DNA from: Acidobacteriota bacterium | Lineage (GTDB): Bacteria > Acidobacteriota > Terriglobia > UBA7540 | Length of the DNA: 64,000 nt | Direction: 5' to 3' | Assembly (NCBI GenBank): GCA_021838785.1 | Contig: JAKCCV010000004.1 | Span: forward strand, 83,537 to 147,536 | Shown: one piece after another, positions 1-64,000 of the stretch | Numbering within the stretch: the stretch's first letter is position 1 | Layout of the letters: the number at the start of each line of letters is the position of its first letter | The notes under the pieces: generated by a model | The model's database searches: none | Told to the model about the DNA's origin: nothing | What the model saw: only the letters and a program-made list of their open reading frames with translations | Translations under genes and position numbers: made by a program

Positions 1-40
1 GCTTATCGCAGCCGATTCTTCACCCCCTGAGGAGGGTCCT

Positions 41-925
41 GTGTCAGAGCTTGCCATCACAGCTTGCGCGACCACTAAAAGTTGCGCGACTACTTCTCGA
101 CCGATTTCTCGCCCCGCTGAGCGAAAACCGCCCCGACAGTTTTTCGATGCTCGCCCCGGCGTCGCCACCGCCGCGGAGCGAACCGATTCCCTCGTTCTGT
201 CGCTGTTGCCCTTGGTTCGTCAAGTGGCCGCGCAGATGCGGCGTCACTTGCCGCCCCAAGTCGAGCTCGGCGATCTGGTCCATGAGGGCGTGTTGGGATT
301 GCTGGATGCGCTCGGCAAGTTTGACGCGCGCCGCCACGTGAAGATTGAGAGTTACGCTCGTCACCGCATTCGCGGCGCGATTTTGGACTCGCTGCGGCGA
401 AGCGATCCGGCCTCGCGCGACGTGCGGCGCAAGGCGCATCAGGTGGCGAAAGCGGCGGCCGCTTGTGAGGCCCGCCTGGGGCGCCAAGCGTCCAGCTCGG
501 ACATGGCTCAGGAACTGGGCGTGTCGCTGGAGGAATGGCACCAGCTCGAGCGCCAAATCCAGGTCGCCGACAGCTCCGCTGAAACCTCGTTGGACCAAGC
601 GGAGGAGAATCGTCCCGCCTTGAGCGCCAGCCTGCCCAGTACCCAAGCCGCTGACCCTTTTGAGGCCTGCTATCGGCGCGAGCAACAGGCGATGGTTCGC
701 CGCGCGCTCGACGCCCTCGGCGAGCGTGACCGCGCCATTATTCGCCTTTATTACCACCAATCCCTCACCATGAAAGAAATCGGAGAGCGATTGGGGATTG
801 ATGAATCGCGCGTCTCTCAACTGCACTCCCGCGCTCTCGCTCGCTTGCAAAAATGCGTCCGCGTCATGGCGGCCCACGCTCCTGCTCCTCGCCCAGCTTG
901 CCTCGAACGTCTGGGGCCGCGCTGA
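41..925 (+). CDS. RNA polymerase sigma factor, sigma-70 family, FliA/WhiG (sigma-28)-like
   Basis: Region 2 motif LVHEGVLGLLDALGKFD...YARHRIRGAILDSLR. Region 4 HTH LTMKEIGERLGIDESRVSQLHSRALARLQ. GTG start at 41 is uncertain. Confidence 0.8.
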   Translation: MSELAITACATTKSCATTSRPISRPAERKPPRQFFDARPGVATAAERTDSLVLSLLPLVRQVAAQMRRHLPPQVELGDLVHEGVLGLLDALGKFDARRHVKIESYARHRIRGAILDSLRRSDPASRDVRRKAHQVAKAAAACEARLGRQASSSDMAQELGVSLEEWHQLERQIQVADSSAETSLDQAEENRPALSASLPSTQAADPFEACYRREQQAMVRRALDALGERDRAIIRLYYHQSLTMKEIGERLGIDESRVSQLHSRALARLQKCVRVMAAHAPAPRPACLERLGPR

Positions 926-1027
926 ATCGCGTCGCGCTCTTCTTTCTCTCGAGAATTTCAATGGGGAGTGGAGGGTCGCAAAACGCCCCTCCTCGCCTCC
1001 AAGCGTCCTCCTCCGCGTTGCGGCGCT

Positions 1028-1564
1028 TCACCGGGGATGGCGGACAAGCAAACCCAACACGGGCAGCGCCATGGCGACAAAGAAGAGGATGCCAAGCGAC
1101 CAGTTCACCCACTTCTTCCCAGGATGGTTGACCCAGGCGCAAAGCAGCGCCGAGAGCAGCAGGATTTGCGGCACGACTTCAATCCAGCCTCGGAGCTGCC
1201 AGAGGACCGGCGTGGGAGTGTAGATCATGCCTTCAACCGACCCTGCCGCCGGGCCGAACGTGGACAGGATGCCCAGCGCCACCAGCATCCAACTCATCAG
1301 CAGCCAGCCGTTCTTTCGGCCAAACAAACTCGCGCGGAGCGGATAAAAGACGAGAGCAAAGATCAGCCCGCGAATCGGTTGGAAAAGTGGCCCCGCCATG
1401 ACCCACGGGCTGGTAAAGGGCCTCATTCCAGATCCGGGGCGGGACATGAGCGCGGCGTAGTGAAGAAAATGAGCGGCTAGCGCTCCCATCAGAAAATAGG
1501 TTAGCGTGTGGCTGACCACCGTCTTGGCCGCGAGAGGCCAAAACCGAACGGGAGGGCTCTCCAT
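1028..1564 (-). CDS. hypothetical polytopic membrane protein
   Basis: ORF with several hydrophobic helices (LTYFLMGALAAHFL, GWLLMSWMLVALGIL, LGILFFVAMALPVLGLL). Internal ATG at 1564 is preceded by AAGGA. No family recognised. Confidence 0.55.
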   Translation of the reverse strand: MESPPVRFWPLAAKTVVSHTLTYFLMGALAAHFLHYAALMSRPGSGMRPFTSPWVMAGPLFQPIRGLIFALVFYPLRASLFGRKNGWLLMSWMLVALGILSTFGPAAGSVEGMIYTPTPVLWQLRGWIEVVPQILLLSALLCAWVNHPGKKWVNWSLGILFFVAMALPVLGLLVRHPR

Positions 1565-1758
1565 TGAGATTGTCCTTTTCGGGAAATTCAAGCCGCCGAT
1601 CAACCTCTCGTCAAAATCGCCGGTTACGCTGGGACACTGTCTTCAAGCGTGACCCGGTGGGCGCAAATCTTCGCCGTGTTGGATGCAAGACCCCGTGCCC
1701 GGCACCCGCGCTCAATCCGCTTGAAACCGTCTCCGGCCAACCGCGACGGGGTTGACAA

Positions 1759-3243
1759 TCAAGGCTGGTTTTCGACCAACGTCGTTTTGGGATGAACCGG
1801 CAACAGCAAGGGCGGGCGGGCCGGCTGCGTAAAATCAAAATCACGCATCAGATTGCCGAGCATCGGACTATTTTCCCGCACGTAAGGCCTGGAATCGGGT
1901 CGGCCGTCGGTCGCGGGGTTCAGCCGCTGGCCGTGCAGAAAGATGTCTTCAATAAATTTGAGGTAGGCGTCGAAACTGAGCGGCTGATGGTCGATATATC
2001 CTCGCTTGGCGTAAGGACTAATCACCAGCCCCGGCACTCGGATGCCCCACCCGAGCGAATCCACGCGGGGAGGAACCACGTGGTCGTAAAACCCTCCCCA
2101 GTCGTCCCACGTGATAAAGATGGCGGTGCTCTTCCAGTCGGGGCTTTCCATCGCGGCATTCACTATCTTCGTCACGTAGGATTGCCCCACACTCACCTTG
2201 GCGGGAGGGTGCTCGCTATCTTCGCCATTGGGGGAAAACCATGCTACGGATGGAAGGGTTCCATCTTTGGCGGCCACAAAAAAGCGGCTAAGGTCCTCGA
2301 TATTGGCTGTTTGATGATCCTCATGGACATCCGTAAAGCCGGGCAGCACGTTCCAGATGACGGGGACACGCTTCACGCTCTCTTTGGCTTCCCTGAGCTT
2401 AGAGGCAAAGGGAGCGCTTTTCCCGACCTTTTTAGCTCCCTTGCTGCGGGGATGCCGTGGCAGCCACCCACCGTGGTCCAGGTAGTAAACCCAGCTCACA
2501 TGGTCTTTGTGCAACAGCCAGGTGATTTCTGTCCAGGCGAACGGTGTAGGATCTTTGCGAGTCCTATTCCTGGGCATAAGAGCGCTTACGCAGCTCATGG
2601 GGTTGTTGACTTGGCTGCAATTAGCTGCCCAGGCGGAAACAAGAAATAAGTGTGATGGGAAGCTCCAGGAGTGAACCGACTCAAACATATGATCCTGGAG
2701 CACAAAATGTTTCGCATAGGCCCAGTAGTTGGGGATATCTCCCGCGTCATGGTATCCCATGACTTGATCAGACTCTTCTGGGTCAGTGGGATGTTGGCAG
2801 TTCTGGCGAGGCCAAGCAAGAGGATTGAAACCGAAGTATCCCGCTGCCTGTACTTCTCTGATAAATCCATTCATCGCGCCGTTCGCGATGTCCGCCAAAG
2901 ACGCTTCCGCGGCGTGCGGGCCGCCGCAGTTCACATCGTCATGGTCGAGATAAGGTTTCACGCATTGGCCCGTCTTGGGATCGGGAACGCAGACCGTGGG
3001 CACGCCGTCCCGCATGGGAATACCGTCCGCCCCAGGGTAAGTGCCAAAGTAGGAATCAAAGGAGCGATTTTCCTGGAAAATGATAATGACGTGTTGGATG
3101 GGAAAATCTTTTCGGGGAGCTACGTCGGCCCTTGGGTTCGGCGCGCCGCCTTGAGCCATGCTGGCCGTGGCCGCGCTCAGGCTCATCAAAACGGCCAGTC
3201 CCACCCAAAGTCCATGAGAACAGCCGCAACCCATTTTTGCCAT
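1759..3243 (-). CDS. phosphoesterase family protein (phospholipase C / AcpA acid phosphatase type)
   Basis: Hallmark [24 protein letters not shown] near the N-terminus. Signal peptide [32 protein letters not shown] follows the ATG at 3243. The longer 649-aa ORF is probably upstream read-through. Confidence 0.85.
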
Positions 3244-3941
3244 TGCATCACCCCTTGTGCTAAACGTTGCTTCGTGAACGGCCCCATGCTGGCACCCTCG
3301 TTGGGCAATGTCAAGCCGTTCGCTGCGAAGCGGACAGGCTGCGATTGCCGCGCCTTGCCCAGAAGTTTTGGCCATGCTCCGGCTAAAGATGGGCGCGCGG
3401 CCGACATTCTGCAATCGTTGACAAACCCCGCAACGGATCGCGCCAACCGACCGCTCGGTCGGTGGCTGCCAACACCGTAAAAGACCATCCCCCCGCGCGT
3501 CAATTCGAGCAGCTTCTGCACGATTTGAGCCATCCGCGGCCCTACCGCCGTCGAAAGGAAAATTGACGGCCAACCACCAACTCACTGAATCGGCTTTGGT
3601 TAACTCACAGTATGCGAACGCTTGACTGATTGGCAACCAAGTTGCTCCCGTCGTAGTGGGCGCTGTGGCAGGGGTGGCGGTTCGCACCCCGTGATAGAAT
3701 CGGCTCACAACGCAGGCCGCTCACTCACCGTCGAGCAGCGTGTGCCGATAAATACTCCGTGTGACTTGATGCCCGGACGGTGGTCGCCGGAGCGCAGCTC
3801 TTGAAGTGGAGTCATTATTATTCCAAAATTGGTCAATGGACTGGGCAGAACGGCAGATTTAATCTCGGATCGCTTCAGCACGGCCCGCGAGGTTTAGAAA
3901 GCGGGGAGTTGAAAAATCATTTTAGAGGGAGGATAAGGAAT

Positions 3942-4493
3942 ATGACAAAGCGACTAGGAAAGATGCTTGTCGGGTTAGGAATTTCAATGTGCCTGGCCGG
4001 CTTGCCGCTCTTCGCGCAGCGAGGCGGCGGAGCCGGCCACGGCATGGGCGGCGGCATGGGCATGGGGCAGCATCCCGCCGGCGGTTTTGGGCAAGAGCAT
4101 AGCAACATGCCGCGCATGGGCGGCGAGCGGCAAAATCCAATGAACCACAGCCTCTCGCACCACTCGAACCTCGGCATGAATTCGCCCACCACCCTGCTGT
4201 CACAAAACACCAAGCTCTCGTCGCGTCTCCAATCGCTGCTGCCGGCGGGCACCAACGTGCAGGAGGCGGCGAGCGGTTTCAAGAATCTTGGGCTGTTCGT
4301 GGCGGCGGTTCACGTCTCTCACAACCTGGGCATTCCGTTTGATGAGTTGAAGTCCACCATGCTCTCGAACGGCGATAACCTCGGCAAAGCGATTCACACG
4401 TTGAATCCGCACTTGACCAAAAAGCAAGTGAAGTCAAACGTTAAGAAAGCTCGCCGAGAGGCCAGCCACGACCTCAAGGAAGCTCGCTCCTAG
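3942..4493 (+). CDS. hypothetical secreted protein, Gly/Met/His-rich N-terminal region
   Basis: ATG at 3942 preceded by GAGGGAGG. Signal peptide MTKRLGKMLVGLGISMCLAGLPLFAQ followed by GGGAGHGMGGGMGMGQHPAGG. Confidence 0.6.
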   Translation: MTKRLGKMLVGLGISMCLAGLPLFAQRGGGAGHGMGGGMGMGQHPAGGFGQEHSNMPRMGGERQNPMNHSLSHHSNLGMNSPTTLLSQNTKLSSRLQSLLPAGTNVQEAASGFKNLGLFVAAVHVSHNLGIPFDELKSTMLSNGDNLGKAIHTLNPHLTKKQVKSNVKKARREASHDLKEARS

Positions 4494-4772
4494 GCTCGGG
4501 CGTTTGACCGGGGTGGAGCGCGATGCAACGTCTCCGCCCCGGCCTGTCATCGTTTCCGCGTCCCAGGCCACAGAGCCTTGGCGGTTTTCTCAGCCACGCT
4601 CGCGCGACGGCTCCTCCGGCCGCGACCCGAGCATTCCCACCCTTGGGAGGCGAGGCGGCCGCCGCCGCTTCTTCCTTCATTCCCGTCCCTTCCCCTGCGC
4701 CTTCTCACCCCAAACGTTGTATAATGCCAGCTAGCTCGAGTCCAAGACCGCAGGGGACGGCGAGGTGGATGC

Positions 4773-6338
<1,566 letters not shown>

Positions 6339-6344
6339 TTTTCG

Positions 6345-6875
6345 ATGTCCGCTCGCCGCAAGCCCCCCAGCAAGACCTGGCGACGCGTCGCCTGGATGGC
6401 GGCACTGGCCGTGGCGTTTCCCCTCCTGGCTCGCTCGGCGAGGCCGCCCGCGATGCGGCGAAAGATTGAAGCGCGCACGCCGCCCGCCCGTCTTGCGCGC
6501 CAAACTCGCGCTCGCCCCATAGTCCGTCGCGTCGTTCGCCGGCCGTATGTCCGCCGCGTCGTCCGGCGTCGCTGGTGGGGCCCTCATCTCGAGCCGCATC
6601 GCGTCCGGCAAATCCAACGCGCGCTCATCCAAGCCGGCTATCTCACGGGCCAGCCCACCGGCGTGTGGGACCAAGCCACCACCGACGCCATGCGCCGCTA
6701 TCAAGCCGCTAACGGCTTTGATGTTACCGGCCTGCCGGAAGCCAAGCCGCTCATGAAGCTCGGCCTCGGTCCGCATCCCTTGCCGCCCGGCGTGCCCGCC
6801 GCCACCCCCGCCGACGTGGACCCGAACCCCCCTGCCGACATCCCCAATCCCCCCGCCCACGCTTCCCGCCGCTAA
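6345..6875 (+). CDS. peptidoglycan-binding (PG_binding_1-like) domain protein
   Basis: Signal/anchor, Arg-rich linker, then VRQIQRALIQAGYLTGQPTGVWDQATTDAMRRYQAANGFDVTG, typical of the PG-binding repeat. Starts 7 nt after the htrA stop. Confidence 0.7.
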   Translation: MSARRKPPSKTWRRVAWMAALAVAFPLLARSARPPAMRRKIEARTPPARLARQTRARPIVRRVVRRPYVRRVVRRRWWGPHLEPHRVRQIQRALIQAGYLTGQPTGVWDQATTDAMRRYQAANGFDVTGLPEAKPLMKLGLGPHPLPPGVPAATPADVDPNPPADIPNPPAHASRR

Positions 6876-7171
6876 CGCTGTTTGGGCCGGCCTCAACCTG
6901 CGTCACGGCCGGTTGCTCGACGTGGGCCGGTGAATCGTCGTGGCCAAGGTTTTTTCCCATGCGCCACCGTTGACAGGAGAATGGGTTGGCGCGGGCCGTC
7001 CCTCGACCCAGGAACCACCGCCTAAAATCGTGTCGCACGGTCTCCTGCCTCCAGTACTTTCGTACTATGGCCTCGGCGGCGCGAGCGCTTAAAATCGGCG
7101 TATCGAAAGGGGTTGCTTTTCGCTCGGAAGCGCGCTACAGTGGCGCAATTAACGAAGGCAGGGAGGGCTTT

Positions 7172-9190
7172 ATGCATCGTCATTTCAACGCCACGGTAAT
7201 TGGCGCCATAGCTTTTTTGACGGCCTGTGGCATGGCCTTGGCGGGTGGCCAAGAGCCTCGACCGGGCACCGTCATTGTTCCTCCATCGAACGTCGAGCGG
7301 CCGCAAGACATCGGCAAGCGCTCGCACACCAATTTCTTGATCTTTATTCCCGCCGCGCGAAGCGGCAAGCAACCCGCGCCCGCTACCAGTTCAGGGCCCA
7401 GCGGCGAAACGCCGCCGTCGCTCGCTTGCGTTTATCAGACGGCCTCCACGCTCGCTTCAGGATGCCCCATCATTAACTCCCCAACGAGCAGCGAACCGGA
7501 TGCCTCGGGCGGCTCGAACGTCATTGCCATCGTGGATGCCTATGACGATCCGACCGCGGCGAGCGATTTCCAGACCTTCTCTCAGCAATTCGGCCTGCCT
7601 TACGGCGACGAGTGCGGCCCCAACAAGAACGCAGCCTGCTTTACCAAAGTTTACGCCACCGGCTCGCAGCCCAAGGCCAATTGCAGTTGGGCGCAGGAAG
7701 AATCGCTCGACATCGAGTGGTCTCACGCCATGGCGCCCTACGCCCAAATCATCTTGGTCGAGGCCGCATCGAACAGCAACAGCAACCTCATGCAAGCCGT
7801 GAGTGTGGCCAACAACCTCGTCAGCACCTGCGACGGCCTTTGCTCTTCCGGTGGCACGGGCGAAGTTTCCATGAGCTGGGGCAGCAGCGAATTCTCCACT
7901 GAATCCACCTTCGACTCCTACTTCACAACCCACGGCGTCACTTACTTCGCTTCGAGCGGCGATAGCGGAGGCCAAGTCATTTGGCCCTCCGCTTCGCCCA
8001 ACGTCGTCTCGGCCGGCGGCACCACCATCGGTCGTGATTCAAGCGGAAGCTTCACCGGCGAGACGACATGGACGGATGCCGGCGGCGGCCCGAGCAGCTA
8101 CGAGGCCATGCCGGGCTACCAGCAAGTCATCTCCGACATCAACACGTCGGGCATGAGAGGAACGCCGGACTTGTCCTTTGACGCCAACCCCGCTTCCGGC
8201 GTCTCCGTCTATGACAGCACGTCGTGCCAAGGTCTGGTCGGCTGGCTGGTTTTTGGCGGCACAAGCGTGGCCGCGCCCTCGCTTTCCGGCATCGTCAATG
8301 ACGCCGGGGCTTTTGACGGCGGCTGGGACGGCGGCAGCAATTCCTCAAGCGTACAAAGCAATCTCTACTCAAACTACGGGACGGATACCGATTTTAGTAC
8401 TGACCCAACTACCTGCTCCTATACATCCTCGACGCCGTTTTACGACATCACTACCGGCTCGGCAGGCACCTATCCCGCCACCGCTTGCTGGGATTTTGCG
8501 AGCGGCATCGGAAGCGACCGTGGATTGACCGGATTCAATCCGCCATCGAGCACGGCAGGCTTCTCCTTGTCAGCCTCGCCTTCAACTCTGACGCTGACCG
8601 CAGGCTCAACCACTTCAGCAACCAGCACCATCAGCATGACCGCCTCCGGCGGGTTCAGTGGAACCGTCACGCTCAGCGCCAGCGCGCCGAGCGGCTCCGG
8701 CCTAACCGTAAGCCTCAGCCCAACCTACATATCGGGCTCAGGAACATCCACGTTGACGGTCGGCGCGGGCACAGCAACAGCGGGCACTTACACCGTCGCG
8801 GTAACCGGGACCAGCAGCGGTTTCCCCAGCAGCACGACGGACGTTACTGTGACCGTTAGCCCCTCTAGCTCTTCGCCGACGGTTTCTTCCGTCACCCTCA
8901 GCCCCTCGAGCGTCACCGGTGGCACATCATCCACGGGAACCGTCACACTCACTGCCGCTGCGTCCTCCGGTGGCGCCGTCGTGTCGCTCACCAGCAGCAA
9001 TACCTCCGTTGCGTCGGTCCCCAGCAGCGTCACGGTCAGCGCCGGCTCAACAAGCGCGAGCTTCACCGTTACGACCAGCGCGGTAACGACTCAAACCAGC
9101 GTGACGATTACAGCCAGCTACAACAACTCAAGCGCCAGCGCCACGCTGACCGTCAAGCCACCGCATGGCCACGGGAACAAGCAACACTAG
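7172..9190 (+). CDS. secreted S53 (sedolisin/kumamolisin-like) or S8/S53 serine peptidase with Ser/Thr-rich Ig-like C-terminal repeats
   Basis: ATG at 7172 with signal peptide. VIAIVDAYD, ASSGDSGG and GGTSVAAPSLSG motifs. Long C-terminal S/T-rich beta-repeat region. Confidence 0.7.
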   Translation: MHRHFNATVIGAIAFLTACGMALAGGQEPRPGTVIVPPSNVERPQDIGKRSHTNFLIFIPAARSGKQPAPATSSGPSGETPPSLACVYQTASTLASGCPIINSPTSSEPDASGGSNVIAIVDAYDDPTAASDFQTFSQQFGLPYGDECGPNKNAACFTKVYATGSQPKANCSWAQEESLDIEWSHAMAPYAQIILVEAASNSNSNLMQAVSVANNLVSTCDGLCSSGGTGEVSMSWGSSEFSTESTFDSYFTTHGVTYFASSGDSGGQVIWPSASPNVVSAGGTTIGRDSSGSFTGETTWTDAGGGPSSYEAMPGYQQVISDINTSGMRGTPDLSFDANPASGVSVYDSTSCQGLVGWLVFGGTSVAAPSLSGIVNDAGAFDGGWDGGSNSSSVQSNLYSNYGTDTDFSTDPTTCSYTSSTPFYDITTGSAGTYPATACWDFASGIGSDRGLTGFNPPSSTAGFSLSASPSTLTLTAGSTTSATSTISMTASGGFSGTVTLSASAPSGSGLTVSLSPTYISGSGTSTLTVGAGTATAGTYTVAVTGTSSGFPSSTTDVTVTVSPSSSSPTVSSVTLSPSSVTGGTSSTGTVTLTAAASSGGAVVSLTSSNTSVASVPSSVTVSAGSTSASFTVTTSAVTTQTSVTITASYNNSSASATLTVKPPHGHGNKQH

Positions 9191-9350
9191 CGTCCTGAGC
9201 CGTAAGAAGGATGAATAATTCCGGGCCGTCAGGTCTCCGGCAAATCCTTTGCGCCCTTTGCGCCTTGGCGTGAAACAGGCCCTTAGTTGTTCATCGAACT
9301 TCTGACTCAGGACAGTAATGTGGCGCGGTCCCCGGCAAATTGACGTCCCG

Positions 9351-9375
9351 GTGGCACGGCCATCTTGGCCGTGCT
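9351..9375. repeat. REP-like palindromic element, copy 1
   Basis: gtggcacggccatcttggccgtgct. 9-bp perfect stem gcacggcca/tggccgtgc with a 3-nt loop. Identical 25-mer at 13972-13996. Confidence 0.7.
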
Positions 9376-9440
9376 TTCCCGTGGACGCGGCCTTCCTGCC
9401 CCTCGTATAAAAATATGCCGCGTCTAACGGCTTTTGATGA

Positions 9441-9785
9441 TTGACCCGGAAGAGTCAACCGGTTAGCGTGCTCGTTGTGACCGGTGACACTCGCGGACTT
9501 TCCATGCGTGAATACGTGACCCAAATGGCGGAGGAGATAACCGCGCGCGTGAACCACGAGCGCGAGACGATGCTCCGGCTGCTTGACGCCAAGGAGCAAG
9601 CCGACGGTCCGATTCCCTACTGTCCGCTGGTGGATTGCTCGCCGCGCCGCAACTATCGTGCTGCGCTCACCGAGGCGGTGCAAGTGCTCGAAGAAACGCG
9701 GCGCTCGTTCAAATCGAGGCAGCTTGAGGCGTTGCGCAAAAAGCTGCTCGCGGTGCTGGCGGAAGACGCCGATCGAAGTTTGTAG
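9441..9785 (+). CDS. hypothetical small protein
   Basis: ORF between the peptidase and cytochrome genes, followed by a hairpin plus T-run. Start ambiguous (TTG 9441, ATG 9504 or 9525). No family recognised. Confidence 0.4.
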   Translation: MTRKSQPVSVLVVTGDTRGLSMREYVTQMAEEITARVNHERETMLRLLDAKEQADGPIPYCPLVDCSPRRNYRAALTEAVQVLEETRRSFKSRQLEALRKKLLAVLAEDADRSL

Positions 9786-9844
9786 GTTGTTCGACTAAGC
9801 AGGGTCCAAACGTCTGACGGTCCCGCCGAAGAGCGGGAAAGTGC

Positions 9845-9908
9845 GGGCGTAACCAAGAGGCTGCGGCGCAAGGCGCGCCAAGCGGCCCGGCGGTTACGCC
9901 CTTTTTTT
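9845..9908 (+). terminator. putative intrinsic terminator
   Basis: gggcgtaacc (9845-9854) pairs with ggttacgccc (9892-9901), followed directly by a 7-T run. The loop is long (about 37 nt) and possibly branched. Confidence 0.45.
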
Positions 9909-10006
9909 ATTTCTCCGAGCTTTGCCCAGCGAGCTGACCCAAAGCCTGCCGTCACTGGAAGGCCGGCGAGGGGGCGGTGCGCGCGGCAGCGCGCGGGAGG
10001 ACACAG

Positions 10007-12151
10007 ATGGAACCAACGCCTTACGGCCCCATTCCCATTCGGCATTCTTTCCTTCACGAGAAGGGGATTTTCAAGTTTAGCTGGCTCAGCGGCGCGCTGA
10101 TTTTTCTGGCGCTGAGCGGACTGGCGATTTGGCTCGCGCCCTTCAGCGTGGCCACGCAGGTTTCCGTGCTGGTGCATGCCGCGCTCGGCATCATCATTCT
10201 TGTTCCGCTGACGTTGTGGCAGGCCAGCCACTGGCTCGCCACGCGCAAAGTGCGGCGCTCGTTTCGCAAGTTTTGCGCCTACACCGGCTTTTGGACCATG
10301 GCGGTGACCACGGTCTCGGGCGTGGTGCTCACCTGGCAAGCGGCGTTTTCACTCTTCACCAGCCACTTCTGGGATCGCGTCCATTTGTGGAGCGGCATCG
10401 CGGCCTTGCCTTTCCTGGCTTACCACGTCTATCCGCACGCCAAAAAGCAGAATGCGAACGGCGTGAGCCCGGCGAGCGGTCAACCGGCGTTGAACGGTCA
10501 AGCCGGTTGGGTGCAACCGTATTTCCGTCCTGGCCGCCGCCACATGTGGGCGATGGCCGGGGTCACGGTTGCTGCGCTGGCGCTCATCGTTGGAGGGCTG
10601 ACGCTTGCTTACACGGCTTACGCGCCCAACTTCAGCCATTACGCTTTGCCGGCCGGCTACAAATTGCCTTATGGCAAAGACCCGTTCGCGCCCAGCATGG
10701 CGATGACGTCAACTGGCGGGCCGGTCGCGCCCCAGCTTCTGGCCGATTCAAAATCCTGCGGCGCCTCGGGTTGCCACACCGAGATTTACGAGCAGTGGCG
10801 CTCCAGCCCGCACCGATGGTCTTCCGAGGACAAATTCTTCCAGGCCGTGCAAGCGGCCTTGATCCACGCCGAAGGCGCGCCCGCCACCCGCTACTGCGCC
10901 GGCTGTCACGACCCGGTCTCCTTGCTCTCCGGCTACAAAAACGCCAGCACCAGCATTGAAGCTCCGGGCTATAAAGAAGGCAGTTCCTGCGTGGCGTGCC
11001 ACTCCATGCAGCGCGTGGACGTGCAAGGCAACGGCAACTACGTCTGGGCGCCGCCCAAGCCTTATCTCTTCGAATACCGGCACGCCGGCCGCGCCACGGT
11101 GCTCACGCATTTTCTGATTCGCGCTTATCCCCGGCAACACGACGCCGATTACAATTTGGCGCTGGTTCGTCAGCCGGTGTCTTGCGCTTCCTGCCACAAG
11201 CAATTCATCAACAAACAGATCAACCACGTGGGCTTCGTGCAACTTCAAAATCAGTATGACGAATGGCGATTGGGCAAATGGAACGCCAACCCCAATCCCG
11301 CCGACCGGTTGCGCTGCCAGCAATGCCACATGTGGCTCACCCAAGCCCCCAGCGTGGCCTTGGCCGACCCTTACGATTTGAAGGATGGGCATGGCCTTGA
11401 AATGCGCAATCATTGGTTTGCCGCCGCCAACCAAGTCATGCCGGCCATGCTCCACGTTTATGGCTGGCGTGCCCAAACGCGCCGCGTCATCCAATGGCTG
11501 AAGGGGGAAAAATACGTTCCGGAAATCGCCAAGATTTGGCCGAAAGGTCCGGTCATCCCGCTGCGCATCATCGCTCCCGCCTCGCTTCGACCCGGCGAGC
11601 CGGCGGACGTTCGCGTGGTTCTCACCAACAACAAAGCGGGGCACGGCTTCGCTACCGGGCCGCTCGATTTGATTCGCGCCTGGGTGGAAGTTGAGGTTCG
11701 CGACTCGCAAGGCCGCGTGATTTTCCATTCCGGCGAACTCACCGCGCAGAACCATGTCGAGCCGGGCACGCTTGTCCTGCGGGCCATCGGCGTCAATCCT
11801 GAAGGCCAGCCGGTGGTTCGTCATCACCTCTGGCACTACGTCGGCACGATTTCGCGCCGCGCGATTTTCCCCGGCTATTCCGATATGTACGAATACAAAT
11901 TCACCGTTCCGCGCCACGTCCAAGGCCCGCTCACCGTGACGGCGAGCCTTCGTTACCGGAAAGCCAATCAATACTTCATGAACTTTGTTTTTCCCCATCA
12001 ATTCATCAAGGCGCCCGTTACGACGATGTCCCGCGGCACAGCCGAAATTGCGCTGCTGACGGGAGCCGCGACTTCCTCCGCGTCGGCGCTCGCGGCGCCT
12101 GGCGCGGCCGCTTCCCGCGCTGTCTCCCGCCCGCGCGGAGATCGGCGATGA
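10007..12151 (+). CDS. membrane-anchored multihaem c-type cytochrome (cytochrome c554-like family)
   Basis: N-terminal 4-5 TM helices. Four CXXCH motifs (CAGCH, CVACH, CASCH, CQQCH) plus one CX4CH (CGASGCH). ATG at 10007 preceded by GGGAGGA. Confidence 0.85.
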   Translation: MEPTPYGPIPIRHSFLHEKGIFKFSWLSGALIFLALSGLAIWLAPFSVATQVSVLVHAALGIIILVPLTLWQASHWLATRKVRRSFRKFCAYTGFWTMAVTTVSGVVLTWQAAFSLFTSHFWDRVHLWSGIAALPFLAYHVYPHAKKQNANGVSPASGQPALNGQAGWVQPYFRPGRRHMWAMAGVTVAALALIVGGLTLAYTAYAPNFSHYALPAGYKLPYGKDPFAPSMAMTSTGGPVAPQLLADSKSCGASGCHTEIYEQWRSSPHRWSSEDKFFQAVQAALIHAEGAPATRYCAGCHDPVSLLSGYKNASTSIEAPGYKEGSSCVACHSMQRVDVQGNGNYVWAPPKPYLFEYRHAGRATVLTHFLIRAYPRQHDADYNLALVRQPVSCASCHKQFINKQINHVGFVQLQNQYDEWRLGKWNANPNPADRLRCQQCHMWLTQAPSVALADPYDLKDGHGLEMRNHWFAAANQVMPAMLHVYGWRAQTRRVIQWLKGEKYVPEIAKIWPKGPVIPLRIIAPASLRPGEPADVRVVLTNNKAGHGFATGPLDLIRAWVEVEVRDSQGRVIFHSGELTAQNHVEPGTLVLRAIGVNPEGQPVVRHHLWHYVGTISRRAIFPGYSDMYEYKFTVPRHVQGPLTVTASLRYRKANQYFMNFVFPHQFIKAPVTTMSRGTAEIALLTGAATSSASALAAPGAAASRAVSRPRGDRR

Positions 12152-13926
12152 CCCGGCGGGACCTGCTTCGCTGCGGCGCGGTGATGCTCGCGGGCATTGC
12201 CGAGGGATGCTCGCGCCGCGCCTCCAAGCAAAAACCGGAGGTCTTCAACAGTGCGGCGCGCAAACTCGTCGGCGACAATCCCGGCGTCGTGTTTACGGAT
12301 GTCACGCGCCAGGCCGGCATTGATTTCGTCCATTCTTCCGGCGTGCGCACCCACCAACTTCCGGAAGACATGGGTCCGGGCGCGGCCTGGGGCGACTACG
12401 ATAACGACGGCTGGCCCGACCTTTATCTCGTCAATCAGCCCGGCCCCTGGGGCGCGAAGCCCACCGCCGACGATCCTTTCAGCCATCTCTACCACAACAA
12501 CGGCGATGGAACGTTCACCGACGTCACCCTCCGCGCCGGCGTGGCCAATCGTGGCGGCTACGGCATGGGCGCGGCTTGGGGCGACTACGATAACGACGGC
12601 CGCCTTGACCTCTACGTCACCAATTACGGCCGCTCGGTGCTCTACCACAACAACGGCGATGGAACCTTCACCGACGTCACCGACCGCGCCGGGGTCGCCA
12701 ACCATCTCTGGGGAATGACCCCCGTCTGGATAGACTATGATAACGACGGCTATCTCGATCTCTACGTCACCAACTATGCGGATTACAACCTGCAAAGCGT
12801 GCCTTCGGGCGCCACCGCGGCGGAGTATGGCATCAACGTTCCCTTCACTTTGAATCCCGCCTCTTTTCATCCCCTCCCGAATCGCCTCTATCACAACCAT
12901 CGTGACGGAACGTTCACCGACGTGGCGCCGCAGCTCGGCGTGGCCAATCCGAGCGGACGGAGTTTGACCGCAGCGTTTGCGGATTTCAATCTCGACGGCT
13001 GGCAGGATTTCTACGTGGGCAACGACATTGCTTCGAACCGCATGTACCTCGGCTTGGGCGGCGGGCGGTTCAAGGACATCACCGCTGCGTCCTGGACGGA
13101 AGACAACCGGGGAACGATGGGCATCGCCATTGGCGATTATGACAACGCCGGCGACCTCGACATGTACCTCACGCACTGGCTAACGCAGGGCTTTTCCCTT
13201 TATGAAAACCTCTGGATGGCGCAAGGCGGGCGCGGCCCGCTCCACTTTTCCGATGTCGCGGAGATGTTTGGCTGCGGAGAAATTGCCATGGGCGACGCCG
13301 GATGGAGCACCTTCTTCTTCGATTTTGATAACGACGGATGGCTGGACATCCTGGCCGTCTGTGGTTCCACGCTCGAGAACAAGGCGGACACCACCCAGCT
13401 CATTCCCGAACGGCCTTTCCTGTTTTGGTCCAAGGGCCAAGATGGTTTCTACGACTTGGCGCGCTCCGGGGCGGCGGGCCGCGCGCTTCAGCAGCCCCTG
13501 GTCGGTCGAGGCGCCGCCTGCGCCGATTTTGACCGCGACGGCGACCTCGACATGATAATCATGACGAATCGCGGCCGCCCGCTGCTGCTGCGCAATGACG
13601 GCGGCAATCGAAACCACTGGCTGGCCGTGCATCTGGTAGGAACGCGCAGCAACCGTTCGGGCTATGGCGCCAAGGTCTATCTCACCTCGAACGGCCAGCG
13701 CCAGTTCCGGCAATACGGCGCGGCGGGAGCGTATCTTTCCCAATGCGCGCCTGAAGCCTGGTTTGGGCTCGGCCAAAGTTCAAGCGTCGAGAAAGTTGAA
13801 ATCCTCTGGCCGAGCGGCCTTCATCAGACCCTCCAAAATCCTCCCTCGAATCTCATGCTGAGCGTGATTGAAGGCCAAGCCGGTTGGACGGCGCTACCCC
13901 AAAAGCCGAACCCGGTGCCCCCTTAG
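12148..13926 (+). CDS. FG-GAP/VCBS repeat protein with ASPIC/UnbV-like C-terminus (CRTAC1 family)
   Basis: Repeated GDYDNDGxxDLYVxN motifs, C-terminal GYGAKVYLT...VEILWPSG. Start ATG overlaps the cytochrome stop (ATGA at 12148-12151). Confidence 0.85.
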   Translation: MTRRDLLRCGAVMLAGIAEGCSRRASKQKPEVFNSAARKLVGDNPGVVFTDVTRQAGIDFVHSSGVRTHQLPEDMGPGAAWGDYDNDGWPDLYLVNQPGPWGAKPTADDPFSHLYHNNGDGTFTDVTLRAGVANRGGYGMGAAWGDYDNDGRLDLYVTNYGRSVLYHNNGDGTFTDVTDRAGVANHLWGMTPVWIDYDNDGYLDLYVTNYADYNLQSVPSGATAAEYGINVPFTLNPASFHPLPNRLYHNHRDGTFTDVAPQLGVANPSGRSLTAAFADFNLDGWQDFYVGNDIASNRMYLGLGGGRFKDITAASWTEDNRGTMGIAIGDYDNAGDLDMYLTHWLTQGFSLYENLWMAQGGRGPLHFSDVAEMFGCGEIAMGDAGWSTFFFDFDNDGWLDILAVCGSTLENKADTTQLIPERPFLFWSKGQDGFYDLARSGAAGRALQQPLVGRGAACADFDRDGDLDMIIMTNRGRPLLLRNDGGNRNHWLAVHLVGTRSNRSGYGAKVYLTSNGQRQFRQYGAAGAYLSQCAPEAWFGLGQSSSVEKVEILWPSGLHQTLQNPPSNLMLSVIEGQAGWTALPQKPNPVPP

Positions 13927-13971
13927 CCCGCGCGCGCGCTCCGTCTTCGGGCGCGGCGGCTCGACGCATTC

Positions 13972-13996
13972 GTGGCACGGCCATCTTGGCCGTGCT
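13972..13996. repeat. REP-like palindromic element, copy 2
   Basis: Same 25-mer as 9351-9375, located between the convergent CRTAC1-like and csp genes. Confidence 0.7.
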
Positions 13997-14072
13997 CTCG
14001 CGGGGCGCACACCTCGCCCTCGTTTTGCCTCAAACCTCATTTCGGCGCGGGAGGGGTCCCGGGAAAATCCGC

Positions 14073-14276
14073 CTATTTTGCCAGGGCGCGCACGCCGCTC
14101 GCCCGGGGGCCTTTTTCACCGCGCACCACTTCAAACTCCACGGCCTCGCCTTCCCGCAAGCTATCGAAGTTGAGTCCCTGAAGAGCGCTACGGTGGAAAA
14201 ACACTTCCGTGCCCTCGGACGTCCGAATGAATCCAAAGCCTCGGTCACGGAGAATACGCTTGATCGTCCCTTCCAC
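14073..14276 (-). CDS. cold-shock protein (CspA family)
   Basis: GTIKRILRDRGFGFIRTSEGTEVFFHRSAL carries the RNP1-like GFGFI and RNP2-like VFFH motifs. GTG start 5 nt after AGGAGG gives a 67-aa product of typical Csp size. Confidence 0.8.
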   Translation of the reverse strand: MEGTIKRILRDRGFGFIRTSEGTEVFFHRSALQGLNFDSLREGEAVEFEVVRGEKGPRASGVRALAK

Positions 14277-14365
14277 AGCCACCTCCTGCGCGCATAAAAA
14301 GAGCCGACTTTCAGGGGGGAGTTGCTGACGCCCCGACGGAAGCTGTCCCTTCTTTGCGTGCCCGA

Positions 14366-14394
14366 ACTCTATCAACCCCCATCGCAAATGTCAA
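14366..14394 (-). promoter_or_regulatory. sigma-70-like promoter upstream of csp
   Basis: On the minus strand: TTGACA, 17-nt spacer, TAGAGT. Predicts a 5' UTR of about 80 nt, as is usual for csp genes. Confidence 0.45.
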
Positions 14395-14437
14395 AAGGAA
14401 GTCTGGACCTTGGGGAGTCGGCTCGGCTTGTCAACGC

Positions 14438-14803
14438 TTAGCCGCTCGAGGGTGACGGCGGGCCGAAGGACGCTATCGCGCTCGGCAACGAGTCATAGCG
14501 TTCAAACACCGTGCTCAGCCGGGTGATTTGCAGCAGGTCGTGGACTCGCCGCGTCAGATTCAGCAACTTCAAGTCGCCGCCCCGCTTGCGCACCGTGGTG
14601 TAGGCGGCGACCAGCGTGGAAAGGCCGGCGCTGTCAATGTAAGTGATTTCGCCCAAATCCAGCACGATTCGCAGCTGTCCGGCGCGCGCGCACTCGGAGA
14701 TTTTCTCGCGCAGCCCCTGGGTCTCTTCTCCGAGCGTGATGCGCCCTCGCGCGTCCAGCACCAGAACGTCGCCAATCATCTTCTCCACCAGGTAGAGGGT
14801 CAT
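14438..14803 (-). CDS. STAS-domain anti-sigma-factor antagonist (SpoIIAA/RsbV-like)
   Basis: MTLYLVEK...LDLGEITYIDSAGLSTLVAAY...GGDLKLLNL...V. ATG at 14803 preceded by GGAGGAGG. The annotated 325-aa ORF upstream of this point runs through a repeat and is not credible. Confidence 0.85.
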   Translation of the reverse strand: MTLYLVEKMIGDVLVLDARGRITLGEETQGLREKISECARAGQLRIVLDLGEITYIDSAGLSTLVAAYTTVRKRGGDLKLLNLTRRVHDLLQITRLSTVFERYDSLPSAIASFGPPSPSSG

Positions 14804-14936
14804 GCGTCCTCCTCCCCGATCTTGGAGGGCTTGGGGTTCTTCTTCTCGATAGCGGCCATCATAGCACGAGGCGGAAACACCAGCGGTTTTTTGTCCCCCG
14901 TCCCACGCGCTCCTAACCGCCGGCTGACCGAAAGCC

Positions 14937-15223
14937 GTAGCGCAGAGGTTGCGCGTCGCAACCTCTGCGGCTCGTGCCGGTGCCCGCCGGAAAAAACCGC
15001 AGAGTTTCCGAACGCGTAACCCCGCGCGACGCAGGCGATCCATTGGCCGTTGGGCGAGACTGATGGGCGGCAGCAAGGCAGGTTCGTAATCTTTCGCTCC
15101 GCGCCGCCTGGCCCGGTTAAAATCCTCCCGTGCGGGGTCTCGATTTCCTCGGTTGCCTTTCGCCCTCAGGCTTCCTTCGTGCCCCCCACCATGACCGCTT
15201 CCCGCAGGTTCGCGCACGTGCCC
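14937..15223 (+). repeat. ~290-bp hairpin-headed repeat, copy A (full length)
   Basis: Aligns by eye over its whole length with 17854-18145, at roughly 90 percent identity. Begins with a perfect 13-bp stem, cgcagaggttgcg-cgt-cgcaacctctgcg (14941-14969). Confidence 0.85.
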
Positions 15224-15236
15224 GACGCGGCAGCAG

Positions 15237-15331
15237 GTAGCGCAGAGGTTGCGCGTCGCAACCTCTGCGGCTCGTGCCGGTGCCCGCCGGAAAAAACCGC
15301 AGAGTTTCACACTCCGCAACCGCGCGCGACG
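15237..15331 (+). repeat. ~290-bp repeat, copy B (head only, about 95 bp, tandem to copy A)
   Basis: Repeats the first ~95 bp of the element (hairpin plus ccgcagagtttc...cgcgcgacg), 13 bp after copy A ends. Confidence 0.85.
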
Positions 15332-15611
15332 TGCTGGGCCGTTCAACCCTTGCGCCCGTCGAGCTGGCCGCCGTCCATTCTTGGCCAAGCCTGACTGCCG
15401 CGGCCGACGCCACAAGCGCCGCAGAGCAGCGCCAACGACGCGCGCCTCTGCGCTGCGGGCTCAAAAGAAAAGTCTCCTGCACCTTCAAAAGAAAAAACCT
15501 CTTGAAGTCCAAGAGAGAATCTACCCGCTTCAGGCCGCGAAGATTTCCGCCGCCCCCGCACCACGCCGCGCTCTTTACAGCCGCCAAAGCTGAACATATA
15601 CTCGGTGAGAC

Positions 15612-16931
15612 ATGGGACACGCCGGGACAGAGCTGGGCGCGCCAGCGATCGGTGGGGAACGGAGCGAGGACACGTTCCGCACGCTCGCGGCGTTGCTTCG
15701 CCGAGACCTGGATTTTGGCTCCTCGGACAGCGGCTATGCGTCCCATGCCATCCACCCCTTCGCCGCAAAGTTCCCGCCGCAGATCCCGCGCTTATTCATC
15801 GAGGAGCTCACGCAGAGCGGGGATTCCGTCCTCGATCCGATGGCCGGTTCCGGCACAACCATCGTCGAGGCGCTCATGCTCAGGCGAGAGGCCTTTGGCT
15901 TTGATATTGACCCCTTAGCCGTCAGGTTGTGCACTGTGAAGACGACCTGGCTAGACCCTGTGGACCTCCAAAGGCGCTGTCTAGCGATCATCGAGGACGC
16001 GTTAGACATGGGGAAGTCGGGTTCGCACCTTCGCCGTGAACTTGAGACCCGCTACGACGCGGAGACCAGAAAGTTCATAGACTACTGGTTCCTCCCCGAG
16101 ACACAGTTGGAGCTTCTGGCCCTCGTGCTAGCTATTGAGAGGGTCAGCGAGCCAGCCCCGCGCGGCTTTTTCGAGTTGGTCCTGTCCTCGACCATCATCG
16201 CGAAAACAGGGGGGGTCTCGATGGCCCGCGACCTGGCCCATTCGAGACCCCACCGCGACCCAGCCAAGAACCCGCGCAACGCTATCACCGAATTCCGACT
16301 CAGGTCAGCAAAGGCGCTCAAGAAGTTTCAGAACCTCCCGCAGCGCGTGAAAAAGGTCTTCGTTGCGGAACGCGACGCAAGGAACCTGCCCCTGCCGACA
16401 GGCTCGATTGACCTCGTCGTGACATCTCCCCCCTATGCCAATGCGCTCGACTACATGCGGGCGCACAAGTTCAGCCTGGCGTGGCTGGGATACCCCCTCC
16501 GAGCCCTGAGCGCCTTGCGGGGAAGGTACATCGGGAGCGAAAACCTCCACGGCGGTCCCACCGGCGAACTGCCGAGGAGGTCCGCCGCCGCCGTGCGCGC
16601 ACTCGCGGAGAGGGACGCAAGGAAGGCGAAGGTCTTGGCGAAGTACCTCGGCGAAATGAGAGATGCGCTCGCCGAAACGAACCGCGTCCTGAAGCCCGGC
16701 AAGGGGGCGGTCCTCGTTGTCGGGCCGTCCATAATGCGGGGAGTGCCTATCCTCACACACGAGTACCTCGCAGAAATCGGGAGCTCCGTGGGATTCCGAC
16801 TCGCCGGAGTCCAGAAACGAAGAATTGACCGCGACCGCAGAATGCTCCCTGTAAGCCTCGACCGTAACGGCCACTCGACGATCGAGCAGCGGATGCACGA
16901 GGAGTACGTGGTCGGGCTGGTCAAGGAATAA
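15612..16931 (+). CDS. type II DNA methyltransferase, N4-cytosine/N6-adenine (SPPY) class
   Basis: AdoMet motif I VLDPMAGSGTTIVEA, then catalytic motif IV DLVVTSPPYANALDY. Also HAIHPFAAKFPPQIP and RVLKPGKGAVLVVG. Confidence 0.85.
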   Translation: MGHAGTELGAPAIGGERSEDTFRTLAALLRRDLDFGSSDSGYASHAIHPFAAKFPPQIPRLFIEELTQSGDSVLDPMAGSGTTIVEALMLRREAFGFDIDPLAVRLCTVKTTWLDPVDLQRRCLAIIEDALDMGKSGSHLRRELETRYDAETRKFIDYWFLPETQLELLALVLAIERVSEPAPRGFFELVLSSTIIAKTGGVSMARDLAHSRPHRDPAKNPRNAITEFRLRSAKALKKFQNLPQRVKKVFVAERDARNLPLPTGSIDLVVTSPPYANALDYMRAHKFSLAWLGYPLRALSALRGRYIGSENLHGGPTGELPRRSAAAVRALAERDARKAKVLAKYLGEMRDALAETNRVLKPGKGAVLVVGPSIMRGVPILTHEYLAEIGSSVGFRLAGVQKRRIDRDRRMLPVSLDRNGHSTIEQRMHEEYVVGLVKE

Positions 16932-16946
16932 AGGCGGCCCCGCGCG

Positions 16947-17834
16947 ATGCCTGCCACAATCCGTGACCAAAAGCTGTCCGAGCTGAGGACGCAGTACCAC
17001 GCGAAGATACTCTCAAAACTTCTGGGCAGACGCGGCCCCGCGGGAGCATTCTCGAACGCCGACTCGGGGAGCAAGGCGAGTAAGGAAATCGCTGAGCGCA
17101 TGGCCCAAAGACTTTCCGCCCAAACGCACAACAGCCCGTGCAGGAAGCTTCCGAGCGAGCAGACCCTTGGCAATGTTTTCGCAAGGCTTACGGAGGAATT
17201 TTTGGAAGCCGCCTTCCGACGCCTACACCACCTCCGCCCCGGAGACTGGGTGTTTTCCACGAGCCAGGATACCAAGGGCATCAGCAGACACCATCAGTAT
17301 GAGCACTTGGCGCAACTTGAAGACCTTTTAAGGCAACATCCTGAACTGAGGTCCACACTCGGGGGCGACTACCTGATTACCCCCGACATCACGGTGTCGC
17401 GCCGACCCGTGAGCGACCAAGAAATCAACCGCCGCGGGGACTTTGTGGACGGTTCTGAGCAGCTCGCCAACCACGCCCCGCTGCGCGAGGCGGTGAACAA
17501 GACCACAATCCTCCATGCAAGCATTTCGTGCAAGTGGACCATTCGGAGCGACCGGGCGCAAAACACTCGCACGGAGGCACTCAACCTGATCAGGAACCGA
17601 AAAGGGAAGGTTCCGATTGTCGCCGCGGTGACCTTCGAGCCACTGCCGACCCGGCTTGCCTCCATCGCGCTGGGCACGGGCGACCTGGACTGCACTTACC
17701 ACGGCGCTCTCAACGAGCTCGCCGCGGCAGTGGACGGGACGGGAAACCCGGATCAGAGGGAAATGCTCGACACGCTCGTCCACGGTAGGCGGCTCCGCGA
17801 CATCAGCGACCTGCCGTTCGATCTCGCTACCTAG
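16947..17834 (+). CDS. type II restriction endonuclease, NgoMIV/Cfr10I-like family
   Basis: From memory it aligns along the length of R.NgoMIV: LRPGDW, GGDYLITPDITVSR, LHASISCKWTIRSDRAQN, LNLIRNRKG, IALGTGDLDCTYH, GRRLRDISDLPFDLA. Starts 15 nt after the methyltransferase stop. Confidence 0.8.
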   Translation: MPATIRDQKLSELRTQYHAKILSKLLGRRGPAGAFSNADSGSKASKEIAERMAQRLSAQTHNSPCRKLPSEQTLGNVFARLTEEFLEAAFRRLHHLRPGDWVFSTSQDTKGISRHHQYEHLAQLEDLLRQHPELRSTLGGDYLITPDITVSRRPVSDQEINRRGDFVDGSEQLANHAPLREAVNKTTILHASISCKWTIRSDRAQNTRTEALNLIRNRKGKVPIVAAVTFEPLPTRLASIALGTGDLDCTYHGALNELAAAVDGTGNPDQREMLDTLVHGRRLRDISDLPFDLAT

Positions 17835-17853
17835 CGCATCGTGCAGTTGGCAG

Positions 17854-18145
17854 GTAACACAGAGGTTGCGCGGTGCAACCTCTGCGGCTCGTGCCGGCGC
17901 CCGCCGGAAGGACCCGCAGAGTTTCACACTCCGCAACCCCCGCGCGACGCAGGCGATCCATTGGCCGTCGGGCGAGACTGATGGGCGGCAGCAAGGCAGG
18001 TTCGTAATCTTTCGCTCCGCGCCGCCTGGCCCAGTTAAAATCCTCTCGTGCGGGGCTCTCGATTTCCTCGGTTGCCTTTCGCCGTCGGACTTCCTTCGTG
18101 CCCTTCCCCACCATGACTGCTTCCCGCGGGTTTGCGCACGTGCCC
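17854..18145 (+). repeat. ~290-bp hairpin-headed repeat, copy C (full length)
   Basis: Same orientation as copy A. Together A/B and C bracket the R-M gene pair. Confidence 0.85.
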
Positions 18146-18199
18146 AAGGCCGCAGAAATTGAACTTGGACCACCCCCGGTGGCGCCGGCGAGTCAAGCT

Positions 18200-18442
18200 C
18201 CGCCGGCCGGGGCTGCGAGGCGAGCCGACGGTTAGGGATCGTTCGAGGGTTGGAGCGCCCAGCGGTTTTTCCTGAGAAAGTCTTCCACCAAGCCCATGTC
18301 GGAGGAACCGCACAGAATCAACCGGCACAGCTCATCCGCTTGCCCGACGCGCGGATCCACCTTGGCGGCTTGCTGATAAACCTCCCGAGCTTGGCGCGGG
18401 TGTTTCTCTTTCCACAGGGCGATGGCTTGGAGCACGAGCGCG
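18200..18442. repeat. 243-bp direct repeat D1 (duplicate of the TPR gene 3' end)
   Basis: Near-identical to 19783-20024. By eye there are three substitutions and one 1-nt indel. Confidence 0.9.
18232..18442 (-). pseudogene. 3' fragment of the TPR-repeat gene (duplicate of the last ~70 codons of 19814-20929)
   Basis: Translation LVLQAIALWKEKHPRQAREVYQQAAKVDPRVGQADELCRLILCGSSDMGLVEDFLRKNRWALQPSNDP is identical to the C-terminus of the intact TPR protein. It has no N-terminal part. Confidence 0.85.
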
Positions 18443-18487
18443 ACCATGAGGGAGGCTGCCCGCGCTCAACGAAGAGGCGGGAGGAAG

Positions 18488-19279
18488 CTACTTGCGCTCG
18501 GCGATCCCCTCCCGCACCAACCCTTCGTCGAGCCGGCTGAGAGCGTTTCCCGGGACCGCAAGATCAGCACTCTGTTCCAGTATCTTAGTGCTTTCGGAGG
18601 ACCACTTGGTAGAAATGACATCGTACACCAATCCGACCTTGAGCTTAGGATTTGCCTGCCTAATATCGCCAGCCTTGAATCCCCACGCCTCCGCCGTAAG
18701 GTGCGCGTTTGATCCTGATAGTATCGCAATGGCAATGCCAGGTCTGCCGTTGGGCGGAATCAGGAAATCAACCGAATGTTTCTCTATCCTCCCTCGTACC
18801 TTGTCCCGTTCCCTGTAAGGAAGACTCCTCCTGCCCAGCACGTCTTTAACCTCTCGCACCAAATCCTCTTCCTTCGCTAGGAATTTTGGCCTATACGTAA
18901 GATAGACATCGCCGACCGTCTTGGCCGCCTCCACAAATTTCTGGATACTTAATCCCAATTCGTCGCGCCTCGACTCCAAGATCATGTAGTTTTCTTTGAA
19001 GGTTAGCCCGTAAGACTTCGCAAGCTCTTCTAGCCTCGACACCGTGCTGGCTTGAACTTCATGCCCTGCGTTGCGGAGTTCCTCTATCGTCCTTGCCATA
19101 TCCGAAACTATGTACTGGTCATCAGAGACGCGCGTCACGGCGACCTCGATGCGGTGATCCGCCGAGTAATGAAAAGGAAAGGAAATGAGGACACTCCCGC
19201 CCTCTAAGGGCTCAGCCTCGATGAGGCCGCGATAGCTTTGCAAATAGGTAGAAAGCACCGAATCAAGGAGGGTGTTCAT
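18488..19279 (-). CDS. DUF1828/DUF1829-like two-domain protein (uncharacterised)
   Basis: The N-terminal half (ISFPFHYSADHRIEVAVTRVSDDQYIVSDMARTIEELRNAG...) and the C-terminal half (VRGRIEKHSVDFLIPPNGRPGIAIAILSG...WGFKAGDI) fit the patterns I associate with DUF1828 and DUF1829. No HMM was run. Confidence 0.55.
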   Translation of the reverse strand: MNTLLDSVLSTYLQSYRGLIEAEPLEGGSVLISFPFHYSADHRIEVAVTRVSDDQYIVSDMARTIEELRNAGHEVQASTVSRLEELAKSYGLTFKENYMILESRRDELGLSIQKFVEAAKTVGDVYLTYRPKFLAKEEDLVREVKDVLGRRSLPYRERDKVRGRIEKHSVDFLIPPNGRPGIAIAILSGSNAHLTAEAWGFKAGDIRQANPKLKVGLVYDVISTKWSSESTKILEQSADLAVPGNALSRLDEGLVREGIAERK

Positions 19280-19740
19280 TCTAACCTCAATTCATCCTGG
19301 ATTTGTTCGACCTCAATGTTCCATTTGTCGAGCCCCCACTGAAACACTCCCCGCAGGTCGGCCCCTCCAACTCGGGGTCGCGCAGGTATTACCCGTGCGT
19401 CAGCATCCTCATCGTTCCAAATGTGCTCGTGCCACCCGCGCACCACCGTCCCGTCCGGATTGTCGTGCCTGATTTCATAATCTAGGCCCCGTATTCGGCA
19501 TCCGTGCCAAAGTAGGGAACACGACGCCTTGCCGCGCGGCAGGCCAGGTAAACGCCTTTTCACGCGAGCCTTTACTATCAGCCCTCCGGTCACGGCCCGG
19601 GGATCGTCCCTCATTCTAACCTCCGCTTCGATTATTGACCATCCGCTCTCTTCTACAACCGCTGGAATCGCCAAGATCTGCTTCCTCGAGCCGACAAGAT
19701 AATCAGCCTCGCTCTCCGTGAATTTGCGCCGCTGCCCCAT
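19276..19740 (-). CDS. hypothetical protein, no family recognised (His-rich block YEIRHDNPDGTVVRGWHEHIW)
   Basis: 154-aa ORF. Its stop overlaps the start of the downstream DUF1828/1829-like gene (ATGA, 19276-19279). Same strand as the TPR gene just upstream. Confidence 0.55.
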   Translation of the reverse strand: MGQRRKFTESEADYLVGSRKQILAIPAVVEESGWSIIEAEVRMRDDPRAVTGGLIVKARVKRRLPGLPRGKASCSLLWHGCRIRGLDYEIRHDNPDGTVVRGWHEHIWNDEDADARVIPARPRVGGADLRGVFQWGLDKWNIEVEQIQDELRLE

Positions 19741-19782
19741 CTCCGGCGCGCAACTCTACTACCGATTGACCCCAATCGCAAG

Positions 19783-20024
19783 CCGCCGGCCGGGGCGCGA
19801 GGCGAGCCGACGGTTAGGGGTCGTTCGAGGGTTGGAGCGCCCAGCGGTTTTTTCTGAGAAAGTCTTCCACCAAGCCCATGTCGGAGGAACCGCACAGAAT
19901 CAACCGGCACAGCTCATCCGCTTGCCCGACGCGCGGGTCCACCTTGGCGGCTTGCTGATAAACCTCCCGAGCTTGGCGCGGGTGTTTCTCTTTCCACAGG
20001 GCGATGGCTTGGAGCACGAGCGCG
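19783..20024. repeat. 242-bp direct repeat D2 (native 3' end of the TPR gene)
   Basis: Partner of D1 at 18200-18442. Confidence 0.9.
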
Positions 20025-20929
20025 GCGGCGGAGCGTGGGTTGGCCGCCAACGCCTCGGCGCACTCCTCGAGCGCGGCGTTCAGGTGTCCCTGCTTCCAAA
20101 ACACCAGCGCCATCAGGTGATGTCCCGCCGCGTCCTGGGGATGGTCGGCGGTCAGCGACGAAGCCAGCTTCTGCGCCGCCGCCACGTCGCCTTGACGCAG
20201 CAGCGCCAGGCCCAGCTCCGCTTGCGCCGCCGCAAATTCGGGTTGCGCGGCGACCACCTGTTGCAGCATCTTCGTGGCCTTCGCCGCTTGCCCCGCTCTC
20301 GCCAACAGCTTGGCCAACTCAAATTCCGCCTGCCAGTCGCTCGGATTTAACGACAGCGCTTTCTCGAGAAGTTGTCGAGCCTCGGCGCCCTTGCCGGCGC
20401 GCAGCTCCAGGCGAGCCAGCGGCACGTAGGCCGCTTCCAACGTGGGAGCAACTCGCAGGGCCTGGGTAAAATCTTCCGCCGCTTCGCGCTCGCGATGCTC
20501 CGCCAGGGAAATTTCTCCCAGCCCGAAATAGGCCACCCCGCTTTTGGGATTCAAACTTAGCGCGGCCTTCCATTGCCGTTGAGCGCCCGCCTCATCGCCG
20601 GTTTTGAGCAGCGCCAGGCCGATGGCAGTGCGCGCCGACGCCTGCTCGGCGGGCGAAGTGGCCAGGGAAAGCGCCTGTCGGGCCTCTGTCAAAGCGCGGC
20701 GGGGATGATGCCTGGCAAGTTCCGCGTTCGCCAGGGCCAGCCGCAAGGAGAAATCCCGCGGATGCGCCTCGACCGCTTTTTGAATCGCCTCGAGCGACGA
20801 ATGGGAAGACGAGCTACCGCCCTGCGGCGCGGCGCGGCATGGCACGACGGCCACCCACGCCACAAGCCACAGCCACGCGAGCGCGCCCCATCCGCCGTGA
20901 CAACCGCGCGAACCTAGGCCCGGCGTCAT
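19814..20929 (-). CDS. tetratricopeptide (TPR) repeat protein, secreted or lipoprotein-like
   Basis: Multiple 34-aa TPR units (AYFGLGEISLAEHREREAAEDFTQALRVAP etc.). Signal-like GALAWLWLVAWVAVVPCRAAP. The ATG at 20929 was chosen because it lies 5 nt after the upstream stop; ATGs at 20965 and 21001 are also possible. Confidence 0.8.
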   Translation of the reverse strand: MTPGLGSRGCHGGWGALAWLWLVAWVAVVPCRAAPQGGSSSSHSSLEAIQKAVEAHPRDFSLRLALANAELARHHPRRALTEARQALSLATSPAEQASARTAIGLALLKTGDEAGAQRQWKAALSLNPKSGVAYFGLGEISLAEHREREAAEDFTQALRVAPTLEAAYVPLARLELRAGKGAEARQLLEKALSLNPSDWQAEFELAKLLARAGQAAKATKMLQQVVAAQPEFAAAQAELGLALLRQGDVAAAQKLASSLTADHPQDAAGHHLMALVFWKQGHLNAALEECAEALAANPRSAAALVLQAIALWKEKHPRQAREVYQQAAKVDPRVGQADELCRLILCGSSDMGLVEDFLRKNRWALQPSNDP

Positions 20930-20933
20930 CCCC

Positions 20934-21362
20934 TCAATGCGCCAGACGAATCTGCTTGGGGTCATGGATGACGATCTCCGCTCGCCCGCCGTAACTGACA
21001 ATTTCGCCCAACACGGCGATTCTCCGCCCTTCGAGCGCGCTCAGGTTGCCGAAACGGGATCGGTCGGAAGCAAAAATCACCGTGCTGAACGGACACTGAC
21101 GATAGTCCCGGCAAAAATCCAAAAACGTGTTCCCTGACCGCGAAGTGAAAACCCGCAACACCCGGCCCGTCACGCATCCGTTCTCGCCCGTGTGGAGAGC
21201 GGCTTGGTGGAAGTCCACGCAGCCGCCCGTTCCATTGGACGCGCCGGTTGAAGGGACAAGCGACGACGCTCGACGACGCCCCAGCCGATACGCTACCAGG
21301 GCGCTGAGCGCCGCTGCCGTCACCACCACCAGCCCAACTGCGGCCCATTGCTTGCGCCCCAT
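20934..21362 (-). CDS. hypothetical membrane-anchored protein, possible OB-fold domain
   Basis: N-terminal TM helix WAAVGLVVVTAAALSALVAY followed by a small beta-rich domain (VTGRVLRVFTSRSGNTFLDF...RIAVLGEIVSYGGRAEIVI). Confidence 0.5.
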   Translation of the reverse strand: MGRKQWAAVGLVVVTAAALSALVAYRLGRRRASSLVPSTGASNGTGGCVDFHQAALHTGENGCVTGRVLRVFTSRSGNTFLDFCRDYRQCPFSTVIFASDRSRFGNLSALEGRRIAVLGEIVSYGGRAEIVIHDPKQIRLAH

Positions 21363-21884
21363 CCCGCTCTCCCGCCCTTCGCGTCAAACGCCGTCGGCCA
21401 GTATAGCAGGGAGAAACGCGCCCGCGCTGACCACACAGAAGAACATGCGCTCTGTCACGCCACGCTCGGCGGCGAGCGCACTGCTGTAAGATCGGCGAGA
21501 GCCAGACCCGCGTACCAAGCGAGGCGCAAGACTCAGGCGCGGCATCGGCCCGCGCTTCAGCAGCGATTTCCAGATTCGGCGACCGCACGAGCCGCCACTC
21601 CGAGAACGTCGCGCGCTTTGCAGGTTTTCAGGTTGCGGAAGGTTTCGCGGGCGTTTGGCGGCTCGGTGTGCAGGGTGGGGGGAACGTTTGCAGGGTAGCC
21701 ACCGAGCCGCCTCGGAAGCGCCACTCATTTGATGGTCCTACTTTAGTTGCTTAGCGTTGGGCAGTCAGTGATTTTCGTCACATGCCAAACAACATTTCTC
21801 AGCCCCCACAGAAAATTCAAATAATTACGCTATCTCCTTTGGAATGAGGCAGATACATCAACAAAACGATTCCAGGCCGCCCCC

Positions 21885-24095
21885 TTAAAACCGAAACCGA
21901 TAGCGCAATTCCCCATAAATCTCTCGCGGGTTCACAAAATGCGTCCCGCCAAACGTATTGCTGTTGTCTAGCAAGTATCGAGCATTGGCCACGTTCAAAA
22001 CGTTGATATCCACTGACCAATTCTCGCTTAACGTTTTCCCCACCGCCAAATCCACTGTTGTGTGCGAAGGCAAATGCTTTGGGCCATTGCCATTCAAAAA
22101 TCCCGAGCCGTACTCCACCGCACCCGTCGCCCACGCTCGCCAAGGCAAATCGGAAGTAACCACGATGCTGAGCGTATTGCGCTGATCGTGGTCCAGGTAA
22201 AAATAGGACGTGGGGGCAAATTCCAATAGTCCGCCCGTAATCGGGCCTAAGCCCTTGGCAATCTGATTCGAGTAGGCGACATGGATTCGGGCGCGCTGGA
22301 AGAGCTCCGGCGAGCGAAGAATCACCTCATTGCCTTCAATCAGCGCCGCCAAATCCGTCAGCGGCAGGAAAATGTCTGAGTTCCCCAATTCATCGTGGTC
22401 GAGGAAATTCTGGGCGCTCGTGCGAAAATGGTCATAATTCAAAAACCAGCCGCGATGAGGAATGGAAACTCCGACGTCCCATTGATGGTCGCGCTCGCCG
22501 TGCAAGGGAATGAAACCAAAGCCTTGCTGAACTGCAAAATTGAGCAGCGGACCGGAAATTGTGTCGAGCGGCGGAGGTTGGTAGTATTGCGCCACATAGC
22601 CGTGCACGACCCAATGAAGATGGGGGATCCTCACGTCGGCTCCCAAGCGCGGGGATGTGGCCGTTTCATGCACCAATCCCGCGTACCTCGTCCATCGCAC
22701 GCCGCCATTGAGCGATAACCACCTCGTGGCGCGGTATTGGTCCTGGAAAAACACCGCGTCCAGATCCCCGGATGGGGTCAGGCACTGTTCGAGCGCGGTT
22801 CCATGAGCGGGATGGCTCGTAAGGCCAAAGAAGGTGTTATCAAATTGGCCGAAAGTTTCGACCCCAACCTCGCCGTTCTGCTTTCTCACAACGGCGTTCA
22901 GGGTTGCCTGAGCGCCCAGGTAATTCGAGCGCCGGTTGTCATTAAGGATGAAGGGCGTATCCTGGGGCCCTCCGACGTAATCCGCTCGATTAAAGTGGTA
23001 GAACGGCGAGACGTTGAGCATGACTCCGGCGCTGAAGGAGTGGATCCAGGAGAAATTGACAAAAGCGTCGCGCTCAATGTCCAGGTCGCGGATGCCGGCG
23101 GTTTGCTGCTCCGGCGTATTGGGGATCTGGTAATGATCACCTCGCACGGAGGCGACCAGGCGCAACTGATCCTCCGGGGTCGCGTTAAAAAACAGCGAAC
23201 TGAAGCCGCCCACGCCGCTTTCCATATCGTGCAGGACTTGGGCGACCGGCGTCATCAAGCCGAGATCCGACCGGTCGGCGTCCAAACTGCCGTAATAGGC
23301 AAACCGGTCGGTATGGTTGCCGAAGCTGAGTTGGTCATTGGTCTGATTGAAGTTGCCGAAGCTGGCAACCAGCTCGCCACTGTTGTCGTATTCAAACCCG
23401 GACCGCGGAATCACATTGAAAACCCCGTAAGTGCGGTCGCCGTATTCAGCCGAATAACCGCCGGTCGCCGCTTCGATATCGTCGGCATCCAGCGGGTCAA
23501 ATTGCGGTCCAACATTCGAAGCGATGTTGGTATTGGGAACGGGAACGCCATCCACCTCCCAGCTCACCTGGTGACCGCCGCGCACGTGGAGCATGTCATG
23601 CACCATGGTGGCCCCGGGAACGTAATCGGTAATCATGGCCATGCTATTAACCTGGTCGGCGCCGGGAGTGCGAGCAATCATCTTTTGGCTGACCAGGGTT
23701 TCTACGGCGGAAGACTGCGTGTTGAGCGTCTCCGGCGCCGCGGAGACCCGCACGCTCTGCCGGATGCTTCGAACCTTCAACTCGCAATGCAGTATCGGCG
23801 CGCTGCCAGAGGTGATGACAATCCTTTCTTCAAAGGGGCTAAAGCCCGGCGCGTTCACCTCCAGCAGGTATTCGCCCACCGGAACAGCATCGAATTCAAA
23901 TTCGCCGTAGCCGTTTGAGCGTGCCTTGCTCGACCACGACGAACCTTCTGCGTGAAGCACCACCTCGGCGCCGGCGACCGGCAGGTGCTGCGGATCATGC
24001 ACAATCCCGCGCACATTGCCAAAAATCGTTGCCAGCGCAACCGAGGCCGAAAACGCGAGTGCTAAAAAGAGAAGTGGACCGCTCCGCTGTGACAC
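21885..24095 (-). CDS. TonB-dependent receptor with CarboxypepD_reg-like N-terminal domain
   Basis: Signal peptide, then GNVRGIVHDPQHLPVAGAEVVL...GEYLLEVNAPGF (carboxypeptidase-regulatory fold). Plug and barrel follow, with C-terminal ...GELRYRFRF ending in an aromatic residue. Confidence 0.9.
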   Translation of the reverse strand: MSQRSGPLLFLALAFSASVALATIFGNVRGIVHDPQHLPVAGAEVVLHAEGSSWSSKARSNGYGEFEFDAVPVGEYLLEVNAPGFSPFEERIVITSGSAPILHCELKVRSIRQSVRVSAAPETLNTQSSAVETLVSQKMIARTPGADQVNSMAMITDYVPGATMVHDMLHVRGGHQVSWEVDGVPVPNTNIASNVGPQFDPLDADDIEAATGGYSAEYGDRTYGVFNVIPRSGFEYDNSGELVASFGNFNQTNDQLSFGNHTDRFAYYGSLDADRSDLGLMTPVAQVLHDMESGVGGFSSLFFNATPEDQLRLVASVRGDHYQIPNTPEQQTAGIRDLDIERDAFVNFSWIHSFSAGVMLNVSPFYHFNRADYVGGPQDTPFILNDNRRSNYLGAQATLNAVVRKQNGEVGVETFGQFDNTFFGLTSHPAHGTALEQCLTPSGDLDAVFFQDQYRATRWLSLNGGVRWTRYAGLVHETATSPRLGADVRIPHLHWVVHGYVAQYYQPPPLDTISGPLLNFAVQQGFGFIPLHGERDHQWDVGVSIPHRGWFLNYDHFRTSAQNFLDHDELGNSDIFLPLTDLAALIEGNEVILRSPELFQRARIHVAYSNQIAKGLGPITGGLLEFAPTSYFYLDHDQRNTLSIVVTSDLPWRAWATGAVEYGSGFLNGNGPKHLPSHTTVDLAVGKTLSENWSVDINVLNVANARYLLDNSNTFGGTHFVNPREIYGELRYRFRF

Positions 24096-24150
24096 AACAC
24101 CCTCCTTCGGCGGTTGCTTTCACCCGCTCGTCAATGATTTTCAACTGAGG

Positions 24151-24552
24151 CTATGGCAGAGGTCTCGGAGGGTGCTCGAGCAGCGTGGGAAATCCGGCCA
24201 AGCGTGTGGCGACTCGGATGGTTGGCTGGAAAGGAGCAACACATTGAGGAATGGGCAAAACGAGGCGCGGCCAATCGAAGCGCAAATCAATGAAGCTTAA
24301 AAGAAACAAGCTTGGGCCTTGGGTTAGGATGCACGTGCAGCCTTGGGTCTGCGGCGAACGCTGAGTATCCATCGGGCAAGAGGCTGGCATGGCAGCCTTT
24401 GTAGAGCGCATGGGACAGTGGCCTCCGTCGCAACAGCCACAGCCCATTCGCGCGCAGCACGAACCCGACGAGGGGACCAGAAGGCCAGGCAGGGTTGGCC
24501 CTCCCGCCATGAGAAGAAAGATGAGTAAAGCGCTTCCTCCGTACCGCCGCAT
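24151..24552 (-). CDS. hypothetical Cys/His/Met-rich secreted protein
   Basis: Signal-like ALLIFLLMAGGPTLPGLL, then SCCARMGCGCCDGGHCPM...SCPM...GCTC. Ends 55 nt upstream of the TonB-dependent receptor gene on the same strand. Confidence 0.4.
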   Translation of the reverse strand: MRRYGGSALLIFLLMAGGPTLPGLLVPSSGSCCARMGCGCCDGGHCPMRSTKAAMPASCPMDTQRSPQTQGCTCILTQGPSLFLLSFIDLRFDWPRLVLPIPQCVAPFQPTIRVATRLAGFPTLLEHPPRPLP

Positions 24553-24624
24553 GATCCCATCCTACCAGAAACTCTCCGTAGCCGCCGCGTCGCCCCGAAA
24601 AGGCCTCCGTCGGGTCGGCAGGCA

Positions 24625-25101
24625 TCAATCGGCGGGCGTGTCCGGCCAAACGTTCGTCAACGGTGAGCCCGCGGGCGATGATCCCAACCAAGACTCCCCT
24701 TCGGGCACCGCTCGGGATGGCAACGGAGCACTCGGTGGGAAAATCTCGGCTTCCCGTTCCATCGCCTCGCGCAACTCACGCAACTGGTTCTCAATCCTCC
24801 TCATGCGACGGTGCAGCTTAAAGAGCGCGAACGGTGTGGTGATGAGCGACTGCAGAAAGAGTAACAACACCATCAAGCCCGCCCCGATAACGGCGTCCGC
24901 GGCATAACTGGCCAATCGAGGGGTGGCCGAGTGTAACAGCACTTCGACGGCACTCGCTTCGGCGCGAGCGTCGCGCCCTCGCTCCTTTAATCCTGCGCCC
25001 ACACGGTGAGCGAAGTTGTGGCCGCGCGTTCCCACGAGCCAGGCCAATCCCATAAGCCCAGCCAACAACAAAACCTCTTTGACGGGAAACCGATTGCGCA
25101 T
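24625..25101 (-). CDS. hypothetical membrane protein with coiled-coil tail
   Basis: Two predicted TM helices (VLLLAGLMGLAWLV, VIGAGLMVLLLFLQSLI) and RRIENQLRELREAMEREAE. No family recognised. Confidence 0.4.
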   Translation of the reverse strand: MRNRFPVKEVLLLAGLMGLAWLVGTRGHNFAHRVGAGLKERGRDARAEASAVEVLLHSATPRLASYAADAVIGAGLMVLLLFLQSLITTPFALFKLHRRMRRIENQLRELREAMEREAEIFPPSAPLPSRAVPEGESWLGSSPAGSPLTNVWPDTPAD

Positions 25102-25509
25102 AGCTTCTCCTTATCTGTCCCCGCCTTGTTTGGTTGACCGTTGCCTCAACTCACCTCGCCGGGAGCAACAAAATCCCCTCCCCGCGGCACTTTGGCCAGG
25201 CCCTTTCGCTGGACTCTACTCATGCTCTTCGGAACACTCCAACGCCGAAGTCTTGGCGTCCCCGCAATCCCAGTTAGATGCGGGCAGAAACAGGTGGGAT
25301 TGCTCACCGGATATCTCCTACGCTCTGGCCATGGGATAGGATTTGCCATTTGCGGCTTAGGAGAGAGCATGGTACTATGGCGCTCGGATGGGGGTCTCGC
25401 GGTCACTGAAGAAGTTGGTGGCGCGCTTTCAACGAGAGGCCTGAATTCTTTTCTCGGGCCGCTCGGCGCATCGGAGCGCACCCCAAGCCAGTTCGGGAAA
25501 GGCCGAAGA

Positions 25510-27909
25510 ATGCCTGAGATTTCGCCTTCTCGATCCCCAAACCCCGGCACAAAGCATTCCTTGCTCGATGCTCGACGGCTTAGCGAGCTTTGGGGCTTTT
25601 TGTTTTTGGTGGCCGGTTTGCTAATCCTGCTCAGTTTGGCATCCCACTCGATGCTCGATCGCTCCCTAGATTCCACCGGAGGTCCGGGACCGGTTCACAA
25701 TTGGATCGGCCCTGCTGGCGCTTATCTGTCGGATGCGCTCGAGCAATTTTTCGGCTGGGTGGCCTTCGCGTTTCCCCTGGCCTTCATGTACGTAGGGGCC
25801 CGCTTGCTTGTGGGGAAAAATCTCGAAGCCCCGCGAACCAAGGCGGTGGGGCTGTTGCTGCTTGCCGGCTCGCTGATGGCTTTGCTGGACTTGTTCCCTT
25901 TGACGCCGCGGATCGGGGGGATGATTCGAGGCAGCGGACTCGGCGGCGTCCTAATCGCGATGGGTTTGATCCACATTTTCAATCGCCTGGGCGCTGCCAT
26001 CGTCAGTGGTGCTGTTTTTCTCAGCTCCCTATTCCTCATTAGCAGTTTCTCCTTCGGGAAAGCATTTGACGCCGTGAAAGCCCGTTGCGCGTTCGCTCAA
26101 CGACTCGGCGCAAAGTGGCAAGCCTGGCGGGAAGCCCGCCGCGACGAGCATCTGCGTCGGCAAGCGGAAAAAAGACAAAAAGCCGGCAAAATCCCTGTGG
26201 TGGTACAAAGTGCGCGAGAACTCTCCCCTGCCCAAAGGCCCAAGATCGCTTCCTCCGCAGCCGCGCCCGCCGCTGCCTTGGGAGGCGAAACTTTTATTCA
26301 GCCTGGCAGCATAATGGATGTTCTTCGGCCGCGCCGGACCGAGGCCACGCCCAAGCTTTCCTCCGACGCCGATGCGCCGTTAAAGCGCCCCCCCGAAACC
26401 AAGTCCCCTCGAGTGGTCGGTCGAGATTCTCATGCTTACAAACTGCCGAGCACGGCGCTGCTTCGGCCGTCCGACGCGGAAGAAGCTATTGATGAAGAGG
26501 AGTTGAAGGATCGCGCCGTGCGGCTCCGGGAGAAACTCGCCGAATTCGGGGTGCTGGGCGAAGTGACGCAGATTCACCCCGGCCCGGTGGTCACCACCTA
26601 TGAATTCAAGCCGGAACCAGGCATCAAATACAGCCGCATCGTCAACTTGGCGGACGATCTCTGCCTCGCCATGCGGGCCGAGTCCATTTTGATTGACCGC
26701 ATTCCCGGCAAATCCACTGTGGGCATTGAGGTGCCTAACCTCCACCGCGAAACCATTCATCTGCGGGACTTGATCGAGTCGCGGGAATTCGCGGCCGCAC
26801 CCTCCAAGCTGAGCCTTTGCCTAGGGAAAGACATCACCGGCAAAATGAAGGTTGCCGATCTCACTCAGATGCCCCATTTGCTCTTGGCGGGATCCACCGG
26901 CTCCGGCAAAAGCGTCTCCATCAATTCGTTCATCGTCTCGATGCTTTACAAGGCAACGCCCGATGAAATCAAACTTATTATGATTGACCCCAAGCGGCTG
27001 GAACTGAGCCTCTACGAAGGCATCCCGCACCTGTTCACGCCCATTGTCACCGAGCCGAAAGTTGCCGCCAACGTGCTCCGCCGAGCCACCCTCGAAATGG
27101 AAGAGCGACTCAAGAAGCTGGCAACGCAAGGCGTTCGCAATATTGAGCAATACAACAAAATTTTTGAAGACGAGCCCACCGGAAATCTCTTCGAGCCCAA
27201 GGATGGCACGCCCGGTCCTTTGCCCTATCTGGTGATTATCATTGACGAATTGGCCGATTTGATGATGGTCGAGCCGCAAGGGGTTGAGGAATCCATCACT
27301 CGCCTTGCCCAAATGGCCCGGGCCGTCGGAATCCATTTGATTCTTTCAACCCAGCGGCCGTCCGTGGATGTCATCACCGGCCTCATCAAAGCCAACTTGC
27401 CCTCTCGCATTGCGTTCCGTGTGGCCTCCAAGGTGGACTCCAGAACGATCCTGGACTCAAACGGCGCCGAAGCGTTGCTCGGTCGAGGCGACATGCTCTT
27501 TTTGCCGCCCGGCAGCGCCCGCCTGCAACGCCTGCATAGCTGCCTGGTCACTGAGACCGAGATTGAAAAAGTTGTGGATTGGTGGAAGTCGCAATCGAAG
27601 CCGCAATACCATGAGGAGTTCCTGCAACCGCTGAAGGACAAAGAGGCTTCTGACGATGCCACAGGGGATGAAGAAGAAGACACGGAGCTCGATGAAGTTT
27701 ATGACGAAGCCGTTCGCTTGGTGGTGGAATCCGGCAAGGCTTCCACTTCATTATTGCAGCGTCGGCTGCGGCTGGGGTACGGCAGGGCGGCGCGTTTGAT
27801 TGATATGATGGAAAAAGACGGAATTGTCAGCGCGGCGGACGGTTCCAAACCGCGTGAAGTTCTGAAACGACCGGATTGGATTCAAGAGATTGACAAATCC
27901 CTCCGATAG
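25510..27909 (+). CDS. ftsK: DNA translocase FtsK/SpoIIIE
   Basis: N-terminal TM helices. Motor domain with Walker A LLLAGSTGSGKSVSIN and Walker B YLVIIIDELADLMM. C-terminal gamma domain ASTSLLQRRLRLGYGRAARLIDMMEKDGIVS. ATG at 25510 chosen. Confidence 0.95.
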   Translation: MPEISPSRSPNPGTKHSLLDARRLSELWGFLFLVAGLLILLSLASHSMLDRSLDSTGGPGPVHNWIGPAGAYLSDALEQFFGWVAFAFPLAFMYVGARLLVGKNLEAPRTKAVGLLLLAGSLMALLDLFPLTPRIGGMIRGSGLGGVLIAMGLIHIFNRLGAAIVSGAVFLSSLFLISSFSFGKAFDAVKARCAFAQRLGAKWQAWREARRDEHLRRQAEKRQKAGKIPVVVQSARELSPAQRPKIASSAAAPAAALGGETFIQPGSIMDVLRPRRTEATPKLSSDADAPLKRPPETKSPRVVGRDSHAYKLPSTALLRPSDAEEAIDEEELKDRAVRLREKLAEFGVLGEVTQIHPGPVVTTYEFKPEPGIKYSRIVNLADDLCLAMRAESILIDRIPGKSTVGIEVPNLHRETIHLRDLIESREFAAAPSKLSLCLGKDITGKMKVADLTQMPHLLLAGSTGSGKSVSINSFIVSMLYKATPDEIKLIMIDPKRLELSLYEGIPHLFTPIVTEPKVAANVLRRATLEMEERLKKLATQGVRNIEQYNKIFEDEPTGNLFEPKDGTPGPLPYLVIIIDELADLMMVEPQGVEESITRLAQMARAVGIHLILSTQRPSVDVITGLIKANLPSRIAFRVASKVDSRTILDSNGAEALLGRGDMLFLPPGSARLQRLHSCLVTETEIEKVVDWWKSQSKPQYHEEFLQPLKDKEASDDATGDEEEDTELDEVYDEAVRLVVESGKASTSLLQRRLRLGYGRAARLIDMMEKDGIVSAADGSKPREVLKRPDWIQEIDKSLR

Positions 27910-28039
27910 CTTTAGTTTGAGGACTTTCGGCAGCGTCTCCGGAAGGGCAGAAAGCCTCCATATCGCAGGCGAAGACCCCAAGGTGGGCAGCGTTGAGCTC
28001 GGCGGGACAGCGAGTTAAGGCCAGAGGGGAGACCCAAAC

Positions 28040-28384
28040 ATGGCAAATGTCGAGTCCAGCAATCGGCGCCGCAGCGGTCGCGTGGCGCATAAAATGCCTG
28101 TCATCTTGAGCGGCGTGGACCGCGACGGGTTCAATTTCGGAGAGGAAACCGAAACCGTCAGCATCAGCAAGCATGGCGCCGCCGTCCGAAGCGCCTATGA
28201 CCTTCGCTTGGGGCAAGAGGTTTCCGTCCGCACTAAAGACACGCATCGCGTCGGACAATTTGTGGTCGTTTGGGTTGGACAGCCTGGCACCCCCGGCCAA
28301 GGCCAGGTAGGCCTCGAGTGGGTGGAGGCTCGCCGATTTTGGGGCATTGATTTTCCGCCCGACGATTGGGAATCGGACGAGTAA
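28040..28384 (+). CDS. PilZ-domain protein
   Basis: N-terminal RRRSGR (RxxxR-type) and downstream TVSISKHGAAV (DxSxxG-like) motifs in a 114-aa protein. Confidence 0.65.
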   Translation: MANVESSNRRRSGRVAHKMPVILSGVDRDGFNFGEETETVSISKHGAAVRSAYDLRLGQEVSVRTKDTHRVGQFVVVWVGQPGTPGQGQVGLEWVEARRFWGIDFPPDDWESDE

Positions 28385-28494
28385 CCTCGCCGCCCCTTTG
28401 GTGGCGCTTCCCCCATCGGGCGGCGCGCGAGCGAAGCATTCTATCTCTTTGCTGTCGCTGGGTAATTGAGGGGCTGAAAATCCCGCGACATTTC

Positions 28495-28523
28495 TTGACA
28501 GCGCGCCGATTCCGTCTGACAAT
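28495..28523 (+). promoter_or_regulatory. sigma-70-like promoter for tRNA-Phe
   Basis: TTGACA (28495-28500), 17-nt spacer, GACAAT (28518-28523), 12 nt before the tRNA 5' end. Confidence 0.45.
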
Positions 28524-28535
28524 CATCTTTCAGTC

Positions 28536-28611
28536 GCCGCGGTAGCTCAGGTGGTAGAGCGCAGCCCTGAAAAGGCTGGCGTCGGCGGTTCAACTCCGTC
28601 CCGCGGCACCA
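28536..28611 (+). tRNA. tRNA-Phe (anticodon GAA)
   Basis: Acceptor stem GCCGCGG/CCGCGGC. D-arm TAGCTCAGGTGGTAGAGC. Anticodon stem-loop CAGCC-CTGAAAA-GGCTG. T-arm GGCGGTTCAACTCCGTC. CCA is encoded. Confidence 0.92.
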
Positions 28612-29019
28612 TCTTTTCAAGCACTTAGCCCGCATTTCTCAGAGAAGAATTGAAAAGGGGCTGTCGCTTCATGGCATAAGTGAAAAACTTGGACCCAAGA
28701 AGGAGGGCGCCTTTTGCAGATACGGGGTAACCAAAAATCCTTCCAATTCCATCCCCGTTTTCATCGCGAGGTGCGGGGCCGGAAGTAGCGGCTGGCCAAC
28801 CGTAGGTTGGCCAGCCAGCGTTTTTGGCGGGCCTTACGCCGGGACATAGCCTGCTCGAAGAATCAGGTCGGCGGCGCGGAAGATCCGTCGGCCTGGCTTC
28901 CTGAATGCCTTCGCATCCAAATCGAACGTGAGCTGTCGAAGCCAACATCTCGAATTTTATTTAGAAATCAAGGCTGTGCGGAAGTCAAAAGAGTGCATTT
29001 TGGACTGAGAAAGACTACT

Positions 29020-29562
29020 ATGTGGGCCATGGGAGCGACTATCGTGAAAACCGGATCGGTAGCCGAAAGTGAAAGCCGGCCGCATCCCGTTTACGAAACG
29101 AACCTGGGCAAAATGTATCTCGGTAAATCGGAGGAATTGCTCCTTCGGCATCCTCTCTGCCTTAAGAGGAATCAGGTTCAGCTAATTTTCACTTCCCCGC
29201 CGTTCCCGAAACCGTTTCCTAAGTCTGGAATTTTCCCTTTTCTGGAGGTTGAAACGGCCGCTCTCGGACGCTCGCTCGTCACCGTGGCCCTCCCAGCCTT
29301 TATCTCCCCGCTCGGGGCGTGCGCAAAGCGGACTCCTAAGTTTTCCCATTGCAAGTCGCCCAGCTATGAGGGCATCTGCGATCCTTACGTGCCGGGAACA
29401 ATCATCATGTTCAGGAACAAGAAGCCGATCCTGGTCATCAACGCCTGGCAGGACCGACCCGATGAGGGCAGAGCTGACCGGGAAGTGCTGGCTAGGGTGA
29501 GCGCAGGCCGCAGCGACGGGCGAAGTATTCGAATGATGAGTTTCGCCTCGTCGCAGTGTTGA
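29020..29562 (+). pseudogene. decayed N4/N6 DNA methyltransferase remnant
   Basis: YETNLGKMYLGKSEELL...VQLIFTSPPFP is a typical N-terminal target-module/motif IV of beta-class SPPF methyltransferases. No AdoMet FxGxG motif follows, the sequence degenerates, and the ORF runs into the convergent gene at 29492. The region looks lower in GC. Confidence 0.4.
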
Positions 29563-30019
29563 TGTCGAAATGCCTCAGAACCTCAACCATGTAGTCAATT
29601 CTGGAATCAAAATTGTCCGGCAGGGTGCTCTGGAAGCCTTCTTTCGTGACCCGGCTGGTGTCCTTTGGCACGCTCACGCCCAGCGGATTATTGTCCGCCA
29701 GCCCGGCCAAGTACCAGCTTTCGATCTCGCTCACGACGACGAGGACGTGGTGGGTGTCCAGCCCACGGAACCTCTGTGACAGGCTCTCTTTTTTCTTTGT
29801 GGGGCACGGGTGCGAGTTGATGTCCGCAAGGAGAAAATAATCGGCACCCATCGCCTTAACGCTTCGCAGGAAGGAGTCCACCTTCTCATTCTTTTGCCGC
29901 GCATACTTCCAGATTTCGATGCAGTCGTAGCGCGAACTGAGTCCGGGGATGGCGATGCGCTCCACAAACCGCTCATCGTCATCGCCTTCGACCAGCAGAA
30001 AAAGTCTTTTGTGGGGCAT
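29492..30019 (-). CDS. small Toprim-like protein (DUF4276/DUF4435-like)
   Basis: N-terminal LFLLVEGDDDERFVERI (OLD-type Toprim VEGxxD motif), then YFLLADINS and VVVSEIESWYLAGL acidic motifs. Starts 1 nt after the stop of the upstream ATPase gene. Confidence 0.6.
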   Translation of the reverse strand: MPHKRLFLLVEGDDDERFVERIAIPGLSSRYDCIEIWKYARQKNEKVDSFLRSVKAMGADYFLLADINSHPCPTKKKESLSQRFRGLDTHHVLVVVSEIESWYLAGLADNNPLGVSVPKDTSRVTKEGFQSTLPDNFDSRIDYMVEVLRHFDINTATRRNSSFEYFARRCGLRSP

Positions 30020-30020
30020 T

Positions 30021-31283
30021 TCAGGCGTGAAGCAGGTTCTGAGCGAACAACTCGTCGAGGCCCATCTCGTTCCTGAGAAAAACCTTCACGTCTTCTCTCT
30101 CCGCCGGGCGGGTGATCGTGGAAAAGCCTTCCGCGTCCCTCGAAACCAAGAGCACGTCTTCGATATCGGCGCTTCTGACAACCTCGGGGTTATGGGTCGT
30201 GACGATAATCTGCTTGTGCCGCGAAGCGTCTTTCATCATTTTAACCACGCGCGAGATCAGGTGCGGATGAATGTTGCGCTCCGGCTCCTCGATGACGGCA
30301 ACGGGCTTCCGCTCGAAGTAGAGTGCAACAATGAGCGCAGTGACGTTGAGGGTCCCGTCGGAGAGCAGCGAAGCAGGGAGAGACTTCTTCTTCGTGTAGG
30401 TCTCCTTCAGGCTGAAAAGGAGCGATTTGTCGGCAAATCTCTCGACGTCCAAGCTGGCCACGAATGGGAGCAGGTCTTGTAAGAGGTTGGCGAGCTTCCG
30501 CTTGCTGGTACCGTCCTCATTGATTTTCCTGAGAACAATTGCCAGGTTGTTGCCATCCTCTTCCAGTTCTGCCTTGCCCGTAATGGGCGTAGCCTTCTTG
30601 GGGAGCTTAGGATCGAAGTCGTAGATCGCAGCGTCCCTCAGGGAAGGACCAGCGCGGAATAGACTTAGTTCCATGATTAGCGACCGGCGCGGGACGTTTG
30701 GCGGCGCGAACCAGGGGGCGATCTCGTACTGCTCCAAGGTCACGCCCTGGGGCGGCTTGAGTTCCGCGCTCACCTTTTCCCCATCCCTCGTGACGAGCAC
30801 CTCGCCCTTGCCATGGCGTTGCCCGGGTTTGGCCCCTCGGTCCCCCGGCCCGACGGCAACGAAGTTGCCTTTGACTGATAACCGCTCGTCCACGACCTCA
30901 AACGCTTCTCTCCGTTTTCCAGTGGCAAGCGAGAAGCTGTGCGCGATTTCCGCGTCCGCCAGACCGATATAAATGTCCCGGGCTTTGGACCTTGCGACCA
31001 CCTCCACATCAGTCCGTCCAGACCCTGCGACCTCAACGTTGAGATTCTCTCCGGCTCCGATGTTGAGGTTCGTCAGGTACTCGGGGCCGCCCTGCATCTG
31101 GATCGCGTTGTTCAAGCCGTGGCGCTGAATATCCCGAAGGAACTCGATGATGCGGATAAAGTTCGACTTTCCGGAGGCGTTCGCCCCGATCAAGACGTTG
31201 AAGTCACCCAGGCGGACTTCCACGTCCTTGAAGCTCTTGAAGTTCTTAACCCGGATTGTCTTGATGGCCATCCGGCTCCCCAC
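30021..31283 (-). CDS. ABC/SMC-like ATPase (AAA_15/AAA_21 type)
   Basis: IRVKNFKSFKD...VLIGANASGKSNF (Walker A). LSDGTLNV (signature). PVAVIEEPERNIHPHL (Walker B/D-loop). IIVTTHNPEV (H-loop). An alternative ATG at 31271 (MAIKTIRV) is equally plausible. Confidence 0.85.
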   Translation of the reverse strand: MGSRMAIKTIRVKNFKSFKDVEVRLGDFNVLIGANASGKSNFIRIIEFLRDIQRHGLNNAIQMQGGPEYLTNLNIGAGENLNVEVAGSGRTDVEVVARSKARDIYIGLADAEIAHSFSLATGKRREAFEVVDERLSVKGNFVAVGPGDRGAKPGQRHGKGEVLVTRDGEKVSAELKPPQGVTLEQYEIAPWFAPPNVPRRSLIMELSLFRAGPSLRDAAIYDFDPKLPKKATPITGKAELEEDGNNLAIVLRKINEDGTSKRKLANLLQDLLPFVASLDVERFADKSLLFSLKETYTKKKSLPASLLSDGTLNVTALIVALYFERKPVAVIEEPERNIHPHLISRVVKMMKDASRHKQIIVTTHNPEVVRSADIEDVLLVSRDAEGFSTITRPAEREDVKVFLRNEMGLDELFAQNLLHA

Positions 31284-31380
31284 CTACCGAAGGCGATTTT
31301 ACCAAAGAATTGCTGCTCCTGCTGCCGCATTCTCGGGTCAAGGCGGGGGGCGGTCCAGCGGCCCGAGGGGGCGGGCCTCG

Positions 31381-32565
31381 TTAGATGATTCTCAGTTTTT
31401 TGCCGACCTCTTCGAGAATGGCGAGGGCGCGGGTGAGCTCCTCGCGCGTGTGCGTGGCGGTGACGATGGTGCGGATGCGGGCTTTGCCGTGCGGGACGGT
31501 GGGAAAACCGATGCTCTGGGCGAAAACGCCCTGCTGGAAAAGCTGGCGGGAAAATTCATGCGCGAGCGCGGCGTCGCCGACGATGACGGGTGTAATCGGC
31601 GTTTCGCTCATGCCGGTGTTGAAGCCGAGCTTTTTGAGGCCCTCCTTGAAGAACCGCGTGTTTGCCCAAAGTTGCTCGATAAGCTGCGGCTCTTCTTCCA
31701 GAACTTCAAACGCGGCGAGGCACGTGGCGGCGACGGAGGGCGGATGGGAAGTGGAAAACAGGAACGGGCGGGCGCGATGGTAAAGGAATTCGATGGTGTC
31801 GCGGGTTGAGCCGACGTAGCCGCCGAGCGCGCCGATGGCCTTCGACAGCGTGCCGACCTGGATATCCACGCGGCCGTGCAGATTGAAGTGGTCCACGGTG
31901 CCGCGGCCGTTCTTGCCGAGGACGCCCGAAGCGTGAGCGTCATCGAGCATCATGATGCAGCCGTACTTTTCCGCCAGCGCCGCGAGCTCGGGCAAAGGCG
32001 CGATGTCGCCGTCCATTGAGAAAACGCCGTCGGTGATGAGCAGCTTGCGGCCGGGGCGCGCGGCGACCTCTTGGAGGATCTTTTCGCAGGCCTCCACGTC
32101 CTTGTGGGGGAAAACCTTGATTTCAGCGCGCGAGAGCCGACAGCCGTCAATGATGGAGGCGTGGTTGAGCTCGTCGGAGATGATGACGTCTTCGCGGCCC
32201 AAAATGGCGGCGACCGTCCCGGCATTGGCGGCGAAGCCGGACTGAAAAACCACCGAGGCTTCAACCTGCTTAAAGCGGGCAATCTTTTCCTCCAGTGCCA
32301 TGTGAATCGTCATCGTGCCGGCGATGGTGCGGACAGCTCCGGAGCCGACGCCGTAGCGCTCGATGGCTTCAATGGCGCGCGCTTTGAGTTTGGGATGCGT
32401 CGTCAGCCCGAGGTAATTGTTGGAAGAAAGATTGATGACCTCGCGGCCGTCAAAACGGGCAACGGGAAGCTGCTCGCCTTCGAGCACGCGGAGCTTCCGA
32501 TAGAGCTTTTGGTCGCGGAACTTGTTGAGCTCATCGGTCAGGTATTGGAGCTGGGCTCTGGGCAT
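31381..32565 (-). CDS. kbl: glycine C-acetyltransferase (2-amino-3-ketobutyrate CoA ligase)
   Basis: [48 protein letters not shown] (PLP lysine). Class II aminotransferase alpha-oxoamine synthase fold. BioF cannot be fully excluded. Confidence 0.85.
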
Positions 32566-32745
32566 GGGTCACGCGCGCCCGCGCTGGCACGACGCTCGTG
32601 CGCGGCGTGGCGAAGAAGCCATGATACCACGGCCCGCGTGCGTGAGCGATACTCAGCCTGCGACGTCGGCCCGCGCAGTGGGACGCAGGTCCCTGAGTGC
32701 GGGTGGAAACCGCCTTGCGCCGTCCACACTGTCTGATTATGATAG

Positions 32746-33675
32746 GTGCCGATGACTGCGCGCGTAATCAACGTCGCCTCGGTTCCGCATCGCAGTCCCT
32801 TCAGATATCCCGGCGGCAAAACCTGGCTGGTCCCCTACGTCCGGCAGTGGATCCGTAGCCTCCCACATCGCCCCCTCGAGTTTGCCGAGCCGTTCGCCGG
32901 AGGCGGGATCGTGGGGCTTTCGGTTCTATTCGATGGCTTGGCGGAAAAGCTCACGCTCGTCGAAATCGACGAGGATGTCGCTTCGGTCTGGAAAACCATC
33001 CTCAGCGCTCAAGGGAGCCGTCTGGCGTCCGAAATCATCTCCTTCAGACCATCTGAAGAGTCCGTGCGGTCGTGCCTCTCCCGTACGCCGAAAAGTCAGT
33101 TTGACCGTGCCCTGCAGACGATCGTCCGCAACCGCGTCCAGCGGGGTGGGATTATGGCCCCCGGAGCGAGTCTTATGAGGCGAGGAGAGAATGGGCGGGG
33201 GGTCGCCTCTCGCTGGTACCCAGAGACCTTGGCGCGGCGTATCCTGGCCATTTTCGAGAACAGGCATCGCATTCGGTTCCGGCTGGAGGACGGAATTCAG
33301 TTCATCCACGAGAATGCTAACCGCGAGGACCTGGCATTCTTCATCGACCCGCCTTACACTGTGGCGGGCCGGAGACTGTACCTACACTCCCAGATTGACC
33401 ATGAAAGGCTCTTCGGCGAGGTCGCCAACCTAAGGGGGGAGTTTCTGATGACCTACGACGATGCCGGGCCGATTCGAGCACTGGCTTCACGGTTTCGGCT
33501 CGACACGCACGCCATCCCCATGAAGAACACGCACCACAGGGTCATGACGGAGCTGTTAGTGGGGCGCGACCTTGGGTGGGCCAGAAAGCCGCTCCAGCTT
33601 GTCCAGAATGCGCTTTTCGAAGACCTCCAGGCTTACGGGAGTGCCGGCCGTGAGGCCCTCAACCGAATCTGCTAG
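32746..33675 (+). CDS. Dam-type (D12 class) N6-adenine DNA methyltransferase
   Basis: PFRYPGGKTWL, AEPFAGGG (motif I), FFIDPPYT (motif IV). GTG 32746 or ATG 32752 start. The last ~35 residues look like a non-conserved tail. Confidence 0.85.
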   Translation: MPMTARVINVASVPHRSPFRYPGGKTWLVPYVRQWIRSLPHRPLEFAEPFAGGGIVGLSVLFDGLAEKLTLVEIDEDVASVWKTILSAQGSRLASEIISFRPSEESVRSCLSRTPKSQFDRALQTIVRNRVQRGGIMAPGASLMRRGENGRGVASRWYPETLARRILAIFENRHRIRFRLEDGIQFIHENANREDLAFFIDPPYTVAGRRLYLHSQIDHERLFGEVANLRGEFLMTYDDAGPIRALASRFRLDTHAIPMKNTHHRVMTELLVGRDLGWARKPLQLVQNALFEDLQAYGSAGREALNRIC

Positions 33676-34497
33676 CGTGGTAAAGTGGACTCGGTCCCGC
33701 TCGAGTTGAAAGTTGCCCGCCTCGCGCTCGCTGTACCTTACGACAAACCAAGCGACATCGCAATTTGTGATATGCGGAACGGTTCGCATCTTGCCCATGG
33801 CTAGAAAGAAGGCGCGGTCCACGACCACGGCCATCTTCTTCCCCCACCGGCTCAGAGTTGGGACCTTAATCTGCAACTGCGGCATCAATCTTTTTGGACC
33901 GCTGCTGCGATAATCGGGCCGCCGCAGAACATGCGGGAATGGGAGGCTGTCCGCGGTGTGGCTTCGGATTACCTCGAAGTCGTTTGTTATGGCGAGGCCT
34001 TGAAAGTAAACTGCTTGGACCTCGACAGCGCACCACAAGAGCGGGCTGCTCTTCGGAACCACCAAAATTCTGTCAATGCGGCCCACGGCCTTGGCCTTTG
34101 GCGATAGCGGCGATTCCAGAAAGCCGATCTCACCGACTACGGTCGGCTCGCTCGTGCCAAGGATTGTTTCCCCGACCCAGCCGTAGATCATCTGGTCTTC
34201 CTCGAAGCGCGCCGGACACACTGTGCGTAATTGCCCATCTTCGCCGCCCACCGGCGTGACGAGACCGGTTTCAAGCGATTTCTGATACAGGCGCAGGGAG
34301 CAGACGCCACCTACCTTGTTGCAGTCAGCTCCCTTCTGAAATGGACAGGGCGTCGCAGGCCGTTGGGCTTTTGGAAGGCATTCGATGCGCGCACGGTTGC
34401 GGCGTTCCGCCACGGTCATCGAGGTGAGCGGCACGCCATACCACTCGCCGATTCCGAACCTTAGCTGCGCGGCCTTTGGCTTGACGGGCTTCGGCAC
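33556..34497 (-). CDS. NotI-family-like restriction endonuclease
   Basis: FGIGEWYG, Cys cluster CPFQKGADCNKVGGVCSL...CPARF (NotI-type Cys4 metal site), WCAVEVQAVYFQG (compare NotI LEIQTMDFHGS) and PDYRSSGPKRLMPQLQIKVPTL. GTG start at 34497 is inferred and uncertain. Confidence 0.6.
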   Translation of the reverse strand: MPKPVKPKAAQLRFGIGEWYGVPLTSMTVAERRNRARIECLPKAQRPATPCPFQKGADCNKVGGVCSLRLYQKSLETGLVTPVGGEDGQLRTVCPARFEEDQMIYGWVGETILGTSEPTVVGEIGFLESPLSPKAKAVGRIDRILVVPKSSPLLWCAVEVQAVYFQGLAITNDFEVIRSHTADSLPFPHVLRRPDYRSSGPKRLMPQLQIKVPTLSRWGKKMAVVVDRAFFLAMGKMRTVPHITNCDVAWFVVRYSEREAGNFQLERDRVHFTTLADSVEGLTAGTPVSLEVFEKRILDKLERLSGPPKVAPH

Positions 34498-34582
34498 GGG
34501 CCTCCATGCTATCGCGGGAGGGTGAGAAAACAAAAATACTGGGCGCCCAGCGTGGAAATTCGAATCGCCTTGCCCATGGACC

Positions 34583-35065
34583 CTACTGCAGCTTGCGGCG
34601 GACTTTTTCGAGGCCCTCTTTGGCGAGCGTGTAATCGGGGCAAAGCTTGAGGGCCTGCTCGAAGTGCCAGCGCGCCTTGCCGAGCATTTCCTTGGCCGTA
34701 TAAACACGACCCAGGTTGTAATGCGGGAAGTGGTAGGACTCATAGCGCCTGGACTGGAGCGCGCGCTCGAGCCAGGGAATGGCGGCGTCGTACTGGCCTC
34801 TTTCGATCAGATAGGCGCCGATATCGTTGTAGGGATTGCCGAATTCGGGATCAATCTGGATAGCTTTCTTGCACTCGGCGATGGCGTCCTCCACCCTGCC
34901 CTGGTAATGATAGGCCCAGCCGAGGAAAGTGTAAGCCTCGGCGGTGGGATGGAGGTCGAGGGAGCGCTTGTAGAGCTCGACGGCCATCTCATAGTCGCCG
35001 CCCACCTGGTATTGGTAGGCTTCCTTAAACAATTCCCACGCTGACTGCAACTCTTCGGACGCCAT
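34583..35065 (-). CDS. TPR repeat protein
   Basis: Four or more TPR units (YEMAVELYKRSLDLHPTAEAYTFLGWAY..., AIAECKKAIQIDPEFGNPYNDIGAY...). Confidence 0.8.
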   Translation of the reverse strand: MASEELQSAWELFKEAYQYQVGGDYEMAVELYKRSLDLHPTAEAYTFLGWAYHYQGRVEDAIAECKKAIQIDPEFGNPYNDIGAYLIERGQYDAAIPWLERALQSRRYESYHFPHYNLGRVYTAKEMLGKARWHFEQALKLCPDYTLAKEGLEKVRRKLQ

Positions 35066-35754
35066 CCCGCACCCTCTCGCTATCCAACTCTCTAACTAAC
35101 ACAGTGGCCGTCACTGTGTCAATTGGCGCAGCTTGCGCCTGTCAAAGCTCTCTTAAAATGTCCCCTTGCTTACCTCGTTAAGAATGTCCCCTTTTCTGCT
35201 TTGGTTTTTTCTCCGTCGTGGGTAGGTCCCGGAGCGGAGCCCTGCCAGCCCGAAGGGCGAGCGCTTAGGGCGAAGCGCAGGGCAAGGCCAACGACGACCG
35301 CGTCGCAACCGCCGCCCCGCCCAACTCCTGCCTCTCGGCAACTCGGCGGGCGGACTGGCGCCTATCTCCTCATGGAATCAGGAAATCCTGAAACCGCCGC
35401 AGCCTCTTTGGATGAGTTGAGAGGGCGGCTCAAGTCTGCTATCCTCGGCTTTGCATCTTGGCAGGGGCTGCATTCAATGAGCAGCGGCGCGGCCTCTCGA
35501 TTCAAGGCAACAAGCGCTAAGCCTTATGGCTCGCGCGAGCAGTGGCAAGCTGGGAGTTGACCACGGGTTGAGCTACCTGCGGAGAATGCCCGGACTGCCC
35601 GGACGTCGCCTCAGGAAGTTCGCGGCAGGCGCCAGCAGAGGGTCAAACGGTCCGCCGGCCGCTGCAAGGAGAAATTGCCCCGAGCATGAGCAAGGCTCAG
35701 CCGAGCTTTCTGACAGCATGAATGCCCGCGCTTGACGGCTCCCCAGGAGAACGG

Positions 35755-36420
35755 ATGCTCACGGACGACACACTCAAAGCTTTGGTGGAGGCCATTATTT
35801 ATGTTGCTCCTGAGCCGGTGTCGCTGGATGCTCTTAGCCGGGCCTTAGAAGGGGAGTCGCGGGAGCGAATCAAGGCTAAGCTCTACGAGTTGATGAACGA
35901 TTACGCTTGGCCGCATCACGGCATCCACATCCGCGAGGTGGCGGGGGGGTATCAGCTTTCCACCAAGCCGGAGCACCACGAGGTGCTTCGCCAATTTGTC
36001 AAAAGCCTCAAGCCGCCTCTGCGGCTTTCCAAGCCGGCGCTTGAGACTTTGGCCGTCATTGCCTATCGCCAGCCCGTCACCGTGCCGGAAATCAATGAGA
36101 TTCGCGGCGTGGATTCCGGTGGCGTCATCCACACGCTGATGGAAAGAAAGCTGGTGGTGACGGCCGGACGGAAAAGTGTTGTTGGACGGCCCATCCTCTA
36201 CCGCACGTCGCGCGATTTCATGATTCATTTTGGCCTCAAAGACATCAGCGAGTTGCCGAGCCTAAAGGAATTTGAGGAGTTGGCTCGCCAGGCGCTTGGG
36301 CCGGAGGTCTTGGCCGCCGAAACACTGCCCGCGCCAGAAGTCGAAGCCGCGCCGACGCCGGAAGCACCTGACCCACCCTCCTCTGTGGAGCCCGCGGAAG
36401 GCCCCAAAGAATCGTCTTGA
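35755..36420 (+). CDS. scpB: segregation and condensation protein B
   Basis: LKALVEAIIYVAPEPVSLDAL, GGYQLSTKPE, LSKPALETLAVIAYRQPVTVPEINEIRGVDSGGV, GRPILYRTSRDF. ATG at 35755 preceded by AGGAGA. No scpA is adjacent. Confidence 0.9.
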   Translation: MLTDDTLKALVEAIIYVAPEPVSLDALSRALEGESRERIKAKLYELMNDYAWPHHGIHIREVAGGYQLSTKPEHHEVLRQFVKSLKPPLRLSKPALETLAVIAYRQPVTVPEINEIRGVDSGGVIHTLMERKLVVTAGRKSVVGRPILYRTSRDFMIHFGLKDISELPSLKEFEELARQALGPEVLAAETLPAPEVEAAPTPEAPDPPSSVEPAEGPKESS

Positions 36421-36614
36421 TAGGGCGCCAAGTCGGCTCGGAATCGGCCTGCGCCGTCGGGCCCAAAGGCTGAGGGCAGATCAACCATTGTGCCCGGGGC
36501 GTAAGGCAGGCCCCGCCCAGAGACCCGCGAGACTTCAAGGGAAGGTTTTTCGTGCTAGCCGGGTCGCCGCAACCCGAACATGGAACGCCGGGATAGCCAG
36601 GCGGGGAGGCCGCG

Positions 36615-37640
36615 ATGGGCTCTAGGTTTTCTCAGCGAAAAAAGAACCGCTGTGCTTTGGTCGTAGGGTTGCTGGGCTTAGTGGGGCTTGGACGAGGCGG
36701 CATCTTGGCCGCTTCGCTGCCGCTCCACCTGCTTCGTGACGTGCGGCTTCCGGGGCGCGCCACCCGTTTTGACTATGAAAGTTACGACCCAAAATCCCAT
36801 TTGCTTTTTATCGCCCATCTTGGCGACAGTTCCGTCCTGGCCTTCGATACACGTCGCGGGACCTTGGCGGCCACGATTCCCGGGGTTGCGAAGGTTCACG
36901 GCGTGTTGGCCGTTTCTCCTCTCGGCCGTGTGTACGCTTCAGCCACGGGAATGGACCGTGTTGTGGCGATTGACGAGCGGACGTTCCGTATTCTCGCCGA
37001 GATGCCGGGCGGGCATTATCCGGATGGTTTGGCCTTTGATCCGATGCTGCACGAGCTATTCGTCTCCGATGAATTGGGCCGTACCGACACCGTGATTGAC
37101 ACGCACAGCGAGCGCCGCCTCGCCACCATTCCCCTCGGCGGAGAAGCGGGCAATACTCAGTTTGATCCGGTCTCCGGCCGCATGTACGTGGATGTGCAAA
37201 CCCTTAACCGGCTCGTTGCCATAGATCCGAAAACGTGGGCCTTGACAGGGAGCTATGCCTTGCCCGGTTGCGTGCATGATCATGGCTTGTATATTGATAG
37301 CCCCCATTGGCTGGCTTTCATTGCGTGCGACGGCAACGCCAAGCTGCTCAGTTTTGATCTGAATACAATGAAAGTGACGGGAATCCACTCGGTGGGCCGA
37401 TACCCTGACGTATTGGCGTTCGACCCCAGCCTCGACCGGCTCTACGTGGCAAGCGAAAGCGGAGTCGTGGCGGCGTTCCAGGAAAAGGGACGAGGGGTGG
37501 TCAAGCTCGGAGAGGCTTACCTCGCCTTCGAGGCGCATTCGGTGGCGGTGGATGCCGAGCACCGAGTGTACTTTCCTCTCCAGGACCTAAACGGGCACCC
37601 TGTTCTTCGCATCATGGCACCCACGGAGATCAGCCATTAA
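36615..37640 (+). CDS. YVTN/YncE-like beta-propeller repeat protein
   Basis: Signal peptide and repeated ~40-aa units (RVYASATGMDRVVAIDERTFRILAEMP, ELFVSDELGRTDTVIDTHSERRLATIP, RMYVDVQTLNRLVAIDPKTW). Confidence 0.7.
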   Translation: MGSRFSQRKKNRCALVVGLLGLVGLGRGGILAASLPLHLLRDVRLPGRATRFDYESYDPKSHLLFIAHLGDSSVLAFDTRRGTLAATIPGVAKVHGVLAVSPLGRVYASATGMDRVVAIDERTFRILAEMPGGHYPDGLAFDPMLHELFVSDELGRTDTVIDTHSERRLATIPLGGEAGNTQFDPVSGRMYVDVQTLNRLVAIDPKTWALTGSYALPGCVHDHGLYIDSPHWLAFIACDGNAKLLSFDLNTMKVTGIHSVGRYPDVLAFDPSLDRLYVASESGVVAAFQEKGRGVVKLGEAYLAFEAHSVAVDAEHRVYFPLQDLNGHPVLRIMAPTEISH

Positions 37641-37805
37641 GCGCCTCCCTTAACAGCCTTGTTCACCGCGAAAGCCTCTTCGGCAGCGCTCACGAGTGGG
37701 CGGCGGAAGGGGCGGCTCGCGCGGTGGCTCGAGCCGAACAACCCAAGGCATGCCAGCTTTTTACCCCGAAACCACTTTGGGATACAGTGAAGCTAGCGTC
37801 TCTAC

Positions 37806-38618
37806 TCAGGCTGCTGGCCCTCGGTTGAGGTTGCGGGACAGCATCAACTTGAGTGTGATTTTGTCAGACCCAGGAGTCAGGCCAAAACCAATGCCGGCTT
37901 CAACGTCCACGCCGAGGAAGTTGCTGCTGTAATGGTCCATCACGGCCCAGATTTCGTGAAATTGCTGGTCGTAAGGGAGGAAGCCGCGCAATGGGCCGAA
38001 GCCATCGTATTCTTCAGCCGCAATGGCCCACCTGGCGTTCCAGTGATAAGCAATCCGACCGGCCGGATTATATTCAAGATTGCCGAGGCCACCAGCGTAG
38101 TCCGTATCCACGATCGGATTGTAAATCAAATGCACTCGATTCAGATTCAGCCCCACGATGGGCCTGATCTCGGAGGTGATGGGTCTGGACTCCCAGTAGT
38201 CGGCATTGACGCTAAATTCAAAATTCACTCCGTAGAAAAACTTATGTTCTTGGGCGTGGGGTCGAACGAAGAGTTCACGAATTTTGAAACCGTTAATCGT
38301 TGCGCCGCGCCTTTTCGAGTAGAGGGTGTACACCGGAAGATAAAGTCCCTGCTCAAACCAGGGTGTCACGCCATAAGCCCACTCGGCCGTGCCATTGACC
38401 GAATCGTCCGCAATGATGGCACCGGGAAAAGCCGGGGTTTCCCGGCCAACCGGCGTGAAGTTGGTATGAACCATCAAATTGAATACGCCTGGAGGCTCAA
38501 TGACCGCGTTATAGACCTGAATCTCATCGGTCTGCGCCAAGGCCAAGGCAGGAGCCATCAGCAGACTCATGAAAATCAGCGCCAAGGCGCGCCGAGAAAT
38601 TCCCTGAACCGGTTTCAT
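37806..38618 (-). CDS. outer-membrane beta-barrel protein (MetA-pathway/transporter-like family)
   Basis: Signal peptide MKPVQGISRRALALIFMSLLMAPALALAQ, DEIQVYNA start, alternating beta-strand pattern. The family call is tentative. Confidence 0.55.
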   Translation of the reverse strand: MKPVQGISRRALALIFMSLLMAPALALAQTDEIQVYNAVIEPPGVFNLMVHTNFTPVGRETPAFPGAIIADDSVNGTAEWAYGVTPWFEQGLYLPVYTLYSKRRGATINGFKIRELFVRPHAQEHKFFYGVNFEFSVNADYWESRPITSEIRPIVGLNLNRVHLIYNPIVDTDYAGGLGNLEYNPAGRIAYHWNARWAIAAEEYDGFGPLRGFLPYDQQFHEIWAVMDHYSSNFLGVDVEAGIGFGLTPGSDKITLKLMLSRNLNRGPAA

Positions 38619-38872
38619 GTGTATCCCCCCAGCAGCATGTCCCTTCCAAAGCTCAGACAAACACCCGACCGCATCTCGTACCGAAATCTCTGTTACCCTA
38701 GGCCCGCTGCATCGAGAGGGTTCGGATCTGCCGAAGCATCTCGACCGTCTCGCGCGCTGACCGCTTTCCTAACAATCCGAGTGGCACACTTCCTTAAGAC
38801 GCCGGTAATATACCCCTTTTTCAGGGCAACGGCCAGATGGGTTTTGTGCGGCGCGCATGGGTTAGGTAACAG

Positions 38873-39625
38873 CTACTCAGCCGTGGGTTCCGACAGAAAT
38901 TCGCGAATTTCCCGGAGCACCCGCTCGAACATAGGCATGGTTAGCCGCCCGGTTTGGGTGTTTTGCTGGCTTGGATGATAAGAGGCAAACAAGCGAGGCA
39001 GGCCACCGTGTAAAACGTAATTTGCGCCATGCCGGAAGTGAAATCGCGCACGGGGTGGCATGGGAGCGCGAGCCGACGCCCAGACCAAGCAGGTATCAAA
39101 TGCCACCCGCCCCAGGGCCAAAATCACCCGCATATTTTTTAACAGAGCCAATTCACGCTCAAGGTACGGATGGCAATTTCGCAACTCCTGCGGTGTGGGT
39201 TTGTTGTCGGGCGGGGCGCAGCGAACCGAGGCTGTGATGTAACAATTGCGCAGGCTGAGGCCGTCCTGCCGATGGCGAGCGATCGGTTGGGAGGCGAATC
39301 CGGCCTCGTACAGCGCTTGATAAAGAAAATCACCGGAACGATCTCCGGTGAACATACGACCGGTGCGGTTGGAGCCGTGCGCTCCCGGTGCCAGCCCCAA
39401 AATGATCAGTTGGGCCGCGAGGTCGCCGAAGCCTGGCACGGGTTTGCCCCAATAGGTCCAGTCACGATATTGGCGGCGCTTCTCGGTAGCCACTTTTTGG
39501 CAGTATTCGCGTAGTCGTGGGCAAAGCCGGCAAGCGATAATCCGGCGATTGAGCTTCTCCAGCGCAGCTTGCCGGTCCATTTCTTTAGCCGCGAGGGATA
39601 ATGCTTTGGCGGAAGGGTTTGCCAC
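38873..39625 (-). CDS. uracil-DNA glycosylase, family 5 (UdgB)-like, Fe-S type
   Basis: CRLCPRL, GLAPGAHGSNRTGRMFTGD (family-5-type motif A lacking the family-4 Glu), SYHPSQQN. Confidence 0.75.
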   Translation of the reverse strand: MANPSAKALSLAAKEMDRQAALEKLNRRIIACRLCPRLREYCQKVATEKRRQYRDWTYWGKPVPGFGDLAAQLIILGLAPGAHGSNRTGRMFTGDRSGDFLYQALYEAGFASQPIARHRQDGLSLRNCYITASVRCAPPDNKPTPQELRNCHPYLERELALLKNMRVILALGRVAFDTCLVWASARAPMPPRARFHFRHGANYVLHGGLPRLFASYHPSQQNTQTGRLTMPMFERVLREIREFLSEPTAE

Positions 39626-39887
39626 CGAGAAACATGTTAGGGCTATTCTCCGAGCCGTGTCAATTTCAAGGGTGCCAGCAGATCTTTCACGTTAGGATGC
39701 GTCTTCACAGTTGGAGGCTCCCGTTGGCGGTCAGGTGATGTTCGTGCCGCATCGCTCCGCGTGCAGGAGTTATCTTCCAACCGCACCGGCGACAACGCGG
39801 AGACGAGCCGTTACAATAGCGGGCGCTCGGGTCGAGCGGCTGGGCCTGATCTTGGGTCGGAGTTCCTTCACCGGGCCGCGCAAGCTC

Positions 39888-42344
39888 ATGCATTCTGAAA
39901 CCCTGCCACCAAGACGCCCAAGCAATTACCTGGATAATGCCGTGGCCATTCAAAGGGTTCAACTCAGGGTAGAAATCGTCAGGCTCTTGCTGTCGGCGAT
40001 CGCGCTGCTAACGCTCGTGGCCGTGGTGACGGGGCTTGCTCGGGCATCGCAACCGGGCAATGCAGTTCGGAGGGTTGGCAAAAAGCTTGCGAAGGCAGGA
40101 AGCAAAGAATCGCTGCCATTAAGAGGGGAGGTGCGCGACCCGACGGGCGCGGCTGTCGTCGGGGCTCAAGTGGTTTTCAAGTCAGCACGCTTTTCCGCGC
40201 AGACCACCACCGACCGCCGGGGACAATTCTTCTTTCGCTCGATACCGGCGAGGAACGGCATTGTGACCGTGACTACCAGCGGCTTTCGGACGACCCGGAA
40301 ACCTTGGAGCGGGAGGAGCCGCGAACCGCTGGCCATCACGCTCGAGCCGGCGCTGTTGCGGCAAACGGTAACGGTGACGGCGACGCGCACGCCAACGCCG
40401 CTTGGCCAAACCGCCGCCGATGTGCTGGTGTTGACGCCTGAAGAGGTCGCCACAGCGCCGGCTTTAACACTCGATGACATGCTGCGGCAGATTCCCGGCT
40501 TCACCCTGTTCCGCCGCTCTGGCAGCCGGACCGCCAATCCGACCTCGCAGGGCGTCTCGCTGCGCGGCGTGGGTGCAAGCGGCGCGAGCCGGGCGTTGGT
40601 GATGGCGGACGGCATTCCCCTCAACGACCCCTTTGGCGGCTGGGTTTATTGGGACCGCGTGCCGCGCGCTGCCGTCGAGCGAGTGGAGGTGGTGCGCGGC
40701 GGGGCGTCAGACCTCTACGGAACCACGGCCATGGGCGGAGTTGTCAATTTTATTACCCGCAAGGCAAGCCATCCCGGATTGACGCTGGACACCTCGTACG
40801 GCAACGAAGACACGCCGGACGCTTCCCTGTGGACAGGCGTGAGCTTCGGTGCTTGGAACGCCGCGCTCTCGGCAGAGGCCATGAGCACGGAGGGCTACAT
40901 TCTGGTCGCGCCGAACGAGCGAGGTCGCGTGGACACGCCGGCGGGCCAGGAGCATGAAACGGCGGATTTTCGACTGGAGCGCCGATTTTCAAGCGCCGGA
41001 AGCCTTTTTGGCGAAGCTTCCATCTTCCGCGAAACGCGAGACAACGGGACGCCGCTCACTTACAATCGAACCCACTTGCGGCAGCTCGTTTTCGGAGCCC
41101 ATTGGGCGACGGCCGAAGCGGGCGTGTTCTCGCTTCACGCCTACGGCGGACCGCAACTGTTCGACCAAACGTTTTCGGCGGTCGCGGCCAACCGCAATAG
41201 CGAGAGCCTGGTGGATAGCCAGCGCGTGCCGGCTCAGCAAGTCGGCCTCGACGCGCAATGGTCGCGCGCGCTGGGGTCGCGCCAGACGCTCGTGGCGGGT
41301 TTCGACGCAAGCCAAGTGCGCGGCGCCAGCGATGAAATCTCTTTCTTCCATGGCCGCGCCACGCGAGCGACGGGCTCCGGCGGACGGCAACGCAACGTGA
41401 GCGTTTTTGGAGAAGACATCCTCCAGCTTACCCCGCGATGGAGGGCCACCCTCGCGGCACGGCTGGACGATTGGAAAAATTTCGACGCGCTTTCCACCAC
41501 TCGTCCGCTCTCCACCGCGGGTCCGGTGACGGTGATTCGTTTCCCGGAGCGCATCGAATCCGCCTTTAGCCCTCGCGTGGCAACGCTTTATCGGCTGACG
41601 CGGCGTGTTTCGCTGACGGCGTCGGCTTACCGCGCCTTCCGCGCTCCCACGCTCAACGAGCTTTACCGGAATTTCCGCGTCGGCAACGTGGAGACGCTGG
41701 CGAATTCCGCGCTGACCGCCGAGCGGCTGACCGGCGCCGAAGCCGGAGCGGAATGGAGCGCGTTTCACCGTAAGCTTAGCGCGCGCGGAACTTTTTTCTG
41801 TAGCGATATTTCCGATCCCATCGCCAACGTGACGCTGAGCGTGACGCCCAGCCTCATCACCCGCGAGCGGGAAAACCTGGGCCGAACGCGTTCGCGCGGC
41901 TTTGACCTGGACGTCATGTCGCCCCTCTCCCGAACGCTTTCTCTCGAGGCCGGCTATGAGCTGGCGGACTCGACCGTCGTCAGTTTTCCCGCCGAGCCGG
42001 CCCTGGTGGGACGGCGAGTGCCGGAAATTCCACGCAATTCGTTCAGCTTTCAGGCGCTTTACTCGAACCCTGCGGCGGGCAAGAGTCTTCAACGCTGGAT
42101 TGTTTCTGTTCAAGGACGATTTACCGGCATGGCGTTTGACGATGATCTCAACACTCTTCCGCTCGGCAGCTTCTTCACCGTGGATGCTTACCTTGCCCGA
42201 CCGCTGGCCCGTCAGGTTGAAGCCTACGTGGCGGCTGAAAACCTGAACGACAGCCGGTACGCCATCGCGCGGACGCCCGTGCTTGAGGTCGGGCCACCCA
42301 CGCTGGTGCGAGCAGGCATCCGAATTAATTTGAGCTGGCGCTAG
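39888..42344 (+). CDS. TonB-dependent receptor with CarboxypepD_reg-like N-terminal domain
   Basis: LRGEVRDPTGAAVVGAQVVF...GIVTVTTSGF (regulatory fold). Plug (TPEEVATAPALTLDDMLRQIPGF, RGASDLYG). Barrel ending VRAGIRINLSW. Start uncertain (TTG 39711 or ATG 39888). Confidence 0.85.
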   Translation: MHSETLPPRRPSNYLDNAVAIQRVQLRVEIVRLLLSAIALLTLVAVVTGLARASQPGNAVRRVGKKLAKAGSKESLPLRGEVRDPTGAAVVGAQVVFKSARFSAQTTTDRRGQFFFRSIPARNGIVTVTTSGFRTTRKPWSGRSREPLAITLEPALLRQTVTVTATRTPTPLGQTAADVLVLTPEEVATAPALTLDDMLRQIPGFTLFRRSGSRTANPTSQGVSLRGVGASGASRALVMADGIPLNDPFGGWVYWDRVPRAAVERVEVVRGGASDLYGTTAMGGVVNFITRKASHPGLTLDTSYGNEDTPDASLWTGVSFGAWNAALSAEAMSTEGYILVAPNERGRVDTPAGQEHETADFRLERRFSSAGSLFGEASIFRETRDNGTPLTYNRTHLRQLVFGAHWATAEAGVFSLHAYGGPQLFDQTFSAVAANRNSESLVDSQRVPAQQVGLDAQWSRALGSRQTLVAGFDASQVRGASDEISFFHGRATRATGSGGRQRNVSVFGEDILQLTPRWRATLAARLDDWKNFDALSTTRPLSTAGPVTVIRFPERIESAFSPRVATLYRLTRRVSLTASAYRAFRAPTLNELYRNFRVGNVETLANSALTAERLTGAEAGAEWSAFHRKLSARGTFFCSDISDPIANVTLSVTPSLITRERENLGRTRSRGFDLDVMSPLSRTLSLEAGYELADSTVVSFPAEPALVGRRVPEIPRNSFSFQALYSNPAAGKSLQRWIVSVQGRFTGMAFDDDLNTLPLGSFFTVDAYLARPLARQVEAYVAAENLNDSRYAIARTPVLEVGPPTLVRAGIRINLSWR

Positions 42345-42800
42345 ACGGTTTACCGCCTGTGCTGAGTAAGCCGATCACCATCAATAACTTGCGAGATGTG
42401 AGCGCTTGCCGGCCGCATCCGGGCCGCGGCAGTGCGACGGCTGGCACAACGCAAGAATCATGCCGCGGCCACAAGGGCCATCGCGCACAGGTTGCCGGTA
42501 CGTGACACGTAGTCGCGACGGTGTTGTTTCCGTCGCGGGTATGTTGGGAAGCGTTGTGGAAGCGCCCGCGACACAGAGAGCAGTGCCGCGGCTACCAGCT
42601 TCCCCTCCGATCGCGGCAGAGATGAATGCGTCGGTTTGGAGCGTTTCCGTCCCAAGGGATCGGCGTTCCGCGGGCAATGCAGATGGCTGGTCATGCCTCC
42701 TCTCGAGTGTCATGATGGCCCCTCCTGAACGGCCTAGCCGGATTATATCAGGATTCATATTTCGGGGAAGGGAACCGCATAGAGAGGTCCCCGCCTCAAC

Positions 42801-42830
42801 TTGACAATGCGCAACGCCTCTCGATAGCAT
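42801..42830 (+). promoter_or_regulatory. sigma-70-like promoter motif upstream of the lipid cluster
   Basis: TTGACA (42801-42806), 18-nt spacer, TAGCAT (42825-42830). About 230 nt upstream of the 43064 start. Confidence 0.35.
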
Positions 42831-43063
42831 ACGAAACGGTGCGCTGCCCACAGCCAAGCGAGCGCGTTTCCGTGGTGAGTGTCAAAAGGGTGAGCCCGAG
42901 CCGGTGGGCGAAACGGCGGCTTTGCGTCGTTATTCTATTCCAGAGGACACTCCCGAGGGAGTCGGCGGCGTGAGGCTACAAGGATGCCGTCGGCGGACGT
43001 GGCGCGGCGAACCCGCGACATCCCTTCGATTCCCTACGAGGCCCCAGTGCGTGAGGTTAGCTC

Positions 43064-44605
43064 GTGACCGACGTCGGCGAAGCCTTCCGTCAAAATGAAA
43101 TCCTGCTGACCGGCTCCAACGGCTTTCTGGGCAAAGTTGTTTTGGGGCTGCTGCTCGACCGTTATCCTCATCTCAAGCATGTTCATTTGTTGCTCCGTCC
43201 GGGAACCTATCCGAGCGCGGCCGAACGGTTTGAGCATGAGGTTCTGGAATCGCCCGCCTTGGTGGCGGTTGTCGAGCGATTAGGTCGAGCTCACCTCCGA
43301 AAGAAGGTCACGGTGTGGGAAGGAGACCTGGGGGAGGAGGATGCGGGGCTTTCTGCCGATGATCTCGAACGCCTACGTGGGCGGATTCAGGTGATTATCA
43401 ACTGCGCCGGAAAGGTGGATTTCTTCCCGCCCGTGGATGAGTCGCTTCGCGCCAATGTGGAAGGCGTCGAGCACGTGGTCGGGCTGACCAAGAAACTCGG
43501 CGCCAAGCTGGTTCACGTCTCCACGTGTTTTGTCGCCGGCGAAGCCGAGGGCTTGATTGAGGAAAGTGATGCAATTCTCGGCTTTTATCCTCGCCGACGC
43601 GATGGGCGCGACCTCAGTTTCGACCACCGACGAGAAATCGAATATTTGCGCGATCAAATTCGTTTGATTGAAGAGAGCGCGGCGGGAGCCCCGCATCTCA
43701 AAGAATCGCGTGAGCGGCGGGTGGCGCTGGGGCGGCGGCGTGCGGAGCATTGGGGGTGGGTGAACACTTACACCTACACCAAAAGCCTGGGTGAGCAGAT
43801 CATCGCTTCCGATCCGGATCTCGATTGGGCCATCGTGCGGCCGGCCATTGTGGAGAGCGCGTTGCGGTTCCCCTTTCCAGGCTGGATCGAAGGGGGGCGC
43901 ACGGCCGCGCCTTTGGTCTTGATGGCGCTTGGAGGAATGAAGCATTGGCCGGTGCGCCGCGACACGCCGCTCGAGGTGGTGCCGGTGGATTTGGTGGCCG
44001 CGGCCCTGCTGGTCGTGGCCGCCACGGTGCTGTGCGGGCGCCATGAGCGGGTTTATCAGTTGGGCACGGCGGACGTTCATCCCATCCGTTTGGGCCCGCT
44101 GGTCCATTTGCTGGTCCGAGAATCGCAGCGACGCAACCGTGGCAACGGCGGCGTCTCCCGGATGTTCCGCTGGTGGGTGGGCGCAGGTCCGGCGCGGATA
44201 GTTACGGCCTCGGAGATGCGTCGCCGGCGCGAACGTTTTGAGCGGCGCCTCCGCAAAATTCAGAATCTGCTGGAGGGGATGAACCGCATGGCGCGCACGG
44301 CCAGCCTGCCGGGCCGGCGTTCGCTGTTCCAACTGACCTCGAAGCTGCGCACCCTGGAATTGCAGGCCAAGTTCCGCGAGCAAACCCTCGACCAGTATCT
44401 TCCCTTCGTGTTGCACAATCGCTATATCTTTGAGTCAGAGAACATCCGCGCCGCCTACGCTCGGCTCACGCCGCGTGACCGCGAATTGCTTCCGTGGGAT
44501 CCGGAGCACATCCACTGGAAGAAGTATTGGGTGGAGCATCAAATCGAAGGCATTGAGAAGTGGGTGCAGCCGGAAGCGGTCAAGGAGTGGGCGTTCAAGA
44601 TATAA
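43064..44605 (+). CDS. fatty acyl-CoA/ACP reductase-like SDR (NAD_binding_4 / male-sterility type)
   Basis: ILLTGSNGFLGKVV (Rossmann GxxGxxG), HVHLLLRP, VSTCFV, YTYTKSLGE (YxxxK). C-terminal helical extension. GTG start. Confidence 0.8.
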   Translation: MTDVGEAFRQNEILLTGSNGFLGKVVLGLLLDRYPHLKHVHLLLRPGTYPSAAERFEHEVLESPALVAVVERLGRAHLRKKVTVWEGDLGEEDAGLSADDLERLRGRIQVIINCAGKVDFFPPVDESLRANVEGVEHVVGLTKKLGAKLVHVSTCFVAGEAEGLIEESDAILGFYPRRRDGRDLSFDHRREIEYLRDQIRLIEESAAGAPHLKESRERRVALGRRRAEHWGWVNTYTYTKSLGEQIIASDPDLDWAIVRPAIVESALRFPFPGWIEGGRTAAPLVLMALGGMKHWPVRRDTPLEVVPVDLVAAALLVVAATVLCGRHERVYQLGTADVHPIRLGPLVHLLVRESQRRNRGNGGVSRMFRWWVGAGPARIVTASEMRRRRERFERRLRKIQNLLEGMNRMARTASLPGRRSLFQLTSKLRTLELQAKFREQTLDQYLPFVLHNRYIFESENIRAAYARLTPRDRELLPWDPEHIHWKKYWVEHQIEGIEKWVQPEAVKEWAFKI

Positions 44606-44752
44606 TAAGGCGAAGTGCCGGGAGGCTGCTGCGTCGAGTGAAATGAGGCTGAGGCAGGGCGTTTCACGGTGGGCAGCGACGGCGGAGGCGGGCGCATCAA
44701 GGCCTGCTCGGCGCGGCGGGTAACCGCCCGAAACCTTAGAGGGCGAGATTCC

Positions 44753-47572
44753 ATGCCCACGGAAGTTCATTCCACGGACACGGCGACGGTCGAAGGTCAA
44801 GTTCTGGAAATTGTCCGCCAGTTGTTGACCGAACTGGGCTCAACCCGCGCCGCCGAGACCGCGACGCTCGACTCCTCGCTCGAACGCGACCTGGGATTGG
44901 GCAGCCTGGAGCGAGTTGAGCTTCTTGTTCGCTGTGAACGGCGCTTGGAGGTTCGGGTTTCTGACGAGGCTCTTCAACGCGCCGAAACCCCGCGCGAATG
45001 GGCCAAAGCCATCCTGTCCCGGACAGGCGCTCCTTCCGCCGCGAGCCGTTATCGCATCGCGCAACCCTCGCGCCTGCCTCCTTCGGCTCCGGAGACCGCC
45101 CAGAATTTGGTGGAGGTGCTTCGTCACCACGCCGGCATTGACCCGGAGCGCGTCCATGCCCATCTGCTGGAGGGCGACTCCGGCCAAGATATTTCCTACC
45201 GCCGATTGATGGAGACTGCAACGGAAGTGGCTTTGGGCCTGACGGCCAAAGGACTCGAGCGAAATGAGGCCGTGGCCATCATGTTGCCCACGTGCGCCGA
45301 CTTTCTCTACGCCTTCTTTGGCGTGATGTTGGCAGGCGGCATTGCCGTTCCTATCTATCCTCCGGCGCGCCCGGACAAAATTGAGGAATACGTGCAACGA
45401 CAAGTTGGCATCCTGCAGAATGCCGGGGTGCGGCTTTTGATTAGCTTTGGACAGGTGAAATCTATCACCGACATCCTTAAGGTTAAACTACCCTCCCTCA
45501 CAGCGGTGAGTACCGTGGAGGCGCTACGACAGGCTGGCGAACAGTCGTCGCTGCTGGGGCGGGACCCATCGGAAATCGCCTTTATCCAATACACCTCCGG
45601 CAGTACCGGCGACCCCAAAGGGGTGGTGTTAAAGCATTCGAACATCTTGGCCAACATCCGTGGGATTGGCGGAGCGGTAAAAGTTCGACCCACCGATATC
45701 GTCGTGAGCTGGCTGCCGCTTTATCACGACATGGGGCTCATCGGTGCGTGGTTGTTTAGCGTCTATTACGGACTGCCGATTACGTTGTTTTCCCCACTGG
45801 CGTTCTTGAGTCGGCCGGAGCGATGGCTTTGGGCGCTGCACGATTCGCGCGGAACCTTGTGTCCAGCGCCGAACTTTTCCTATGAGCTATGCGCCCGCAA
45901 GATTCCCGAAGCCTCCCTCCGAGGTCTGGATTTGAGCGCTTGGCGAATCGCCATCAACGCCGGCGAGGCGGTGCTGCCGGATACCTTGGAACGTTTCGCG
46001 GAACGTTTCCGCCCGTATGGCTTCCGAGCGGAGAGCTTTGTGCCGTGTTATGGTCTGGCGGAGTCATCGGTGGCCCTGGCTTTCCCGCCCATTGAGCGAC
46101 GACCGGTGATTGACCGCATTCGGCGGGATGCCTTTGAAGCGGAAGGGAAAGCGATCCCTGCGGACCCCTCCGACCCCAGCGCGTTGCGCTTTGTGGCCAA
46201 CGGTCGCCCCATGCCCGGCCATGAAATCAGAATCGTGGATGAGGCGGGGCGCGAGTTGGGCGAGCGGATTCAAGGACGCCTGCTTTTCCGGGGACCCTCG
46301 AAGACGGAGGGCTACTTCCGCAATCCCGAGGCGACGGCCGCCGTCACCACCGAAGACGGTTGGATGGATTCCGGAGATCTCGGCTACTGGGCCGACGGCG
46401 AGGTGTACATCACCGGCCGACGCAAGGATTTGATTATTCGCTCCGGGCGGAACATTGTGCCGCAAGAAGTCGAATCAGCCGCCGCCGAGGTTCCAGGGGT
46501 TCGGCGAGGTTGCGTGGCCGCTTTCGGGTCGCGCGATCCGGAGAGTGGAACCGAACGTCTGGTGGTGGTCGCCGAAACGCGAGCCGCCGCCGAAGACGAC
46601 CTTCGACGGATCGAACGCGAGATTATGGAGCACGTGGCGGCAACCATCGGCGCGCCGCCCGAGCGCGTGGAATTGGTGGCGCCGCACAGCATCCCCAAAA
46701 CCTCCAGCGGGAAGATTCGCCGCAATGAAACGCGGACTCTTTACGAGCGCAACCAACTCAAGGTGACGCGGCGCGCCCCCATCGTTCAAATTCTGCGGTT
46801 GCGACGAGAGAACCTGGGACGTTGGGCCTACCTTCGATGGCGTCAGGCGTGCGAATACGGTGCGCGACTTTATTCCAAAACCGTAGTGGCGTTCCTGGGG
46901 ATGGTAGGCGGGGTTTCCGCTCGGCTTCTGCCGCACGCTTTGGCAGCCTGGCCCGTGCGGGCTGCTGTGCGTGCGACGCTGGCTCTGACGGGCCATCGTG
47001 TGAGGACGCAAGGGCTGAATCAGTTGAACCAGGAGGGGGCAGCCTTGATCGTGGCCAACCGGGCCGGTGTGTTTGACCCGCTGGTGCTGGCGGCGATACT
47101 CTCGCGGTCGTTCGTGTTTGCAGACGCGGAAGTCCTGAGCCCCATGCCTCGCATGGCGCGATTCCTCTTGAGCGCGCTGGTCGCGCCGCCGGTTGAAGAG
47201 GTCTTGGCTCCGCCGGGTGGCACCTTGCGGCAACGCATCGCCGCGCAACTAAAGCGAGGGGAAGCCGTCGTTGTCTTTCCCGATGGGCCGGTAGCCAAGG
47301 CCGCGGGGATTAGCCGCTTCCGGCTCGATGGATTCCAGGCAGCCGCCGCGAGCTCGGCGCCGATTTATCCGGTAGCGATTCAGGGCACCGCTCCGCTGCT
47401 CGTGAGTCACGAGCGAACCGCGCTGCGCAGCGCCGTGAATGTTTCTGTGGGGAGTGCGGTCGCTGCCGCCGGAGAATCCCGCGAACTTGTGCGATGCCGC
47501 GAGCGGGTTCGCGAAGCCATTGCCCACCTGGAGCTGCAAGCGCCGGCCCCGGAGGCAAAGAGTCGGCGTTGA
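44753..47572 (+). CDS. tri-domain acyl carrier protein / fatty acyl-AMP ligase / PlsC-like acyltransferase
   Basis: N-terminal carrier domain (DLGLGSLERVELL). AMP-binding core (FIQYTSGSTGDPKGVV, YGLAESS, SGDLG, GRRKDLI, PKTSSGKIRR). C-terminal AGPAT-like domain (VVFPDGP, IYPVAIQG) with motif I reading ANRAGVFD. Confidence 0.85.
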   Translation: MPTEVHSTDTATVEGQVLEIVRQLLTELGSTRAAETATLDSSLERDLGLGSLERVELLVRCERRLEVRVSDEALQRAETPREWAKAILSRTGAPSAASRYRIAQPSRLPPSAPETAQNLVEVLRHHAGIDPERVHAHLLEGDSGQDISYRRLMETATEVALGLTAKGLERNEAVAIMLPTCADFLYAFFGVMLAGGIAVPIYPPARPDKIEEYVQRQVGILQNAGVRLLISFGQVKSITDILKVKLPSLTAVSTVEALRQAGEQSSLLGRDPSEIAFIQYTSGSTGDPKGVVLKHSNILANIRGIGGAVKVRPTDIVVSWLPLYHDMGLIGAWLFSVYYGLPITLFSPLAFLSRPERWLWALHDSRGTLCPAPNFSYELCARKIPEASLRGLDLSAWRIAINAGEAVLPDTLERFAERFRPYGFRAESFVPCYGLAESSVALAFPPIERRPVIDRIRRDAFEAEGKAIPADPSDPSALRFVANGRPMPGHEIRIVDEAGRELGERIQGRLLFRGPSKTEGYFRNPEATAAVTTEDGWMDSGDLGYWADGEVYITGRRKDLIIRSGRNIVPQEVESAAAEVPGVRRGCVAAFGSRDPESGTERLVVVAETRAAAEDDLRRIEREIMEHVAATIGAPPERVELVAPHSIPKTSSGKIRRNETRTLYERNQLKVTRRAPIVQILRLRRENLGRWAYLRWRQACEYGARLYSKTVVAFLGMVGGVSARLLPHALAAWPVRAAVRATLALTGHRVRTQGLNQLNQEGAALIVANRAGVFDPLVLAAILSRSFVFADAEVLSPMPRMARFLLSALVAPPVEEVLAPPGGTLRQRIAAQLKRGEAVVVFPDGPVAKAAGISRFRLDGFQAAAASSAPIYPVAIQGTAPLLVSHERTALRSAVNVSVGSAVAAAGESRELVRCRERVREAIAHLELQAPAPEAKSRR

Positions 47573-47625
47573 ATCGGTAAGCAACGGGTCATGGGCTCCA
47601 GAACGCCCCTCGCCCGCGGAGACTC

Positions 47626-48279
47626 ATGTCTGAGAACTCATTTTGCGTCCTTTTGATGCCTCATCTCCTGAGCGGATTGATCCTCCGGCTGGCTGTCTGT
47701 TTTCTGCTCGGCTCAATCCCCTTTGCGGTGATTTCGATGGCGGGGAGCGGCCTCGACATTCGCCAAGTCGGATCGGGCAACCCGGGGTTCAACAACGTCC
47801 TGCGGGTTTCAAAATGGCGCGCGGTGTTGACGCTGGTGGGGGACATGGGCAAAGGCGTGCTCGCCGTATGGCTGGCGCTCGAAGCTTGGCCGCTGCCTGG
47901 CCTGGGCGCTGCCCGGATGCCGCTCGGTTGGTTGTTTGGCTTTGCCGCCATTTTGGGCCATTGTTACTCTCCGTTTTTGAAGTTCAATGGCGGCAAAGGC
48001 GTAGCCACCTCCGGTGGAGTGATGTTGGTTCTTTACCCACCGTGGGCCGTGGTGGCGCTCGCTTATTTCGTCGTGGTTCGCATTGCGCTCGGCAAACTGC
48101 ATTGGCGCGAGGCCGGGGCAACCACCTCCATCACCACCTGGGTTCTTTTTACTTTGCTGATGTTCTTTGCCGTGGGGCGGATGGATGGCGCCTACGCGGC
48201 GCTCATGACCCTGTTTTTGGCCTGGCGACACAAGAAAAATTTCCTAAACCTGTTCACCCCGACACCTGAGAAAACTTGA
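47626..48279 (+). CDS. plsY: glycerol-3-phosphate acyltransferase PlsY
   Basis: LLGSIPFAV, GSGNPGFNNVLR, GDMGKGVLAV, ILGHCYSPFLKFNGGKGVATSGG. Start may be the internal ATG at 47656. Confidence 0.9.
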   Translation: MSENSFCVLLMPHLLSGLILRLAVCFLLGSIPFAVISMAGSGLDIRQVGSGNPGFNNVLRVSKWRAVLTLVGDMGKGVLAVWLALEAWPLPGLGAARMPLGWLFGFAAILGHCYSPFLKFNGGKGVATSGGVMLVLYPPWAVVALAYFVVVRIALGKLHWREAGATTSITTWVLFTLLMFFAVGRMDGAYAALMTLFLAWRHKKNFLNLFTPTPEKT

Positions 48280-48316
48280 TGCTGACCGTTTCCCAGCATC
48301 CGCTCTCCTATCTTGG

Positions 48317-48997
48317 ATGGACACCACGAAGCGTTTAGCCTTTTATGACTTTGACGGTACCTTGAGCTCGGGAAACGTGGTGCGGCGCTACGCGTATTTT
48401 TGCCTGCGCCAACCGTCGCGGGGACGAGCAGCCTTCAAGTTTTCCAAGCTTTTGCTAACGATTCCGGCGTGGCTGGTGCTGGACCTTCGCTCGCGTCGCC
48501 ATTTCAACCAAGTGTTCTACCGTGAGTATCGGGGGCTTCGAGAAGAATGGTTGCACGCCCAATCGGAACGGCTGTTTGAGGACGTGGTGCGGCCCAGCCT
48601 CTATCCCGGTGCCACCGAATTGATTGCTCGGGATCGGTCGGAGGGTTACCGACCCGTTCTGGTTTCGGGCGAACTCGACTTTGCTTTGGACCGCGTGGTA
48701 CGCTACCTTGGATTTGAGGGAGTCATCTGCAATTCCCTTGAATTCAAGGACGGCGTTGCGACCGGGCAGGTCGTGCCGCCTCTTATCGCAGAAGAGAAAA
48801 AGGTAGCGGCCATGCGACGCTACGCGGATGCTCAAAGGGCAAAACTGGAAGAGGCCAAAGCCTATTCCGACAGCTTCTCCGACCTGCCAATGCTGAAAGC
48901 GGTTGGCCATCCGACGGCGGTTAATCCCGACCGGCGCTTGCGTCGAGTGGCCGAGGCGAGCGGTTGGCCTATTATCTCTCTACAAAAAGCACCATGA
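48317..48997 (+). CDS. HAD-IB family hydrolase (SerB/phosphatase-like)
   Basis: LAFYDFDGTL (DxDxT), VLVSGELDF, AYSDSFSDLPML (motif IV DxxD). Confidence 0.8.
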   Translation: MDTTKRLAFYDFDGTLSSGNVVRRYAYFCLRQPSRGRAAFKFSKLLLTIPAWLVLDLRSRRHFNQVFYREYRGLREEWLHAQSERLFEDVVRPSLYPGATELIARDRSEGYRPVLVSGELDFALDRVVRYLGFEGVICNSLEFKDGVATGQVVPPLIAEEKKVAAMRRYADAQRAKLEEAKAYSDSFSDLPMLKAVGHPTAVNPDRRLRRVAEASGWPIISLQKAP

Positions 48998-50700
48998 CAA
49001 ACCCCATGCCCGAAGGCGAGAATTTCCTCTTTGCCGAGCCGACACCGAACGCCGTCGGCCGCCGGGCTTTGGTCTCCCATGACGGCTGTGTGGTCCATCT
49101 CGAAGAGCGTTCGGCGCCGCGCTTGATGTGGTACGGCGAGGATTTGTGGAGTGTCCCATTTCCCCCCGGCACGCGGGTGATGTACCCGAACCCCACCATT
49201 CCGGGACTCCCTGACCGCGACGGCGCGATTCGCTACGCGCTGGCCCATCCGGAGGAGATGGAACCTCTGGAATCACTGTTGAAACCCGGCATGAAAGTAA
49301 CCATCGCGATGGACGATATCTCGCTGCCACTGCCCAAAATGCGGCGACCTGACCTGCGCCAATCCATCCTCACCATTTTGCTCGACATGTTGGCCGCCAG
49401 GGGCGTCGAAGATGTTCACCTGATCATCGCCACCTCGTTCCATCGGCGGATGTCAGCGGCGGAGATTCGTTACGTGGTTGGCTCCCGGATTTTTAACGCC
49501 TACTATCCCGAACGTCTCTACAATCATGATGGCGAAGCTCCGGGAGGCATGGTCGAGCTGGGTGTGACGGAGCACGGCGAACGCGTCCGCATCAATCGCC
49601 GCGCCGCCGAGTCGGACATCCTCATTTACGTCAACCTCAACCTGGTGCCGATGGATGGCGGGTCAAAATCGGTCGGTGTGGGCCTGTGCGACTATCCCAC
49701 GCTCCAAGCGCACCACACGCCCCAAACCATCCTCCACTGCGATTCCTACTTCGATCACCGCCGCTCTGAGATGAAACGGTCCTGCGACCGCATCGGAAAG
49801 ATCGTCAACCAGAACCTCAAAGTGTTTCAGATCGAGACGGTGATCAACAACTGCATGTTCGATCCCCGCATGGCGTTTTTCACCAAGAACGAAGACCGCT
49901 GGAATGTCGTTGATCGCGGCATGTTCCATGCGACGCGCCATACCCTGGCGCGGCTGTCGCGCTCGGCCAAACGGAAGCTGCTGTTCGCCGTGCCCGCCGC
50001 CTACCAAATGATTGCTATTCACGCCGGTCAGACGGAGGCTGTGCATGAAAAATCGCTTGCCTATTGCTACGCACAGTATTGCTGCCCTCTGAAGGGGCAG
50101 TCGGATGTGCTGGTGTACGGCATCCCGTTCATTTCGCCTTACAATGTCAATTCCATTCTCAATCCTCTGCTCGTGCAGGTGATGGCGCTAGGATATTTCC
50201 ACAACATGTACCGCGGCAGGCCGGTGGTCCGGAAGAACGGCGTTTTGATCATCACCCATCCCCTTTATGATGAATTCGATCCGCTGCACCATCCTTCGTA
50301 TATCGAATTCTTCCATCGGCTCCTGCCGGAGACGCGCGATTCCTTCGAGCTGCAGCGGAAGTACGAAGAACAATTCGCTCACGACCCGGACTACATCCGC
50401 ATGTACCGCACCGGCAACGCTTACCACGGCGTCCATCCGTTTTATATGTGGTACTGGGGCGAGAACGGCCGCGCCCACGTGGGCAAGGTCATCTGCGTGG
50501 GCGCGGAATCCAAGCGCGCCGCAGAATTGATGGGATGGGAGACAGCGCCCAACATGAATGAGGCGCTAGCCATGGCGGAATCCCACGTGGGCCACAAACC
50601 CAGCATCACCCTGATGCACTTCGCCCCGATTATGATGGCGGATGTTGAAGGGTCGCCAGAAGGCGCGGAAGCCCGGTTACCTCAACCAACGGGAAGATGA
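48994..50700 (+). CDS. LarA-like (lactate racemase N-terminal domain, DUF2088) protein
   Basis: KVTIAMDDISLPLP, HLIIATSFHR and LIYVNLNLVPMDGGSKS resemble the LarA N-terminal domain pattern. The ATG at 48994 overlaps the HAD stop (ATGA). The family call is from memory only. Confidence 0.6.
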   Translation: MTNPMPEGENFLFAEPTPNAVGRRALVSHDGCVVHLEERSAPRLMWYGEDLWSVPFPPGTRVMYPNPTIPGLPDRDGAIRYALAHPEEMEPLESLLKPGMKVTIAMDDISLPLPKMRRPDLRQSILTILLDMLAARGVEDVHLIIATSFHRRMSAAEIRYVVGSRIFNAYYPERLYNHDGEAPGGMVELGVTEHGERVRINRRAAESDILIYVNLNLVPMDGGSKSVGVGLCDYPTLQAHHTPQTILHCDSYFDHRRSEMKRSCDRIGKIVNQNLKVFQIETVINNCMFDPRMAFFTKNEDRWNVVDRGMFHATRHTLARLSRSAKRKLLFAVPAAYQMIAIHAGQTEAVHEKSLAYCYAQYCCPLKGQSDVLVYGIPFISPYNVNSILNPLLVQVMALGYFHNMYRGRPVVRKNGVLIITHPLYDEFDPLHHPSYIEFFHRLLPETRDSFELQRKYEEQFAHDPDYIRMYRTGNAYHGVHPFYMWYWGENGRAHVGKVICVGAESKRAAELMGWETAPNMNEALAMAESHVGHKPSITLMHFAPIMMADVEGSPEGAEARLPQPTGR

Positions 50701-50951
50701 GCAACCCGCAAGCTCTGGTCTGGCTGTGAGGCAGTAATGAATAACTCACATGAAATGTGAAGGAGAAGGTAGATTCCTTATGCAGGGCAATTCGGTGTAT
50801 GCGACTGCGGTCGAAAAGCTCCGTAAGGCTCATGAAGAGTGGAAAAAGGATCCTGAGACTATTTCCCAGCTCCTTGACGCCAAGGAAAGATGAAGTGCTC
50901 CCCAAAATTTGGACAGGCGTCTAAGGTGTAAAATCGCTGCCTCCGAGAGGA

Positions 50952-51133
50952 GGCAAAAAGAAGCGAGCATACATTCAGTACAGCCCCGAGGGGAAAGCCA
51001 AGATTGACCTGGAGGCAATTAAAGGTCAGCAGACGATTCAGCAGATTGCCTCGCATTACGAATTCATCCGAACCTGGTGACCCACTGGAAGAAGCAGTTG
51101 CTGGAGGGGGCGGCGGAGATTTTCGCCAACGGC
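50952..51133 (+). pseudogene. IS3-family transposase orfA fragment (frameshifted and truncated)
   Basis: GKKKRAYIQYSPEGKAKIDLEAIKGQQTIQQIASHYE, then after a 1-nt frameshift IHPNLVTHWKKQLLEGAAEIFANG. This matches the conserved IS3 OrfA HTH region (...EYGVHPNQVSxWKKQLLEGAAExF). It breaks off at about 51133. Confidence 0.65.
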
Positions 51134-51134
51134 C

Positions 51135-51449
51135 CGGCAGCAGCGTCGTGCGCCGCAACTTGTCGTGATCGTTCAAATCTTCATAGCCCAACGCTAGCGC
51201 ATAGACACGCTGCGCGACTAACTCCCACACCGTGTGCCCGATCTGCTCCGCCGCGCGATGGTCTCGAAAGCAGTCCGCGAAACGCGCCATGATCCTCGTC
51301 TGCTGCTCTACCTCGCGCCGCAGCAGCCCGGCCGCGTCCGTCGTGATCTCCCCGCCGTCAAACCGGCCTCGCACCTCGCCTTGAAAGTGGGGATGAAATT
51401 GGAAGGATGCTTGGTTACACTGCCTCGCCGATCGCCCAGAACCGGCCAT
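51135..51449 (-). mobile_element. IS1380-family transposase N-terminal fragment (about 100 codons). The IS 5' end probably extends toward ~51740.
   Basis: RFDGGEITTDAAGLLRREVEQQTRIMARFADCFRDHRAAEQIGHTVWELVAQRVYALALGYEDLNDHDKLRR matches the conserved IS1380 N-terminus. No DDE domain follows. It abuts the IS3 fragment. Confidence 0.6.
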
Positions 51450-51746
51450 GGATGGTCGCCTGAAAACCGGCGAACGAAGATCATCTCTGGGACATTCACA
51501 CCGGCGAGAGGGTCATTACTCTCAATCGGCAGGGCCGATGTCTTGAGTGAAGATAAAGAACAGCAAGTTATCGCTTTGGGAATGCCTCGGCTTGTGGAAT
51601 CGAGTTTAATTTTCAATTTTCCATTGGCTCGAGCTTCAATCTGGACCGTCCGCTGTGTTTTCCGGTGATCGCAACAGAGCCGTCGGCTGACATGAAAAGA
51701 GCAGAGGATGAAGAACGGATGCCGACCGCGCAAGGTTGGATCGGAA

Positions 51747-52763
51747 TTAGTTTGAGGCCGGCGGATAATAGCCGCGTCGCGCTTGAACCTTGTAACCCCG
51801 CTCGCGAACCCGGACGGTAATTTTGCGGAAGCCGCCGTCCGGCCGGGTGTCGGTAGGAGTATAGCCGAGCAGATATTGGGTGCGGAGTTCGTTGGCAATT
51901 TCCTCAAAGGCAGCGTGAGTATTCCGGATTTTATTGACGCGAATCATCCGCCCGCCGGTTTCCGACGACAATCGCTTCAGAACGGAAAGGCCGCTGAAGC
52001 CCATTCCCATCGAGCCATAAAAAGCGCGGTCCACAATCGCAATCGAGTAAATGATCACGTTGGCTTTTTGCGCGGCCTCGATCGCCGCCCGGAGCGTCTC
52101 ATGGCTGCCGGCGTCTTCGCCGTCGGTCAGCAGAATCATGACCCTGCGACCGACTTGACGGGCGAGCAATCTCCGCGAAGCAAGGTAGATGGCATCATAA
52201 AGCCGCGTGCAACACGGCGCCGAGGTCGAAGGAAAGGTTCCGGGCAAAGGACCGCCGCCGCTTCCGCCTCCATTGATCACCGTAGAGTTAATGGCGCGCG
52301 TCAGCAGGGAAGTTTCCGCCGTGAAGTCTTGCAATAGTTCGACCACGAGATCGAAATGCACCACGCATGCCAGATCCTTGGGCCCGAGGACTTGGCGAAC
52401 GAAGGCATCCGCCTCCCGCTGCTCAACGCCCAGCACCCGCTCCTGACTGGGGCTGGTGTCCACCATGATGCAGAGCGTGAGCGGGATATTGGTCTCTTTG
52501 GAGAAGTAAGTAATCTTCTGGGGCTTTCCATCTTCAAATATTTCAAAGTCGTTTTTGGAAAGATTGGGAATGAGCTCGCCGTGTTGGTTGCGCACCACCG
52601 CGTACACATTGACCACTTCGGTGGTGACCTTGATGGTGGGCGTCGTCGTGGTCGGCTGCTGCGCGCGCGCCGAAGGCAGCACGGCGAGAACGCTCAGGCA
52701 GACGATGAGTCGCGGAATGCAATCTTCTAGGATCCGCTTCTCACCCAGATGATGGCGCCTCAT
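51747..52763 (-). CDS. VWFA-related (Acidobacterial-type) von Willebrand factor A domain protein
   Basis: Signal peptide, beta-sandwich region (VVNVYAVVRNQHGELIPNLSKNDFEIFEDGKPQKITYF), then a VWA region (LCIMVDTSPSQ MIDAS-like, ILLTDGEDAGS). ATG at 52763. Confidence 0.85.
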   Translation of the reverse strand: MRRHHLGEKRILEDCIPRLIVCLSVLAVLPSARAQQPTTTTPTIKVTTEVVNVYAVVRNQHGELIPNLSKNDFEIFEDGKPQKITYFSKETNIPLTLCIMVDTSPSQERVLGVEQREADAFVRQVLGPKDLACVVHFDLVVELLQDFTAETSLLTRAINSTVINGGGSGGGPLPGTFPSTSAPCCTRLYDAIYLASRRLLARQVGRRVMILLTDGEDAGSHETLRAAIEAAQKANVIIYSIAIVDRAFYGSMGMGFSGLSVLKRLSSETGGRMIRVNKIRNTHAAFEEIANELRTQYLLGYTPTDTRPDGGFRKITVRVRERGYKVQARRGYYPPASN

Positions 52764-52912
52764 GGAAGGTTCCTCTCTTTGTCTCAAACTTAGATGCAAA
52801 ATCCGACGCGGAGCGCCGCCTCTTCATCCTCATGGGGTCGCCTGCGCTTGCCCGACCAGGCGCGCAAGTCATCCCTATCGTCGGATTTTGATTTTTCAAA
52901 CTCACTTTCCTC

Positions 52913-52941
52913 TTGACAAGAACAGCGCGTCTCACTATACA
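52913..52941 (+). promoter_or_regulatory. sigma-70-like promoter of a micro-transcription unit
   Basis: TTGACA (52913-52918), 17-nt spacer, TATACA (52936-52941). Confidence 0.45.
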
Positions 52942-53005
52942 TGATGCTGTAAACGCGCTCCGCCAGCTTAGCTGGCGAGAACTCAAGAACTGAGAGGAGA
53001 ATAGA

Positions 53006-53044
53006 ATGGCAGCGAAGAAGAAAGCCAAGAAAAAGAAGAGGTAA
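53006..53044 (+). CDS. 12-codon poly-lysine micro-ORF (MAAKKKAKKKKR)
   Basis: GAGGAGA 5 nt upstream of the ATG. The stop lies 26 nt before a strong intrinsic terminator. Too short for the ORF track. Coding status is unproven. Confidence 0.35.
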   Translation: MAAKKKAKKKKR

Positions 53045-53070
53045 GTTCCTCAAGCAAGTTCGGTACGGCA

Positions 53071-53106
53071 CTTCGGGGATGCAGCAATGCATCCCCGAAG
53101 TTTTTT
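53071..53106 (+). terminator. intrinsic terminator
   Basis: Perfect stem cttcggggatgca/tgcatccccgaag with a GCAA tetraloop, followed by TTTTTT (53101-53106). Confidence 0.75.
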
Positions 53107-53154
53107 GGAGACGAAAGGAAATCCCAATTCAACTTTCTAAACTTCGTCACCCTA

Positions 53155-54501
53155 TCACTCCTCTTGCTCGCGGGAGGGGGGTAAAGCGCGGGTCGTCCTT
53201 TCGACTTGGCCCAGCGGCGGAATGTCATCCGCCGTCGTCGCCTTCAATTCCCGGAATCTCCGAACGCTCGGCAGCACCTGGTGCTCGAGCGATCCCACGA
53301 CGCGATTCCATGCATCCACCGCTTTGTCGATCGCGGAGCGCAGCGTGTCCAGGTGTTCCCAAAGGGTGTAGACCCTTTTGTATAGCTGCTTGCCGAGATC
53401 GCTGATTGCTTCGGCATTCTTCGCAATTTCTTCCTGCCGCCATCCGTGATACACAGCCAGCAATAGGGCAATCAACGTATTGGGCGTCGCAATCACCACG
53501 CGCCGCGCCATCCCGTCCTCGATCAGCGTGGGATCGCGTTCCACCGCCGCGCCCAGAAAGGGGTCGCCCGGCAGAAAGAGCACGGCAAACTCCGGGGCCT
53601 TGGGCAGGCGGTCCCAGTAAGCCTTTGAACCCAGTTGTTCCATGTGGCGGCGGACCTGCGCCGCATGGCGCGCGAGGTGTTGCTGCTTCATTTCATCGGA
53701 CGAAGATTCGATCGAATCCAGGTAAGCATCGAGCGCGACTTTGGAATCCACGATAATCTCGCGGTCTCCGGGCAGGTGAACGATCATGTCCGGGCGGATG
53801 GTGCCCTCGTCCGGTGAGGAAACGGTATGCTGCTCGAGGAAATCACAGCGATCGACCATTCCCGAAAGCTCCGCCAATCGGCGAAGCGTCACCTCACCCC
53901 AGCGGCCGCGAACTTGGGGTTTTCGGAGCGCCGTGACCAGATTGGCGGTTTCGCGCTGGAGCTGGGTTTGGGCTTCGCCGAGCTGAGACAGGTGCTGCTT
54001 CAACGACCCGTAAGCTTCCTTCCGGCTCGTCTCGATTTCCTTGATTTCGTTTTCATACCTTTGCAGCGCCTCTTTGAGCGGTTGCAAGAGGCCATCCATC
54101 GCTTCCTGCCGCTTGCCCAAGTCTCCCTCCGCCTCAGCCCGTAGCTTGCCGAAGGTTTCGCTGGCGAGTTGAAGGAAAGATTCGCTTTGGGAGCCGAGCA
54201 CTTCGCTCGAAAGAGATTTGAACGTGTCACCCAGTTTTTGCCGCGCCTCATCGAGCAATTGTCGTTGCTCCTCCAAATTTTTGCGCGTGGCGTCCAGTGA
54301 CGCTTCCGCGGCCGACCTGGCCTTGAGTTCCGTTTCGAGCCTCGCCCGCAGACCTTCGGTTTCCTGGTGGTCCTTTTCGTTTTGCTCCCGCAACCCTTTC
54401 GCCGTTGCCTCCGCCGCCGCGGCACGACTCCTGGTGAGCAGCCAGCCGGCGATGCCGCCGAGGAATAAGCCGGTGAGGAGCAGCAGCCAGTCGCTAATCA
54501 T
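53155..54501 (-). CDS. rmuC: DNA recombination protein RmuC
   Basis: N-terminal TM helix, long coiled coil, then the conserved C-terminal nuclease-like domain (RGRWGEVTLRRLAELSGM, DMIVHLPGDREIIVDSKV, FAVLFLPGD). Confidence 0.9.
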   Translation of the reverse strand: MISDWLLLLTGLFLGGIAGWLLTRSRAAAAEATAKGLREQNEKDHQETEGLRARLETELKARSAAEASLDATRKNLEEQRQLLDEARQKLGDTFKSLSSEVLGSQSESFLQLASETFGKLRAEAEGDLGKRQEAMDGLLQPLKEALQRYENEIKEIETSRKEAYGSLKQHLSQLGEAQTQLQRETANLVTALRKPQVRGRWGEVTLRRLAELSGMVDRCDFLEQHTVSSPDEGTIRPDMIVHLPGDREIIVDSKVALDAYLDSIESSSDEMKQQHLARHAAQVRRHMEQLGSKAYWDRLPKAPEFAVLFLPGDPFLGAAVERDPTLIEDGMARRVVIATPNTLIALLLAVYHGWRQEEIAKNAEAISDLGKQLYKRVYTLWEHLDTLRSAIDKAVDAWNRVVGSLEHQVLPSVRRFRELKATTADDIPPLGQVERTTRALPPSREQEE

Positions 54502-54611
54502 AATGATTCACCTCCACTCAGCAGCGCCGCGCAAGCCGCCCGGGGCGACACGCCCTCAGACCTCTCATTCAAATTCCACGAAGCAGGACTCACAATCCCG
54601 GCGTTTGCCAT

Positions 54612-57545
54612 TCAGAGATCTTTCTCGTGTGCGGGGCAAATCGGGACGTAGTCGCAGTGCCGACACACGTAGCCGGGGGTGGCCGGGAAGTTCATGGCTC
54701 GGATGTTCGCCGCCACCTCGAGAACCTTCGCCCGGGCTGTTTCCAGGTCTTGGCCGGTTCGGACGCTCGAGACTGCTTGGTTGTCCGCAAGGCAGTAAAA
54801 GGTGACACGCCCCACGCGCAGATTCAACTGCTCACGCGCGGCCCATGCGTAGATGGAAAGCTGTAAGCTCTGGTCAGCATCTTTCTGCGCTCGCGGCCGT
54901 CCTGTTTTGTAATCTACCAGTTCCACTTCGTTCGACCCGCCTGGCTCCATCGGATTGATCTGGTCAATGCGACCTTCCAGCCATACGTCCGTCACCTGGA
55001 ACTTAAACGCTTGTTCCAGGCGCACCTTGTCGGCCTCGATGGTCGTTACGTTCTGGCGTTCCACGAAGGCTTGTAGTTGCTTGCGCCCGCTTCGTTGGTA
55101 CGCAGCTTCTTGATAATCATCCTCGAAGCCGGCGCTTTTCCACGAGCGCAAGAAAAACTCCTCCATCTCCGCGACGCTCGGCAGCTTGTTTCGGCGAAGC
55201 TCAAAATAATGGCGAATGGTTTGGTGCATCACGTTGCCGAAGGTGAGGGCGGCTTGCGGGCCGGTCGGAATTTTCAGGCAGTGGCTGAACTTAAATTTGA
55301 GCGGACAATCAAGATAGGTTTCAATGGCGGTGGCGCTCAATTCGAGCCGGCCGTCCTTCCAGGGAAGCGAATCCTGCGCGGCCCAGGCGCGAAGCGGCGG
55401 GTGAAAGCAGTCCGGGGCAGGAAGCTCAAACAGGCGGCTCTGCCCATCCCTTTCTTGCCGAGTCGGAGAAGCCGCCGACCCCAGGCCCGTTGTTGGTGCT
55501 TCCTTCACCACCGGCAACTCGATGACCTCCAGGTCGCGGGCACGAACCACCGGTTCGGAGAGTATCTCCTCGACAAACCGTGAAGGTTTTTTGCCGGCAG
55601 GCACAACGCTGGAGATAAAGAGTTGTTCTTGAGCGCGGGTGATGGCCACAAAAAATAGCCGACGCTCTTCCTGCAGGTGGATATTGGAGAGCGGAGCGGG
55701 CCCTTTGCGCAGGTCGGCAGGAAATTCAATTACCGGCCTTCGCTCACTCTGCGGAAACCGGCGGGGTGCCAAACCCATCACCACGACGACAGGGAATTCC
55801 AGCCCCTTGGCTGCATGAACGGTCATCAATTGGATGGCGTTCGAAGGGAAAGCCTCTTCCGGCGATTCGATTTTCCCGCCCGCCTCCTGGAAATAGTCGA
55901 AGTATTCAATAAACTCGGACAACGTGCGAGTCTCACTTTTTTCTTCCCACTCGTGCAGAAATTTTTTGAAGGCTCGCACATAGAGTTCGTCGCTCTCGTC
56001 GGGTTGGAATCGCGCTTCCAGCCGCTCGAGAAGTCTGTTCAACGTGGCAGTGACCGGAATGACGTCGGCGGTTTTTCGCAGATCATTGATCAGAGCGCGT
56101 AACGTTGGCCAGCCGGTGGCCTCCAGTTCCGGTTGCAGCCGTGTCCGGCTTATTCCCTCCAACGCCTCCGCCAGCGAGCAACGGTCCTTGGCTGCGCGGC
56201 GCCGCGCTTCCATGGCCAGCGACTCGGGAATTTTCCAACGCGAAGCCAATAGCACGCGCGTCAGGCTGATATTGTCGTGCCAAGAATGAAGCAGGCGCAG
56301 GTAAGCGACGAGGTCGCGCAGAATAACCGTTGAGAGCAGAGAAAGGCCCCGAATAGCAAAGGGAAGGCGGCGGCGGCTCAACTCCTCCACCAACTGGTCG
56401 CGGTGCGTATGGGCACGGTAGAGAACCGCCACGTCGCGGTAAGCGCGCCCCTTCCGTATCAGGTCTTCAATCAAATCGGCGATACCCGCCGCTTCACTTC
56501 TTGTGTCGGGAGAGAGGAGCATGACCACGCGCGGCCCATCCTTCTTTGAGGTGACGAGCGCGGGTTGATCCCCCTCACGGTCGTTTTTGGAAATCACCAG
56601 CTCGGCCAGGCGAAGGATAGGCGGCGTGGAACGGTAGTTTTGGCTCAGATGTATCGTTCTCGTGCCCGGAAAGGTTTCCCTAAACATCGTAAAGGCTCCA
56701 TGGGCCGCGCCGCGGAATCGGTAGATGGCCTGGTCGCTGTCTCCGACGGCAGTGAGGTTGTACGGCGGGCCAACAAGCCGTGACAAAAGCTGAACTTGAC
56801 CGTAGTTGGTGTCCTGAAATTCATCCACGAGAACGAATCGAAACCGGCGACGGTATGACTCGCGGAGTTGCGGTTCGCGGTCGAACAAGCGGACGGTTTC
56901 GCTAATCAAGCTGCCGAAGCTGGAGCACCCTGCCTCCTCCATCAAGCGCCGGCTGCACGTAAACACGCGAGCCAGCTCCTTGAGCTTCTGAACGGCCTCA
57001 GCTTCTTTCACTCGGATAGCGGGGTCGAGCGTGGGCGCGAGCCGTTCAAAGGCCTTCTCAGCCTGTGCGACATATGCCGCAAAATCTTCCGGCTCAACCA
57101 ACTCATCCTGACAGCGGGCGAAAAAATCATTGAGGTCGTGAAGAAATGCACCGGGCGAAGCGAGTTTCTGATAGTGCTCCAACCCGAGCTGTTCGATGCG
57201 GCGCCGCAAAAAAATCCAAATATCCGTCTGGTCCAGCAATCGCCGCTCAAAGTGACGCTGCTTGAGAACTCCGAGACAGAACGAATGAAACGTTGAAACC
57301 CTCGGCGCCGGTGCCCCCGAAACCAAAGCTCGTCGGACCCGTTCTCCCATTTCGGCGGCAGCCTTCTCCGTATAGGTCAACGCCAGGATATTTTCCGCAG
57401 CTAAGCCGGGCGAATTCTCGAGTAGATGGAGCATCCGCTCGACAATCACCCGAGTCTTCCCGCTCCCTGGGCCGGCAATGATAAGCAGCGGCCCGTCGCC
57501 ATGCTCAACGGCTTGCCGTTGCTGAGGATTAAGTTCCATGACCAT
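54612..57545 (-). CDS. UvrD/PcrA-type superfamily 1 helicase fused to a C-terminal PD-(D/E)XK (Cas4/AddB-like, Cys-cluster) nuclease
   Basis: LLIIAGPGSGKT (Walker A), VLVDEFQDTN, TVHAAKGLEFPVV, VAITRAQ. C-terminal nuclease region with GRIDQI, ELVDYKTG and CRHCDYVPICP. Confidence 0.9.
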   Translation of the reverse strand: MVMELNPQQRQAVEHGDGPLLIIAGPGSGKTRVIVERMLHLLENSPGLAAENILALTYTEKAAAEMGERVRRALVSGAPAPRVSTFHSFCLGVLKQRHFERRLLDQTDIWIFLRRRIEQLGLEHYQKLASPGAFLHDLNDFFARCQDELVEPEDFAAYVAQAEKAFERLAPTLDPAIRVKEAEAVQKLKELARVFTCSRRLMEEAGCSSFGSLISETVRLFDREPQLRESYRRRFRFVLVDEFQDTNYGQVQLLSRLVGPPYNLTAVGDSDQAIYRFRGAAHGAFTMFRETFPGTRTIHLSQNYRSTPPILRLAELVISKNDREGDQPALVTSKKDGPRVVMLLSPDTRSEAAGIADLIEDLIRKGRAYRDVAVLYRAHTHRDQLVEELSRRRLPFAIRGLSLLSTVILRDLVAYLRLLHSWHDNISLTRVLLASRWKIPESLAMEARRRAAKDRCSLAEALEGISRTRLQPELEATGWPTLRALINDLRKTADVIPVTATLNRLLERLEARFQPDESDELYVRAFKKFLHEWEEKSETRTLSEFIEYFDYFQEAGGKIESPEEAFPSNAIQLMTVHAAKGLEFPVVVVMGLAPRRFPQSERRPVIEFPADLRKGPAPLSNIHLQEERRLFFVAITRAQEQLFISSVVPAGKKPSRFVEEILSEPVVRARDLEVIELPVVKEAPTTGLGSAASPTRQERDGQSRLFELPAPDCFHPPLRAWAAQDSLPWKDGRLELSATAIETYLDCPLKFKFSHCLKIPTGPQAALTFGNVMHQTIRHYFELRRNKLPSVAEMEEFFLRSWKSAGFEDDYQEAAYQRSGRKQLQAFVERQNVTTIEADKVRLEQAFKFQVTDVWLEGRIDQINPMEPGGSNEVELVDYKTGRPRAQKDADQSLQLSIYAWAAREQLNLRVGRVTFYCLADNQAVSSVRTGQDLETARAKVLEVAANIRAMNFPATPGYVCRHCDYVPICPAHEKDL

Positions 57546-57827
57546 GACAAGGGTTTGATTATTGAGCTTCCGCCATCGTAGTGCAAGCTGCCCTCCCCGG
57601 CACGGCTGCCTCGGCTGGATTCACGCTCGGCGCGACGGGCAAACGGCACGGATGACCCATCCGCACCGTCTGCCTTCTTGCACCACTAACTTGACGTTAC
57701 CGAACCAATGCTCAAGTTGACATTGCTGGACGGCTGAGCTTACTCTTAAGTTTCGCTTCGGGTTCACCGCTGTTCCCCAGGGGTGAAGGCACTCCTTGCA
57801 AATCCCATACAAGTGCGGTGCAACGCG

Positions 57828-58685
57828 ATGACAAGCATGAAGCTTGGCATTGTAGGGTATGGCGTTGTCGGCAAGGCGCTGGCACGAATCTTTGCCTACG
57901 AGCCTGGCAGCACGCGAGTGTTTCTTTACGACACGGGGATTCCGGGAATAGATACGGAGGCGTCACGCTCCGCTATTCAGCAATGTGACCTAGTTTTCGT
58001 GGCCGTGCCGACACCCGAAGGGCCGGATGGCGCGTGCGACACCTCGGCGGTGGAGCAAGTTGTTCGGTGGGTTGAACCGCCGATCTGTATCAAGTCCACC
58101 GTGCCGCCCGGGACGGTGGATCGCCTCATGGCGGTCACCGGGCGAAAGATTTGTTTTAGCCCAGAGTATGTCGGCGAGACCCCATGGCATCCATGGAAAG
58201 AAATTGAGTCGCACGGATTTGTCATCGTCGGCGGGCATCCCGACGTTTGTGACCTAGTAGTGCGTGCCTACCAGGCCTTCCTGGGCCCCTTGGCGCGCTA
58301 TTACGTGACGGATGCGAAGACCGCCGAGCTCTGCAAGTATATGGAAAATGCCTTTTTGGCCACCAAGGTGGCATTTGTCAACCAATTTTATGACTTAGCG
58401 GAGGCCTTGGGCGTCAATTACAACGAGCTCCGCGAGCTCTGGCTGGCCGATGAGCGGATCGGAAGGTCACACACTATCGTCACCGAGGAACGAGGTTATC
58501 GCGGCCGATGCCTGCCCAAGGATATGGCTGCCATTATTCATGCCGCCCAAGCCGTGGGCGGCGCGCCGCTGCTCGAGGCCGTGGACCGCTACAACGATGA
58601 AGTGTGCCGCCGCGCCGATCAAGCTCGCGCAAGCCGTTCGGCTCAAACCTCGCCTCAAAACAAAACTCGGTCAGAAACCGCCTGA
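57828..58685 (+). CDS. UDP-glucose/GDP-mannose dehydrogenase family protein (short form)
   Basis: MKLGIVGYGVVGKAL (Rossmann), FSPEY, AELCKYMENAF, catalytic-Cys context GRCLPKD. It lacks the usual C-terminal UDP-binding domain. Confidence 0.65.
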   Translation: MTSMKLGIVGYGVVGKALARIFAYEPGSTRVFLYDTGIPGIDTEASRSAIQQCDLVFVAVPTPEGPDGACDTSAVEQVVRWVEPPICIKSTVPPGTVDRLMAVTGRKICFSPEYVGETPWHPWKEIESHGFVIVGGHPDVCDLVVRAYQAFLGPLARYYVTDAKTAELCKYMENAFLATKVAFVNQFYDLAEALGVNYNELRELWLADERIGRSHTIVTEERGYRGRCLPKDMAAIIHAAQAVGGAPLLEAVDRYNDEVCRRADQARASRSAQTSPQNKTRSETA

Positions 58686-58721
58686 TAACTTTCTTAGACC
58701 AGCACTGGAACTGCGCGCGCC

Positions 58722-59837
58722 TTAACGGACGGCCTCGCCTGCGGTGTTTCGTACAACGCGGATGATGCGGTTCAAATCATGGGCGGTCAGAGCCGGATGA
58801 ACGGGAAGGGACAAAACGGTTTTCGCCAGGCGAGTGCTTACCGGAAAATCTTCATCTCGACCATATCCTCGAAACAACGGCTGGCGGTGCAACGGCAGTG
58901 GATAGTGGACGGCTGTTTCGATTCCCTCGCGCGCCAGGCGGGCGCGGAATTCATCGCGGCTCATGCCCATCACGTTGGGGTTCAGGCGGATCGTGAAAGA
59001 ATTGTACACATGGAAATTACCCTCCGCCTCTTGAGGGATTTCGATGCCGGCGATGCCGGCCAATCCTCGCGCCAGCGCAGCGGCATTCTGCCGTCGCCTG
59101 CGGTTGCCTTCACTCAACTGGCGTAGCTGAGCCAAGCCGATGGCTGCCGCGACGTCCGTCAAGCGGAAATTGTAGCCAAGGCAAACGTGCTCGTAACGCC
59201 GGCGTTCGCCGTGCGAGCGCATCAGCCGTAGCTTCTCTGCCAGGCGGGCATTGGAGGTTACCAACATTCCGCCTTCTGCCGTGGTCAGGTTTTTTGTCGG
59301 ATAGAATGAATAGCAGACGATGTCACGGAATGAACCCACATCTTGGCCTTGGTGCTTCGCTCCGTGCGCTTGCGCCGCGTCCCCGATGAGGTGCAAGCGG
59401 TGCCGCCTGGCAAGCCGCTCGAGCGCTAGGATGTCGGCGGGGTGTCCATAAAGATGGACGGGCAGAATGGCACGAGTTCGGGAGGTGATGCGTCGTTCCA
59501 CATCGGCCGGCTCAAGCGTGAACGTCTTCTCATTAACATCCGCGAAAACCGGCCGCGCCCCCGCCGCCAGCACCATGGAAGCGGTCGCCACAAAGGTGAA
59601 ATCGGGTACGATGGCTTCGTCTCCCGGCCTCAAGAGTGCCTTAGCCGTCAGGAAGAGTGCGGAGGTTCCCGAGTTGACGGCAATTCCAAAACGCGCTCCC
59701 ACAAACCGCGCAAATTCAGACTCGAACCGCTCGGTAAGGGCGCCGGCCCGCAAATGGCCGCTCTTGAGAACTCGGCGCACGCCCTCGATTTCAGCTCGGC
59801 CAAGCTGAGGATGGGCGATGTGAATTTTGTGCGACAT
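58722..59837 (-). CDS. DegT/DnrJ/EryC1/StrS family sugar aminotransferase
   Basis: IHIAHPQLGRAEIEGVRRVLKSGHL, VNSGTSAL, SFYPTKNLTTAEGGM (PLP lysine context). ATG at 59837. Confidence 0.9.
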   Translation of the reverse strand: MSHKIHIAHPQLGRAEIEGVRRVLKSGHLRAGALTERFESEFARFVGARFGIAVNSGTSALFLTAKALLRPGDEAIVPDFTFVATASMVLAAGARPVFADVNEKTFTLEPADVERRITSRTRAILPVHLYGHPADILALERLARRHRLHLIGDAAQAHGAKHQGQDVGSFRDIVCYSFYPTKNLTTAEGGMLVTSNARLAEKLRLMRSHGERRRYEHVCLGYNFRLTDVAAAIGLAQLRQLSEGNRRRRQNAAALARGLAGIAGIEIPQEAEGNFHVYNSFTIRLNPNVMGMSRDEFRARLAREGIETAVHYPLPLHRQPLFRGYGRDEDFPVSTRLAKTVLSLPVHPALTAHDLNRIIRVVRNTAGEAVR

Positions 59838-60126
59838 AAAAGCTCCGGCCCTCGCGACCACAGATCCTGCTGGGGCTTTCCATGGCCCGACTTCCAGGGC
59901 CGTCGCGGCAGGAAAAGGAAAGCTGCTAACCTTGCCTCCTGACCTTCGACTCAGCCGGAGTGGATTATCATAGGGCCAGCAGCAGACACTCGCCAAGCAA
60001 GATCTTCGTCCGCGGCAGGCGAAACCGAAGCGGTAACACGCTCCAACGCGCCTTGACCGCTTTTCGGGGACATGTTAGGTTGGGTGTTTCTAACTGGCCT
60101 GACGAAATGGCAGTGAGGAGCGCAGC

Positions 60127-61257
60127 GTGGCCTCGCCAACGGAGGTGATTCTCAAACGCACGGCCCTGAACGCAGTCCACCGGGCCGCGGGTGCCAAGCT
60201 CGTCGAATTCGGCGGCTGGGAGATGCCGCTAGAGTATTCGGGAATCGCGGAGGAACACCTAGCGGTTCGGCGCGCGGCCGGTCTGTTTGACGTGAGTCAT
60301 ATGGGCGAAATTGAAGTTTCGGGGCCGGCCAGCGAACGCCTGCTCCAATACCTGACGGCCAATGACGTGGCGCGGCTGCAAATCGGCCAGGCACAATACA
60401 CCGCGCTGATGTACCCGCAAGGCAGTGCCGTGGACGATTGCGTGGTGCATCGGCTCGAGCGAGACAGGTTTCTCGTATGCGTGAATGCGGCCAATACGGC
60501 GAACGATTTTGCTTGGATTACCCAACACGACCAAGAGGGCGCGGTGGTGCAAGACCGTTCCGCGGAGTATTCGCAATTGGCGCTGCAAGGGCCCCAGGCG
60601 CCCAGCATTTTAGCTCGGTTGACCGACGCCGATCTCCGCGGCTTGCGCACCTATTGGTTCCTGCGCGCTCGCTGCTGTGGCGTCGAAGGCTGGATTGCGC
60701 GCACCGGCTACACGGGTGAGGATGGCTTTGAGTTTTATTTCCCGCCTTCGGAATCGGAACGAGTTTGGGATGCCATGCTCGAAGCGGGCCGACCGGAAGG
60801 ATTGGTTCCGGCCGGCCTCGGCGCCCGCAACACCCTGCGCCTGGAGGCCGCTTACCCGCTCTACGGGCACGAACTGGATGAGGAAACGACGCTGCTCGAG
60901 GCAGGGCTCGGCTGGATTTGCAAATTTGATAAGGGCGATTTCATGGGACGTGAAGCGTTGCTCGCGGAGCGCGAAAAGGGATTGAGAAAGAAGCTGGTGG
61001 GCTTCGAAATGGTCGAGCGGGGCATCGCGCGCGATGGATACACCGTTTGGATGGAAGGCCAGCCGGTCGGCAAGGTAACGAGCGGCTCGCCCGCGCCCTT
61101 CTTGAAAAAGAACATTGGGCTGGCTTACGTGCCGCCGCGCCTGGCCGCCGTCGGCGCGGAGATGCAGATTGAGATTCGAGGGAAACTGGTCGCCGCGCGA
61201 CAGTGCGCGCTGCCGTTTTACAAGCGACCCAAACCCTCGGTGACCGGAAAGGGATGA
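60127..61257 (+). CDS. gcvT: glycine cleavage system aminomethyltransferase T
   Basis: LKRTALNAVHRAAGAKLVEFGGWEMPLEYSGIAEEHLAVRRAAGLFDVSHMGEIEV. C-terminal FYKRP. GTG start. Confidence 0.95.
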   Translation: MASPTEVILKRTALNAVHRAAGAKLVEFGGWEMPLEYSGIAEEHLAVRRAAGLFDVSHMGEIEVSGPASERLLQYLTANDVARLQIGQAQYTALMYPQGSAVDDCVVHRLERDRFLVCVNAANTANDFAWITQHDQEGAVVQDRSAEYSQLALQGPQAPSILARLTDADLRGLRTYWFLRARCCGVEGWIARTGYTGEDGFEFYFPPSESERVWDAMLEAGRPEGLVPAGLGARNTLRLEAAYPLYGHELDEETTLLEAGLGWICKFDKGDFMGREALLAEREKGLRKKLVGFEMVERGIARDGYTVWMEGQPVGKVTSGSPAPFLKKNIGLAYVPPRLAAVGAEMQIEIRGKLVAARQCALPFYKRPKPSVTGKG

Positions 61258-61453
61258 GCCGTGAGGTGGAGTGCAGGGCCAGCGCGGTGTCGTCAGCGGA
61301 CGGGTTCGCGGTGCGCCATCCGCCAAGCCGCACATGGAGGCAGAAAGCTGGCGCCATGAAGACTTACCGGCATGGTCAAGTTAATGGGCGGATGGTTGGT
61401 TGAGGCGAGCCAACGTCGCTGAACATGATCTTCAGAAGGAAGGAGCCTCACGT

Positions 61454-61846
61454 TTGAGCTACCCGTCGGAATTTCTTTATACCAAGGACCACGAGTGGGT
61501 CCGCCTCGAGGGCGAAACGGCAACCATTGGTATTACCGACTACGCCCAAAAAGAATTGGGCGACATCGTTTTTGTGGAGCTTCCCAAGGTGGGGGACCAT
61601 CTCAAGGCCGCCGAGCCGTTGGGCGCCATCGAATCCGTGAAGGCCGTGTCGGATGTCTTCGCGCCGATCAGCGGAACCGTGGAAGCCATCAACGCGCAAC
61701 TTCAGGATAAGCCAGAAATCGTTAATTCCGACCCGCACGGGGAAGGATGGCTGATCCGTGTTCGAGTGGCGGACCCCAAAGAAACCGAACGATTGATGAC
61801 CGCCGATGCTTACGAGGCCTATCTGCACCAGACCCAAGCCCACTGA
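61454..61846 (+). CDS. gcvH: glycine cleavage system H protein
   Basis: YTKDHEWVRLEGETATIGITDYAQKELGDIVFVELP...ESVKAVSDV (lipoyl-lysine motif). TTG start at 61454, 7 nt after AAGGAGC. Confidence 0.9.
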   Translation: MSYPSEFLYTKDHEWVRLEGETATIGITDYAQKELGDIVFVELPKVGDHLKAAEPLGAIESVKAVSDVFAPISGTVEAINAQLQDKPEIVNSDPHGEGWLIRVRVADPKETERLMTADAYEAYLHQTQAH

Positions 61847-63216
61847 TGCGCTATCTTCCCAATTCCCAACGCGACCGTGAAGCGATGCTGGCGGCGGCCG
61901 GTTTTGGCTCGGCGGGCGAGTTGTTTGCGTCCATCCCCGATGCGCTCAAACTCCGCGAGCCGTTGAAGCTGCCCGGACCGTTTTCTGAACCTGAACTCGT
62001 GGAGTTCTTCAAGCAAATGGCGGCGCAAAGCGGCCGCGATTACGTTTCCTTGCTCGGAGCGGGAGCTTACACGCACTACCGGCCCGCGGCGATTGACGCC
62101 CTCATTTCGCGGGGCGAGTTTTTCACCGCGTACACTCCCTACCAAGCCGAAATCGCCCAGGGCACGCTGCAAGCGATGTTTGAGTTTCAAACCCTGATGG
62201 CCCAGCTTACGGGGATGGAAGTTGCCAATGCCTCGCTTTACGATGGCTCCACGGCAACCGCCGAGGCGGTCTTGATGGCGATGCGCCTGACACGGCGCAA
62301 CCGGGTGGTGGTCGCGCGCAGCCTGCACCCCGAATATCGTCAGGTCCTTGCCACCTACGTTCGGTCCCTGGGGACCGAACTAGCGGAAATTCCTTGGTCA
62401 GCTTCGGGCGAACTTGATTCGGAAGCCTTGCGCAGCGCGATAAACTCGGACACGGCTGGCGTCATCGTTCAATCGCCGAATTTCTTCGGGGTCATCGAAC
62501 AGGTGGAGGAGGCCGTAGAGGCGGCTCACGCAAGCGGAGCCCTGGTGATTGCCGTCGTGACCGAACCGTTGTCGCTGGCTCTCATCAAGCCGCCGGCCGG
62601 CGCGGATATTGTTTGCGGCGAGGGGCAATCTTTTGGCGTGCCGGTCGCTTTTGGCGGGCCGTATCTGGGTTTTCTCGCTACGCGCGAGAAGTTTGTCCGA
62701 CAGATGCCCGGACGCTTGGTGGGGCAAACGCAGGACCGGCGCGGCCAGCGCGGGTTTGTCCTCACGCTGGCCACCCGCGAGCAGCACATCCGACGGGAAA
62801 AGGCGACCTCCAACATTTGTACCAATCAGTCGCTCTGCGCTCTTGTGGCGACAATCTATCTCTGCCTGCTCGGCAAGCACGGGCTCAAGGTTTTGGCGGA
62901 GCAGAATTTTGCCAAGGCGCATTATGCGGCGCAAAGGCTGGCCTCGGAGGGCGGCGCATCGTTGCCGTTTTCGGGGCGGTTTTTTAATGAGTTCGTCGTC
63001 CGGACGCCCGGCCGTGCAGAAAAAATTCTCGCCGCGTTGCAGGAAGAAAAGATTTTGGGCGGCTTGCATCTCCGCCGCTTTTATCCCGAATTGCAAGACC
63101 ACCTGCTCGTCTGCGTCACGGAGACGGTTCGCCGCCGCAGGCTGGACCGGATGGTGGAGATTTACGCCGACTGCGGAAACTCAAGGGCAAGCCGCCGGTC
63201 TAACCCGGCCGAATGA
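61846..63216 (+). CDS. gcvPA: glycine dehydrogenase (aminomethyl-transferring) subunit 1
   Basis: MRYLPNSQRDREAMLAAAG..., YTPYQAEIAQGTLQAMFEFQT. The ATG overlaps the gcvH stop (TGATG at 61844-61848). Confidence 0.95.
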   Translation: MRYLPNSQRDREAMLAAAGFGSAGELFASIPDALKLREPLKLPGPFSEPELVEFFKQMAAQSGRDYVSLLGAGAYTHYRPAAIDALISRGEFFTAYTPYQAEIAQGTLQAMFEFQTLMAQLTGMEVANASLYDGSTATAEAVLMAMRLTRRNRVVVARSLHPEYRQVLATYVRSLGTELAEIPWSASGELDSEALRSAINSDTAGVIVQSPNFFGVIEQVEEAVEAAHASGALVIAVVTEPLSLALIKPPAGADIVCGEGQSFGVPVAFGGPYLGFLATREKFVRQMPGRLVGQTQDRRGQRGFVLTLATREQHIRREKATSNICTNQSLCALVATIYLCLLGKHGLKVLAEQNFAKAHYAAQRLASEGGASLPFSGRFFNEFVVRTPGRAEKILAALQEEKILGGLHLRRFYPELQDHLLVCVTETVRRRRLDRMVEIYADCGNSRASRRSNPAE

Positions 63217-63302
63217 TGCCCGGCCGGCCGGCGGACCGGTCTTTGCGATTCGCGCGGGCCTGAGCTACAGGCTTGACCCATGCTCTCCCGAGTTTAGACG
63301 AG

Positions 63303-64000
63303 ATGAAGAGTCGCGTACGCACCGCACGACCGCACGTTAATCAAAACGAAGCGCTCATCTTTGAGCGTTCCACTCCGGGCAAGTGTGGAGTGGATTTGCC
63401 GCCCCTCGACGTCCCATCCGCGTCGCCCGCCGAAGCGCTTGGCAGTCTCTATCGAGACGGCATTGAGGGCTTCCCTGAGGTTTCCGAGGTGGAAGTGGTT
63501 CGTCATTTTACCCGTCTTTCCACCTGGAATTACGGGGTGGACACCGGCATTTATCCCTTAGGTTCCTGCACGATGAAATATAACCCCCGCCTCAACGAGG
63601 CCGTGGCGCGGCTGGAGGGGCTGGCGACGGACCACCCTTATACGCCGGAAACGCTGGCGCAAGGCTGCCTACAAGTGCTCTATCAAACCGCCGAGTGCCT
63701 GGCGGAAATCACCGGCATGGATGCCGTTTCGCTCCAGCCGGCGGCCGGCGCCCAGGGTGAACTCACGGGCATCTTGATGATTCGCGCCTGGCTGACCGAG
63801 CGCGGCAATCCGCGCCGCTATGTCCTGGTTCCAGACTCGGCTCACGGCACCAACCCCGCGAGTGTCGCAATCTCGGGTTACCAAGCATTGCCTCTTAAAT
63901 CCAACGAGCGCGGTTGCCTGGACCTGCGCGAGCTTTCCGAAGCCATGACCGATGAAGTGGCGGCGCTGATGCTGACCAATCCCAATACGCTGGGCATCTT
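63303..64000 (+). CDS. gcvPB: glycine dehydrogenase subunit 2 (5' part; continues past the window end)
   Basis: My own translation from the ATG at 63303: ...LIFERSTPGKCGVDLP...EVEVVRHFTRLSTWNYGVDTGIYPLGSCTMKYNPRLNE. The frame stays open to 64000. Confidence 0.9.
   Translation, partial: MKSRVRTARPHVNQNEALIFERSTPGKCGVDLPPLDVPSASPAEALGSLYRDGIEGFPEVSEVEVVRHFTRLSTWNYGVDTGIYPLGSCTMKYNPRLNEAVARLEGLATDHPYTPETLAQGCLQVLYQTAECLAEITGMDAVSLQPAAGAQGELTGILMIRAWLTERGNPRRYVLVPDSAHGTNPASVAISGYQALPLKSNERGCLDLRELSEAMTDEVAALMLTNPNTLGI

Follow-up and report, generated by a model that had tools for sequence, protein, structure and literature searches.

Five intact open reading frames on the + strand were confirmed at positions 43064-50700 of the window, the whole 64,000-nucleotide stretch of the acidobacterial contig JAKCCV010000004.1 that was analysed. 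An earlier note, made from the sequence alone, had described five tightly spaced same-strand genes for a fatty acyl reductase (FAR), a fusion protein, PlsY, a HAD-IB phosphatase and a LarA-like protein, and the Pfam and NCBIfam assignments agree with this description. The reported ATGA coupling of the last two genes was also found, the g5 start overlapping the g4 stop at 48994-48997. The taxon is known only from MAGs, labelled Terriglobia, Bryobacterales and Acidobacteria bacterium. The features of the region are as follows.

42345..43063, + strand: ORF-poor spacer 5' of the cluster with one promoter-like site (promoter scan)
43064..44605, + strand: g1, fatty acyl reductase, 513 aa; Pfam NAD_binding_4 (171 bits) and Sterile
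44753..47572, + strand: g2, carrier protein (ACP), predicted fatty acyl-AMP ligase (FAAL) and degenerate acyltransferase (AT)-like domain, 939 aa; PP-binding, AMP-binding and Acyltransferase matches
about 44849-45013, + strand: ACP of g2
about 45131-46714, + strand: ligase of g2
about 46997-47380, + strand: AT-like domain of g2
47054..47077, + strand: acyltransferase motif I of g2, ANRAGVFD, with Arg replacing the catalytic His of HX4D
47626..48279, + strand: g3, predicted divergent PlsY (PlsY*); Pfam PlsY, 136 bits
48317..48997, + strand: g4, HAD-IB phosphatase with a DxDGT motif, predicted ElbB orthologue; Pfam and NCBIfam matches
48994..50700, + strand: g5, LarA-superfamily protein, predicted ElbC orthologue; Lar_N, NCBIfam equivalog NF052592
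50701..51746, no strand assigned: gene-poor stretch with transposase remnants (DDE_Tnp_1_4 fragment, ORF list)

The promoter-like site in the spacer (TTGACA, 18 nt, TAGCAT; 42801-42830) is weak evidence, because the scan of 42300-51800 returned four promoter-like sites and shuffled sequences gave 2.4 +/- 1.6. An Rfam search of the spacer gave 0 family matches.

The elb operons of a Myxococcaceae MAG, used here as the myxobacterial reference in place of M. xanthus strain DK1622, and of an Acidobacteriota MAG both read HAD / Lar_N / ElbD / SDR. The g1 product carries the TGxxGxxG nucleotide-binding and YxxxK motifs and aligns along its whole length, at 37% identity, with the N-terminal domain of the Myxococcaceae ElbD. 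In a tree rooted at the midpoint only, the g1 clade is nested inside the ElbD reductase domains with 90-99% SH-aLRT support, apart from 33 generic stand-alone FARs, and the best-scoring representatives outside this clade are mostly ElbD-type proteins of 1000-1700 aa. Orthologues of g1 in related genomes are 53-80% identical. By these measures, g1 is assigned as a stand-alone ElbD-type reductase.

The g4 product shares 44% identity over 218 of 226 aa (E 2e-65) with the HAD protein of the Myxococcaceae operon and 42-47% with those of acidobacterial elb clusters, and is predicted to be the ElbB orthologue. The g5 product is 53% identical over 529 aa to ElbC, a Lar_N protein of about 540 aa, and passes NF052592 (LarAH14/15/16) with 811 bits at a cut-off of 740, as does the myxobacterial ElbC. 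Together with g1, these matches extend beyond generic domain hits, the check that the earlier note had proposed. That note had treated the HAD and LarA genes as additions to the ElbD domain set; this part does not hold, both being core elb genes.

No other gene of the cluster is as well conserved as g5, which shows 69-86% identity in relatives. The AF2 model of its product (pLDDT 80, pTM 0.83) has the two-domain LarA fold; the top 19 Foldseek matches all belong to the LarA family and are led by 9q3k at a TM score of 0.84. Alignment to PDB 9q2u showed that the first catalytic His (FHRR) is kept and that the second catalytic position is Val, in agreement with a published description of LarAH groups 14 and 15 as lacking the second catalytic His. 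The Lys of GGSKS and the second His of AHH, both invariant in 19 orthologues, align with the cofactor-binding Lys195 and the Ni-binding His211 of LarASp, and the source genome encodes larB, larC and larE for cofactor synthesis. By sequence, the g5 product is accordingly classed as an ElbC orthologue and placed with the single-histidine nickel-pincer enzymes. As the second catalytic His, which is required for racemisation, is absent, a racemase function is unlikely. A LarAH15 member has been characterised as a gluconate/mannonate 2-epimerase (PMC11770544), and since NF052592 bears the LarAH15 name, g5 may by analogy have a sugar-acid role.

The longest ORF of g2 opens at GTG 44669. However, the most likely translation start is ATG 44753, giving 939 aa, because the called product begins there and GAGGG lies upstream. 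The best NCBIfam matches of g2 are FAAL models (PRK09192, 457 bits, below the curated cut-off of 600), and its ligase is only 24-29% identical to that of ElbD. In contrast, full-length identities of 36-48% tie g2 to a widespread family of stand-alone ACP-FAAL-AT proteins, found across many phyla without conserved neighbours; no reductase, PlsY, HAD or LarA gene was found among the neighbours of its members. The AT-like domain gave a match of 41 bits to Pfam PF01553 with motif I NRAGVFD and motif III FPDGP, so that neither the HX4D nor the FPEGT motif of PlsC/AGPAT acyltransferases is present. Arg replaces the catalytic His in 16 of 18 g2 orthologues, in which motif III is variable, whereas the widespread clade has NH in 66/66 and FPEG in 59/66 members. 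The domain is predicted to be catalytically dead and, with a median identity of 45% among the 18 orthologues (ligase 72%, ACP 59%), appears to be the fastest-evolving part of g2.

The proposal that the locus holds the ElbD domain set with the reductase split off was thus borne out for the reductase, which is of ElbD type by the tree, and failed for the fusion protein. A single polypeptide with reductase, acyl-CoA-ligase-type ligase, ACP and an AGPAT domain with HX4D is not encoded at the locus, and g2 was rejected as the remainder of a split ElbD because of its domain order (ACP-FAAL-AT), the predicted FAAL type and low identity of its ligase, the replacement of the HX4D His by Arg, and its membership of the stand-alone family.

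The g3 product scored 119.8 bits against TIGR00023, under the cut-off of 137.2. Compared with canonical PlsY from the same family of organisms it is 32-40% identical, and all its motifs are systematically altered; the PlsY* signature comprises GSGNPGFNN and GHCYSPF, a 6-aa insertion and no GTE tail. PlsY* is present in 23 of 24 genomes with the stand-alone reductase and in 0 of the 16 others examined, and clusters with a fused ElbD have no PlsY nearby.

Eighteen related genomes, which represent two families within a single acidobacterial order, keep the gene order; this recurrence argues against a chance arrangement, though such relatives are non-independent samples. PlsY lies 3' of the fusion gene in 18/18 and the reductase immediately 5' of it in 16/18; the HAD gene then follows in 14/18 and the LarA gene in 12/18, and the loci without the full set mostly stop at contig edges. 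Directly 3' of the LarA gene, 9-11 of the 18 relatives carry genes for an ElbE-type SDR and a YegS-type lipid kinase. At this site the window has a DDE_Tnp_1_4 fragment (50859-51449, minus strand), and in the source genome the SDR and kinase genes lie on another contig (C20), unlinked to the five-gene locus. The ElbE orthologue there shows 46% identity to ElbE, and the next best match in the genome reached 36 bits. The cluster as presented is therefore truncated by two genes relative to these loci. Across 41 relatives, again non-independent, the cluster genes almost always occur, or are missing, as a set. Five genomes (G161, G164, G168, G181 and G187) keep the reductase and PlsY* with ElbC or ElbE not found at the thresholds used; hence a reductase/PlsY* module can exist without ElbC/ElbE.

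The locus is probably a rearranged, order-specific variant of the bacterial elb cluster, with an ether lipid as its likely product. The homologies, synteny, co-occurrence and catalytic-motif states are observed; all of the chemistry, the ether product included, we infer. The ancestral unit of the lineage would have comprised seven genes, for the ElbD-type reductase, the ACP-FAAL-(dead AT) protein, PlsY*, ElbB, ElbC, ElbE and the YegS-type lipid kinase, and a rearrangement marked by IS remnants would have moved the ElbE and kinase genes to another contig in the source genome. The FAAL of g2 would adenylate a free long-chain fatty acid and load it onto its own N-terminal ACP, and g1 would turn the acyl thioester into a fatty aldehyde or alcohol. 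PlsY* would provide the acylated glycerol-phosphate backbone, replacing the role of the ElbD acyltransferase domain, predicted to be dead in g2. ElbC and ElbE would carry out the remaining steps to 1-O-alkyl-glycerol-3-phosphate, and the HAD phosphatase and lipid kinase may interconvert alkyl(acyl)glycerol and its phosphate.

Two other readings of the locus were weighed. An ordinary glycerolipid block, in which PlsY is the usual glycerol-3-phosphate (G3P) acyltransferase, g2 an Aas-like enzyme of fatty-acid salvage, and the HAD and LarA proteins have as substrate the phosphate of a hydroxy acid or sugar acid with no relation to the lipid tails, e.g. a head-group precursor, is considered unlikely. 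As the source genome has no PlsY other than g3, PlsY* may indeed be just the housekeeping enzyme of the cell; the widespread, stand-alone g2 family without conserved neighbours would suit a self-contained reacylation enzyme, and the LarA homologues that have been characterised use 2-hydroxy acids as substrates, LarAH15 being a gluconate 2-epimerase. However, salvage gives the reductase no role, the acyltransferase domain that g2 would need for it is degenerate, and PlsY* is divergent and restricted to genomes with the stand-alone reductase. The HAD and LarA proteins, moreover, are predicted orthologues of ElbB and ElbC, whose genes accompany those of ElbD-type reductases in Myxococcota and several acidobacterial families.

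It is quite improbable that the genes make fatty alcohols or aldehydes for an end product other than a glycerol ether, such as wax-type esters, some further alcohol-derived lipid or the free alcohols themselves. The NAD_binding_4 and Sterile domains of g1 are the architecture of alcohol-forming FARs, and some relatives have the reductase and PlsY* without ElbC or ElbE. Nevertheless, g1 groups with the ElbD reductase domains and not with generic FARs, and the close company of PlsY, phosphatase and lipid kinase genes speaks for a glycerol-phosphate backbone. A search of the 98% complete genome for a WS/DGAT wax synthase gave no match, which is weak evidence, the control set having been silent too.

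Within the preferred reading of the locus as an elb variant, a more specific but rather doubtful proposal is that ElbC/g5 makes the ether, or converts an ester to an ether, independently of AGPS, via transient C2 hydride abstraction on glycerol phosphate with the single catalytic His, and that a specialised PlsY* has replaced both the ElbD AT domain and canonical PlsY. If true, bulk membrane-lipid synthesis would be wired through an ether-lipid cluster in an acidobacterial order, and uncultured soil bacteria labelled Terriglobia would be candidate sources of alkyl ether (brGDGT-type) lipids. The nickel-cofactor (LarA-type) gene and the unusual PlsY open the ether-forming step to testing.

The best sequence and fold matches of g5 are LarASp and LarABw (PDB 9Q2U, 9Q3K, 9Q3J; PMC12611868), which share with it the first catalytic His, the cofactor Lys, the Ni-binding His and the absence of the second catalytic His. 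They are only 21-23% identical to g5, and have Asn at the second catalytic position and a glycolysis-type gene context, whereas g5 has Val and a lipid gene context. Aas resembles g2 in combining a ligase with an acyltransferase, and NCBIfam acyl-[ACP]--phospholipid O-acyltransferase models match g2 weakly; in Aas, however, the AT precedes the ligase, and the polypeptide lacks an ACP such as g2 carries at its N terminus. Members of the stand-alone ACP-FAAL-AT family keep NHxxxxD and FPEG, both of which the g2 clade has lost.

The PlsA/Ger-type domain DUF2229 gave no match in the source genome, and a Thermotoga control matched. The eukaryotic peroxisomal route (FAR1, GNPAT, AGPS, acyl/alkyl-DHAP reductase) likewise includes an FAR-type reductase, a backbone acyltransferase, an SDR and a phosphatase, but it employs the flavoenzyme AGPS, and the cluster, without AGPS, has ElbC as the candidate ether former. 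The likeness is one of logic and not of membership; the same logic appears in the myxobacterial proposal of the review (PMC9131029).

The earlier note's statement that elb-like clusters have been discussed in Acidobacteria is supported by the literature, which has acidobacterial elb clusters and split elbD variants. Variants with a reductase/ligase split occur in Poribacteria and soil Acidobacteria (Sinninghe Damste et al. 2018, cited in a 2026 sponge preprint); as described there, they share the split with the locus. G3P acyltransferase and diacylglycerol kinase genes are likewise described beside some elb-like clusters. The fused acidobacterial clusters (L175-L180) belong to the same phylum as the locus and have the same ElbB-ElbC-(ElbD)-ElbE core. 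Their ElbD is 43-47% identical to the myxobacterial ElbD over about 1450 aa, and g2 matches these acidobacterial proteins with only 24-27% identity in the ligase.

The M. xanthus elbB-elbE operon (Lorenzen et al. 2014, reviewed in PMC9131029) is MIBiG BGC0000871, as named in preprint 10.64898/2026.06.23.733905. In published genetic work M. xanthus required elbD and elbE to make ether lipids, the reductase and acyltransferase activities of ElbD being predicted and the biochemical roles of ElbB, ElbC and ElbE putative even there (PMC9131029). In ElbD the domains run FAR-ligase-ACP-AT, the ligase is of the acyl-CoA-ligase type and HX4D is intact, whereas the locus has a separate reductase and, in place of the ElbD ligase-ACP-AGPAT part, the ACP-FAAL-AT protein g2 of another family with a dead AT motif. 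The lineage of the locus has further added the divergent PlsY and the YegS-type kinase, and in the source genome ElbE and the kinase are unlinked. Compared via the Myxococcaceae MAG, the two systems have in common orthologues of ElbB, ElbC, the ElbD reductase domain and ElbE, a cluster without an AGPS gene, and the same-strand adjacency of the HAD and LarA genes.

Five intact open reading frames lie on the same strand of the window between positions 43064 and 50700, as the earlier note described. The gene calls and domain matches are as follows.

43064-44605, + strand: fatty acyl reductase (Pfam NAD_binding_4 and Sterile; TGxxGxxG and YxxxK motifs in the sequence)
Longest ORF from 44669, probable start ATG 44753 (939 aa), + strand: fusion protein with PP-binding, AMP-binding and Acyltransferase domains
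47626-48279, + strand: PlsY (Pfam/NCBIfam)
48317-48997, + strand: HAD-IB hydrolase (Pfam/NCBIfam)
48994-50700, + strand: Lar_N protein (NCBIfam equivalog 'NPN-dependent hydroxyacid isomerase, LarAH14/15/16 family', 811 bits, above the cut-off of 740)

The genes are separated by 147, 53 and 37 nt, and the stop codon of the HAD gene and the start codon of the LarA gene share the ATGA overlap noted previously. Fatty acyl-AMP ligases (FAALs) are the best-scoring NCBIfam models for the fusion protein (ACP-FAAL-AT). Directly upstream of the cluster (39711-42344) is a gene for a TonB-dependent receptor with an N-terminal CarboxypepD_reg domain, separated from it by a 719-bp ORF-poor spacer that includes one promoter-like site. 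No RNA families (Rfam) were found in window positions 42000-53300.

A search with the concatenated reductase and fusion proteins retrieved proteins of 1400-1700 aa from Myxococcota and some Acidobacteriota, in which the domains run reductase, ligase, ACP and acyltransferase, as published for ElbD of the Myxococcus xanthus ether-lipid genes (PMC9131029). Two contigs encoding such proteins carry genes for HAD, Lar_N protein, ElbD and SDR, i.e. elbB-elbC-elbD-elbE, of which elbC is listed as a gene of unknown function in a review (PMC9131029). The HAD protein of the window is 44% identical over its full length to the HAD protein of the elb operon, and the LarA-type protein is 53% identical over 529 aa to ElbC, the myxobacterial form of which passes the same NCBIfam equivalog. 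Over its full length, the reductase shares 37% identity with the reductase domain of ElbD. Among 1.84 billion representative proteins, its top-scoring relatives outside its own clade are mostly ElbD-type proteins of 1000-1700 aa, which rank above ordinary fatty acyl reductases (FARs) of 500 aa. In a tree rooted only at its midpoint, the reductase clade is nested in the ElbD-reductase clade, with 99% support for separation from 33 generic FARs. Homology of the locus to elb is firm, and it is moderately likely that the product is an ether lipid.

The fusion protein was ruled out as the second half of a split ElbD by domain order, ligase subfamily and identity. The fusion protein has its ACP at the N-terminus, ElbD between the ligase and acyltransferase domains, and the ligase is only 24-29% identical to ElbD ligases. 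Across its full length, the fusion protein shares 36-48% identity with members of a widespread family of ACP-FAAL-AT proteins from many phyla. The alignment scan of the genome collection with homologues of the fusion protein reached only this distant clade (80 loci, 39-48% identity), and the close clade was found by a separate genome search. At the 80 loci of the widespread family there are no reductase, PlsY, HAD or LarA neighbours, nor is there any conserved neighbour family. Both paralogues are present in three genomes of the sister family.

The widespread stand-alone proteins (L016-L095) are ~900-950 aa long, keep the NHxxxxD and FPEG motifs intact and are apparently uncharacterised; their hosts include Pseudomonas, Marinobacter, Methylocystis, Cupriavidus, Entotheonella and Nitrospira. 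They may be Aas-like enzymes of fatty-acid salvage with a built-in carrier.

In the clade of the fusion protein, 16 of 18 orthologues carry Arg instead of the His of HX4D, and motif III is variable, whereas the widespread clade retains NH in 66 of 66 and FPEG in 59 of 66 sequences. Within the fusion protein, conservation is lowest in the acyltransferase-like domain (median identity 45%, versus 72% for the ligase). The acyltransferase is read as catalytically dead.

The genome that includes the window is 3.42 Mb and 98% complete, and the labels on records of its close relatives read Acidobacteria, Terriglobia or Bryobacterales bacterium. Of the genomes sampled, 16 of 24 from the same family and all 4 from the sister family carry close orthologues of the fusion protein (57-79% identity); a 150-genome sample of the phylum yielded none, the best match there reaching 47%. 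PlsY follows the fusion gene in all 18 relatives compared and the reductase gene is directly upstream of it in 16. The HAD gene is next in order in 14 of the 18 and the LarA gene in 12, and the exceptions are mostly at contig ends. Identities of the 18 relatives to the window are 53-80% for the reductase, 57-79% for the fusion protein, 56-78% for PlsY, 56-76% for HAD and 69-86% for the LarA-type protein; thus, the LarA gene is the most conserved of the cluster. The locus represents a genuine and conserved variant of a cluster type that is already known.

In both sequence and fold, the LarA-type protein is matched best by 9Q2U, 9Q3K and 9Q3J, which are LarA-like nickel-pincer enzymes of the single-histidine kind. 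Three residues are conserved in the alignment and do not vary among 19 orthologues: the first catalytic His (FHRR), the Lys that binds the cofactor (GGSKS) and the His that binds Ni (AHH). At the second catalytic position there is Val, which fits the lack of the second histidine in LarAH groups 14 and 15 (PMC12611868), and also the suggestion that single-histidine LarA-like enzymes may move hydride instead of racemising (PMC7583248). The role of the protein should be assigned with caution, as the NCBIfam family that it passes bears the name LarAH15, and a protein so named is a gluconate/mannonate 2-epimerase (PMC11770544). The cofactor genes larB (contig C36), larC (C38) and larE (C28) are scattered on separate contigs of the genome, which also has three further LarA-family genes as follows.

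C22, 2282-2881: LarA-family gene
C28, 90195-90752: LarA-family gene
C1, 33547-34032: LarA-family gene

The genome is thus able to make the nickel-pincer cofactor, and the LarA-type protein of the cluster is a candidate user. In the library searched, no paper was found that connects ElbC with LarA or contains both 'ElbC' and 'lactate racemase', and none linking ether lipids to the nickel-pincer cofactor in this sense.

A query with myxobacterial ElbE revealed a 46% identical gene on contig C20 of the same genome, the next best match being 36 bits, and a gene for a YegS-family lipid kinase directly follows it.

C20, 6730-8729, minus strand: relocated pair (locus L171), intact ElbE-type SDR of 330 aa and YegS/Rv2252/BmrU-family lipid kinase of 315 aa
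Window, 50859-51449, minus strand: N-terminal piece of a DDE_Tnp_1_4 transposase, after the LarA gene

The best NCBIfam match of the SDR is HpnA-like and below the cut-off. The pair adjoins genes for a Ser/Thr kinase and a PP2C phosphatase. In the relatives, the ElbE-type SDR gene is immediately downstream of the LarA gene and is followed by the kinase gene, which indicates a seven-gene unit in this bacterial order. The corresponding site in the window (50701-51746) includes transposase remnants only. Judging by gene order, a rearrangement has probably split the cluster in this genome; no sequence common to the IS remnants and the region upstream of the SDR gene on C20 was found.

PlsY of the cluster is the only PlsY in the genome; PlsX is encoded elsewhere, and the genome has three other PlsC-type genes. 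Two types of PlsY were distinguished among 41 relatives. The canonical type scores 172-195 bits with Pfam and has GSGxxGATN and GHxFPVW motifs and a C-terminal GTE tail, whereas the type found in the cluster (PlsY*) scores 113-138 bits, has GSGNPGFNN and GHC(Y/F/W)SPF motifs and a 6-aa insertion, and lacks the GTE tail. PlsY of the window shares 32-40% identity with canonical PlsY from the same family of organisms and 61-67% with the in-cluster PlsY of relatives. PlsY* is present in 23 of 24 genomes with a stand-alone reductase, the exception being a 57% complete genome, and in none of 16 other genomes examined; since related genomes are not independent, these counts show a pattern rather than serve as a statistical test. 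Most PlsY* carriers have lost canonical PlsY and only three genomes have both types, while cluster-less genomes of the family have canonical PlsY only. The 150-genome phylum sample revealed no match at the PlsY* level, and no stand-alone reductase in a search at E 1e-60, a threshold too strict for fused ElbD reductase domains; the fused clusters were inspected directly, and no PlsY was found within 9 kb of them. PlsY* would replace the acyltransferase domain of ElbD, and the ligase-ACP module would be accessory.

A further variant is present in the more distant genome G183, which has no ligase-ACP-AT gene in the cluster.

G183 contig C3, 7330-14044 (locus L172): HAD, LarA, stand-alone reductase, SDR and lipid kinase, with PlsY* directly after on the opposite strand

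In its gene content and order, this cluster seems intermediate between the fused elb operon and the arrangement in the window. Five other relatives (G161, G164, G168, G181 and G187) keep the stand-alone reductase and PlsY*, and neither ElbC nor ElbE passed the thresholds used for them. Either the reductase and PlsY* may function as a pair in the absence of the nickel enzyme, or ElbC and ElbE may lie in unassembled parts of those genomes.

Other lipid routes were sought in the window's own genome. The PlsA/Ger-type domain DUF2229 (PF09989) is absent from it and was matched in the Thermotoga control; PF06050 had been dropped as the marker because it did not match that control. Searches for WS/DGAT and for a CarF-type desaturase gave no match, and these results carry little weight as the control genomes were silent too.

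The locus bears on the unsolved problem of how aerobic bacteria lacking AGPS or PlsA/Ger form the ether bond, and on the old question, relevant to palaeoclimate proxies, of the sources of acidobacterial ether lipids and brGDGTs. Given that the most conserved gene encodes a single-histidine LarA-type protein and that the genome can make the cofactor, a nickel-dependent lipid step is directly testable.

Elb clusters in subdivision-4 Acidobacteria have been published already, as have G3P acyltransferase or DAG kinase genes adjoining some elb-like clusters and a split between reductase and ligase in elb-type genes. The distribution is extended here to an acidobacterial order whose relatives bear Terriglobia and Bryobacterales labels and which, by label, is outside subdivision 4. 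Specific to this variant are a non-orthologous ligase module with an acyltransferase predicted to be dead, a divergent sole PlsY, a linked lipid kinase, and, in this genome, the displacement of the ElbE and kinase genes from the cluster. Compared with ElbD, the cluster represents a natural dissection, in which the reductase is separate, the ligase module is swapped, the acyltransferase is apparently dead and a divergent PlsY is recruited, and this indicates which functions of ElbD are dispensable or replaceable.
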